DNA of 59,497 bases, the filler included, from Porpidia crustulata (Eukaryota), in NCBI GenBank assembly GCA_964255105.1. It is 8 parts of 8 records of this genome, joined end to end, with 100 filler letters (N's around TTAATTAATTAA, not from the genome) between each part and the next. Parts side by side here need not be neighbours in the genome. Positions count along the whole stretch, not along the records: positions 22,388 to 29,740 come from CAXUWE010001347.1; 7 more parts are not named here. One strand, 5' to 3'. Both the position numbers and the translations under genes were made by a program. The notes below the pieces were generated by a model, which saw only the letters and a list, made by a program, of their open reading frames with translations, ran no database searches and had not been told where the DNA came from. The number at the start of each line of letters is the position of its first letter. Positions within the stretch are counted from its first letter, which is position 1. Below, piece after piece: positions 1-59,497 of this stretch.

Positions 1-43
1 GGCAGTCTTAAGAGGGGGGAGGGAATGGTTGGATGGGGCTTAC

Positions 44-160
44 GCGGAAGGGGCCTTCGGTGATGTAAAGGCGTTGTGGGGGAGAGTAGCGGAGTTCGCC
101 TTTCAGGATGAGGCGGTCAAATTTCGCGAGAACCTCGGCTTCAGATATCTGGAGAGCCAT
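44..160 (-). CDS. First exon of a truncated gene, possibly an ATP adenylyltransferase (Ap4A phosphorylase)-like protein
   Basis: ATG at 160 reads MALQISEAEVLAKFDRLILKGELRYSPPQRLYITEGPFR and is followed by a GTAAG donor at 43. The family guess rests on N-terminal resemblance only. Confidence 0.35.
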
Positions 161-1770
161 AGTGTCTAGATGGGTCTATGAGGTTGTAGTTTGCTTGGCA
201 GTAATAGGGAGAGACGCTCCGCTGCCGTGACGGGATGAGTCGTCAATCAATGCAGCTGGGAATGCAAGAAGTCTAGATAGAGGACATGAGGAGATGGAGG
301 AGAATACGATAATATTGATATCCATTTGTATTTGACGGTGCATTGTTTTGAGGGCATTCTTGTGCAAGAAAGCCGAGTAGCGAGATTTGAAACTAGAGGA
401 TACTAGTGATAAATTTTGTGGGCCATCATGAGGAGCAGTTGTCTACAGGCTGCCCAGAACTCACAATTTCGGAATTCTGATATTGATAGCACGTATTGAT
501 ATAATAATCACGAGTCGGGTGTAATTCCGACAGACTTTCTTAGGCTACTTCGGTGTAAATTATATGTGTGTTGTAGAGCTGATAACAATTATCGAGCAAT
601 ATTAATGACTATTATCACGAATTGCTCTCCACGTACTGCTTTATTCTGACTTGGGAATACCACTCAATATCCTTTACTTGTGAGGCTTGCTCAAGGAAAG
701 GAGTCCCCGTGAAACCTTACATCATGTAATTGAATTGTGCTATTGCAAATGTTATCCAAGCTTTTCTGTCCAGGCCGGCTTCAAAGTTCCTGCTGGATTT
801 TAGTGGAACCGGTGGTACAGCAGAACCGTCAGTACGTTCAGGTTCATGAAGTAGCTTTCAGTCATGACATCGACAGACTTTGCACGAGAAGATTTTATGG
901 AAGAAAAAAGTGGTAAACTTCGACGCGACGAATGTATACGCATTAGTGAGAGAGAGAAAAACACCAAGTGATACAAAAATTTACCGCCTTTCTAGCATCC
1001 TGGAATAAATATACCAAGGTATGGTTAGCATAATGACCACAAAATTAACACTTACTTTGCTGAAAATACCGTGATATAGCTTAGACGCCTAGCGCGCGAT
1101 ACTTGGGGCGATTTAGCCGCTCTCCCGCCCAGCCATTACAGTAGCGTCAAAACTAGACGATAGGGAGCTTTACAGCAATCAATCAAGAAATCAATTTGAC
1201 ATGTAGGTAGATATTGGGTGGCCTGACACCATCATGCTAGTCACAGGCCTGTTAGAAACTCCACAGAGATACTCATGACCTATGAAATCTTGTGTCGTGG
1301 TCGTACCTTACAACTTTCCACGATGACTAATACCTGGTCCTAAAAAGGAGTCTTGAGATCATCACAAAATCTATTCAGGCTGCCGAGCCTGGATGCCTCA
1401 ACCAGGTATATAGGAAAAGTAATTTACTGAATCTTCTATACTTGTGTTTCCAAGTTCATTTAGTTGAATTCTATTTTTCGGTGTGTCTCCTTATATACTT
1501 TGCTCGCCTCTTGTATCTATTAATTATCTACTGCAGTCTCTATATCGTAAGTAGAGCTTCGCCTCTAATAGTGTATCTTCAATTTTCCGTTATATCAGAC
1601 CAGGATCTATTGAAGGAGCTCAAAATCCAAGGTAAGGTCAATGGTCGATGCCAATGTATCGGTGCTTTTGCACTCACATGCAAACAATGACGTCATTCCA
1701 CAGATCAACAAATCCAGCCAATCAGAAGCCGTTCATCTTCCGCTGAATACATCATCACCAGCTTTATCAA

Positions 1771-2981
1771 ATGGCTGTGGGGATAATAAGACCTCAGACA
1801 CTTCTCAGAGCCCGCGTTCTCATCATCTCCAAAATCCCACGTACTCCCAGAGAACCTCCTTTTTTACATCAATACCAAATATCAAGGAGTGTATCCGGTA
1901 TGGAAGCTATCAAGAAGACTGTAGCTGAGAACTTTGGTGGCCCTGCACACCAGGCCGTATCTGAGGATCAGCAATTTGCACTCGAGCAGGTTCCATCGCT
2001 CAAGGGAAAGGTCGCTGTTGTGACTGGAGGCTCTGAAGGGATTGGCTACGGTTGTACGCACACCTTACTTTCGAAGGGCGTAGAGAAGCTATTTATTCTT
2101 TCCGTATCAAAAGACGTGATTGATGGCGCGAAGAAGGCTGTTGGGGAAGAGATGGGAGAAGAGGCAGCCAAAAAGATGGTATGGCTGCAGTGTGACATCT
2201 CGGATTGGAGGCACGTGAAACAGATTGCAGACAAGATTGCAAGCAGTACAGATCGTCTAGACATCCTAATCAACAATGCCGCGAGAGGTATCATGACTTA
2301 CCAGTTGACTGATTATGGCGTTGACCGCCATGTAAGTATTGATAATCGAGAACCAAAGATTCAGGCACTAACCGGTTATAGATGGCGGTGAATCACATGG
2401 GTCATGTCATACTTACTAGCCATTTGATGCCCATCATGAAGAAGACCGCGTCTCAAGGTAATACCGTGAGGATTGTAAACATGGCGTCAAACGCTCATCA
2501 AGCTGCCCCGTCCGATACCAAATTCGAGTCTTTAGACGAGTTAAACAGAGATCTTGGGCCAAATGGACAGTACGGTCGCTCAAAATTGGCTGCCATACTC
2601 TATTCACGGTACCTCAATAAACATCTAACATCCTCTTACTCAAATATTTTGATCAATGCAACGCACCCTGGCTTTGTCGACACCAAAATGTCGACCCAGG
2701 ATATTCACGAGCCGTATCCTTGGGGTGGCTATGCCATGTCTGTCGGAATGGCACCTCTCAAGAAGGATATCTGGATGGGTTGCGTGAGCACTGTATTTGC
2801 TGCTACCACCACCACCAAGAGTGGACAGTATATTTGCCCCCCAGCAGTGCCTGAAAGTGGCAGTAAACTCGCGCAGGATGAACAGTTGGGCGAGAACTTG
2901 ATGAAACTCACGAGAGATCTCATCAAAGAGAAGACGTATGAGGACTCGGCTGCAAAGGGGTGTCCCTTTGATGATTATTAG
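1771..2981 (+). CDS. Short-chain dehydrogenase/reductase (retinol dehydrogenase/WWOX-like), 2 exons
   Basis: TGGSEGIG Rossmann motif, LINNAA, and YGRSK catalytic YxxxK. Intron 2332-2381 (GTAAGT..ACTAAC..TAG). The start may be 1771 or 1900. Confidence 0.9.
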
Positions 2982-3649
2982 GCAATGAGCAATGCAGCTT
3001 TTCTTTTCGTAGCGTATATATCGAGCGAGAATAGCAACAATATTTTAGCATTTTCCAGCGAGCCTTTGATTTGCTCCAGATAGGCCCATAATCAACCAGC
3101 TATATAGTTTGGAGGATAATTTGACATAAATGCGACTGTACTAGAGTTCCAATTAAGTAAGTTAGGCCGTCATATTTTTCGGTATGCGCTCCCAACTGTT
3201 GTGTCGCGTATCAGAAAGGATTGGAGTTAAAGATAGCAGCAGGCCAAGATTAAAAATTAAGTAGTATTGCTATGCTTGTGGTCTATCTGTTCCACACATC
3301 GCGAAAATAGGTTGAGGGCGGAGGAAGATGGCTTCGGCGCCGTCATATTGCCCCTCCTGCCGGCTCAGCCCCACCTTCAGCGCAATCCGCCGCGTAACCG
3401 AATCCGCCTTCGTAGAGCAGTTGATTCAATCGTTCGCAACCTATATGGTAGTAGCTTAATAAACACCTTAGACGTTTGACTTGCCTTAGAAACGCCTATT
3501 CAGCTCTTCGGACTAGGCATCACTTCTGCTTCTCGAGCTCCGGTACATATCAATACACCTTCAATCCATATACGCCCCGGCCTAAGGCATTCATCACTAC
3601 AACGTGGCTCTGAAGATACCAAGAACCGCACTTTCCATTCTTAACAGTC

Positions 3650-5839
3650 ATGAATGTCATTAAGCTTCAGAGGTAATCCAATGCATAATCGGAAGATTGC
3701 ATGTCCAAGCCCGATATGACTTTTGAAACCGGCTAATTTCTGCGGTCCATCAGAAAATATCCACAATTCCAGCAACAAGACATATTCGCGCTGCAAGATG
3801 CGTTTAGAAAGCTAGATGTCGACGACAAAGGTTATATCGACGAATCTACGGTGATCAAGGCTACACAGACATCCGAGCGCCAATCATACGATGTTGTCAG
3901 ACAGGCCCTCAAAGAAGTGGAGCTTGATAGCTCAAGAAGGGTTGAGTTGGACGACTATGTGGATGTAAGCCTTTGCTGAGAAGCACTTATCTAGAATGTT
4001 TCAGCGCTGATGGTGCTCCAACCAGCTCATCTCAAAAGTTCGTGGGCCTTCCCAAGCTCCACCACAGATGACAACTGGACGAGCCCGAGGTAACAGCAGC
4101 GCCGGGGGAAATGGCGTACCCTCCCCAGGACATCAATCAAAAAACAGCGTATCTGGCAGAATACAAGTGCAGGGTTCGTCAGCAAACGTAACGCATACAA
4201 TTAACGAAGACGAGCGCACAGAGTTCACACGACATATCAATGCAGTTCTGTCTGGCGATCCAGATATTGGTAGTCGCATCCCGTTTCCAACAGACACTTT
4301 TGAAATGTTTGATGAGTGTAGAGACGGATTGGTCCTTGCGAAGCTTATCAACGACAGCGTACCTGATACCATCGACGAGCGTGTTCTGAACCGGGTAGGT
4401 AAGAAAATCAAGACGCTAAATGCCTTTCATATGAGTGAGAACAACAACATGGTCATCAATTCGGCTAAGGGCATTGGGTGTTCGGTGGTCAATATTGGTA
4501 GCGAAGACATAAAAGAAGGGCGTGAGCATTTAATATTAGGCTTGATCTGGCAAATCATTCGAAGAGGGCTATTAGGAAAGATCGATATCAAGTTGCACCC
4601 GGAACTCTACAGGCTATTAGATGAGGACGAGACTCTTGAGCAGTTCTTGAGGTTACCACCAGAGCAAATCTTACTGCGATGGTTCAACTACCATCTGAAG
4701 AACGCGAAGTGGGACAAGAGGTAAACTGCTTTCTTGAGAGACGTCGTATCGCTGCTAAAATAACTTCAGAGTTTCAAATTTCTCGACTGACGTGAAAGAA
4801 GGCGACAATTACACAGTACTACTCAATCAGCTAGCTCCAGATGTATGCAGTCGAGGACCACTACAAACGCGGGATCTTCATCAAAGGGCCGAACAAGTTC
4901 TACAGAATGCTGACAAGCTTGATTGCCGAAAGTTCCTTTCGCCAAGCTCACTTGTGGCTGGCAATCCTAAACTCAATCTTGCATTTGTTGCCAACTTGTT
5001 TAATACCCATCCAGGTTTGGACCCAATCACTGAGGAAGAAAAGCTAGAAGTCGAAGATTTTGATGCCGAGGGAGAGAGGGAAGCGCGAGTCTTCACGTTA
5101 TGGCTTAACTCGTTAGACGTGAAACCGGCTGTTAATTCTTTATTCAACGATCTTCGTGACGGTACTGTTCTTCTACAAGCGTATGACAAAGTCGTGCCAG
5201 GAAGTGTCAATTGGCGGCACGTGAACAAACAGCCCGCGTCTGGGGGGGAGCTTATGCGTTTCAAGGCCATGGAAAACACCAACTACACGATTGAGCTAGG
5301 TAAACAGATGCATTTTTCCCTTGTTGGAGTGCAAGGCGCCGATATTACAGACGGTCAGCGTACATTGACCCTCGGCCTGGTATGGCAGCTCATGCGCCGA
5401 GATATCTCTGAGACGCTCTCGGCCCTGGCTCAACGGCTTGGTAAGCGGGAAATCAGTGATACCGAGATGGTTAAATGGGCGAATGAACAGTCAAAGAAAG
5501 GAGGTCGCAGTTCCAGCATACGCAGTTTCAAGGACCAAGCTATCGGCAATGGAGTCTATCTACTCGATGTTTTGAATGGCATGAAGAGTTCATATGTCGA
5601 CTACGATCTTGTAATGAGTGGTAGGAGTGATGAAGAGGCGTATGCTAATGCGAAATTGGCGATATCGATAGCCAGGAAGATGGGAGCCACAATCTGGCTA
5701 GTACCAGAGGATATCTGCGAAGTGAGAAGCAGGCTGGTGGTAACCTTTATCGGTAAGTCAACCCCGAGTTGACTACTGCCATCATAATATACTAATGCGT
5801 GGAGAAGGTTCCCTCATGGCGACGCATGAGAAGATGTAG
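3650..5839 (+). CDS. SAC6: Fimbrin (actin-bundling protein with EF-hand and four CH domains), 5 exons
   Basis: MNVIKLQR start; CH-domain motifs DGLVLAKLIN, LILGLIWQII and EARVFTLWLNSL; ends GSLMATHEKM*. Introns 3673-3753, 3965-4025, 4721-4769 and 5753-5807. Confidence 0.97.
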
Positions 5840-6295
5840 AGTCTGAGCAGTATTCCTGTACTCCATGTTGAGCATGGATCTGTATGTTAGCATTTTGCCT
5901 CCTGAGTTCCGTGCGGAACTTCCTTGAGCATAGCAGAACTTGACTTGAGTTGAGAGCAAACCGAGTACATGTGAAAAGTCACCTCGGTGACTCGGTCAAG
6001 CTGAAGCTCAAGTAACCCTACAGCTTCGCCGACATGCACAAGATCTGTACTGGATATCCAAGCTTGCACAATAGGCAAACAATTCTACTTGAAGAAAACC
6101 ACGTTTTGACAAGACTTGCATTAGAGAGGTTATGGAGGAATAAACCATGTATTTATGAGCACTTGTAATTTATAGAGTACCTAGTGTTAGATCGTAATTC
6201 AATACGCAAGTGCCACGTTCACTCCAATTCGAGCTTCCCTCTGGAAACCCAAGGTAAGCAATGAGCAAGAACGAGCAGATACCTGCAACTTTGCA

Positions 6296-7366
6296 ATGAC
6301 CAAAACTGACAGCAAAGCTAGCAAACCTAAACAAGCTACTCAAAGATCCAGCTCAGTATTGTCAAAATCCGCGCAAGGAGCGACTTTTCTCATCCTGCTA
6401 CAAGTCGGCTCCCGAGCCCTAACTTTCATCGTCAATCAAGTCCTACTACGCTACCTCTCCCCCGAGATTCTCGGAATCTCCACCCAGCTCGAGCTCTACG
6501 CCATATCGGTATTGACATTCTCCCGCGAGAGCCTCCGAGTAGCGCTGCAGCGGCAGCGGAGTGGCAATGGAGATGAAAAACAAAAGGGTGTAGCTGCGGA
6601 GAAGAGAGAAAGTTCGGGGCCGGTCGCGACAAGCAATGAGGCGAGCGGCAGAGCTCAAGAGGTTGTGAATCTCTCGTACCTGGCCATTGGACTGGGGTTG
6701 CCGTTGGCACATTTGCTTGGAAAATTATACATCAAGAGCGCGGACGTTGCGGTCCTGCGTACTCCACATATCCACGATTCCCTAAATATATATGCTTTCG
6801 CCGCGTGCCTGGAACTACTCAACGAGCCCTGCTTCGCCATTGCCCAGCAGCAGATGCTATATGGCACCCGTGCTTCAGCCGAGACCTTTGCAACCTTCAC
6901 GCGATGCATCATAACCTGCTCAACCGCGATATGGGCCAGCCGTACCGGCCACAACCTTGGGGTCCTCCCATTTGCCATTGGTCAGCTAAGCTACGCTTTA
7001 ATCCTGAACATCGTTTACTTTCTCAACATCTACACCATCTCGCTCAAACATGATTTTTCCCTTATCCTCCGCAGTCTCAGACCACATCCCGACCTTCTCT
7101 TGTCTCGCTTCTCGACCCCCCTCCTAACACTGGCCCTGAACCTATACGCTCAATCAGCTTTCAAACACCTCCTCACAACTGGAGACTCCCTCCTCATCGC
7201 CGCCCTCACCTCTCTCCCCTCCCAAGGCGCGTACGCCCTCGCCTCAAACTACGGCGGCCTCCTCGCCCGCATTCTTTTCCAACCAATCGAGGAATCCTCT
7301 CGCTCCCTCTTCGCCCGCCTCTTATCCCCCCCATCCAAAGACCCAACCCCAACCGCAAACCCAGAC
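6296..7366 (+). CDS. RFT1: Man5GlcNAc2-PP-dolichol translocation protein Rft1 (3'-truncated by contig end)
   Basis: [41 protein letters not shown] and [24 protein letters not shown] are Rft1 hallmarks. Confidence 0.93.
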
Positions 7367-7466
7367 NNNNNNNNNNNNNNNNNNNNNNNNNNNNNNNNNN
7401 NNNNNNNNNNTTAATTAATTAANNNNNNNNNNNNNNNNNNNNNNNNNNNNNNNNNNNNNNNNNNNN
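7367..7466. other. Artificial contig spacer
   Basis: 44 N + TTAATTAATTAA (stops in all frames) + 44 N. Confidence 0.99.
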
Positions 7467-9597
7467 AGTATGGCTTCGGCCTTTTTGGCGCCGCCGCCTT
7501 TGAGTAGTCGGATCTGCGCTACGTCGCGCGTGTTGATGATGTTGAGGAGACGTTTGGTGCGTGGGGTTTGGGTGCGCGGGGGACTGTGGGTGAGGGGTTT
7601 AGCTTTGAGGGTTTTTTTCTGTTTGGAGTATTTGAAATTGTCGGAGGAATCGTAGGCGAGGGGGTCGGGGCCTTCGTGATAGTCGTCGTCGTCGGAGGGT
7701 GTTAGGCATTGGGTTGTTTTTCGAGGAGGATCTCTTTCCATTGGTTGAGGTTGCGGCTCTTTTTCTTCAGGGCAAGTTTTGTCCAACTGCATCTTCGGAC
7801 CGTTATGCTCCTTCATCTCTTTCAGCTTCTCGCGTAACCGTTTGATTTTCCCATCAAGTTTCGCGTTATCGGGAAAGTACTCTCGCGCCAGCTCGTACAT
7901 TTTAAGAGCACTTCCGTCTTCCCCCCTTACAGCGTGCTGTTTTGCCATCAAGAGAAAAGTCAGCCCCTGTTCTCTCCCGTCGTCTTTGCCATCAATCTTC
8001 TGCTCGAGCAGCTCCAATCGTCTTTGGACGTCTTCGCTGATCTCCGGGACCGGGGCTATAGATGGTTGGCCGAGAGCGCGTGTAGCGAGGATATCTGTGA
8101 CTTTTTTCTCAATCATATCTTCGAGAGCTTCTTTCGAGATGGCAGGCTCGGGTCTAGGCATGACTTGATTTGGGCTTTGTCGTTTGGGGGGACGAGTGAC
8201 ATTAGAGGAGAAGTTCTCTGATGGACGTTTGAGAGGCGATGAAATGTGTGCTTGCTCTGTCCGTGTTGGACGTGTTGGGCCGTTGGACCGTCGCGCCCTA
8301 TCCGAGTATACGGAGAAGGTTTTTGTGCACTTAGTATCGCCCGACTTTGGAAGTGGGTTTGAGCCATTTATGGCCGCATTGTGGACAGCAGTAGCCAGTG
8401 GCCTCAAAGGCTGTCTTTGGATTGAAGCACCTGTGAAAGACGGTACAGCTCGATGACATCCCTTGAAGATTGGCTCGTTCTCAATTTCTCTGACTTCAAT
8501 CTTCTTCGTCCGGTTGGCAAAATTCAGGGAGCTCAATGTGTCCAAGTGGAATGACTTGATGGGAGCTAAGTTCAGAATCATGACCGTCATACCGTTGTTC
8601 TGGCCGAGTGAAAGAATACGGGTCATCTTGGATTCGCGGTAAGGCACTCGCGCTTGCTGCTGGCTGATAGCCTCGACACACTTTGCAAGGACGAATAGAC
8701 TTTTGTTGATACTGGAAGATTCCACTAGCCTTTCCTTCCCGTTCTCCGTTCTTCGATTGTCCTCTGATCCAGCTAGATCAATTGCAGAAGCCGTGCTGAT
8801 ACGCGTCTCCTCACCCGTAGTCACCGCAATTCTGATACATAGTATTGCATGGGATCGAGATGAGCTTGCGTTAAGCTGGATATCAATATTAGTATACGCA
8901 AATTTCACCAATGGTATGCCCTTACTTTTGTGGCACTTGTTGATCGGTTGACATTTGCCTGATCATACAATTTCTCAAATTCCTTCAAGCTCTCGCAAGG
9001 CCTTTCCGTCAAACCTACAACCACTGTCTTGCCGGCGTTATCTCGAATTTGCAATCCCGCCATGGTACGTTTCTCCGGCGCTTCGAAGAGATCGAACACT
9101 TTGTCATTATAGATCTCATAGTAGGAAAGGCTGATTTGAACATTCGTTTCCCGTGCTGAGTCTTTATCGATTTTTCTGCTCCTACGATATATCCCCGACA
9201 ATAATCGAGGTATGACACCGCGCTCCGCCAGCGTCTTACCACCACGCATAGTATGCGTCTTTCCAGTACCAGTTGACCCATAGGCAAATATAGTGACATC
9301 GAATCCATTGAACAGGTGTTTGATAGTAGGCGCAACTGCAACTTGTCAGTCTAACGATCCTTCTAGGCTTGTAATTTTCTGACCCTCGTTGTCGAAGATT
9401 TGCTGTTGAGTAGATAGCTGATCGTAAACACTGCTAAATTGAAAAGAATAATCTTCATTTTCATTTTTTGGATTTGGTACTTTGACGATCGAAGGCTGCG
9501 CCGAAGTATTGTCATCACTGACCGCTGAGACGATCACATCTTTGTCAAGCTCATGTCTTTGCTGGGGCCTGATTCTAGCAACCACCCGTATTACCAT
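7467..9597 (-). CDS. Kinesin-10/KIF22(Kid)-like motor with C-terminal helix-hairpin-helix (3'-truncated)
   Basis: IRVVARIRP, P-loop AYGSTGTGKTHT, switch I NASSSRSH, switch II DLAGSE, VPYRESKMTR, and an HhH-like C-terminus (IINTRDVAQIRLLKGGGAKKAEAI). Two introns near 9340-9383 and 8878-8925. Confidence 0.88.
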
Positions 9598-9939
9598 CTC
9601 CTCTCTACTGTACTCTTATTTCCAATTCTCCGTGTCGTGGATCCTGTATATGTGGAAGTGCCGCTACAATTAAGGTAGGGAATCCTTCAGTTGCCCAATG
9701 GTTGTCAATACTGGTTATCGTCACGGCAACGGGGCTTTAGCCATTATCAAGATGGAATTCACAATTTCTATTATCAAACCAACATGTATCAATGACCAAA
9801 TCGCAGGATCCTTTTCTCTTGATGATTTGGTCTCGCATGTCAATCATCTATCTACAAAGAGAAGTAATGTATCGCTAGGATTTAGATGTACACGGTACAA
9901 ATACAGTGTGGGATCCTCGCCTGGCTGTGATAAGTGTCA

Positions 9940-11345
9940 TCACCTCAATGTAGACGAAGACTTCTCGACCGGCTCAATCTTGACCTTGCCATCTCGCCCT
10001 ACACTGGCAACGCTCATTGTCGGAGGTTTGTTTATTTCGGACACTTTACCGTCTGTTGGATTTGAATCTCTATCACTGTTTGCCTTCTTCAGTGACGCAA
10101 GGGCTGGCTGTAGAGCTCCGGCTGGCGCGTCGGCAATCTCATTCAAATCTCGAATGCTCAGTACATCTCTTAGTTCTCCTCCTCGTGTCTGTAAGAGAAT
10201 AGTCGTTGGTCCATGAAACTGTAGAAATAGCTATACAACATCAGTGTTCTATCGTCGCCTATCCACGGCTGCACCTACCCGGTCCCCCCATATGGTCCTT
10301 CTCGACCATATTCGTAGGGTGTAGAAAACATTCGCAATTCCCCGCCAAGTTTCAGATTCTTGCATAACTCTGAAGAATTTTGTATCAGGTAAAATGCCAG
10401 AGAAATTTATCTCAGGTACTTGTAGTCTAAAGGATGAGGATTTCAATCGGTAGGGAGAGGGTGGGTAAGAATTGACGGTATATGCGACAACGTTGCTGAA
10501 ATATATCTTTAGTATGTCAATGAAGGTAGTAGTAAAGCTCATACCCTGGGTGAGCGACATAGTCTTCCCCAGCCCCAAGGGTGACCTGGAAGATAGAGCC
10601 TCGACCTGCAAGGGCAAGTAACCCTCGGCCAATGGCCTCAGAGTTCCCTAAGTACGCGAGACTCTTTGCCACTCAGTATGGATCACAGAATTCAAGGCAT
10701 AGTGCATACCATTTTTTGGTTAATGGTAGACTTCACCGAAAGCGTTTGACCAGTCCAGGCCAGGAGCGCCCGTTTCACAAGCATCCAATCAGTCGATCCA
10801 TCCATCCGGACAACAGCCAAAGAGCTTATGGTTGACTTCGTGGCTATAAGTGCTGTCACAGGGCTTATGGAAGATATCTTCTGATAGAGAAAAGGGATTC
10901 CAAGGACGAGTCGACGGAATGGCGCCAGTAGTGACAAGGTTGAGACTACCTTGTACATATTAGGAACAGAGCTAGATCTTTACATTGCTGTGCACTCACA
11001 TTTTCTGCCTTCCCTCCGACACTGATCAATGTACCGCGTCGTGTATACAACGGTTGTGAGGCGGAAAGGGAAACAGAGAGGACGGGAAAGGATGAGCCCA
11101 GAACCTCAAACCTGGCGTCTATCAATATAATGAGCGCGCACTCTGTGGGTTGAGAAAGGCATAGTACCTGGAGTCTCTGCACTCGAGATGGGCGGAGGTT
11201 CACACGCGAGTATGTCGATATTGCTGAAAGGTGAAGTAGATGTCTGCAAAGCTCGACGTCCACTCAAGCAGAGCCATTGAGGACTGCCAATCTGCTTCGA
11301 GTAGCTGAGTCCATTTCTGATCATTCCATTCACTTTGTGACGCAT
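9940..11345 (-). CDS. AIM24: Altered inheritance of mitochondria protein 24 (AIM24 family), multi-exon
   Basis: Basic presequence followed by [57 protein letters not shown] and [12 protein letters not shown]. Confidence 0.85.
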
Positions 11346-11639
11346 GATTGCTGGAACTTTGAGCTGGCAACATCCGAAAAGAACACTTGAGGAAGTGGAA
11401 CGAGAATTGTCACAGCCAAATTCTAATCCGTACTGAAACTAGTGTCGGAATTATCATTCGATAACACCGAAGTTTTTCTTACGGCTGTCAACGAATATCT
11501 ACTCCGAGCCCATGGCTCACGATGTTCAGAAAATTATTTGTACAATCAGATTCGGCTCCAAAGTAATGTATGCCTTTTCATAATGAATATTCCAAGCTAT
11601 CGGTGAAGGTGCCGTGTCCAGCGCATCAGGCGCAACAGG

Positions 11640-14013
11640 ATGATGCGCCTAGGGATTTTACCCCGATTCCATCTGTCGCACAGTGGACTATGTGCTCGCT
11701 CCCTCCAAGTATATGGATTCCTCCCACCGCCGATAGCTCTGCGCTATCAGTTGTCTCGGGGCTTCGTCATCACCGCCATCAAATGGCAGAAGTACCCACC
11801 AAGAGATCAGAAGACAGGGGCCCAAACTCTGACACGGGCTGAGTCTCTCGAGAACATACAGCCGGAGACGGTGCAGAAGCCATCACATGCAGAGCCAAAG
11901 ACCGATATCCTGCTATCAGATCAGACTGTTTCAAATAAGGATCAAAGAAAAGCGGACTGGGCAATTATGAAGGAAATGTCGAGATACCTGTGGCCGAAGG
12001 TACACCAAGTGTGCAGTAGGCCTTAATGAAAGTGCCTGACGGAAATTGTAGGACGATATGGGTGCGAAGCTGAGGGTTGGCACAGCCCTTGCGCTGCTAG
12101 TTGGGTCGAAGGTGTTTTCCAGACATAGAATCTTTAGTCTATATCAGAGCTCAAGTCAACACAGGTCCTTAATGTACAAGTTCCGTTCTACTTCAAAAGC
12201 ATTGTTGATTCAATGAATGTCGACTTTGCAGCTCTTGGGGGTACCGCATGGACAATTGGCGGCGCAATGATCGTCGCATGTACGAAATCACTACCTATCC
12301 AGTAGCTATGTCTAACACGATTGATCAGATGGAGTGACCCGCATCGGAGCAGCCGTGTTCCAAGAGATCCGTAACGCAGTCTTTGCGAGTGTGGCACAAA
12401 AAGCTATACGCCGCGTTGCCTGCAACGTCTTTGAACATTTACTGAGGCTGGATTTGAACTTTCATCTATCGAGGCAGACAGGAGGCCTCACACGAGCAAT
12501 TGATCGTGGAACTAAGGGCATAAGTTTTCTCCTGACCTCAATGGTCTTTCACATACTACCAACGGCTTTGGAGATCACCATGGTGTGTGGTATCCTAGTA
12601 AGCACGAACAATGTAGAGCATGTTAGCGCGCGCTGAATGGTTCAGACATATCAATATGGACCCAAATTTGCAGCTATCACCGCCGTAACTATGGCTGCCT
12701 ATACTGCATTCACAATACTTACAACATCGTGGCGAACGAAGTTTCGAAAGCAGGCTAATGCTGCTGATAACCAGGCTGCAACGGTAGCCGTGGATTCTCT
12801 AATCAATTTTGAAGCGGTCAAGCATTTCAACAACGAGAAGTTCGAAGTTGGGAGATATGACTCGGCTTTAAGGTCGTACGAAAGTGCGTCTATCAAGGTC
12901 ACTACGTCTCTTGCATTTCTCAACTCCGGCCAGAACGTTATATTTTCGGGCGCTCTTGGAGCAATGATGTACCTAGCTGCCGATGGCGTCGCAAGCGGCA
13001 CCCTCACAGTAGGTGATTTGGTCATGGTCAATCAGCTGGTTTTCCAGCTTTCCGTTCCCTTGAATTTCCTCGGATCTGTCTATCGGGAGCTACGGCAGTC
13101 TCTGTTGGATATGGAGACACTATTTAACCTCCAGAAAGTCAATATCGCAGTTAAGGAACCTACCAAGCCCGCCCAGCTACATTTGACAAAAGGAGGCGAG
13201 ATCAAGTTTGAGAACGTTACTTTTGGTTACCATGCAGATAGGCTTATATTACGGAACCTGAGTCTTACCATTCCTGCAGGCCAGAAGGTGGCTATTGTAG
13301 GACCAAGCGGGTGTGGGAAATCTACAATACTTCGCTTGCTTTTCCGCTTTTACGATGTACAGGAGGGGCGAATCTTGATCGACGACCAAGACATTCGGGA
13401 AGTCAGTCTACAAAGCTTACGTGAAGCCATAGGTGTGGTGCCACAGGACACACCACTTTTCAACAATACGATCGAGCACAACATCCGGTACGGGAACATG
13501 AAAAGTTCAGCGGAGGAGGTGAGGAACGCTGCAAGAAAGGCAAAGATCCACGATATTATCAGTGGCTTCCCTGCTGGGTACGACACCATGGTAGGAGAAA
13601 GGGGCATGATGATATCCGGTGGTGAAAAGCAACGAATGGCGGTATCGAGGTTAATCCTCAAGGACCCACCGTTGCTCTTCTTTGACGAGGCTACTTCTGC
13701 CCTTGATACGCATACTGAGACTACACTGCTACAAGAAATCAATAGTATCCTCAAGGATAAGTCGAGGACTAGCGTTTTTGTGGCACATCGATTGCGCACT
13801 ATCTTTGACAGTGACAAAATAATCGTGCTACAGGACGGTAAGGTTGCGGAAAGTGGTACACATAATGGATTGCTGGACAAGGGAGGATTATATTCTCGAT
13901 TATGGACAGGTAAGCGGCATCGGTGAAGAAAGTGACGGTAGCCACTGACAGAATCGATAGCACAAGAGACCTCACTTCGGGACCGCATGGATGATGATGA
14001 ACCGCAGAACTGA
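11640..14013 (+). CDS. ATM1: Mitochondrial Fe-S cluster export ABC half-transporter Atm1, multi-exon
   Basis: [37 protein letters not shown], Walker [18 protein letters not shown] and DEATSALD. The last exon ends at TGA 14011-14013. Confidence 0.96.
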
Positions 14014-14773
14014 TAGAGTAAATTACCTATGTACTTATGATTGGCGTCGGGCATATTTATAGATATCATATACCTTGCTATGAGCCTCCAATTCAATCAC
14101 TCTGAAGCCAGCGGTTTTGGAAAGCTGAACCCCGTGCTCGTCAAATAAAATTACTTGTCTCGCGAGCAGCTCATTCCCAATTCACTCTTGACTTTGACGA
14201 AAACCCACCACCCGATGCCGCCGTATTAATTATTGCGTGTAAGATCCATGGCGAGCTACCGTTGGCCTCGCCCTCGAGCCTAGAGTACATAGCACTCGGT
14301 TGGTAAAAGAAAAGATACGACCCCTCCCCTGGCGCCCCAGGAATCTTGTTAGTATAAGGGGCCTAGTTGCCTGAAAGTGCTTGAAGTGTAGCATTTGGGT
14401 TGTAACAGGGCCTGATTAGGGGGGCATCCGGCGGTGTCTTTAGGTACAGGGTGCATCGTTTATTTCTTCCCCAGAGCCTCCTTAGCGCAAATCCCCCAAA
14501 CCCGTAGGACGACGCCCAAACTGAAAAGCCTACTTTAACCTCACCGACACCCTTCCCTTGCCATTTTCACTTCGTTCTCTATTTCTCTTTCCCACATTCA
14601 TTCCAATCTCCAATCATTCCTCCAAATTCGTGTCCCCGACGGTTTTTTCCATCCTAGCCCTGCCCATCAAAGTGCCTGCCACTGCATCTCCTCCGAACCC
14701 ATCTCATCCCCACCTCAAGCACTGACTCCCATTCCCACCTCGTATCCTCCTACCCCTCGCCGAGCCCCACATC

Positions 14774-14801
14774 ATGGGCTTCCTCGAAAAAATCCAAGAC
14801 C
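14774..14801 (+). CDS. Probable first exon of a small fungal protein (MGFLEKIQD..), cut by the contig end
   Basis: ATG in good context (ATCATG) after a long CT-rich leader. It is too short to assign. Confidence 0.25.
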
Positions 14802-14832
14802 GTCCGTACCCTTCCCCCTCACCTTTCTACAC

Positions 14833-14932
14833 NNNNNNNNNNNNNNNNNNNNNNNNNNNNNNNNNNNNNNNNNNNNTTAATTAATTAANNNNNNNNNNNN
14901 NNNNNNNNNNNNNNNNNNNNNNNNNNNNNNNN
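14833..14932. other. Artificial contig spacer
   Basis: N44-TTAATTAATTAA-N44. Confidence 0.99.
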
Positions 14933-15411
14933 GGCCTGGGCTCATGATCGGTGGTATTTTGGTGAGGCGGGGAGGCGATGATGATAGTGTGGACAGGGAA
15001 AAGTTGTGCTGTTGGGGGATTGGTATCTTGCCTGGATGTTCGATTGGGGTACGAAGAAATTTCTTTTCTTCATATCCGTATGCTTATTAATTCGCTCGTC
15101 CCTTCCATCCATTACAACTTCTCCCTTAGTCCTGGGGTTCAAAGATCTATTTTTCTGTTGCCCCGTTAATTGTACAGTTGTTGGAAAAAACGGAAAAACA
15201 ATGGGGTATTTTGCTAGACGAAAAGGAAAAAGGACGCCGATGCTGTGATGCTGAAAGACCCCGCTGAAAGTGATATGAGATCCGCAAAGAAAGGAAGAGA
15301 TCAGCGGGGGGTGGGCCATCGAGAGTTCCGCCAATTACCACCACGTCCCTTAATGCCTCCTCCCACCCCCGGGCGATAAGCCCGTCTAATTTCAGAAACA
15401 TTCCCCTATTT

Positions 15412-16002
15412 CTAAACAGCCGCCCTCCCGGTAAATGTAGACCGCGACCTCCGATTTTTCAAAAACACCGCCGCGCCAACGATCGCCGTAAGAAGCCAAA
15501 GCAAGAGGTTTGCAAAATCGACCCAAACGGCGCTGTATAGGTTGCGATTGTTGCGTCGGTAATTCACGACGTCGTGGCGGTAGGCGATGCCGATACTGAC
15601 GCAGAATACGACGATCCAGAGGATTCTGTAAGGGTCGCGCAATGATCAGCAGACGCGCGACAAATTCACCCCGAGCGGCATGGGAAACAGAAAATTGGCA
15701 TGTTATCGAAAAGAGCAAGGTCAGAAAACTTACAGCAGCAACAGATCCCACGGCCACGCGCGCCAGATCTTCAGTTTCGGAATCACGTAAACGAGGCAAG
15801 TAATCGCGCTCAGGGCGGCCGTGACTTCGGCGAACACCCACATCCCGTCCTGGTGCTCGTGTCTGATTCTCGCGCGGTTGATCTCGGCGCCGTAGAGGCC
15901 GGTGACGGTGATGGCGAGGATGAATTGGAGGAAGCGGATGACGGCGTTTGCGATGGGGAAGCCGGTGAAGGGGGCTTCGGAGGATCCGAATTTGAAGGCC
16001 AT
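15412..16002 (-). CDS. MARVEL (membrane-associating) domain protein, 2 exons
   Basis: IRFLQFILAITVTGLYG..WVFAEVTAALSAIT..WDLLLLILWIVVF..AVWVDFANLLLWLLTA gives four TM helices. Intron 15626-15733. Confidence 0.85.
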
Positions 16003-16773
16003 GGCGGTAGTTGTGGAAAGATTTGGGGGGGGGGGGTGATTTGCTGCTTAGGAAGAGCGAATGTAGAGTGATTCGGGATTCTGGAGATCGACGGTGGTGG
16101 CAGGTAATAATAGCGATGTTGATAAAGGGATGACTGTTAAAATGAATATTCAATCGCGAAAAGGTCACGCGGTCTGACGGGCATGCGACGTCAGTGGCTC
16201 AAAGGGAATTTTCCATTTCAGACGCGGATGTTTTGTGTGCAGGTGAGAAGGCGCCCAATTCGTGATGGTCTCGGCGCTGCTTTAGGCCGTCTCCTCACTT
16301 TGTTATTTTGAGTCCCTGAATTGCGAAATCGATCTAACGGTATTGATCGGTAATTTTCTAGACGATTCGATGGCTACCTAGAGTAAATATCCGAATTTAG
16401 GGGACTTCCTATGTCTCAGAGTATCCTTAAATTACGTGGCAGTACAGGGGCGCAGCATACGGGAGCCTCAGCAGTCCACTATTGCATCTAGATCATTCCA
16501 AATGTCATGCCCTGGATCATTAAACAGCTACATCATATGATTTGTCACTTCAACCTTCGTGATGCTGAAATGATCGCTCAGATTCTTGAACAGGAGTCCA
16601 ACGTGAGCCCATGGGACGTGTATGCCATGCTTGGCAGCTACGCATTCCCCTCTTAGTACGATCAATTTAATAATGATTTGAGGCGCAGGCAGGCAAGAAA
16701 CTGCCATGCAAAGCTCGTCGTCAATCTTTTTGTTCATGGACCGATACTAGTGGCGCGATAGTCGCTGATCTTT

Positions 16774-19025
16774 TCAGACGAGAACGATTGTTTCCAGCGG
16801 TGCCGCAACGAAGAACGAGTTGTGGACCGAGTTGCAGATTCCCACTCGCTGGTACTTGGAAGATGAGTATTCATCCTGGTATCCATAACCTCCCTGTGTT
16901 CGATATTGTCTGAGCAATAACATCGACGATCTTCCAATCTGAAGGCATGTTAACTCTTTCAAGTCGCTGCCTGAAAAGACATCTGGTGAATCCCAGTAGC
17001 CTTTCTCTGGCAGAAGATAGTCTAGCTGTGCAACAACTTCTTGCTTGTGGGGCTCGTATGCCACTAGCTGACCGGTACTGAGGTTTTGGGCATGAATAAA
17101 CTCAGAGATGCAGCCTGAGAAATCGAACTCTCCTTTGGCATTGTGCCAAGGTACGATCGAATTCCATTCTCTCCTCGTCGACGCTTTGGCCAAAAGGCGC
17201 CGAAATCGACCGCGGACCGTGACTGATTTGATCTCAGCGCCTCTCTTGACTACTTTCGAGGCTTTGTCAAAACCACCACCAGAACCAAGCCGCGAGTCTT
17301 CCAGCAGCACAAAGTCACTCGTCGGTTCTACCATATTCTGTGTTGCAATGTCGGAGCATACTGGGATAGAAGCCCAAGACCACGTGGGTGCTACGGAATC
17401 GAGTCTGCGCTCCGGTGCGCCTGGGGCTCGGACCGACCAAGAAAGATCCTGTGCAAAAGTATGTCGCCAGAGGCCGGCCAGATATTCCTGCCCCCTTACT
17501 TCCTCGTTCTCATCTGTATATGGGCCAAGGTACTGGACAGCCAGACCCATAATTGCTGGAAAGCGATCGGAACTATCGTATATATTGCGCTTCACATAGA
17601 CTTTAACAAGCTCCAGCCATTGTTCATGAAGCGCCACCAAATCCTGCCTCCGACAAGCTCGCAAGAAGCTCTGAGGATGTCGCATCCAGGCAAATCTGTC
17701 TGGACCTTGCAATCGTGGGAGCTCGCCATTTTGTCCGGTCTCAACTTGTTGGGAGACCGAACATGACCAATACAACCTCTGGCCACACACATAGAGCATT
17801 CGAGGGGTCAAACGCTCCTCCTGCAACGTCCAGGCTCGCGTGAATAAATTCGAGCGCAGGCGGATCTCGTTCAGAGGCATGTCAACATTTGCCAGCCAGT
17901 GCCCGGAATACAATCTGCAAGCACCTGTCTTATATCGCCAGGCTTCCCTGAAATACGGTATCTGCTCCGTGGCTTTCATACTCGAGCAAGTGGCAAGCGT
18001 CACATACGAATTGCCATAGACTTCATCCATCTTTGATGCTTCCTCATTCCAATCACCGGGTGGCACAATACAAATGTCATCGATCCAAATGTATCGCAGA
18101 CCAAGACTGAGTGTCAATCTGATGGCATCAAGGATTGTGCCTGGGAGGCCTGCCATAGGAAAGCCTTCCCTTCTCTGATGCGAATTCTTCTCCTGGGTTG
18201 CGGCAGCCTTGATATCCGCTTTCTCATCGTCGGTGGCAAGTTCCACCCCCCAGGTATAGCTCAGAGCGACGTAGGGAACATGGTCGAACTTTGAGCCCTC
18301 AACCAATCGGAGCATTCCCGAAGTAGGATTGATGAAAATGAGGTTAGTTGGATTGCGCCGAGATCTACCAAGATTCCTGCATTCAGTGTGTGTCTCATGA
18401 CAGATTCTCAACCAGCCATTGACCTCAGCATTCACGGCGCTATGCGTACGGTCAGCGCAAAGGTTGACAGGAGGTGTGCCCTGCTGGCGCGTGCATGACA
18501 GTTCCGCAATCGTATGGTCTTGCAATGTGTCTCCAACGCCAATTGTCAACAGATTTTGATTGAAGTCGCTGGCTGAGCCCTGTTGCGAAGGCGGTAGCTG
18601 CGCCCAGATGTGACCTAAGAAGATCTTCGAGTCAGTATTACCTTTCGAGGAATGAACAGAATATCTGGATAGTATGCCAGTCCTTCATTGGGAGCCATTC
18701 ACGCTCCGAACCCAATCTTTAGAACAGAGCAACTGAAGGTTTGGTATTACAGACCTGGCAAACTCTGAGGCCTATCAGCTTCCTCCTTTGTGATCTGGCG
18801 CAACCAAATCGCTCTGTACAAGACTCGACATGTGGCACATTTATTGGCGCATATCCTCAGCTCTTCGAGACTTTTGTGAAAGACAGCTTTTAGGGCTCGT
18901 GGATTGATGAACCTCTTGCTTTCAATCTCCCGCCTCTTCTCGAACATGGACCCGATGACTTGACAGCCATTGCACTCGCGTAATGCGTCGTGATTCTTTC
19001 TCAACTTGCAGAAGTCGTATCCCAT
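16774..19025 (-). CDS. HET (heterokaryon incompatibility) domain protein, apparently intact, 2 exons
   Basis: YVALSYTWG, TILDAI..LGLRYIWIDDICI, DWNEEASKMDEVY, RAWTLQE, YLAGLW and APTWSWAS. An intron at 18615-18754 (GTCTGT..TACTGAC..TTAG) joins ORF 18747-19025 in frame. Confidence 0.92.
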
Positions 19026-19822
19026 GATGTTAGGTGAAGAAAGACAGCCTCACTTAGGATGATTCAATATTAGCCTTCTCCAAGAAGGAAGGTTATGCAA
19101 CACGGGGGTGAAGAGAGATAGCACCTACAGCTGTAGTGCTGGACGATCTCCAGGAGACTCAGAATCTAGACCATGAGTTATGAAGACTTCCCACGTTGTG
19201 GAACAATCCTACAACCAGCTGAAACGGATAGTCCGGCAAGTCCTGGTTGATCAACGTGTTTGAAACAATGCTGACCCACTATTGCTCCTATGCACATCGT
19301 CACTACAACTGAGAGTCTTGCGAGACTTGCATATGCAGCCTTACCAGATGTAGGGGGGTTACGATTCGTTAGCGATGAAACGCCACCTTTCAGCTGGGGC
19401 TGAAAAGTCTCCGCTTCAATAGCCGGCCGCAAGCACAGTACTGTGCCCCTGGCTAGCGATACAAGTTTATTGAGCCTCCTTTTGAACATGAAACAAAGTA
19501 ACTCAAGATAAGCGACAGGAGCATCAATCTATGCAGCGCCTTGGAGAATCACTGCCGGTAGACATTTCACCACCTAGCTTGCATGTGGCACGACGATGTT
19601 GATTCGCCGCTGCTGTTGCCACCGATGATACCACACTTTAAAGCAAAGCACAGGAAGAATGACATTAAATTATCGGAGTGACTGTGTCTACCTGCTTGAA
19701 CAAGAATGGTACAATCTCAACGATACACTCTACCAAGCCCTTGCCATCTTGCTTTTTCCATTTCATCTACCCACGCTTGATCATAATCAGGAAAGCAACC
19801 AGTCTACTCAGCGATAGAATCA

Positions 19823-20523
19823 TCAAACACCACTGTATCCATACCCGCCTTGCGGCATCTCAACCTCCTCGATCACACCATTCCCTTTCCCATTTTTTTG
19901 TTGGCTATACTCCCGGAGTTGCAAGCTATCAGTAACCAAGGTAGCCAGCGAAATAATACTGTGTGAAAACGGCCCTCAGCCATACATTCCTTTCAAAGCA
20001 TAGCTTAGATGAATACTCACGCAGCAATAAACGCAAATGCCACCGGCGCAGCTAAATTCCCAAAGACAGAAACCTTCCCCGCAACAGCAGCTCCGCTTGC
20101 GATATCAGCGATGACAAGGCAGCCCTGTAGGATTATGCTGGAAATGTAGGCGATCTTGCGCTTGAGATAGTACGCTTCTTGTGTGATCCCCGCTGGCAAC
20201 GCACGCTGAAGATAGAGGAGGCGCCAGAAGACGAGGGCTGTGCATACGAGACCAGCGATGCCCTGGATAAACAAATTTATGAGTATTGGCACTTTTTGAG
20301 AATGGCGGGAGGGCGGCGGAGGTAGGGAACTTACAACACCGCCAACTGCCCACGGTATTGTCTTCGCATTAAGATCCGCATTTGCACTGCCTATACTGGA
20401 CACGGAGTCCGCGCTCAGTTTCTGGCCGTTACTGACAGATGTGGCTATGCCGGCGATGAACATGATCAGGTGAACCACTATGACCAGGTAATGTGAGACC
20501 TGCCATATGGTGTTGTTTGCCAT
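19823..20523 (-). CDS. Uncharacterised ~4-TM membrane protein, 3 exons
   Basis: Introns 20263-20334 and 19959-20020 have canonical sites. The spliced product has four hydrophobic segments and ends ..EEVEMPQGGYGYSGV*. Confidence 0.7.
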
Positions 20524-21174
20524 CTCGAAGTCGGTAAGGCGGAATTGGATGAGATGATATCAATTGAAGGCCACGAGAGGTTTTGAAAGCGTTTGAGGTC
20601 GAGAGAATGGTGCGATCTGAAAGACGCAGCGAGGGAGTTGATTGCTTGGGAGGATTGAAGAAAGGATGAAGGAAAGCAGGAACCTGTTAGCAAACCATGG
20701 ATTACTTCTTATGCTGATCGTCCACGGCATGGTCGAAATTGAGATCGATAGCTGAGGCGATCTTGGTTCCGTCTGTTGGTGCTTTTGGATACCTTAGCGT
20801 CATGGGTGGAGGTCTTGGCGGTGCTTTTGGCCGTGCATAGCCTCATGCATGCAGCCCCATGCATGCAACCTCGCCACTAAACTAAGCTGAGGCTGCGCTG
20901 GCGGCACGCAATGAGCTAATCTATCTTGTTTTTATTCCACGTAGAGATATATGGTTGCGTTGAGAAGATTCTTTCAGCTGAGTGTTTAGCGGCATGTGAT
21001 GTTTGAGATACTTGTAGCCATAGAGTCTGGAAGTGTTCAGCTATGCCAAGAAAGAACGTCAGCGAACACAAGCATCAGGACTCAGTCGAAAACACCCAAA
21101 GCCTTCGAATGTGATGATGAATATCATATCAGCGGGCCGTCTGAATAATCCTGCGATCTTATCATTCTCCTGGG

Positions 21175-22287
21175 ATGGATGCGTCTACTCCTGCCTCAAG
21201 CCACCTACAGCCAAGACCGTCTCCTGAAACATGGACACGGCACAAAGAAAAAATCATCACGTTGTACGCTGCACAACAATCGCCGCTCAAAGATGTACAG
21301 CGCACAATGACCCAGGAGCATGGATTTGTCGCTAGGTATGTTGACCCTCGCTATTGAATGCCAATCCATGAATATTTGTTTTTTCGTTCCACCAACATGA
21401 TTATATTGAGAAGCCTGAGGACGTAAGAATTTCCTATCTGGGTCGGTGCTTTTGGTCATCTCAAGATTGCATATCGCTCTTCGCTGTTCATGCACATCAC
21501 TACCATCCACCTGCAGCATTAACCTATCTCTAGCAAACGTGAGTACGAGATCCGCTTTAAGAAATGGGGGTCAGCAAGAATCTCAATTTCGAGCAAAGGG
21601 AAGAAATGCTTCGTCGGATCAGAGTCGGCGAGGATGCCTTCAGCGGTGGAAATGCCATCACCAACTTGAATCGGAGACTCAGACGACATAAGTACACCCA
21701 AACGAAACAACAGGTCGGAGAGCACCGGCGTCGAGGCAGATCGAGGCCCCAATCTGAGGTAGAGACTGAGAATATTAGAGTCACCCCTCGCTCCAGCTAT
21801 GCAGTCGTCAGCAATACAGCATCCTCGAATGGTGTGGACTCACTCGACAGTGAAGACTGTGCTAGCCTTGCCAGCTCGACTTATCAAGCATTAGCCAACT
21901 CGCAATACTCTTCTGGAACCAGCCTCCAAGCTCCTCGCCTCTCCACAGATCGAGGTTTGAGCCAAACGCGGAAAAATGATGCCACCATCCCATATCCCTC
22001 AAACACCTACTGGAATCATGAACTCCTTTTACTAGGCACAGGATCCCCTAAGTCAATCTCACCGCAGCCAACAGCAGGCCCCACGGCACTGAACCTCAGC
22101 CTATTCTTGAGATGCGTCCGTGACTTTGCCGAATGGTCGTTCCAAACAACCGCCTCTTCTCCCACAGAAACACCCCAGCTCACCCACCCAGCTTCAGAAC
22201 CCTTTACGCTCAAAATCTTCTGGCAAACCCTCAACAACTGCATTTACCTCTACAAACTCGACGACCTCCTCCACGCCACCCCCCTCC
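21175..22287 (+). CDS. Clr5-domain protein (3'-truncated)
   Basis: WTRHKEKIITLY..LKDVQRTMTQEHGFVAS|KREYEIRFKKWGVSKN matches the Clr5 domain pattern. Intron 21336-21533. Confidence 0.8.
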
Positions 22288-22387
22288 NNNNNNNNNNNNN
22301 NNNNNNNNNNNNNNNNNNNNNNNNNNNNNNNTTAATTAATTAANNNNNNNNNNNNNNNNNNNNNNNNNNNNNNNNNNNNNNNNNNNN
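22288..22387. other. Artificial contig spacer
   Basis: N44-TTAATTAATTAA-N44. Confidence 0.99.
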
Positions 22388-22866
22388 GTGTTTGACGAAG
22401 CCGACGCCTTTGGGGAAGAGGTCGTCCCAGGCCTTGTTCGATTCGGGGCTGGGTTCGTGGGTGAAGGTGCGGTTGTAGATCCAGGGGGCTTTGATGGTGC
22501 CGACGGGTTGGAGGAGTTCTGGTGGGACGGGGGTTTAGAGTGAGTCTTTTGGGGGGTTCAGAGAAAACTCTGAGGAAACGTACTTTCGAGTGTTTGTGGA
22601 GCGATGGACTTGCGGTATCCGGCGTAGAAGCCTGCGGTGCCGGACATTGTCAAGGTTATTAGGAGGAGGAGGAGGAGGTAGGTGGTCGACCAGCCTCGGG
22701 GCGTTGAGGGTTGGGAAGGTGAGTTGAAGGAATCTTTGCTGCTGCTGTCTTCCGAGTTTCGAAGAGGTTCTTTGGCTTCCTCAAGAGTCGAGATCGGCGT
22801 ATACCGTTGGCCTTTGACGTATGAGAGAAAGGACTTCATGGTTCTTGATGATGATCTTGAAGACAT
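22388..22866 (-). CDS. DUF3328/UstYa-like oxidase, 5' half (truncated by the contig end before the HxxHC motifs)
   Basis: Hydrophilic N-terminus and a single TM helix (YLLLLLLITLTMSGTAGFYAG). Intron 22519-22583, then WIYNRTFTHEPSPESNKAWDDLFPKGVGFVKH, the PS-x-E-x-x-x-AW-x-x-L-x-P-x-G-x-GFV segment typical of DUF3328 proteins. Confidence 0.72.
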
Positions 22867-23312
22867 GGCTCTGATTTTTCTGCTGTAGAGACTCGATGCT
22901 TGTGGAGGAGATGGAAAAATGCCAAGGTGAAAGTAAATTGAACCTCGTGGTAGCTAATACGGCAAGTGAGTGCCAAAGTAGGTCTGGTCAAGAGTAGCAG
23001 TTGGGATCCATGCAATGCAAGCGTGCTTAAAGCAGCGAGGGGTCACACCCAAGACATTCTTCCGACTGCACGCTTTGAGTTCCCCGCCAAGTATAAAAAT
23101 CAAGATAGCCTTTGTTGATAGGGCGCCAAAGCATGCCCGTCAGTACAAAGTAAGCAGGTCGACCGCAGGACTGAAGCTTGCATTAGCGGTACTGTCCTCC
23201 TGGGTGGATGACCATGCCTATCGAGGTTTGACATATCAACCAAGGCCAGCGCCCAGGTTAGACTGGTCCCATTGAAAGTCGCAGTACTACTCACCGCATG
23301 ACTCCAGAGCTG

Positions 23313-23334
23313 CGGTCCACGGTCCACGGTCCAC
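23313..23334. promoter_or_regulatory. (CGGTCCA)x3 direct repeat at the centre of the divergent DUF3328/precursor promoter
   Basis: CGGTCCACGGTCCACGGTCCAC is seen directly. A Zn2Cys6-type CGG site is inference. Confidence 0.35.
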
Positions 23335-23769
23335 TGCTGACTGGTATGGAACGGTTTGACAGAAGCCACTTACGTCCGCAGGACCGGATTTCTAGAGGAA
23401 GAACACTATCCACTGCTAGTATCTGAGATGTCAATTGCATTGTACAAATGAAATTCAGTCGCTTATGCATACCTGTGAGAGTATTGGGTCACCTCCGACT
23501 TACTTGCAGGTCCAGGATCAACTGCTAGCAAGGAACCTACAACAACGGTGATTACCAGCGAGCACGCTATACCTACCGTAGGCTATCGAAATTGACGATA
23601 GGTTACTCCGAACCTGCGTCAGTCGGCTTCCTCCGTTTAACATATGCCTCTTCCTAAATCCTCATTCGTTACCGCCGTATATTCCCAGTCTTCCCCTTGA
23701 CCGTGAATCGAAGCAGCCTTTTCTCCGCAGAACCTTCCAATCGATAGCGAGCAATCGTATCCATTCAAC

Positions 23770-24375
23770 ATGAAAACCAATCTCTATCTGCGAGGACTTC
23801 TTATGTTGGCCGTGGTCGGTCATGCTCTTCCTGTTGACAATAGCAAGAGTAAATTTGGTAGCTAGCAAATGCTCTAAGTCTAAGGCTGACTCGGACCAGG
23901 CTTGAAACGCGAGGCTGCGGACGCCGATGATAAGGTCGTCTACACTTGGTCGCTCCCAGAAGAAAAGGCAAAGCGTGAGGCCGCAGATGCCGATGATAAG
24001 GTCGTTTACACCTGGTCTCTCCCCGAGGAAAAGACCAAACGAGAGGCAGCGGACGCCGACGACAAAGTAGTCTACACTTGGTCGCTCCCCGAAGAGAAAG
24101 CAAAGCGTGAAGCAGCCGACGCCGATGACAAGGTCGTCTACACCTGGTCTCTCCCAGAGGAAAAGACCAAACGAGAGGCAGCAGATGCTGACGACAAAGT
24201 CGTTTACACTTGGTCCCTTCCCGAAGAGAAGGCAAAGCGCGAGGCCGAAGCTGCGGATGCAGATGACAAGGTTGTCTACACATGGTCCCTCCCGGAGGAA
24301 AAGGCAAAGCGTGAGGCCGCCGATGCTGACGACAAGGTCGTCTACACCTGGTCCCTTCCGGAAGAGAAGAAATAG
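23770..24375 (+). CDS. Secreted Kex2-processed repeat protein (KEP) / putative dikaritin RiPP precursor, 184 aa, 7 repeats
   Basis: Exon 1 (23770-23848) encodes a signal-peptide-like MKTNLYLRGLLMLAVVGHA-LPVDNSK. Intron 23849-23899 (GTAAAT..GCTGAC..CAG) contains an in-frame stop. Exon 2 encodes 7 x KR-EA(EA)ADADDKVVYTWSLPEEK(A/T/K). Confidence 0.9.
23905..24372 (+). repeat. Coding tandem repeat, 66-bp unit x7 (one unit 72 bp)
   Basis: The units encode near-identical peptides with many third-position differences. Confidence 0.95.
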
Positions 24376-25135
24376 ACACAAAGATGGATAAGGCTTGACT
24401 AGGAGCAATATATGTTTATAGCCAAACTGGTCTTTCTAATAGCACTTGAGCGTGGGTGGAAGGCAATGAGCAGATCGTGCAGAAGACAACAATTTCGACA
24501 TCAAGTGTAAATCAATTATTCTTGCCAGCATGTTCATTTTTGGTTGCCGCTAGCCGTCCAATTATGAGCCCACAAAGTCGGAGAAACCGAGAATAAATAG
24601 ATTATATATGATGAAGAGGACAATGTGAGTGACAATTATCTGGGAGGTTTGGTGAATCTCACTTTCTCCCATCCTCAGCCTTCTCTCCGCGATGTTGTTG
24701 CACGTCCAAGAAATCAGGAGTATCATCATGGATTGATTTGATGCCTGGGCAAGTGTCTAAGATACACCCGCCATAAGATTAGGAAACGTGATGGACGAGT
24801 CGGGCAAACCTCACTGAGTTAATGGAGACTTGATAGCCAAAGGTCTGCTCCCAGGTCTACCATGTGGTCTCGAATAACCTCCGAATTATATTTGTCTTTG
24901 AAGCTGTAGGTTCGCTGGCAATACAAGCAGGTTGAATGTTTGCTAGCAAAAGCACCAGATTCTCAGTTTCTCGGGTTGTGTTGGTCATGAGACAAAGCTG
25001 TGCGGCGTGATCTCAACAGTTCCTTTAAAATCCCCTTGAGTCCACATAGTGAAACGAGGCTAGGTCGAAAGGTCTCAGCATCTCCTAAGGCTGGTAACCA
25101 AACAGTGGAACCAGTGCGGAGATTCTAATCCTTCG

Positions 25136-28135
25136 TCACCGTTTCACAAAATTGACGATTCTTCCTCCCTTCACGACTACTACTCTGTCCCAAGATTCGC
25201 GCTTCGACATCCACTTTTTTCCTGGATTTGTCTCCCCAATACGATTGAGAACCCATTTTTTCATTGCATTCTCCTTATCTTTCTTGAAAAATTCGGGCGG
25301 AGGATTTGGAATTTTAATCACGAAGCGCTTGTAACCATTCTCCTGAACCACACACATTTGACCGTCCGGCTCAAGCTTGGTAGCACTACCGTCAGGAGTG
25401 GGAAAAGAACCGTCGAATACGCTCGAAGTTGCCTCGCCCGTGTTTTTGTTCATCTGCTCCCAACACTCTTCGGTAAAAGCAGGGGCTACCGGAGCCATCA
25501 TGCCAAGAAGAGCTCTCGCCGTGTGATGTCGGACTTTGTAGCTTACATCGGTCGCAGAGAATATGATGTTAGTGAGCTTTATAAGGTCCGAAATAACCGT
25601 GTTCAGGGATATGGTGTCGGACAAGGATGCTGTGATGGACATGATTTTTTGCTGTAGCTGAAGCCATAGGTATTTCTCCGACGCAGTTGAAAGATCCTTT
25701 GACCAGTCAAAGCTGGTTGAGGACGACTCGCCTGACTCCAGATTACACAAATCATGGACTATACGCCACACTCGGCCATACCAGCGTTGTATACCAACAA
25801 TCCGCTCCTCTTCCCATTCTAGCACCTCACTGACAGGTGCTTGGAACAGGATGTGGGCCCTGGTTGTGTCAGCGCCATATTTTTTGATACATTCCATTGG
25901 GTCAACTCCATTATATTTGCTTTTGCTCATCTTCTCCCAGCTAATCTTGGGCGGCTGGCCACTCAGAAGTATTTTGGGCCTTAACTGGCTGCTGATGTCT
26001 ACTTCTTCAGGCTTCAGGAAGCGGCCGGTAACTGGGTCTGAGAAAGTCTTGCCATGGACCATTCCCTGATTGATAACTCTTTTGAACGGTTCCCCCCTAT
26101 TGCCGTCACCCCCACCTGAAGGCCAGAGAGGGGTAGTGGCAAGGAACTTTGCGATGAAGCGGGCATACAATAAATGGAGAATAGCATGCTCCACACCACC
26201 AACATATATGTCTACCGGCAATTGTTTTTCCGCAGCCTCAGGAGCGAACGGCAGCACGGTATTGTGAGTATCTACAAAACGCATGAAATACCACGAAGAA
26301 TCCATGAAAGTGTCCATTGTGTCGGTGTCACGTTTGGCGCTGCCGCGACAGTTGGGACAAGTTATGTTCACCCAATCTTCTGCAGACTCAAGAGGATTTC
26401 CAGCGCTACCTCCGAACCAACTTGCTTCAGCTTTGGGAAGTTCAACAGGCAAATCAGCCGCGGGCACAGGTACAGCACCACATTTCTGACAATGGATAAT
26501 GGGAATTGGTGTACCCCAATAGCGCTGACGACTGATTAACCAATCTCGTAAACCCCAAATCTCTTGTCTTTGTGCAAGGCCTCCAGCATCCGCCAGGTCA
26601 GAAATGAGCTTTTGTGAAGCATATTCCGACGTGAAACCAGCCATAGTACCACATATTGGTGTCAGTATCCCAAGCTGCTCGTAAGCTTCCGTGAGAATCT
26701 CGTCACCTGGTATGCTGTTACCCACACTCTGATCAGGAGGAGCGATGACCCGTCGAATCATTTCATCATCATTGTGCTCGCCCCAAAAGGCAAAATCGCG
26801 AGCGTCATGGGCAGGAACTCCCATGACTGCTCCATCTCCATAGCCCTCTAAAACGTACGGTGCAACGTAAACGGGTAAAGGCCATTTGCAGTAAAGAGGA
26901 CTACCTTCTAGGACTGATAGTGGGTTTGTGGCAGAAATATTTGGTAATAGATAGCCGGCTTTGGAATTAGGCGAGAGCAGAGGTGTACTTTCTATGAAAG
27001 CCTGGAGAGAAGAATCCTTGGCGGCTAATTCTGAGACGATCGGGTGAGATATTGACAGCGCAATGTACTGTACTCCATGTAAGGTATCTGACCTCGTAGT
27101 AAAGATTTCAACTGATTCGTTTTTTATGATTGTCGTAAGCAAGCGTCCTTTTGCGCTTCTCTCTTCAAATCTTAGCTCAATGGGAAATCGAACTTTCGCG
27201 CCATTGGATCTACCCAGCCAATTCCTCTGCATTGATAAAACTTTCTCAGGCCATCGGTTATCCTGGGCAAGGAGTTCCAAATCGTCGTAAAGAGCTTCTT
27301 TGAAGTCGGTAATTCGAAGGAACCATTGTTTTAGATTCAGTTTTTCAACTTTGGCACCGGATCTCCAAGAGCGACCGTTTGCGTCAACCTATCGACCGTT
27401 ATGCTGGGACTTTATTTTCATGCAGTATTGACTAACCTGCTCGTTTGCAAGCACAGTCTTGTCGATCGGGTCATAATTGACAAAAGCCTCAGCTTGATAG
27501 GCAAGACCCTGTTCGTACAGCATCAGAAAGAGACTTTGAGTGTGTTTGTAGAACGCTGGGTCGCATGTCATGAATTCCTAGATTACATAATTTGACTTAG
27601 TATGGAGACATGAAACGCGGGTATCTTTGTACGTATGCCAAAGGTTGATCAAAGGAGTATGCACTTTACTCCAATCGAAGCTTCCACCCATAGCTTGCAA
27701 TTGATTCTTCATATTTCCAATATTCTGCTTTGTCCATTCTGCAGGATTCACTCCTCTTTCAATGGCCGCATTCTCAGCCGGTAGTCCAAATGCATCCCAG
27801 CCCATGGGATGCAGAACATTATAACCTTGCATGCGCTTGAATCGTGCGAGCACATCTGAGATGGTGTAGACTCTGAGGTGGCCTATATGCAGAGTGCCAG
27901 AGGGATACGGGAACATAGGAAGAACGTAGAACTGAGATGAGGTCTGCTTCTCCACAGTACCATTCTCGGGAGTATTCGTCCATCGTTGGTGCCATTTCGC
28001 GTCGATGGATTGTAGGTCAAGGCGTGGCACGGAGCTTTTCGAGGCCTCGCTGTTGTAAAGTCTCAAGCGGCAACGAGAGGAACGCGTGCCAGATGAGCTC
28101 AATGGCTTGATGAGATATCGTAGTGCTGAAATCAT
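25136..28135 (-). CDS. NAM2: Mitochondrial leucyl-tRNA synthetase, 3 exons
   Basis: Presequence [26 protein letters not shown], then [53 protein letters not shown] and KMSKS. Confidence 0.95.
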
Positions 28136-28273
28136 CTGTATTGGATCGCGTCCGTCATCAAAGATTGTCGTTGCTCTCGACCTTTCTAACCGCTTAGGGG
28201 CTAGCCTTTGTGTTTCACGCAATACCGAAGTTAAATTGCTGGTAATGATTACGCTGTTCTTCTGATCTCAAAC

Positions 28274-29146
28274 ATGGATGCTGATATGGAGAGCCATATT
28301 CAGCCAGATCTAGAAATCAGCTCACGAATGGACCAGGAGCAGAGTCTAGAGTCCAACATTGAGTCAAGTCTACAGCCCTACCTACAACCTGATTCCGAGT
28401 TACATCAACAGCTCGCTTCAGCAGTGAACACGGAAGCAGTCGCGGACCCTCAACCCGAACCCAAGAAGAAGCGGAAGACAAAGCCCAAATCCGATGAGAA
28501 GCAAGAAATCAAGATCAGAAAACCTCACCAAAAAGAAGAAACCATAAAACTCATGCAGGCCAAGGTCCAAGGGACTATAGAATACCTCGGCGCCAAAGGG
28601 CTCCCGCACACCAAACAGGACGTCTTCGAACACTTTGGTATCGCACGCACTCGAGGCTACGAGATGCTCGGCAACCGCGACCGCCGGAAACGCAAGCCAG
28701 GCGACCCCGAAACTCGAGGCCGCCCGAGCAAGCTCTCGAAAGAAACCGTCAACCGTATGGACGAGATCCTGCAGGCGTGGGGCCTCGAGGGGAGAGCCAT
28801 GACCTGGAAGGAGCTGGCGGCCGAGGCGGAGGTGCCGCATGTTTCGTGGCGGACGATCCAGCGGACGATGCAGAAACGGGGATACCGGAGGTGCAAAGCG
28901 TGCAGCAAGACGTACGCTGCGCCGGATATGGCTGACGTCTCCTCGAACTTCACCCCGGTGGCAAGCCAGGGGAATTCGTACGTGTTTGGGGATGGAACAG
29001 TGCTTCAGCCAGAAAGCATGGAATTTGTCGCGGATCCTCGGCAGACGCTCAATCTCATGCAAAAGCCAGGGGAGAACCACTGCGCGAATTGCAATCAGCA
29101 ACCGAACGAGATTCCCGCTCCTCTTCATGCTCTCCCGCTCTCATGA
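28274..29146 (+). CDS. Protein containing a Tc1/mariner transposase-like N-terminal HTH region but no DDE catalytic domain
   Basis: KQDVFEHFGIARTRGYEML..ETRGRPSKLS..MTWKELAAEAEV..VSWRTIQRTMQKRGYRRCKAC resembles fungal Tc1-like transposase DNA-binding regions. NLS PKKKRK. The ORF is intact and intronless. Confidence 0.6.
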   Translation: MDADMESHIQPDLEISSRMDQEQSLESNIESSLQPYLQPDSELHQQLASAVNTEAVADPQPEPKKKRKTKPKSDEKQEIKIRKPHQKEETIKLMQAKVQGTIEYLGAKGLPHTKQDVFEHFGIARTRGYEMLGNRDRRKRKPGDPETRGRPSKLSKETVNRMDEILQAWGLEGRAMTWKELAAEAEVPHVSWRTIQRTMQKRGYRRCKACSKTYAAPDMADVSSNFTPVASQGNSYVFGDGTVLQPESMEFVADPRQTLNLMQKPGENHCANCNQQPNEIPAPLHALPLS

Positions 29147-29423
29147 ACTCAGGCTCCAAGGGCCAACATCCGAACCTCAGGAGTGCGTGCTTATCCCACA
29201 GAGGCACCACCAGCGTCCAAACTAACAGTAATGCAAGGCCGCAACCTCCACACAACCTCTATAATCAACCCGCTCCAAACCCCCCAAAGCCCGTAGCCTC
29301 AACCCCAGCGCCCCAACGCCAGCGCCCTTACGCGAGCCCCACCACAGCCCACCCACCCCAACCCCCCACCCCCCCCCCGCCACACCCCCCCCCCGCCGGC
29401 GCGGGGGGCGGCCCCCCCCCCCA

Positions 29424-29740
29424 CGGCCGTCCCACCTCGAATCCCAACGTGCTAATCGAGTTCGGGTACGCGCTTGCCAGCCTAGGGCCGGAACGGGTCA
29501 TTGGGGTCGTAAATGCGACCTACGGCACACCGACGAACGTCAGCCTTCCATTCAACCTCGCGCACACGCGGTTTCCGATCGCTTACACTCTCGCGGAGAG
29601 CGCCAGCGAAGAGGAGAGGAAAGCTGCCCGAAGCGAGCTGAGCAAAAAGTTCGAGGGCGCTCTGCGCACTGTGTTTGAAAGCGCAGGGTACAAAGCTCGG
29701 GTTGCGTCAGGACGTCCGCCATCTTCCCTTGAGATTGCTG
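29424..29740 (+). other. Bacterial-like coding fragment (NPNVxxExGYA; TIR-like/nucleoside deoxyribosyltransferase-like fold), probably a chimeric contig end
   Basis: PTSNPNVLIEFGYALASLGPERVIGVVNATYG..LPFNLAHTRFPIAYTL. It is joined to fungal DNA through a poly-C/poly-G tract (about 29340-29423). Confidence 0.6.
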
Positions 29741-29840
29741 NNNNNNNNNNNNNNNNNNNNNNNNNNNNNNNNNNNNNNNNNNNNTTAATTAATTAANNNN
29801 NNNNNNNNNNNNNNNNNNNNNNNNNNNNNNNNNNNNNNNN
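29741..29840. other. Artificial contig spacer
   Basis: N44-TTAATTAATTAA-N44. Confidence 0.99.
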
Positions 29841-30324
29841 TTAGTGGTGCGTGGACAGAGGGCGGGGACGAGAAAGATTTAGAAATAGATGAGGGGTGGA
29901 CGTGGTGGAGATGGGAGAAGGGATATAGGAGATATTGGACCTCAGCTTTACGTGACCTATAATTTGAGAAGGTGAATGCGGCGGAGGGCCGATAGGGCCA
30001 GAAGAAAGCGAGATGATGGAACGTTGGACATGGAAAGGATAGCGGGTGGTTGCTGAGAAGAAGGACAGGGCTTTCCTCTTGCGCATGATAATATAACTGA
30101 GCCAAGTAATTAGGTACCTCGAGGTAGGTTGAATATCTGGCGTGATACTCTTTCTTACTCATGCCCATCGAATGCTCAGCTTATGTCGAGATATACACTT
30201 ATCTTAGCGCACATATTCGAATAGCCCGCACGCGACAGTCTTTAACCTTTGAATCGAGGAACGGACAGAGAAGGAATTGGGTAAGAGCCAAATTGAGAAC
30301 GAGACAGAGACTACACTATGTGGT

Positions 30325-30364
30325 GATAATGATGATGATGATGATGATGATGATGATGGTGATG
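30325..30364 (+). repeat. (GAT)n microsatellite
   Basis: Direct reading of the sequence. Confidence 0.9.
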
Positions 30365-31327
30365 TTAGAATATCAAACTAACTAAGCCCAAAGGGGAGTG
30401 CTTAGCCACACACTGCAACACCACCTGGTGGAATCGGTCATTTGGTTCAAGATCGAGTATCAGCGGGCAACGTTACGCAATGTCCGAAATTACAAATCCC
30501 TCGAGTAGGTACCTTCAAAAACTACCGCTGTTCCGCCAGTCTCTTTCCTTCTGACCAAGCTGCTCAACAACCGTCGTTGTTCGCTAGATCATTCAACGAA
30601 AATGATGAAGACTTACGGAGAATTATCAGCATCAAGAAGCGTTGTTTGCGTCACGTTTCGTCAAATTGTGTCTTTCTCGATCCATACGGACAACAGCGAA
30701 GAGTTGGAAGCATTGACGTCACATTCAAAATGTTCTTTCTCAAAACAAAAATGTTTCTGTGGAGAGGATTTCAGATTTCAGATGCTCAAGAGCCTTGTAT
30801 GCTGACTTAAGTCTAACATAGCTAGGATTGGAATGTAAGAGTGGTAGTACTTTTATATTTGTCTTGGGGAAGAATCATTATCCCCATCCAGGGTCCGACG
30901 GGACGTGCCTGGGAATGGGAGACTGAGCAACGCAAGAACCTTGAAGCTGAAGACAGACGTCTCAAGTGGCCGATTGTTACTTGGAGCCTGTAAGTGTGAT
31001 CGTTTCTGTGTACTTGAAAGGAAGCGTGTTAGCAAGAGGAAGCCATGGAGCCGTTGCTCTGGTATATTCGTAAAGAGGAAGGGGACTCGAATCTCGAGTT
31101 CCAAACCCCGAGTTCCAAGTCCCAAGCTCCAAGTCGCTGCCAAGAAACAAGCAACAAAGGCAAAAAACATACTCGCCATCAGACCCTGGGTGTTTGTGGT
31201 ATCGTCGATCCTGATCTCTTGTCTTCAAAACTTAACACCCCCACCCCGGAGGTTAAAATTCCTGCTAGGCCACTGGCGAGGTATGACCCTATGACGAAAA
31301 ACCCATGGAAGCGTGGCGATACAGCTT

Positions 31328-32542
31328 TCATCCGACGGCTGAAACTTGCTGCACAATCCCTTGATCGCTAGTATCATGTACCAGCTGGGATGCCAACAGG
31401 GCCTCCAGACTGTCGTCTTCGGGGTTCATTGGCGGTGGCGAATTCGACCCGGTGGGAACGCTTGCTTCACCGCTCATGACGCGATCTGACCCGGAGCTGA
31501 AGCTGACACGCCGACTAGTAGGCGCCGTGCCAATTGGGCTTTGCTCCTTCTTGAGAGCTTCTTCACATTGATCCGAAAAGTCATTGGTCTGATCCTTCAA
31601 GAACGATTGTATGTGTTCACAGCCACACGAAGTGTGCTTTAGCATTTCACCTTTCAGAAATACGATCTCATCTTTCAAGGAACCTAACATCATGCGAAGC
31701 GAGCTGTTGTTCTTTTGAAGGTCTCGAGCTCGCGTCTCAAGATTAGAAGTCCATTCTTTTTTCTTTTGGCGACATTTCGATGCTGCTACACGGTTACGTT
31801 CCAAGAATTTGAACCGCCTGATGTCTTCCGAATTATTGGGATCGAATTGCGGGACGTTCGAAGACTTTGCCAAATTCACTCGTGCTATGTTTTTGCGAGT
31901 ACGTTTGGGTGGCGAAACGGGTTCATTTGCGGCTCCCAAGGTTCGCTTTCGCTTTTTCATACCCGAGGATACGGGTGAAGGTTGCGCTTGCCATTGTGGT
32001 TTTCCGTTGCTCTCCAATAGACTTGAGTCTTCGTCATCGGGCGGTGTAGTTTGGCCGTACTGCGTTCGACTTTCGAAACAAGGTTTGGTGGTGATATTCG
32101 GAGGTTGTCGAGGTTGAATTTGGTATGGTGGCCATTCCTCTGGCGCAAAGATGGCAGAATCAGGTGGTGAGAGAGGCTCGAAGGAGATGCTGTTCCATCC
32201 ATTACCCGCATTCGACATTGTGTTGGCCGGAGACTGAGGGTCAAAGGGAGAGTCCGGGTTTGTTTGAGGTTCGAAGTCGAAAAAGGAGGCCATATTGTCT
32301 TTAGCAAGGTTTCGTGCATATTCGTTGCTTCGCTGCTGTTGCTCCTGCTGTTGCTGCTGCTGCTGGATCTCCGGTAATTGTGCCGAATGCCCGCCCAGAA
32401 GATTGCTGTGGGCCACGTGTTTCCCGTAAGTGCCAAACGAGTTGTCGCTCATGGTCTTATCCATACTGTCAAGACCAGCAAAGGAGTTCCAGCTGGGGTC
32501 ATGCAGGCTTGGGGACATGTACCCTTGTGTCAAGGCAGTCAT
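31328..32542 (-). CDS. ATF/CREB-family bZIP transcription factor (AtfB/Atf21-like)
   Basis: Basic region RRFKFLERNRVAASKCRQKKKEW plus a leucine zipper and LKHTSCGC; poly-Q stretch. Probable 5'UTR intron at 32565-32700. Confidence 0.9.
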   Translation of the reverse strand: MTALTQGYMSPSLHDPSWNSFAGLDSMDKTMSDNSFGTYGKHVAHSNLLGGHSAQLPEIQQQQQQQEQQQRSNEYARNLAKDNMASFFDFEPQTNPDSPFDPQSPANTMSNAGNGWNSISFEPLSPPDSAIFAPEEWPPYQIQPRQPPNITTKPCFESRTQYGQTTPPDDEDSSLLESNGKPQWQAQPSPVSSGMKKRKRTLGAANEPVSPPKRTRKNIARVNLAKSSNVPQFDPNNSEDIRRFKFLERNRVAASKCRQKKKEWTSNLETRARDLQKNNSSLRMMLGSLKDEIVFLKGEMLKHTSCGCEHIQSFLKDQTNDFSDQCEEALKKEQSPIGTAPTSRRVSFSSGSDRVMSGEASVPTGSNSPPPMNPEDDSLEALLASQLVHDTSDQGIVQQVSAVG

Positions 32543-35500
32543 TGCACGAGTGGATCTTCGAATACTAAGAATCGAGAAATCTACACAGTCTCAGATCCGC
32601 TCGATGTAGTGATGTCGGTAGCAAGGAGCCTTAGATTGGAGGTAGCGCTATGTCCTGTGGATACGTCAGAGAATGGCTATATCACGAAGTATCAACTTAC
32701 CGACCTTGACTCTGATGGCAATGCTAGATTGCTGTATTGCTTGGTAGATATCTCAAACAAGTAATCAGTGTTGGAGATGTCAACAGGCGTGTGGCGTCAT
32801 GAGGAATGGGAAGGGAGGTACGAAAGAAATTTATCCACGTCAAGACTTTCCTCCGATCAACCAAGTGGCTTTTTTAAGAGAGCAAACTAATCAATAGTGT
32901 ACCTCTGCACGCTGATAGTCATCAAAATAACGTGGGTGAAGCTTCGAACGTACTGTAGGAGAGGGATCTCCCGTTATTCCCCCCAAGAACGTTACCGTAG
33001 CCCGACTGTATTCCCTCTTCCCCTCAGTGGCTTGAGGCTGGAGCCCTCACCGATGGTCCATGCTAGAGCTAAACGTGCGTTAGCGGGGATAACGATCGGA
33101 TCGGACCTTTGGCGGACGATCGACCATTTAGTCGGTCCAGCAACATGGAAATTGACAGTATCGATCCCGACAGCGGAGGTTGCTCCTAGCCAGTCAACGA
33201 GTGAAGAAATTCAATTGCCACCTCACTGGACCCTGATTCTCCCCCTTGCTTGACACCCGACACAAATGATTGCCGCAAGACCGTTAAGACGAGTCTTGGA
33301 TCGAACGATCAGCGTGCAGCAGTTTCTGCGGATCTTTCGCCACCCCGCCACCCAGCCACACTAGGCCGGAGCACTGTCCGGTTTCTAATGCGCTAAGGAT
33401 TTTCGATACATATCAGGACCCGTTGGAATTAATTGGAACGTTCGCCGGTTTCTTGACTATTGGGGAACATTTTTATTTGCCACCGTAGCTCAAAAGGATT
33501 GGCGGCATATTCAACTCTTCGCGGGCATACTTAGAGTGATTGCGTTCCTACCCCGCTATTATCATCCTTACCCTTACACCCTTATTAGCACCCCTCTCTG
33601 TCTCGCACAGGGATGAATAGAAGTTGACATTGAAGGGTCCAGGTCTAGATGACGAGATATCAGTATCTTATACGATCTACAACGCCCTGCATGAACGTTC
33701 TCCAAAAGCCTCGCGTAAGGTAGTCTTTACTTCTTTCACCCTAGACGTGGCACTGCCATGAATGATGAAGGTAGTGGATCATCCAGCAATCGAGCGTTCG
33801 ATGGCAGCTGTTTCTGACACGTACTGGGTGCGGCGATCTTCAACATCTTCTCTCCCTAAAGAAGTCATAGGCACTCTGTATATGGTCGTTCCTTCAGATT
33901 CGCTGGACTGCTTGTCCCCTCCTCCACAAATTTGTGCACCTAGGTGTTGCTCGTTTCTTATAAAGCGATTAGCTAGTGTGTTAAACCTGACAAACTCAGC
34001 CTTTCCACATACTTTAATGGGCCGAGAACGCGTGAGCAGGAGCTGTAAAATTCGGTGCTTCTTGTCCCGAGCGTGCGAGTATGTGTGTGATATTGATAGG
34101 TAGCGCCAACCAGCCTGCAGGGCATCAATTAGACACAGTGCACGGAGAACCCACAACCAGGGCCACCCATCGCGAAGCCATAAGTACCGATAAGCGTCCA
34201 TACAAGCACATCCCCGTGATTCATACGGACTGGCCTACTCTGTAGTTCGTCAGGAGTCCTCAATCTACACATCTCTCCACCATTGCTGTCGGATAGCGTC
34301 CATCCACGTTGCAAGGAGTCAAGAATAGTTTGGTTTCTCCGGCGGGCCCTAAGTACGCATCAAGAACTGCCCGGACCTTTAATCTTCACTGATGAAGGAC
34401 GATTGGATTCCATGGCAGTAAAGAGTGTGGAGGTCAATGAGAAGCACACTTAACTTCGCAGCCGGTACTCTTCACTATGTTGAGCAGCAAGACCGTGGTA
34501 GGTGGAATTGGTAAAGCTGAGAGACAGTAAGGACTCACGAGGAGTGCATGTCTCACCCTCAATATTCATACAGCGTGGCCAGTCATGATTCATGAAAAGA
34601 CAATTACGAGATATACGTCGTTGTGCTGGGCTTAAGATCTAACCGCCTACAAGATACTTAGAGGAGATTCAAGGTGGCAAGTCAAGGGGAGAGAACATAA
34701 TATTAAATAAGACCAACTCAAAGGACGAGTACTTTTCGTTGGAGACACGTCAAATACAGGCAATGACGCTGGAAAGGAATGCTTTGCTCCCGATCTGGTC
34801 TTGATGTCCATGAGTACTCTTACTTGCTTATTTCAATTAGTCTGACACTTTCTCTTTTGATTGCCTGCTTAACTTTCGATTGTTCGAATGCTCTCGATCG
34901 AGAGGTGCCAACCTGGGCGCTGCTACAATTCTCTCCAAATTAAATATTAAATCCTCTTTTCCGCAGAAAGATATGACTCATCTGATGCCCGCTTCACCGG
35001 TCGAATACCTGTACCAGTCTAGTCAAGTCAGACCTCAACCAATACGATAGCTTGGGGCCGAATCCAGGTGTTTCACTGTCAGAATCGGTGTATCCCTTAT
35101 GTTGTGGCTCAGGTGAGGTTTAACCCATGGCTATGTTACTGTCACGTTATGTGCCAGATTAGCGATCTCTTATAGCATAGCAAACCGCGGTACGAACTTT
35201 TAAGCGCCCCGATGTCTGATATCATGTCTATGGAACAAATGACTCGTCGTACCGGGAAAGCGTGTATCACATGCTCGCACTCTTTCAGTTCATCAAATTT
35301 CTAGCGACGTTCCATTACCAAAACGCCATTTACCCCGGCAACAACGTTTCCATTGATTTTGACCTTCAACGCCACGGCAGGGCGAATAACCAGGAACCCG
35401 AACTTTATCCCCAGTTTTCTCTTCGACAATTGAGTCTAGGTTTGACGCCAACCCCACCCATATCTTTGGTACAGAGTACCTGAAGTTTGGTGTTATATTT

Positions 35501-37185
35501 GTTTTTGGGCACGTTCGCTGAAAATTTGCATCGGTCTCGCTACCCGATTGTACTTCATCCAGCTTCGCGTGTTCTGCAACTTGAAGCAAGGTAAGTTTTG
35601 GCTTTTGAGGGAACACGGTTCATTATACTATACCGCAGCAATTAGCCTCGGTTTGTAGCATCCACAAGTGGGCTGATTACTCGGATGGATAGTCGATGGA
35701 AACTTCCTCCAATTACCGCCCAGCTTTCTGTAGTCGTACCATGAGGCCACCATCATCTACCAAACCGTGTGGGAATTAGGTACCTCCAGGTGAGTCCTCA
35801 GTCAACGGACGGCTTGCCTGCCAAGTGATTAATCTTCGACGAGACCTTCGATTTCGGAAAACTGACTACGGAAGATCCGTCTGTCTCGCGGAAGGAGTCT
35901 AAATCAGCCAGGGTATCTCCAATTCGAGTAGTCACCTACCGGTCGATCAACCGCTGAAGTTCTGAACCAAGGAACAGAATCGATCATTCAAACCTTGTTT
36001 CGCTCGACGTGGTACCCTTTCTAGCTAGAAAATCAAGAGAATGAGAAAGGCCAAAATTGACGCACTACCGCGAAGTAATATACCTGAACGAAGTTCTCAA
36101 AAGATCTGGTCCCAAGCTTTCTCGGCTTGGCTTCCAAGACCCTACATAGCATCGGTAGAGTAGATATGAAGGATTCTAGATATTCGGAGTTTATCACTTC
36201 TGCCGTGCATACAACAGTGATAAATGGGCTATAAGGCAAAGTTCAAGCCCTTTCCTTTTCTTCATGGGATTTTGCCCAAGGCCACAGAAAATTTTTGAAA
36301 AAATCGAGGACATATAGCGCTTCTCTCATAATTCTTTACTACTCTTCAAGTCCATCTAACTTGTAACGTCACTAAAAACTGCTCAATAGAAGCCATGCTG
36401 TTTTCGCTTGCTGAGGTTGAATGCGAGGTGCTTTAAGAGTGGCCGTCATTGAGACGCTCCGTCATGAATGGCCTAGTCACCTGGTTGGAGTCAATCAGGT
36501 CTCCAAAAATGCTGGATCTTTACAACTCTGATGAAATACTCAGCGGCGTTGTCAGTTGCCGGCTCCCAGAGCACTGCCGGCCTTTCGGATCTGCTTTCTA
36601 GCATGCAGAATGAACGGAACTACCTTGTGTGCCAATTAATTGCGAAATCTCCGAAAAAGCCTTGGGTCCGCATGGTTGTTTCGACCGGGCTCTGTGACAG
36701 ACGCATTCAATCGATTGTCTCGAGGAATCTTGGGCAACAAAGTGCACGAGCTTTGGCTGGGATATCAGTGAAAATGATGATGAGATCATGCAGCAGTTCA
36801 AAGCCCTGATGTTCGATGCTGTTGGGATAGCTGGGAATGCACAATGAGAGGCATTATTCCTACGCTTTGTCCTCGCGAATCCATATCCAGGGTGATTACA
36901 GTAGCCCAAGACACGTTCTCAAGATACGCTACGGAAGAAAAAATCTACCATTCACCCGGGACTTCGAGACCGCGTCATTGACACCATACTCGAGAACGGC
37001 AACAACAAAGAATTCAACGCCGTCCATCGGCGGTTCAAGCATGCAATTTCCCCAAAAAAAGAATCATTCCTTACCCTCGGAAACCTCAGCTGCGTTTCAA
37101 ACCCCATACCTCGTGCACCACACCCTCAGCCTAGCTACCATTTCCAGACCAAGCCAAAGACCAGGACGTTAGCTCCGCCCCTAAC

Positions 37186-37285
37186 NNNNNNNNNNNNNNN
37201 NNNNNNNNNNNNNNNNNNNNNNNNNNNNNTTAATTAATTAANNNNNNNNNNNNNNNNNNNNNNNNNNNNNNNNNNNNNNNNNNNN
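37186..37285. other. Artificial contig spacer
   Basis: N44-TTAATTAATTAA-N44. Confidence 0.99.
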
Positions 37286-37538
37286 GTCTAAAGAGGTGAA
37301 AGTACAGCAATTCACTGATTTTGTTGCTATTGAGGAGGTGAAAAGGGGATCAAGTCAAATCAGGTCTACGCGAGCTGGAAGGCAATTCAAAGCTCTTAAG
37401 CAATATGATGACTGATTCTTATAGCTTGAAAGCTTCATATAGATATCGACAACTCTCTATATTAATTGCAATTTGATTCTATGAATGATGGTTGAATAAT
37501 AATAAAAATAGTATGGGTTACAAATCGGGTTTAGGGTG

Positions 37539-37586
37539 TGCACGGGACCGGAACATGCACGGGACCGGAACATGCACGGGCCCGGG
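37539..37586 (+). repeat. 17-bp tandem repeat (TGCACGGGACCGGAACA), about 2.7 copies
   Basis: Direct reading of the sequence. Confidence 0.85.
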
Positions 37587-37914
37587 AATACTCCTAATGC
37601 TCGTAAGAAACCAATATTGGTTTCCGTTCCTTCAGAAAACTCTAGTGAGATTCGACTACTACATCCGACTATCAAACCTGTGAATTGAAGAGTTAGAGAA
37701 GGCTGGACCGGAAAGGGGCGTAGACGGGGAAGTACAATAGGTGAACCTTTCGATAATACAATGCGATTAGACGAATCATGGTCAAATCGGAGAAGTGTAA
37801 GCCGTCATCAATACGTCATCTCCACTCCTTCGCCCCACTTCAAGAAGAAGCTTCCTCGTTATTCATGTTGTCAACTCCATTATCAACCTCGCGCCTGACA
37901 CTGTTTTCAGATCG

Positions 37915-38142
37915 ATGGCTACTCCTATGCTGAATCGTCGCTTGATTCGCACAGAGGCAGGACTTATTGGTCTTGGACCGAAATTGACAAGAGGAGCCGA
38001 GGACTTTGTTGCCCTTTGTGAGGGAGGTGCGTTGCCTTTGATTGTCAGACCGAAACAGGACGACTGGGAGATTGTTGGGGAATGCTATCTCCCCAATATC
38101 ATGAAAGGGGAGATTTATGATTCCATCGAGCATGATTTTTAA
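37915..38142 (+). pseudogene. Isolated C-terminal fragment of a HET-6OR-like protein
   Basis: RRLIRTEAGLIGLGP..DFVALCEGGALPLIVR..WEIVGECYLPNIMKGE is the typical HET-6-like C-terminus. No HET domain is found upstream. Confidence 0.75.
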
Positions 38143-38614
38143 GACCATGTGGTTTGTCTAAGTCCGGAGTCAAGTATTGTTTGGATCCCTTTGCAGTTGC
38201 CAGGCTGCATCTTCCTATGTTCGCTCGGCCGTCGCTTTCCGGGGAACTCCCATAGACGACGTACTAGTAATATTGATGGCGACGGCGCAGATCGATAGTG
38301 AGGGAGAGGACTTTGATAGCAGGAGCTAATACCAGGCCAGGGCAGCGGGATGGGTGGTTAGGGCATCATTAGGGAGCAGATGCAAAGGTCGCTTGAGACG
38401 GCGTGACGGTAGGCCGAAAGCGGGCTGCATACCTTTCAACGTGAATGCAGGCTCAGTGAATGATGTTGTCAAGGCATTGTCATAATCACTACGGATTGAC
38501 AATGATAATTGAATTCAATGGACGATCCGTTCTGCATCAAAGAAAATGAAAGAAAGGGTGTTTAAGAAGGAAAATAGTAAATCCGGCCGCACGATACGTA
38601 AATATGTATTGTAT

Positions 38615-38825
38615 ATATACCCCAAACTTAGAATAGGGAATTGCCGTTTCGAGACGGAAAAGGAAGCAGCGCCGCTTTTGAGGGAGCAGCGAGAGAGCAA
38701 TAAAGGGGTACGAGAGAGCACGCGGGAGCACCGAGGGAGCATCGAAGAGTCACAGAGGGCGCAGGAGAGAGCACAGAGGGAGCATGAAATGCGTTCCTAG
38801 CCTCTCGGCTTGGACTGGCCTGTTA
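38615..38825 (+). mobile_element. Dispersed repeat copy A (non-autonomous element or relic with GAGGGAGCA motifs)
   Basis: Aligns by eye to the reverse complement of 51683-51990: ACCCCAAACTTAGAATAGGGAATTGCC vs ACCCCGAACTAAGGATTGGGGATTGCC, and GAGGGAGCAGCGAG is shared. Confidence 0.7.
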
Positions 38826-38895
38826 GTTCTCCAGCACCTTAAAGCCCGCTTACTACCCAGTTTTCGCTGCCTTAAACGATGTCATTAACTCTCTC

Positions 38896-39300
38896 ATGAA
38901 AACGACTGATCCAGAAGAAGTGAAAGCACAAGTGCTTAGGATTAAGGCAATGGTCGACACTGCCTTAAGGCAGAACATAAATATGAAGGACGAGAGATAT
39001 GAGTTCAATCTATCAAACAACCCTGGGACAGGTAAGACTCGATGTTCAACCGCATTAACCGGGTTATTGATCGTGAACACGTTTGGCAAAACCGTCGTAG
39101 CTCGCCTCTACGCAAAATTCCTGACTTCCATGGATGTGTTATCAGGAAATGGATTCGTCGAGATCTCGGAATCTCGTCTTGCCAACGACGAGGTTGCTGG
39201 GGCCAAAAAATATATTGAGACGCTTGCCAATGCGGGTGGGGGTGCATTCTTCCTCGACGAAGCCTATCAGCTTACTCTCGGACATAATTATATTCGATTA
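38896..39300 (+). pseudogene. Fragment of a CbbX/SpoVK-type AAA ATPase domain
   Basis: VKAQVLRIKAMVDT..RQ..NPGTG|KTVVARLYAKFL..GGGAFFLDEAYQL gives Walker A and B. A retained intron has a degenerate acceptor, and the flanks are not coding. Confidence 0.7.
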
Positions 39301-40566
39301 ATCGAGAAGGGGAAGAACCCATTGCACATCCAGGAAACACTCACATTTCTCGATGAGCAAAGAAACAAACAACTCCAACCAAGTAGCAAAATGACTCACG
39401 ATATAAAAGCCACACAAAAGCCAATCCTTTCGAAGGAAAACATATATGTCGCTCCTCTCTTCTTCTCTCCTTACCCACTTTTTCCCCATTCGCATCCTTA
39501 AATCCTTGCTCTACATCACACCGACCGAACATAAACAACCACTGTCGAAACACCCTCTAACGCCGTCCTCATTAATTACAGCTTCACCCAAACCACGGAG
39601 AACAACACAAGATGCCTGCCTATCTAGGCTTCCGACATCGAGAGAATGATAAACCACCTCTGGTCCCATTAAGGTACCTAACCCGACCTACCACCTCCCC
39701 AATCCCCAACAACGGCCCCACTCATCGCACCTGCCACCTCCAAGCCAGCACCGAAAACCACACCACCACTCTACCTAGACTCCACATATCCCCACACCGT
39801 ACCAAGCCCATGACAAGCTCTCCGCCGAACATTGCCATTCGCTCAAGCAGAACAACCAGCACGAAGGCCAGATTCGCCATCGCCAAGCTTGGTGCGCTGG
39901 AAGCGGAAAATCGTACGGTTTCAATACGGGGAGGGAGTATGATATGAAACGACAACAGTAAATATCAGTATTGGTATGGCTCGTCAAATAAGTTACGAGG
40001 ACGAGATCAGCACAGGGGACAGATACGATTTATGATGGTGGAAACAGGCTGACCTGACCCGCCGGGAAGGGAACAGCGTGAAATCCTATTTTTGCTCTTA
40101 TTGTAGAGATATAGATCAAGGTCAATGAAGAAACGAACAAACGCCACGACTGAAAGAGGTAGGTAGGTTAGGATGACAAGGAAGGAGTTGGGAGATAATC
40201 GATATTCAGTAAAGGACAGTCTAGATGTATTCGTAACATCCAAGAGCGAGCAGCTGACGCCGAATCCATGCGGTTGTACAGACCCGGTAAAACAACGCCT
40301 AACCCCCAGGGCACAGGATGAAAAAATAAAACCAAGGTCATTTTCGTATGCAAAGGTAAAGACGGATGGACAAACCCTCGTGACAGATGTGTGCCGTAGC
40401 CATTAAGTCATCGTTGACATGCGCTCGCGTGCACTATCTGTAGACAGATTTCAGAGATGTGGCTACTCTCTTCCCAATTCATCATAAGTCTTCCAGCAAT
40501 AGGAACGGGGAACCCAGATGCAATGGTATGCGAGTCATGAGTCTTTCTCAAGAGTCGAGATCGTGT

Positions 40567-41905
40567 TCAATGTGCGCTTGCAGTGGCTGTGGAGGATGGG
40601 ACGTCTGTCAATGGGCGCATGGTTGTCAGCAGCGCATCACCACTACGAGGGAAGCAGATGGAAAGTGCGGCTGATCTCTCAGTGGAGTGTTTGGGTTGTG
40701 TTGGACAAGGAGGAAGAGGAAGAAGGGTAAGGTACTTACCGGTTGGGCTGACACCAGAAATCGTTTTCGTGACCTCTTCTTTGCCTAGAATATATCGTGT
40801 TAGTCTGTGATGTGGCATGGCAGGGCCGAGCATGCCCAGGAACAAAGAGAATGATAGGCGTACCTGAGACCATATTCATCAGATAGAGCGCGCCATCGTG
40901 ATCTGAGTAGTCGTCGTAATGCACGGCTCCTACCTTGGCCTGTAGAGATTTTCGCGTTAGCATCACTCTTTCTAAACTACACTGGGAGTCACGGCCATTT
41001 ATTCGTAAACGACGGATGCGAAATTCCAATCAATATCACAAGTGTGTGGTTGCTTGCTCGACTGTGGTCTTGCAACGTTCGTATTTATGAAAAGACGGGC
41101 AGGATGAATTCAAGAATCCACATACCAGATAGCCATTGTAAACAGTGTCGTCTGTTGTCGAAGGGAACGTCGACAACTTGTCATATTGGTCCTGCGTAGG
41201 GTTCTCGAGGACCCAGACGCCCTTGGTTCCGTGCTCCCAGCCGAACAGGTCTGCGGGCCTGGTCCCATTACACTGGAGACTCGGAGTGGTGTCGACAATG
41301 TGCTAAGAAACATTCGGGCATCAGTGATATTCGTCATCTCCCCATTGTCAGTCGCTCACCTGCCATTCCTCAATCGACATGGCACCCTTCTCATCTCTCC
41401 GCTCCCTCTCTCTGCCCTCGAGGCTGGTGCTCCGTCGTTTCTTGGATCCGTATCCGTTGCTGGCTGGCCTGATATTCGCAAAGCCGGGAGGCGCGGCGAA
41501 GGCAGGGATGAGGCTGCCCGTCCTCGATTTCGACGGATCACCCGGGGGGATCGGGAGCCAAGTGCCGCCTCCTCCATAACCCGGATATAAGTTCGAACCG
41601 GTGTCGGTCAGACACACGGACGTGGGATCCCCATCTGAATCCATTATACGGCCACATGCCGACACTGACCCTTCATTGTGCCAATTCCCCACGCCTCCGG
41701 GGAGGGTAAAGATCCCCACGTAGACGGACATAATGCGGCCGACAATGTTGTCGGGGAACACGCAGCAGAAATTGGAGGGAATGTTCCTGCACGTTGTGAC
41801 GGGTGGCTGCCCTGGATAGGCCGCACATTCATCGTTGCGCCAAGCGACGATATTCACCGCTGAGGCCACACTCAACAAGGACGCAGCAAGGCAGAGTGAC
41901 CGCAT
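40567..41905 (-). CDS. Secreted Cys-rich protein of unknown function, about 5 exons
   Basis: Signal peptide MRSLCLAASLLSVASA, TCRNIPSNFCC and internal KKRR. Intron 41303-41359 and further GT-AG introns continue the frame through HIVDTTPSLQC.., AKVGAVHYDDY.. and GKEEVTKTISGVSPT to ..STATASAH*. The 3' exons are less certain. Confidence 0.7.
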
Positions 41906-42135
41906 GTTTCGTCGTTGCGTATCGAACACGATGATAAGGTCGTGGTGTAAATCGCGCTTCAACGAACAATCAATCAATCGTCCAGCGAGAGACTGACAGA
42001 TGGACTGCTGAATATTGGGAGCGTGAGGGTCTGTAGAGCAGGCGCGGCAGAAGTACGAGCACGGATGGTCTGCTCGATGTCGAAATGTACGATGAAGGTG
42101 ATTGCTCTCTTCACGGCTGCCAGTAGAGAAAGATT

Positions 42136-42136
42136 G

Positions 42137-42172
<36 letters not shown>
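42136..42172 (+). repeat. (GAT)n microsatellite
   Basis: About 12 GAT units read directly. Confidence 0.92.
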
Positions 42173-43572
42173 GTGCCTGTAAGAATGATATCGTTCGACT
42201 GGCTCCTGGTCAACGTGCTCGCTGCGCTCTTTTATACATCATCGAAGAGGATCTGTTGCCCGATAGCTCTATCGAGCCTGGTACTCATGAAACACCAAGC
42301 TTCTATCTTCAGCGACGTATCTCAGCATCAAGATCCCTCTGAGCTCTATCCGTATGCTTGATGTATGAGACCTGCCCTGCTATCGTGAGAGAGTGACCGC
42401 CGCAGCAGTCGTGCGTACCAGGCTGGACAATCCCCCTTGATTGATCACGGCAGCGATCCTGGCGCTTGTATACTGAGGATGTCCCCAGTATCACCTCCAT
42501 GTCCAACGCATGCGACCGTGTGATTCTGTCGTCCAACATTGCCACGACCATCGCATGTCTGACTCCGCCAAAACCTTCTGTGGGCAGTGTTGAATCTCGT
42601 TGTAAATTGCGAGCGGGATGAATCAGCATCCTATCTTTCTCCGCAGTCGGTCGACTGCAATAGCAACCACAGGCGTCTTTGTTTCAGGTTTCCTTCTGGC
42701 ATTCAGTTGGCCTGAAACAAGGACACCATGTAGAACTGGGTACCGACCCCAGTCGAAACACCACTACCAACGCTGATAGTAGAGTACGGTACTCCCGATC
42801 TGTCGAGCCCCCCCAAAACAGAGCTCTGGGGAACCAGGTGGACAGATAAAGAACAGATAATGAGGGACAATCATGGGCTTCTAGGGACTCTGCGAAGATT
42901 GTAGGAACTCGTCCAAAGGGAACAGCCACCAAGCGTCACCCCAAAGACATCATCGAAGTTCAAGTATGGCTTCATAAGATAGACCGGATTTGGGGGAAAT
43001 TTACGTCCGTAAACCCCTTGTAGAATAGCGCTACATAGCAATCATACCTTACGGCGTAGATAGCTGGGATAGCATAGTGATACACTCCTACTGTTCCGAC
43101 TCCTCCAACTCCAACTACTCCTACTCCTAGCGCGTTTTGTAACCTAACACACTCGATCGCGAAACAGAAGACGGAGCTGTCTAGCCTCTATTCTATTCTC
43201 CTCGTCTTCCTGTCATGTTGCACGCTTCCTGGATGGCTTCACTGCCTGGTGATGGCACATCCTGTCAAGTTCTCGAAGGCAGTACACTCTCCTCTCTCTA
43301 CGTGGTGCTTGGTGCCTTCTCACACCTCTACCACGATCCGACAAACGTGAAGGATCCTGGAGTCGACTACAAAAGCCTCGCGAGTCCGCCTCGAAAGTCA
43401 TCAACAAAACTCAGATCTCCATCAATCAATCACAATCGTGCAAAGGAAACGCCGAATAGCCTCTTGTAATCAAACATCGCCCTCAATACACCTCTGATTC
43501 CCATCACGGCCTCAAAGCCCACCTTCAAACCTCAAGTTACTGCGTAACGTCAACATCCATATCCTACTCGAT

Positions 43573-44068
43573 ATGTACACCACTCCACTCGTCGTCATGG
43601 CCCTCTGCGCCCTCACCTCCCTCGCAAACCCGACCCCAGACCTCGAGAAACGATACACTAAAACCCGCATCACCCAGTTCGGTGAAAACAAATGGTAGGT
43701 CATCGTGCACCCCTTTCTCTCCTGCCACACCTCACACATCCCCAAAACCCACAAAGACTAACCTGACCCTCTCCCCCTGTTTTAGCGTCACCAAATCCCT
43801 CTACGAAGCCAAATCCTGGTCAGTGGGCTGTGTCGATATCGACGGGCAGACCAACGGATTCAACATGGCTCTCGGCAGTGGGCCCCGGGGCCACAGCAAC
43901 GTCCGGGCCTACTCTGAGACGGGCTGCCCTGCCAACGCAGACATGGGAGTGATCCCCGCCATCAATGGCGAAGAGCCTGATACGGGCTCGTGCGTGGATG
44001 CGAACAATTACATGATGACCGAGCCGAATTTTTACGGACATCGCATCAATTCGGTTAAATTTGTGTAG
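43573..44068 (+). CDS. Small secreted protein, 134 aa, with Kex2 pro-peptide (LEKR) and 4 mature Cys, 2 exons
   Basis: MYTTPLVVMALCALTSLANPTPDLEKR-YTKTRITQFGENKC. Intron 43695-43785 (GTAGGT..CTAAC..TAG). Exon 2 ends RINSVKFV*. Confidence 0.82.
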
Positions 44069-44627
44069 AGAAAGGGCCACAGCGCTTCGTGGTGAACTGG
44101 GAAGGGATCTGATAGGGTCAATCAGGGTGTTTGAGTGAGGGATGGATGGATAGGAGGACTGGGACGGTTTGTTTGGGTGGTGGTTGATGGAAGCAGGGGC
44201 GTTCTTTTGCCGGTGAATGGGTCGATAGACAGTGCTTGTTTTGGGGCAGATATACTGTAGAACAGAATATGCATTGCTCAGCTGTTGACAGAAGCGATAT
44301 CTCCAGAATCGTGGTCCCACGTGACTGACTACCTTTCATCAAAACAATAATCAAATCTACGACTTTGCGATCTGAATGATACGTAGTAGTGCATTGATTT
44401 GATACCTCTCGGAGTGACGGCACTCACAGTCACGACCGCTCACTCGTCGACCTGCAACATCTCCACATCCTACGCTACGCAGCATCCTCGCATGCATGCG
44501 GGCAGTGTATGTTTCAACAACAATTCCCGAATCCCTCCATGCAACCATTGTGTCCACACCTATAAGAATTACCACAACCTCCCTCTTCTCTCTCCTCCCT
44601 TCTCTTCATCACATCCCCCCCTCGTAC

Positions 44628-44727
44628 NNNNNNNNNNNNNNNNNNNNNNNNNNNNNNNNNNNNNNNNNNNNTTAATTAATTAANNNNNNNNNNNNNNNNN
44701 NNNNNNNNNNNNNNNNNNNNNNNNNNN
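44628..44727. other. Artificial contig spacer
   Basis: N44-TTAATTAATTAA-N44. Confidence 0.99.
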
Positions 44728-45518
44728 TATTTCTTCGTTGATTTACCCCCATAGCTAGGTAGTTAGGAGGCCCCTAACAATACAAAATTATAATAAATTT
44801 ATTAAAAGAGATTCCGCAAACAAAAATTAAAAGTTAATCGATCGTTGTTATAAAACGCACATTTGACATCGTCTTTTTATATATCTTGTTAAGGGTGCAC
44901 ATGAGGTGGCCCAGCCCTAAGCTAAGTAGGGTCTATCAACGAGGAAATAAATGCTAAGGAAGGAAGGAAATCCGGGTGGAGGGCGATATTTGGGGTGGTG
45001 GGAGATTAGCAATGCTAGGGCGCCGCTAGGCCCCATTAGGCTTGGCACCACCCTTGATCCGTTGGCCCGACGCTCAGCCCCCCTAGGGGCGCTAGCCCTA
45101 CCAGGCGCTGCTGGGGATGTTGGGGAAGGTCTGATCGTAACATATCTGATTGAAATTATTAGTTTTGCACTCAGATGTGTAACGCATAGATCGCTGAGTA
45201 AGCTTCGTAGCGGAATCAACTCAAAGGGGCTTGATCGTGACGCAGTCATTTACACGACTGAGAAATGAGGCAAGCTTCTGGGTTTATTATCAGTATGCTG
45301 ACTACATTGGTCATGGTCGAAACAAATCTGCTCGCTCGGACGTTCTATCTACCGCATAAGGAACCAGTACCTCGGTGTAAGGCTACTATGGCACAGTTTC
45401 CATACCTACACTAGACCTGATCGTAGTTGCGATGTACAAGACGATATTCGCGTCGTCCAATGAGTGGGAGTTTAGTCTAGTGGTATATGATCTATGGGAG
45501 AACCTAATCGACGACTTA

Positions 45519-45867
45519 AGAGTGGTGACGATACCGAATTGGAAGTAGTTTGGGTTGAAGCCCGGTCTGGAGACGGCCGTACCTGGGGTATTTGGGGCGC
45601 CTGGCTACTGACTGGTTTGAGACATAGCGAATGATCCGAAACGCTCTTGTCGGGCTTGTGACGCGCGATGAGGGTACCATGAGCGAACTATATATTGCCA
45701 TTACTTCAGTCGAGCTGTCTATGGACAAGCTCCCTTATTTCTTTCACTGCGTTGACTATGTCAAGCAGAACATTCTATGCCAAGCTGATATCACGCTCGA
45801 GTGGCGGTCCGAGTCCAACCCGGAGCATGTTGGTGGCTATGGAATTCCACATCAGTGCCGCAACTGG
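45519..45867 (+). pseudogene. Degenerate DUF3328/UstYa gene
   Basis: FHCVDYVKQNILCQADITLEW and GYGIPHQCRNW match the DUF3328 C-terminal consensus (HC-DY-RQ-I-C-AD-TLE; GWG-H-CRDW). Upstream VVTIPNWK*FGLKPG has stops, and the first HxxHC is lost. Confidence 0.8.
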
Positions 45868-46368
45868 GTAAGTTGAATACGCGATCCGCATGGCATGAGC
45901 TGCCGGCTGAGTAACGAAGTGCGCAGGGATGGTGGAGAATTATCCTACAGACCCAGCGTATCAGGTCTCTCGCTAGTGCCGTCAACCTGAGGCGCTCCAT
46001 TAGGCTTTTGGTACCTACTCACCTGCTACACTTAGCGAGTCTGGGCTCTTTTCGTCTTGCGGTCGAAAAGAGAAAATTAATGTGCAGGGTACGTAGTGGG
46101 ACAATGTGAACTGTATGACTTGGCGTACTTTAGGCAAGGCATCAATAAGATCCGGCGTTAAAGAGCTGGTTTTGGCGTCGCTCAGATGAGATGTTGAATG
46201 GCCAGCCACACTGCTTACGTTAACCCCTCAAAACCTCTAGTGTCATCACCTTGACCTCAGACGTATCTGTCGCAAGGCTGCTCTCGACCATTATGCCACC
46301 AGCCACTGCGATACTCATTTCCACGATTTCAATCCTTGATTGCGCACGATCCTGTTAGTCACCAAGCA

Positions 46369-48690
46369 ATGCGAAAGCGGCGCGGCTGGTTAGTGGGGCT
46401 GAGGCAAAAGTACAAGGGGAAAATAAGTGGTCCACAGGACAATGCACATAGCACTAGGATTGACAATCAACAAGGGGTTCGGATTGGGCGTGGTCAAGAA
46501 GAGGGTCACAGGCAGGGAGAAACAAATGATCAACAGAAAGATGTGTACAGCACCAGGCTTGATAATCAACGGAGGATTCCGATCGACCGCGGCGAAGACG
46601 AGGGCCATAGCCCTTTTGCTCTGCACATCTTGATACCCAAAGAACCTGATGAGGAGGTTATTGTGGATATCGTAGCGTTACACGGGCTCAATGGGCACTA
46701 CTGGAAAACTTGGACCGCAACTTCAGCCTCGGGAAAAGCAACGAATTGGCTCGAAGACTTTCTCCCTGAGCAAATACCAAATGCTAGAATCATGTCCTAC
46801 GGATACAATTCCACCGTTCAACTCAGCAAATCAGTCGCTGATATTGGCACCTTTGCCGAACAGCTTCTCCACTCACTGATAGCTAAGAGAAGGAGTAGAA
46901 CCGAGAGAAAAAGACCGGTTATTTTCATTTGTCACAGTTTGGGGGGTTTAGTGTTCAAACAGGTTTTCTCTCCTGACCCGCACAATCGTCACCATATTGA
47001 TCACTGTCAGTGCCTCGTAAGAGCCCGCGAGCGAGATCAATATGACGAACTTTTACGGAAGATCCGAGGCGTACCATTTTTCGGGACGCCGCACTGAGGG
47101 TCGTCTTTGGCAGATTGGAGAATAACTTTTGCCAACATACTCAACGTAGCAAGCCTTGGAAGCAGCACCAACTCTCAGCTTTCCGCAGACCTCAAAGAGC
47201 GTTCCAAAGTGCTTCAAAGTATCTCCAAGTCCTTTGTAGATCGATCGAAGCGATTGAGCATCATAAGCTTCTACGAAACCGACAAGGCAGACTGGCTAAG
47301 CTGTCGGGTATTGATTCCTCCCCTTGTCCTATCACACTCGTACTGATAGAGGTTCAAGGTCGTTGAAGAACAGTCTGCAGTTCTCGGTTTACCTGACGAG
47401 CTTGCCATACCTATAGATGGAAATCATCAAACTATGTGCAGGTTTAGCACTTAGGATGATGAGAGATACGCGAATGTATGGACGGACTTGCAAGACCTAG
47501 TTCAGAAGTGCCTTGTTGCTGGTATTTGTGACACAAGTGAGTAACCGCAACATCAGGATGAGGCTTCGAACAAATCTGAGCACGATCTACCAGTATTATC
47601 GGCCGAAGAGCAGCGTGAATGTGCTCGTTGTTTTCATAGATCATCCGCGTACGAATCTTACCGAGTCGTGAACCCCAACAGGGCTCCTGGTACTTGCGAG
47701 TGGGTCCTGCAGCATGAGAAATTCAATTGGTGGCGACAAGATCTTCAGACAACCTTTCTCTGGATGACCGCCGATGCTGGATGTGGCAAGTCGGTCCTAT
47801 CATCATTTCCCGTTGATCATTTAAGGAGTGAAGTATCGGAGCTTGGGACGCCAGCACTAGTCTGCCATTATTTCTTGAAAGATAGCAGCGCTCAGGGTAA
47901 TGCGACCAATGCTCTGTGTGCCATTCTCAATCAGATCTTCACCGACTCCCTCAGCCTGTTACCACACGCCTTCGAGGAATATGAGAGTCATGGGTCGGCT
48001 TTTCTCGAGAGCTTCGATGTGTTATGGAAGATTTTGCTCAGCCTGCTTCAAGACAGGAGTCGGAAGGGTATTTTCTTAGTCCTTGACGGTTTGGATGAGT
48101 GCGGAGAATCAACCAAAAGTATACTACTACAGTCAATCGTTGGGCTGTACGAATCATTAGCAAAACCTTGGGACCCGCAAAGAGAAGGGAAAAGGCAAGG
48201 CACTGTGAAAGAACTACCATTTTTCAAATTCTTCGTTACGAGTCGCCCAGATAATCCGATAAAAGCAGCTTTCAAAGACATCCCAAGATTGAGGGGTGAC
48301 AATGAGATAGAAGCAATCAGTCATGATGCCAATCTTGTGGTTGGATACTCGTTGAAAGAGTTGAGTATACCAGCCCAGTTGAAGCCAAGCGTACAAATCA
48401 AGCTAATCAATGGCGCGGACCGAACACATCTTTGGACAAGCCTAATTCTAAATTTACTCCAGGACGCAATAATCAATGCTGTCTCGGAAAGTGATATACA
48501 TTCAATTCTCAGCAGTCGTGATATCTACGATTTGTATAACCGTATGCTGCAGTGAAGCTCGAATCCAGTGCAAGCTCGTTTATTGTTACAGATCCTTGTG
48601 GCCGCTGCTAGACCTTTGACACTGGATGAAATGAACATCGCTTTATCAATCACGTCATCCCATCAAACTCTTGCCATACAGTTCAATTGA
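46369..48690 (+). pseudogene. Fungal NLR-like gene (SesB-like alpha/beta hydrolase + NACHT) with premature stops
   Basis: DIVALHGLNG, NWLEDFLP..ARIMSYGY, FICHSLGGLV, GTPH*GS, GTCEW, DAGCGKSVLS, LVLDGLDEC, FVTSRP and RPLTLDEMNIAL. Stops at about 47095, 47452 and 48553. Confidence 0.88.
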
Positions 48691-48889
48691 ATCTGTATTA
48701 TCTCTACACCTTATCAAATATGCTACCATGGCACACGATTCGGATGATACCCCTCCTTATAATCTACGTCCATTTCACATGGATCGTGGATCTATGCCAC
48801 TGTAGAAGACCCCGCAGTATGAATAGCTTTGGCCCCGTATGGTGCGAAACCCATTCACAGCTCAGGATGGAATGTGAAGACGACCGAAA

Positions 48890-49790
48890 CGGGCAAAAGA
48901 AGACTCTTCCTGCAGCGCTCCCACAGAAGCAGAAACGTGCCTTCACGAGCTCACATGGGTTGATAAAGCGGCAACAAATTGCCCCACAGTCTACAGCACT
49001 ACTTCTGTATCGAAACTCCCGACTGAATTGAGAAACATCATATACACAGCCGTCCTAAAGGGCTCGACCTCAATCCTCTGTATTGCGCAAAAATGGAAGA
49101 CCGTTCGTAGACAAGCGATGGATTTTTCTACCTACCAACGGTACTTGGAATGCTGGACCTGCCAGAGAGAGCCTCATACATCATGGAGCAACGATTACTT
49201 CCCCGCCTTGTCATTTCTACCAAGCTGCAGCGGACACGTGGACTAGATGACATACAGGAATACTAAACCAGCTCCACATGGAAACTTCCTGCCATTGCTT
49301 CTCACCTGCCGCCAGATATACGCTAAAAGCGTTGATCTACTCTACTCATCCTATATGTTCAGTTTCCATGAAGCTAGAGTACGCGTCTTTGCCTCCACAA
49401 CACTTTCACAGCGGCTCCATTCGATTCGAAAGCTGCACCTAGAATGAGAACTGCCATACCGGGACTCCAAATGCACCCTCAAATGCACCCATAAATGGCC
49501 TTGACTCGGATTGCAGTCGTGATGAAGAGCAGAAGTGGAGGAAGTTCTGCTTAACCGTGAACGGTATGAAAGATCTGCAAGAATTACGTATTGATATGTT
49601 CAAACTGGAGAAGCACCAGCACAAGCATAGGGAGGCCGAGAGTAAGGTTCTTCGACCCCTTTTACTCATGAAGCCCTTGCGCGTCCTTGTGATCAGACTA
49701 TCTTAGGATAGCTTAGGATTTGAGGATGAGAGTGCACCTCTTCGCATTGTGAGGCCTAGAGATCGACTGTGGGAAGGGGGACGAGTGAGC
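48890..49790 (+). pseudogene. Degenerate fungal F-box-like/DUF7730-type gene
   Basis: LRNIIYTAVL..LLPLLLTCRQIYAKSVDLLYSSYMFSF..RLHSIRKLHLE pattern, broken by stops and frameshifts. Confidence 0.55.
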
Positions 49791-50254
49791 GAGGACGGCA
49801 TTGAACTACATGAGTATCAGAATCTAGTACCTAGTGATATGGTGAGAAGTTACGAAAACTCTTGTGTCTCATTCAATGTGCTTGGTAAAAGCGTTGCAAG
49901 TTCTTGATACAGTCATAATCTAATAGCATAGCCGATTCTCGATTCACAAGCCGTCTCCTTGTCACAACTCTCGAAGTGATGACGAAAAATCTTGTTGCTA
50001 CCAGTGTTTTTCTTCAAAAAGCCACGGATAGAGATCGCACTTGACTGATCGATCACTCAAGTAGCCCAATGCCTACATGGCCGCCTAGATCAAAATGCCT
50101 TGTGGATAGAATCGTCGAACGGGGCATAGTTGGGTAAGAATGTTGTACAGCAAAACATAATCAACGAGAAAGATTGAAATGATTATCGGATAGGCAGATG
50201 AGATATCATGGTTGGTAATTTGCCATCTGGCATATAATATTCCTATGAGATACT

Positions 50255-50963
50255 GCTTCAAAATGGCCCTAATCGCCCATTTGCGAAAAAGGTAATACAA
50301 ATCATCTTGATAGCTTATCGACCGCTGACTTTAGATAAAAATGATTTCGCTCTCAGCGCAGGTAAGCACACTTTATCCTATGCTAATCTGAAACTGGAGG
50401 GATCTTCTCGACTGCAAGAAACACTTCCAAGCCGCTGTGCTTTTATGGTCTCAGTTATCCAATCGAAAGTCCATTTTATTTACCAGCCAGTCAAGGAGTT
50501 CCTACTCGGTGAGTTTGGTACAATACCGTCCGCTTGCAGAGCCTGGCAGAAATCTTTAAGCCTAGAGGAATCTCATCACCTCATGGCAGAGATTTGCCTA
50601 CGATCTATTACCTTCCCAGAAATTAGATTGGATCAGGCGAACATACATAACGCTTTACTCCCCGAGGTGCAACGAAACATGGAACCAAATTCATACTGCC
50701 AGAAACATGGGATTTTGTCATATAGCGCAAACTATTGGGCGGAACATTTCCTCAACAAAAGAAATAACAAGGGTATAGAAAGCGTTAGATATGTCCTAGA
50801 GAATAGCGATTGTGGTTCAATCAGAGGACGTCGGTCCAGTGATAACGGTAGTACACTGCACGCTGCTTCGGCTGGAGGATATATGGAGATTGTTCTGATA
50901 ATGCTGGAGAATGGGGCTGATATGATTGCGGGAAATGGAAAATATAGTACAGCGCTGGCGTGA
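50255..50963 (+). pseudogene. Second NLR fragment (post-NACHT winged helix + ankyrin repeat)
   Basis: IILIAYRPLTL, VHFIYQPVKEFL, MAEICL, YSANYWAEH and the ankyrin repeat TLHAASAGGYMEIVLIMLENGAD. Confidence 0.75.
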
Positions 50964-51682
50964 GCATCACCCGGACACCATCCGGAGATTGGACTGATGC
51001 CGAGCAAGTGGGTCAAACAGGCCAAGTCAGTTTTATGACGAAGAAGAGGAATGGACGGTAGAAAAAGAATGGCAAACCTGAAAACAAAAAGATCGAGAAG
51101 GTACAGTTAATTGTAAGCAGACATTTCAGATGATTTCATAGTCAAATTTGTAAATAAACGGCAGCGAATGAAGAAATGGACAAATGTGAAGCTATTCAGG
51201 AGAATGATATCTAACTTTAGATGCTTCGAGAAAGTGAGCTACACTTCGAGTCAATTAGGCATGGCATATGATACAATATCACGAGCTAATTATATGATAC
51301 TGAATCTATGTAAGCGCGTTAAATTCTCACAAAGATAAGCTGCCGGCCTCATTGCCCAGATAAATCCGGAGTGGTCACAGTAATTTAAGACAAAGGAAAT
51401 CGAATGATATATTGAGGATTGAGCTAAGATCAATCGAATCAAAAAGGGTACGGAGTAGAGATTAGAAGGAAATTACATTGCAGGAAATGAGAACTCACTT
51501 ACCCTGGTCTCCTTTGTTTCAAGCTAGGTATATATCGAGATGACCGCTTTATACTTTTGAAATTATACGATTGAATCTAATCAAGCGAAGAAACGAGTGG
51601 AGGGTTAAAAAGATCTAGCAAATCGAATGGCTAAAAAAAAGAGCTTTTAAGAGTATAAGGGTCTCGAGGATATCGAAATTAA

Positions 51683-51990
51683 GCAAGGCAACTCAAGCCG
51701 GAGGCTGAGAGATCCATTTCAGGCTCCTGTTTGTTGTGCCCTGTACTGCCTACATGCTCTCTTTGCTGCGCCTCATGCTCCCTCGATGCTCCCTCGATGC
51801 TCCCTCGATGCTCCCTCGATGCTCCCTCGATGCTCCTCCATGCTCCCTCGTTGCTTACTCGTGTTCTCTCGATGGTCTCCCGTGCTCCCTTACTGCGCCC
51901 CTATGCTCCCTCGCTGCTCCCTCTAAAGCAGTCATGCTCCCTTCTCCGACCCAGAAAGGCAATCCCCAATCCTTAGTTCGGGGTGTGTAG
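51683..51990 (-). mobile_element. Dispersed repeat copy B, containing an (ATGCTCCCTCG)x5 minisatellite, next to a (TA)n tract
   Basis: Five perfect 11-mers at 51775-51829 plus degenerate units. Homologous to 38615-38825. Confidence 0.7.
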
Positions 51991-52063
51991 AATATATATA
52001 TATATATATGTAGAAAAAGCGAAAATATGCTGTCGTAGAACTGTGGTTTTGGTTGATTAAGGG

Positions 52064-52163
52064 NNNNNNNNNNNNNNNNNNNNNNNNNNNNNNNNNNNNN
52101 NNNNNNNTTAATTAATTAANNNNNNNNNNNNNNNNNNNNNNNNNNNNNNNNNNNNNNNNNNNN
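52064..52163. other. Artificial contig spacer
   Basis: N44-TTAATTAATTAA-N44. Confidence 0.99.
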
Positions 52164-52998
52164 GTGGGGAGGGGCCGGAGATCGGCAAGGATGAGGGAGA
52201 GGTCGCGGAGGGCGCGGGCGAAGTCGGTGGATAAGGTGTCGAAAAGGCCGGAGGTGTTGAGAGTCAGCGTGGACGTGGCGGAGGATAAAGGACCAAGCGT
52301 GGTGATGGTAGGGCTGAGCTTGAATTCAAGACTTGAGCCGAGATAAGGTGTTGCCAGCTTTTTGAGAACCTGATCCTGGGTTTTCGTCACCGCCTTGTAC
52401 TTCTTTGACCCGGTCCTTGCGTCGACTCCATCGTATCGAGCCTTGCCTCCACCAATGACAAAAGCTCGAATACCAGCACTGACATTCTGGACCACTTGCG
52501 CTTGAACAGACGGCGTGTGGCTGAAGTGTCGAACACCTTGTCTTCCACTGCCGCCAAGACCATACCCTCCGGCCGTGCGAGGTAGCGTTCCACCCGTTAG
52601 ATTTGGCCGAAGCGTTGACGCGAATGGCGCTGCTCCACTTCGAGCGACGGCTCTGCTTGTTTTGGAGGCGGGAAAAGGAGCTCGTCCTCCAGAGCTAGGA
52701 CCAGAAGGAAGATTGCGAGCGCTTTTGGAGAACCAGCGTTGCTGCGAGTGTGATTGCCGGAATCGTGCTAAAGCATGACTGGATTGAGGTTGAGCGTAGA
52801 TGCGTATTGGTTCAAGCGTTGCGTTTCCAGCACTGGCTGTAGATGCCGGGAGTTTAGAGCGGATGATGGCATTGACTTCAGCAAGAGCGAATCTAAGTAA
52901 TGTCAGCAGCGCTTGAGAATGGAGCCATTGATCACAAATCCATACTTGAGAACCCTCATGGCCTTAGGGACCAAGAGATGTCCGCTTGATGGTGCCAT
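52164..52998 (-). CDS. Conserved Pezizomycotina hypothetical protein (homologues often labelled 'casein kinase II beta 2 subunit'), 3'-truncated
   Basis: MAPSSGHLL.., intron 52893-52945, then APFASTLRPNLTGGTLPRTAGGYGLGG..RHFSHTPSVQAQVVQNVS..KARYDG. Confidence 0.7.
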
Positions 52999-53965
52999 CG
53001 TGGACCTTGGGTGATATCAGCTATCGCGGACGGGAACCGATGATGAACAAAGCACGTCGTGGAGTGGGAGTGGCGGACATGTATTGCCACATACATCCCA
53101 ATATAGTAAGGCGTGCTATCATAAGCGTCTGTTAGGCGACGGCTTTATGTTTATCCGACCTGCTTGACTGTGGCTGATGAATTTATTCGTTGCAGGCATG
53201 GCAGGTTGAATGGAAGAATGATATTTCCGTTACTTGCTGCGACGTGGACTTTTTGGGTTGGATGGCTTAGTGGATAATGTATGTTCAAATATGTACCAGC
53301 GTGAAGCATAGATTCTACAATTGCATGCCCGCCTTCCAACGTAGCCAATGTCGCATTTTCGACAAAAGGCTGAGCAACTCTCCCTCTCAAGCAAACGGGC
53401 GGTAGGCTTGGTCCATGATGTCGGGCGTCGAGTAACAAAATGCTGCATTGTTCCGCCTAGCCCAAGATTTTGAGGAAACCAGTGACATGGTCTCGAAAGC
53501 GAGATTTTTCTGGGGACGATCTGCCTTGAAAGCCGTTGTTTGATTGAAACCATAGCGTTGTGAGCAACTTTGATCCAAGTTTTATGCCTTGCGGATTATC
53601 TTGAAACTTTTCACAAATACTCTATCCGAAATGCCGCTGCATCATCTCCAAGCAGGGTTCAGCCCAGACATTGCTGAATCTTGAACCTGTGCGTTAGTAG
53701 AAAAGAAGGAAAGGGTCTATTTAAGCCGTGGCAGCATCAATTCCAGCCGATAGATAATACCCCAAGACGCTGAAGCTCCTTCGATATGCTGAGAACAGAA
53801 CGCCAACATAGCTTTTGCCTTGATCGTGGTCCAGCGAAAGAAATGTGAAGGTCGGAGAAGGATGAAAACAACAGAAGCATTACTCATTGAATGCCAGTCA
53901 CGCTTGCAGAACCCAAAATTACTCATATGTCTAGACGACGGACGGTCGACTTCGTAAACCTGATT

Positions 53966-56900
53966 TCACCGTTCGAGCTCAGCTTTGAGTTCCGCGTCAA
54001 TGATGTTGTCAATCTTCTTGCGGCTCTTCAAGTTGAACGCGCCGTTTCTCCACGCAGCCCTCAACTTATCAAAAGCTAACCTCTTAGTCCCTAGATGATC
54101 ATCTTTCACCAGGTTCACAAAATCGCGAGCGACTTCGTCGGAGATGACCTTCTGGCCAAGTATCGACTCGTCGTAATACTGTATCAGATTTCGAATGCCA
54201 ACAGTGGAGTCATGTTCTTTGGCATCTTCAAATGCCACCTTCCGGAATTCTTCGTACATGCGTGTATTGAAATTTCGAATGAGGAAGTGTGACCAGAATT
54301 GATAGAGAATATCCATGTCGCGGTGACAGTTGCCCGCTCCGAGTTGCTCTCGCTGTTTCAAAGCATTTCGGCGGAAAATGTTGTATGACTCGTGGGTCAG
54401 ATCACTTGGTAGCGAATCAATCGGGGTATCTTTGTCCTTGACCCAGAATACAGGTGACACATTCGAGTTGCCTTGCCGGCTAGGTGATGTTACATGTGGT
54501 GAACTTCGAGATCTCTGAGGTCGACCTAGGTCCGTACTATAATATGTTAGCAATGTGGTTCAATGGCAATCAATGACATGCTCAATCGTACTTACAAAGC
54601 TGTTGATGCTTCACCGTTGACAGTCGACTTCGTTTGACGCTCTTCAAGTTTGAAGAGCTCCTCATTAATGGTTCGGCCATCAATGGAGCCATTCGAGAAC
54701 GTACGAGAAGACTGTGAGTGAAATGGAGGGGGCAGAGGCGACAAAGGGTTGATATGTTTGCGAACGACAATCATCAGACTCTCAACCTGCTCATCCGTAA
54801 AAGAACTTGCTCCATGGGTGCTAGCATCCATAGACAGAGCGCGGGTATTCAAGGACAATATTGCAGGTGCAAATTCTGGTACTGCTGCAGATAGAGGCGT
54901 TTGTGTGACTGAGACATCGGTGATGTTACCATTCGTCATCACGGATGGCGCAGCTGGGACAAAGGACGAGGTAACATCATTATGAGGCTGATATTGACCG
55001 TCTTCAGGTCTTGGGCCAGTGCCGTTGAATCTAGATAGATTTCCTTGACGGTCCTCGTAACCATACGGGACATCGGCCATTGATAGATGGGGCATACTCG
55101 GCTGCTGCGCAGGGGTGAGACCATCGTTTTGCGCTGTTGGATCGCGATCCTCAATGTTGAGTACCCACTGCTGCCAGCCTTCTCGTTTACGCAGGCGGTC
55201 GACTCCATCGATGCCCTGTCGAAACTCCATAATTGGCGAATTCAGACAGACGTACTTGATCAGCTCCGTGTCTGGAGTCAGTTGTTTGATGCGGTTGAAC
55301 TTTGCCAAAACACTGAGAAATACAAATCCTTGGGAGTCCATGTGTTTGCGAAGAAACATATCTTTGCAGAGATTGTCTACGGAGAAGTAATATTCCCTAG
55401 ACATCATCAGTCTTGCTTCATATTCTTACTATAGGGAGTACATACATTTGCATCGAGACCATATTAAATAGTGAAACTTGGTCCATATATGGATTGTATG
55501 GCATAGCACTCATTATACCTTGGTTACCAGGAAGAAAGCCAAATTGATTGGCTAAGTCTGTCTGAATGTTTGGCAGGTTAGGTGGTCCAGAATGAGATGC
55601 ACTCTGGTACCGGCCGTACGGTGTCGAATGCGGTATTGACTGAGAGCGGGAATTCGAGCGGAATGGTCTGCCATGTGCTTGCGACGATTGAAAGGGCCCG
55701 TTCGGTTGTACCGCATGCCGTTCATGATTGGACTGCGATTTCGTAGGCGGAGGTGGTGCAGGAGACTGGTATTGATATTGGTAATTGCCGGAAAAGCCAT
55801 GGCTGTTCATCATAGTGGAATTCGAGAAACCATGGTTCCCACCTCTTCCCCGAGGTCCACCGCGACCACGTTCTGACCGCCCTTCACCACGTTCACGAAT
55901 TGGCATATAGCCGTGGTAGTCCCTCGAGTAGTCTGGCGGTCTCATTGATCCTTCACTCCGTCGTTCGGGTCCAGCTGATCTAGGGTACGCATGAGTATCA
56001 TAGGGCACACTTTGGCGTCTCTCGTCCTTGGTTGTCGTGAGTTGCGCCGGCTTCTCCAGGTAGGTTGCTCCACTGCTTACTGATAAATTTTGAGCTGTGA
56101 GTGACGGTTCCGTCTGTGCTGCAGTGGAGGTCTTCCGAGACTCGGTGCCAGCAGGTCCATTCTGACTTCCTGAAGTGGCCGAAACATCAAAGTCACTGCG
56201 TTTCTCTATCGTGGCTGAATCAACAAGTTTCCGCTGCTCTCTAAATATTGGGGGCCCAGCACTTGTAGCTTTCTTAGGTCTCGAAGAATTCGAGGGATTC
56301 TTGCTTGAGCTCACGTCTGCTCTTCCGCGATCGCCCGCGCCATCTAGGATGGCACCAGTGGAGTCGCCAACCTGTCCTGCCACTTGCTTTTCATTACTGT
56401 TACCCCCATGATTAGTATTGCCCCCGTGGGAAAGACCTCCCCGAGTGCCACCATCTTTACCGCGAGCGAGCCTACCGCCTCTCCGATTAGGTAGAGGTGT
56501 ATTGAATACAGCACTTGGTACATATGGTATCGGCATCCATTTCTCTTTTCCATGGGGTTTCGTGTTTGAAGGTTTGTCCCTGTCACCCTTCTCCACTCTT
56601 TCGTGCGCTTTCTTTTTCTCCTCACCTTGTGCACTATCTGGAGTCGGCCAAGATATCGCGTCTCCAGGGGGTGGTGGCGGGGCTACTACTGCGGCTACCG
56701 ATTTCTCAATTTCCGGTGATTGTCCAGGCCGATGTGTACCAACTTTATTCCGTCAGTGAGTAACTCAGACCGAACCCAAGCAAGACATTACCATCTTCAC
56801 CAAATTTTGCTCTACCCTCCCCTGATTTATGGCCGTCCTTAGATGCTCCCAGGCCTGCCCGCTCTTCTGTGGTCCCGACACTGTTCTTGGCCTTTCTCTT

Positions 56901-57680
56901 ACTATCCTGCTTTCTACTGTCAACACCGCTATCCAAATTCTTAGAAGTTGTTCCGTTGCTATTTCCATACATAGCATCTGAGGTTGCTGGTTTCGATTTT
57001 GGGGCAGATGTTGCGTTCTTACTGGCTTTGGTCTTCGCATCCTGGGCTTCCCTACGCTGCTTCCAAAAATTGATGGCCGGCGGCGGTGCTTCCTTGAACG
57101 ATGCTGGTAGCAGGGGCTCCTCGTCCCATGTTGTGCCAGCGCTCTGCTCCTTCTCTCCATCTACCTTCTCACCAGTCTTCATGCCGTTTTGAGACGTTTG
57201 CGATTGCTTTTCCCAGGTGGAATCAGAAGATCCATTGGGTGTTGAGAACATGTCATCCTCTTTAAGCAATGTAGACGTCGACGCGGTACCGAAGCCAGGT
57301 GATGATGGCGTAGAAGCGACAAGAATATCATGGCCCTCTTGTTGAGAACGAGGTGATGGTGATGTGGTTGCATGTCCGGCCTCGTCAGCTCTAGATGGCA
57401 CGTCGTTGAGTTCAACTCTAGTCTTCAGATCACCCCCAAGTGATTTACGACTTTCACTTACGGTCCTTTTAGCGATAGGTCTGTCAGAGGACGTTGTTGT
57501 ACTTTTTGGTTCTGATATTGAGGTCCTCCTGGTGTCTATCCCTGTAGTTTCGGAAAGAGCCTTACCGGAAGAGTTTAGGGACGGTACCGTAGGAGATTTA
57601 CCTTTCGCAGCCTGAGCATAAGAGAACATTGGCACGACTTGCGGCAACTCCCCAATGGAATTTTGTTCTGCCGCGGACAT
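53966..57680 (-). CDS. La-related protein, LARP1-like (La motif + PAM2-like + DM15), multi-exon
   Basis: FSYAQAAKG, La motif EYYFSVDNLCKDMFLRKHMDSQGFV, LSAAVPEFAP, and DM15-like DMDILYQFWSHFLIRNFNTRMYEEFR. Confidence 0.9.
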
Positions 57681-58909
57681 CTTGACGTGAGCTGTCGCTT
57701 CGTGCGAGTTTGTTGTATGACTTCTTCAACAATTATCACAAGAAATATATTGCCAAGGGTCCAACGGATGACAGGGAGAGGTGAACAACCTCCACCCACA
57801 CCTAGCTCCACCAGGCAAACCCCACTTCCTGATATTCCAGTCCTTCAAAGTAGACAGGACCTCCTATGAAAGTTGTAGTACCTTGAGGCCAGAAACCAAC
57901 TTCCCCAATATTGCAGATACCTACGGCGCGTTCAAATGTTTGGAACCTAATTACAGCCACGAGACCGGATGTCGTAGGTCTTTTGTCGGCAGTGTTGGTA
58001 AGTTCCTTCAGAAGCGTTGAATTGTTGGTCGATGACACATAAATGGCGCAGTGTTGAACGGAGTTAAGCTGATCGTAGATCTTTGTGCAGCGGAACGTTG
58101 GCCTTGAGAGGTAAGAATTGTGGTGGTAGAATAAGCCAAGTTGAATAGGCCTCAAAGTAGTGGCTGAAAATTAATGTACCGCCAATATCAATCCGGAGTC
58201 CGATTGAAGGTTTGGGCGCAAACTATTTCAAACGTCAACACATAGCTGCAATCGGGACACCCGGATACTTGATGTATTTTAAGCGTAAAAATGGGCTTAC
58301 AGCCTGGGCCAGCTCTCGTATCCCAAAGTACTGGCTGGTGAAAAACTCAAGTCACCGCGCGCCGTAGGCTTTCGAGGTAAATCAACTTAAGATTTCTTAT
58401 GCCCTTCGTGAGGATGCACCAATGACTGTTGATAATACTGTAAGCGGTAGAAGCTTTGTATATTGCGGTGAAGAGATCACTAAGAGGTTTAGCGAATACA
58501 ATATGTGTGGAAGAAAGATGTTTGGGAGGTGGGAACGAAGAGGGAGGTGAAGGTGGAGTACTTCGGTACGTAGGTGCGTGGGTACCTAGAAAAGTTTCTG
58601 TAGTGTGCGTCGTTCGTAGCGTGACATAATGGAACTTCACCTCCCTCCAACCCTCAACAGCACTAGGGCATGGTCAAGGCTTCAGTCTACTCAAGTATTT
58701 ATACTAGCAGAAATGCATATACCAATTCCTATCGAACAGTTCTGATCATTTTGGACTTATCAGACTAGGAGCTAGACTGTGCATTTCCTATCAAATATTT
58801 TACTCTTATGCCCTGATCCAATGACCATACTCCACGCTATGCTTCATTATGCCTACTTATCAGTCCCGTATTTCAAAATTCTCCCCCAAACGCCTGCAGA
58901 AATGTGGTC

Positions 58910-59440
58910 TTATCCGTTCATACCGCTTCCTCGTAGGTACCTCGTAAAGCTATGCTCCTCTGTTGATCCTTTAGGGGCCCCTTCATCAATCAATGCATTC
59001 TTATACCGATGCGAGAGCCCACCATCTGTGAACGTGTCTTCTTCACCATTTTCCACTCCAGAGTCATATCCGTCAGGCCCAGCATCAGAATCCGTTTCGT
59101 CGTCCATGTCGCTGATTGTGTTCGTGTCCTGCTTCGGGTTTGCGACCAATGGAATTCCATCAGTGTCGGTAACGTTCATATCTTTCATCAATCTTCCAAG
59201 CTCTTCCTTCCTCTTACCTTCCTTCCCCTGCTGCCTCTCGGCCCTTCGCTTTTCTAGCTCGGGTTTATAATCTCTCTCAAACTCTTTGGCTTTTTCACTC
59301 ACAGCTTCAAAGAATTCTGTGACTCCCTGTCCTGTCATGGAGCTAACTCCTACGACACTAAGGTGACGATAAAACTCTTCCAACATGAGGCTCATACTGT
59401 TCAGTAGAGATCCCATGTATCCACTACCGCCACCACCCAT
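58910..59440 (-). CDS. GPN1: GPN-loop GTPase 1 (Npa3/XAB1), C-terminal part; 5' part missing
   Basis: GSGYMGSLLNSMSLMLEEFYRHLSVVGVSSMTGQG..FFEAV..EFERDYKPELE, followed by an acidic tail. Confidence 0.9.
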   Translation of the reverse strand: MGGGGSGYMGSLLNSMSLMLEEFYRHLSVVGVSSMTGQGVTEFFEAVSEKAKEFERDYKPELEKRRAERQQGKEGKRKEELGRLMKDMNVTDTDGIPLVANPKQDTNTISDMDDETDSDAGPDGYDSGVENGEEDTFTDGGLSHRYKNALIDEGAPKGSTEEHSFTRYLRGSGMNG

Positions 59441-59497
59441 GCCCCCCCCCCCCCCCAGACCCCCCCACGGGGGATGGTCTGAAAATATTAAGGGAGC

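What the first reader, a model, noticed from the sequence alone, without database searches (positions are those of the whole stretch)
22388..24375. Candidate new fungal RiPP (dikaritin-type) locus: 7-repeat VVYTWS precursor head-to-head with a DUF3328 oxidase
Seen: a spliced 184-aa protein with a signal-like leader and seven KR-delimited repeats EAADADDKVVYTWSLPEEKx. It is transcribed divergently, across about 900 bp, from a single-TM protein carrying the PSPESNKAWDDLFPKGVGFV segment. The ORF track misses the precursor's signal exon and the second DUF3328 exon. Established: ustiloxin, phomopsin, asperipin-2a and victorin derive from Kex2-processed repeat precursors with acidic spacers, and clustered DUF3328/UstYa enzymes oxidatively macrocyclise them, often via Tyr. 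Inference: the hydrophobic, aromatic core (K)VVYTWS(LP), framed by acidic residues, is cyclised via Tyr and/or Trp. It matches none of the cores I know (YAIG/YVIG, YVIPID, FYYTGY), so the product may be undescribed. More cluster genes probably lie beyond the contig break at 22388.
Basis: partly seen in the sequence, partly recalled or inferred. Interest (0 to 1): 0.92.

Follow-up and report, generated by a model that had tools for sequence, protein, structure and literature searches.

The report
Fungal repeat-peptide gene beside UstYa oxidase
A fungal gene encoding seven identical copies of a short secreted peptide sits back-to-back with a copper-oxidase-type gene of the family that cyclises mycotoxin-like peptides, so it is a real, conserved but chemically uncharacterised member of a well-known kind of peptide natural-product locus.

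Summary
A two-exon gene (23770-24375, +) encodes a 184-aa protein: a signal-like leader, then seven KR-delimited repeats. The 17-aa block ADADDKVVYTWSLPEEK is identical in all seven; all 15 variable DNA columns are third codon positions.

903 bp away, on the other strand, lies a single-TM gene cut by the contig end. Pfam finds nothing in its fragments. However, a profile of 22 PF11807-positive orthologues hits its second exon at 58 bits. Syntenic relatives carry the whole gene with both HxxHC motifs.

The precursor-UstYa pairing recurs in L001, the L002-L010 group, L011 and Cudoniella acicularis (tags g9557/g9558). L002 and L011 add a second UstYa gene beyond the window's break. L012 shows no UstYa.

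The repeat D-[GA]-D-D-x-V-V-Y-T-W-[SA]-x-P is conserved in Leotiomycetes, Eurotiomycetes and Lecanoromycetes.

Verdict: a genuine dikaritin-type (KEP plus DUF3328) RiPP locus and a new member of a known kind. The product and cross-link are unknown. No print match to the core was found. Thousands of such loci are already catalogued, so interest is moderate, not 0.92.

The parts
23770..23848 (+). Precursor exon 1: start codon and signal-like leader (MKTNLYLRGLLMLAVVGHA|LPVDNSK, then phase-1 splice)
   Evidence: splice model, 555 nt, in frame; orthologous exon conserved in L001 and L002 (MRVTLYLRGFLALAAVGNALPIDGSK / MRANLYLRGFLALAVVANALPVDSSK) with the same GTAAA donor. The signal peptide is judged by eye (basic n-region, hydrophobic core, small residues at -3/-1); no SignalP was run.
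23849..23899 (+). Precursor intron (51 nt; GTAAAT donor, CTGAC branch-like site, CAG acceptor)
   Evidence: position conserved in L001/L002, sequence more diverged than the exons. L011 has an intron at the same relative place. No RNA evidence.
23900..24375 (+). Precursor exon 2: SLKR, then seven repeats EAADADDKVVYTWSLPEEK(A/T)KR; stop at 24373-24375
23911..24372 (+). The seven repeat units (23911-23976, 23977-24042, 24043-24108, 24109-24174, 24175-24240, 24241-24312, 24313-24372)
   Evidence: coordinates; synonymous-only variation. (TRF score 589).
22867..23769 (.). 903-bp spacer between the two divergent start codons; presumed shared promoter region
   Evidence: Alignable at about 70% nt identity with the L002-L010 spacer. 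Promoter function is inferred only.
22584..22866 (-). UstYa-type gene exon 1: cytosolic N-terminus and one TM helix (about 22689-22618, WSTTYLLLLLLITLTMSGTAGFYAG); orthologues start at the second Met (22839)
   Evidence: Orthologous exon in L001 and L002. No Pfam hit on this piece.
22519..22583 (-). UstYa-type gene intron 1 (65 nt, GTACGT...CAG, phase 1)
   Evidence: Same position and phase in L002.
22388..22518 (-). UstYa-type gene exon 2, cut by the contig end about 20 residues before the first HxxHC motif
   Evidence: 15 homologues, best E 2.6e-10. (8 of 15 pass PF11807). (orthogroup HMM 58.4 bits, HMM positions 66-109 of 218). (orthologues continue ...HPTISPxLSGLAVFHELHC).

Best explanation
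This is a dikaritin-type fungal RiPP locus, i.e. a Kex2-processed repeat protein (KEP) plus DUF3328/UstYa enzymes.

Proposed pathway:
1. The 184-aa precursor enters the ER through its signal peptide.
2. A membrane-anchored UstYa-family oxidase, with its catalytic domain in the lumen, modifies each of the seven identical units. In relatives a second, adjacent UstYa paralogue is present and probably takes part.
3. Kex2-type cleavage after the KR pairs, followed by exopeptidase trimming, releases seven copies of one modified peptide. That peptide is built on the conserved block D-[GA]-D-D-x-V-V-Y-T-W-[SA]-x-P-E.
4. The most likely chemistry is an oxidative side-chain macrocycle. It would involve the invariant Tyr and a residue two positions away, either Trp at +2 or Val at -2. 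This is by analogy with the Tyr-x-Ile ether ring of ustiloxins and phomopsins.

What is shown:
- Gene structure, repeat identity and purifying selection.
- UstYa-family membership of the neighbour by homology.
- Conserved linkage in several lineages.

What is inferred:
- Secretion and Kex2 cleavage.
- That the UstYa proteins act on this peptide.
- The nature and position of the cross-link, and the boundaries of the mature peptide.
For: 1. Precursor anatomy: leader plus seven KR-delimited identical units, 15 of 15 variable nucleotide columns synonymous.

2. Family conservation:
- 14 homologous small proteins were found. Those named by a source come from Cudoniella acicularis (2), Aspergillus aculeatus and Letharia columbiana, three classes of Pezizomycotina.
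- In the 45 repeat units extracted by a pattern that requires D1, D3, D4, Y8 and W10, V6 and V7 are each 43 of 45, T9 is 40 of 45 and P13 is 44 of 45.
- Independently of that pattern, the MAFFT alignment marks D, D, D, Y and W as invariant columns.

3. The core outlasts a housekeeping gene. The neighbouring leucyl-tRNA synthetase is only 68.6% identical in protein between the window and L002, yet the 13-aa core is identical in 5 of 5 L002 repeats. In L001 all 6 repeats carry it, some with DGDD in place of DADD.

4. Neighbour identity:
- The exon-2 fragment hits 15 representatives at E<=1e-3. Of these, 8 pass the PF11807 cut-off and 11 have some PF11807 match.
- An orthogroup HMM gives 58.4 bits, E 6.2e-17 among 1244 window ORFs.
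- The L002 orthologue has FHELHC and HHLRHC, and its exon 3 scores 59.4 bits on PF11807.

5. Linkage:
- The same divergent pair occurs in L001, in L002-L009 and in L011. L010 holds only the start of the UstYa gene.
- In Cudoniella acicularis, precursor G7Y89_g9557 and UstYa G7Y89_g9558 have consecutive tags and the same 25,807-bp contig length.
- A second PF11807 gene lies tail-to-tail with the first in L002 (36, 41 and 51 bits on three exon pieces) and in L011 (56.5 bits).

6. Established knowledge, as read:
- DUF3328 proteins are required for cyclisation of ustiloxins, asperipin-2a and phomopsins, through an ether bond at the Tyr ring.
- DUF3328 genes peak at the position next to KEP genes (PMC7329392, passages).
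- DUF3328 is a membrane-associated binuclear-copper enzyme family using HxxHC...HxxHC (PMC12435403, abstract).
Against: - Pfam PF11807 gave no match, even at E<=10, to the window's own two fragments.
- The catalytic half of the gene is missing from the window. The contigs of the one public run that holds this DNA break at the same place. An intact enzyme in this organism is therefore not shown.
- No second UstYa, tyrosinase, methyltransferase, transporter or peptidase is seen in the window's contig. No Pfam match other than the two UstYa genes was found in the ORFs scanned from the 6 kb upstream of the L002 precursor. The stretch beyond L002 position 11107 was not scanned.
- One related locus, L012, holds inverted precursor-like fragments and no UstYa in 6.1 kb.
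- Adjacency could not be tested for the second Cudoniella precursor (g9741), for A. aculeatus, for Letharia or for the unnamed proteins.
- DUF3328 enzymes also hydroxylate, halogenate and desaturate (PMC12435403 abstract), so a macrocycle is not guaranteed.
- There is no RNA or chemical evidence.
Confidence: 0.8

Rival explanations
1. The KEP yields unmodified linear secreted peptides (a signalling or pheromone-like function), and the UstYa neighbour acts on something else.
For: 78% of catalogued KEPs have no DUF3328 gene nearby, and many are thought to give linear peptides (PMC7329392, passages). L012 shows precursor-like repeats without UstYa in 6.1 kb. No chemistry is available.
Against: The immediately adjacent divergent arrangement recurs in the window, L001, L002-L009, L011 and Cudoniella. 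No other candidate substrate gene (NRPS etc.) appears in the 12 kb of L002. No Pfam mating-factor family appeared among the 15 matches at E<=10. Mating-factor KEPs are almost never accompanied by DUF3328 (PMC7329392).
Confidence: 0.1
2. The peptide is modified by the UstYa enzymes, but not by a Tyr-based macrocycle. Examples are hydroxylation or desaturation, or a Trp-centred cross-link such as indole N or C to an sp3 carbon.
For: DUF3328 proteins perform hydroxylation, halogenation and macrocyclisation (PMC12435403 abstract). Both Tyr and Trp are invariant. The tetrapeptide VYTW also ends the plant lyciumin I/legumenin core QPYGVYTW. There, a copper BURP cyclase links Trp-N to Gly and Tyr-O to pyroGlu (PMC11253845 and PMC12164859, passages).
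Against: All chemically known KEP/DUF3328 products read about here are closed through a Tyr ether (PMC7329392 passages; PMC9233826 passages). The VYTW match is only four residues and may be chance.
Confidence: 0.25
3. The repeat protein is a folded or structural secreted protein (PKD-like repeats), not a cleaved precursor.
For: Pfam PKD (PF00801) scores 31.6 bits against a 23.5 cut-off, E 1.6e-7.
Against: The match covers 17 of 80 profile positions (25-41) and is summed over seven copies of one short motif. The units are 20-24 aa, far too short for a PKD fold. They are delimited by KR pairs, and homologues have only 2-3 units.
Confidence: 0.02
4. The locus is decayed in this organism: the UstYa gene is a truncated pseudogene, and the break at 22388 reflects real loss rather than an assembly gap.
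For: Neither the window nor the contigs of the one run that holds it contain the 3' half of the gene or the second UstYa.
Against: The precursor is fully intact with seven perfect repeats, the highest number seen. The retained UstYa exons are open and, by my count, 38 of 43 residues identical to the L002 orthologue. The closest relative's contig, L001, also simply ends in the same gene, at locus position 56, which points to an assembly problem.
Confidence: 0.08

Closest known systems
Asperipin-2a locus of Aspergillus flavus (KEP precursor with a single DUF3328 oxidase, no tyrosinase)
   Same: Signal peptide plus KR-delimited repeats with an aromatic core containing Y-T. A small cluster with DUF3328 as the key enzyme. 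No tyrosinase in the DNA held here.
   Different: Here the core is V-V-Y-T-W with invariant Trp and an invariant acidic D-x-D-D prefix. Relatives have two UstYa paralogues, not one. The conserved unit is 13-15 aa, longer than a hexapeptide core. The product is unknown.
Ustiloxin (UstA/UstYa/UstYb) and phomopsin (PhomA/PhomYa-e) dikaritin clusters
   Same: Kex2-processed multi-core precursor. Two or more UstYa-family genes next to it. Tyr in the core with a candidate partner two residues away, as in Y-x-I (PMC7329392 passages).
   Different: No tyrosinase, methyltransferase, transporter or peptidase within the roughly 6 kb on each side in the relative. Tyr is internal rather than N-terminal to the core. 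Trp replaces Ile at +2.
Plant burpitides lyciumin I / legumenin (core QPYGVYTW; copper-dependent BURP cyclase)
   Same: The shared tetrapeptide VYTW. Both are handled by (di)copper, O2-dependent enzymes that couple Tyr-O or Trp-N to unactivated carbons (PMC11253845 and PMC12164859 passages; PMC12435403 abstract). This is a 'works like' lead only.
   Different: Unrelated enzyme fold and kingdom. In the plants read about here the core sits inside the BURP-domain protein itself. There is no evidence of homology.
Lichen Parmeliaceae DUF3328 clans R1/R2 (PMC12048977)
   Same: DUF3328 signature genes with two HxxHC motifs in Lecanoromycetes. Clan R1 has two signature genes (sections 14-15). The present family has a Letharia (Parmeliaceae) member.
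   Different: Clan R1 has a tyrosinase upstream and an O-methyltransferase between the two DUF3328 genes, and no repeat precursor was found. Here the two UstYa genes are directly adjacent, and a clear repeat precursor is present.

Membership tests
Kex2-processed repeat protein (KEP) | N-terminal secretion signal | tested here: inconclusive
   Exon 1 gives a basic n-region, a hydrophobic core and G-H-A|L-P. The layout is conserved in orthologues and homologues. No signal-peptide predictor was available.
Kex2-processed repeat protein (KEP) | Three or more near-identical repeats separated by dibasic (KR) sites | tested here: met
   Seven units, six ending in KR.
Dikaritin-type RiPP locus (KEP + DUF3328) | DUF3328/UstYa (PF11807) gene close to the precursor gene | tested here: met
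   The divergent gene is 903 bp away. Pfam on its fragments gave no hit. However, homologues are PF11807 (8 of 15 above cut-off), the orthogroup HMM gives 58.4 bits, and the syntenic orthologue scores 59.4 bits on PF11807.
Dikaritin-type RiPP locus (KEP + DUF3328) | Two HxxHC motifs in the DUF3328 protein | tested here: inconclusive
   Not in the window: the contig ends about 20 residues before the first motif, and none of the six H..HC matches in the six-frame scan has a UstYa-like context. Both are present in the L002-L009 orthologues (FHELHC, HHLRHC) and in P0016, P0043 and P0047.
Dikaritin-type RiPP locus (KEP + DUF3328) | Accessory genes of the original definition: tyrosinase, methyltransferase, transporter or peptidase (as quoted in PMC12048977) | tested here: not met
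   None was found in the window contig or among the ORFs scanned from L002 1-6400. These genes are not obligatory: the asperipin-2a and U. virens ustiloxin clusters lack some of them (PMC12048977 passages). More distant genes could not be fetched.
Dikaritin-type RiPP locus (KEP + DUF3328) | Product is a side-chain macrocyclic peptide made from the repeat core | not testable with these tools
   Needs expression and mass spectrometry or NMR.
Fungal alpha-type mating pheromone precursor | Match to a mating-factor family or pheromone core | tested here: not met
   No mating-factor family is among the 15 Pfam matches at E<=10. That pheromone KEPs lack DUF3328 neighbours comes from PMC7329392.
PKD domain protein (PF00801) | Full ~80-residue domain | tested here: not met
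   The score is above cut-off, but only profile positions 25-41 of 80 match, repeated. Units are 20-24 aa.

The most novel reading that the evidence does not exclude
This is a pan-Pezizomycotina dikaritin subfamily. Its unusually conserved 13-15-residue unit (DGDD-x-VVYTW-S-x-PE) would be cross-linked through the invariant Trp, either as a Tyr-Trp link or as Trp/Tyr to a Val sp3 carbon. That chemistry has not been reported for DUF3328 copper enzymes and would be convergent with the plant burpitides, whose lyciumin I core also ends in VYTW. The acidic DGDD would serve as an in-unit recognition or metal-binding element rather than a mere spacer.
Probability: 0.2. Interest if true: 0.75.

Novelty: new member of a known kind. 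Interest (0 to 1): 0.5.

Why it matters
Only a handful of fungal KEP/DUF3328 products have known structures (ustiloxins, phomopsins, asperipin-2a, victorin, epichloecyclins), although about 1758 such loci have been catalogued.

This family is an attractive target for four reasons:
- The cluster looks minimal: a precursor plus two UstYa genes.
- The core is conserved across three fungal classes, more strictly than a neighbouring tRNA synthetase.
- It contains an invariant Tyr-x-Trp pair not seen in the characterised cores.
- At least one culturable, sequenced species (Aspergillus aculeatus ATCC 16872) carries a member.

Solving the product would extend the known reaction scope of the newly recognised binuclear-copper DUF3328 enzymes.

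Tried and rejected
- Pfam on the window's UstYa fragments (102 aa and 49 aa): no family at E<=10.
- The search for homologous proteins with the 49-aa fragment, 'longer' lengths: 1 candidate, no hit.
- ESM Atlas on the 43-aa fragment: best score 0.84, unnamed clusters, uninformative.
- Own genome: not held.
- Records behind the metagenome loci: not held, so DNA beyond 6 kb from the relatives' precursor could not be read.
- The listing of cluster members: switched off. Locus tags were taken from the search for homologous proteins instead.
- Sequencing runs: one holder, and no RNA holder listed. Its contigs break at 22472-22622 and give no cover of 22388-22461, no loose end and no joint. So there is no extension of the contig and no splice evidence.
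- Six-frame H..HC scan and tblastn of the relatives' UstYa exons against the window: the missing 3' half and the second UstYa are not on any of the eight contigs.
- Earlier findings of the scan: nothing related.
- PDB sequence search with the Cudoniella UstYa: no relative at E<=1.
- Literature:
  - Core strings VVYTW, VYTWS, VAYTWA, VVYTWA, YTWSLP and DDKVVY gave 4 unrelated papers.
  - Tyr-Thr-Trp, Val-Tyr-Thr-Trp, YTWSLPE, YTWAVPE and VYTW gave only the plant lyciumin core as a relevant hit.
  - 'dikaritin' from 2023 gave 13 papers, none evidently on this core judging by listing and abstracts.
  - The supplements of PMC7329392 hold no such string. Its Table S2 lists KEPs by accession without sequences. 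It names nine A. aculeatus KEPs, five with DUF3328 nearby, that I could not map to ASPACDRAFT_76432. The family may therefore already be counted there.
  - Nagano et al. 2016 is not in the library.
- Identity with lichen clans R1/R2: rejected on gene content.
- PKD-domain reading: rejected.
- Complex prediction was not used, because enzyme-substrate pairs are stated to be poor cases for it.
Full report
WHAT IS THERE

The window is not one piece of DNA. It is eight contigs of about 7.35 kb, joined by linkers of 44 N, TTAATTAATTAA and 44 N. The finding lies at the left end of the contig 22388-29740.

On the + strand a two-exon gene gives a 184-aa protein. Exon 1 is 23770-23848, the intron is 23849-23899 and exon 2 is 23900-24375. 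The protein has a signal-like leader (MKTNLYLRGLLMLAVVGHA|LPVDNSK), then SLKR, then seven units EAADADDKVVYTWSLPEEK(A/T)KR. One unit carries an extra EA, and the last ends in KK-stop.

Tandem Repeats Finder reports period 66 x 6.9 copies at only 76% nucleotide matches. Yet the 17-aa block ADADDKVVYTWSLPEEK is identical in all seven copies. The 21 pairs differ at a mean of 8.7 of 51 bases with no amino-acid change, and all 15 variable columns are third codon positions.

THE NEIGHBOUR

A gene on the - strand starts 903 bp to the left (ATG 22866; orthologues start at the Met at 22839).
- Exon 1 (to 22584) encodes a polar N-terminus and one TM helix.
- A 65-nt intron (22583-22519) follows.
- Exon 2 (22518-22388) reads (K)LLQPVGTIKAPWIYNRTFTHEPSPESNKAWDDLFPKGVGFVKH and is then cut by the contig end.

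Pfam finds nothing in either fragment, even at E<=10. A word-indexed search with the 49-aa piece also found nothing. A full HMMER scan of 1.84 billion representatives with the 43-aa exon found 15 proteins at E<=1e-3, the best at 2.6e-10. Of these 15:
- 8 pass the curated PF11807 (UstYa/DUF3328) cut-off;
- 3 more have sub-threshold PF11807 matches;
- 4 have none, one of them an unrelated 1652-aa protein.

In each full-length hit the fragment aligns just N-terminal of the first HxxHC motif. A profile that I built from 22 PF11807-positive relatives of the best full-length hit scores the window's exon-2 ORF at 58.4 bits (E 6.2e-17 among 1244 window ORFs). It covers profile positions 66-109 of 218. 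The gene is thus a UstYa-family member by homology, but its catalytic half is not in the window.

RELATIVES AND LINKAGE

The precursor has 14 homologues of 85-157 aa. Those named by a source come from Cudoniella acicularis (two), Aspergillus aculeatus ATCC 16872 and Letharia columbiana. These represent Leotiomycetes, Eurotiomycetes and Lecanoromycetes.

I extracted 45 repeat units with a pattern that fixes D1, D3, D4, Y8 and W10. Among them V6 and V7 are each 43 of 45, T9 is 40 of 45 and P13 is 44 of 45. An unconstrained MAFFT alignment independently marks D, D, D, Y and W as invariant.

Several precursors end one to three residues after P-E. In A. aculeatus, KR is followed directly by E-DGDD. 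The functional unit therefore probably lies within (E)DGDDxVVYTW[SA]xPE. This is my inference.

A scan of metagenome contigs gave 12 loci.
- L002-L010 are near-identical to each other and syntenic with the whole window contig at about 70% nucleotide identity. The order is UstYa, spacer, precursor with five repeats, leucyl-tRNA synthetase, next gene.
- L001 is closer (about 76%) and has six repeats.
- In L002 the orthologous UstYa is complete in three exons, with ...VFHELHC|V and ...PHHLRHCFDYLRQ. Its exon 3 scores 59.4 bits on PF11807.
- A second PF11807 gene lies tail-to-tail with it, scoring 36.1, 40.6 and 50.7 bits on three exon pieces that cover profile positions 3-220.
- L011 is a more distant relative with two DGDDQVVYTWSLP repeats. 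It has the same three-gene order.

Against this stand three points. L012 (GC 0.40) holds inverted precursor-like fragments and no UstYa in 6.1 kb. L010 is too short to show more than the start of the UstYa gene. For the other named precursors the context could not be fetched.

The window's leucyl-tRNA synthetase is only 68.6% identical in protein to that of L002, whereas the 13-residue core is identical. The peptide is thus more constrained than a housekeeping enzyme.

HOW IT MOST LIKELY WORKS

As read in the papers:
- KEP precursors with DUF3328 neighbours give ustiloxins, phomopsins and asperipin-2a, closed by an ether at the Tyr ring.
- DUF3328 genes peak at the position next to the KEP gene (PMC7329392, passages; PMC9233826, passages).
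- DUF3328 proteins are membrane-associated, O2-dependent binuclear-copper enzymes using the HxxHC...HxxHC motif (PMC12435403, abstract).

I therefore propose ER entry of the precursor, oxidative modification of each unit by the membrane-anchored UstYa enzyme(s) in the secretory pathway, Kex2 cleavage after KR, and trimming. The most likely modification is a macrocycle from the invariant Tyr to a residue two positions away, Trp at +2 or Val at -2, echoing the Tyr-x-Ile of ustiloxin. None of these steps is shown here.

A Trp-centred link is a live alternative. The plant lyciumin I/legumenin core QPYGVYTW ends in the same VYTW. A copper BURP cyclase cross-links it through Trp-N and Tyr-O. That four-residue match may be coincidence.

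COMPARISON AND NOVELTY

The locus meets the KEP definition. It also meets the class-defining dikaritin feature, a DUF3328 gene beside a repeat precursor. It lacks the tyrosinase, methyltransferase and transporter of the original definition in the DNA that could be read. In that respect it resembles the asperipin-2a cluster more than ustiloxin or phomopsin.

No text in the searchable library contains the core. None of the 13 'dikaritin' papers from 2023 on evidently treats it. The KEP catalogue of PMC7329392 lists 7878 KEPs, 1758 with DUF3328 nearby, by accession only. The A. aculeatus member may be among the nine listed for that strain.

I file it as a new member of a known kind. It is well supported and attractive for genome mining: a minimal cluster, a core conserved across classes and an invariant Y-x-W. 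It would not surprise a specialist. Interest 0.5.

LIMITS

There is no RNA evidence and no signal-peptide predictor was available. The UstYa 3' half is missing, and the one public run that holds the DNA breaks at the same place. Context could be read for only some homologues.

Noticed in passing
window 7367-7466, 14833-14932, 22288-22387, 29741-29840, 37186-37285, 44628-44727, 52064-52163: The window is eight separate contigs of about 7.35 kb, joined by N44-TTAATTAATTAA-N44 linkers. Neighbours across a linker are not genomic neighbours.
   Followed up: yes
window 45628-45876 (+): Another UstYa/DUF3328 fragment lies on a different contig (PF11807 35.8 bits...FHCVDYVKQNILCQADITLE...). It is only about 45% identical to the orthologue's exon 3, so it is a different paralogue, not the missing half. 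No tandem peptide repeat was found on that contig.
   Followed up: partly
window 25136-28267 (-): A leucyl-tRNA synthetase (editing, catalytic and anticodon-binding domains) lies directly downstream of the precursor. It is syntenic in L001-L010 at about 69% protein identity. It is most simply a housekeeping neighbour; a self-resistance role is pure speculation.
   Followed up: partly
window 28235-29146 (+): A 303-aa basic, Lys/Arg-rich ORF without any Pfam match is conserved in L002-L009 at 61-64% protein identity.
   Followed up: no
L012 2765-3398: Two precursor-like fragments (DADDTVVYTWAVPEEKR..., DADDSVVYAWAV...) lie in inverted orientation inside a larger inverted duplication. GC is 0.40, and no UstYa is present in the 6.1 kb. 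This is possibly a decayed or rearranged copy, or an assembly artefact.
   Followed up: partly
window 23905-24372 (+): Pfam PKD (PF00801) passes its cut-off (31.6 against 23.5 bits) solely through seven copies of a 17-residue match to the D-x-D-G-x-I-x-Y-x-W part of the profile. It is an example of a repeat-summed false domain call.
   Followed up: yes
L002 2407-3431 (+) and L011 1-483 (+): A second UstYa paralogue lies tail-to-tail with the first. Its second motif seems to be split by an intron (...PAHI | ...DHCIEMLR). It may pair with the first enzyme, as CctR is a dimer with copper at the interface. This was not tested.
   Followed up: partly
L002 3749-4343: A G-rich/C-rich low-complexity stretch (runs read as poly-Gly on one strand and poly-Pro on the other) lies just 3' of the UstYa orthologue. 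It may be why assemblies of the window's organism and of L001 break in or near this gene.
   Followed up: no
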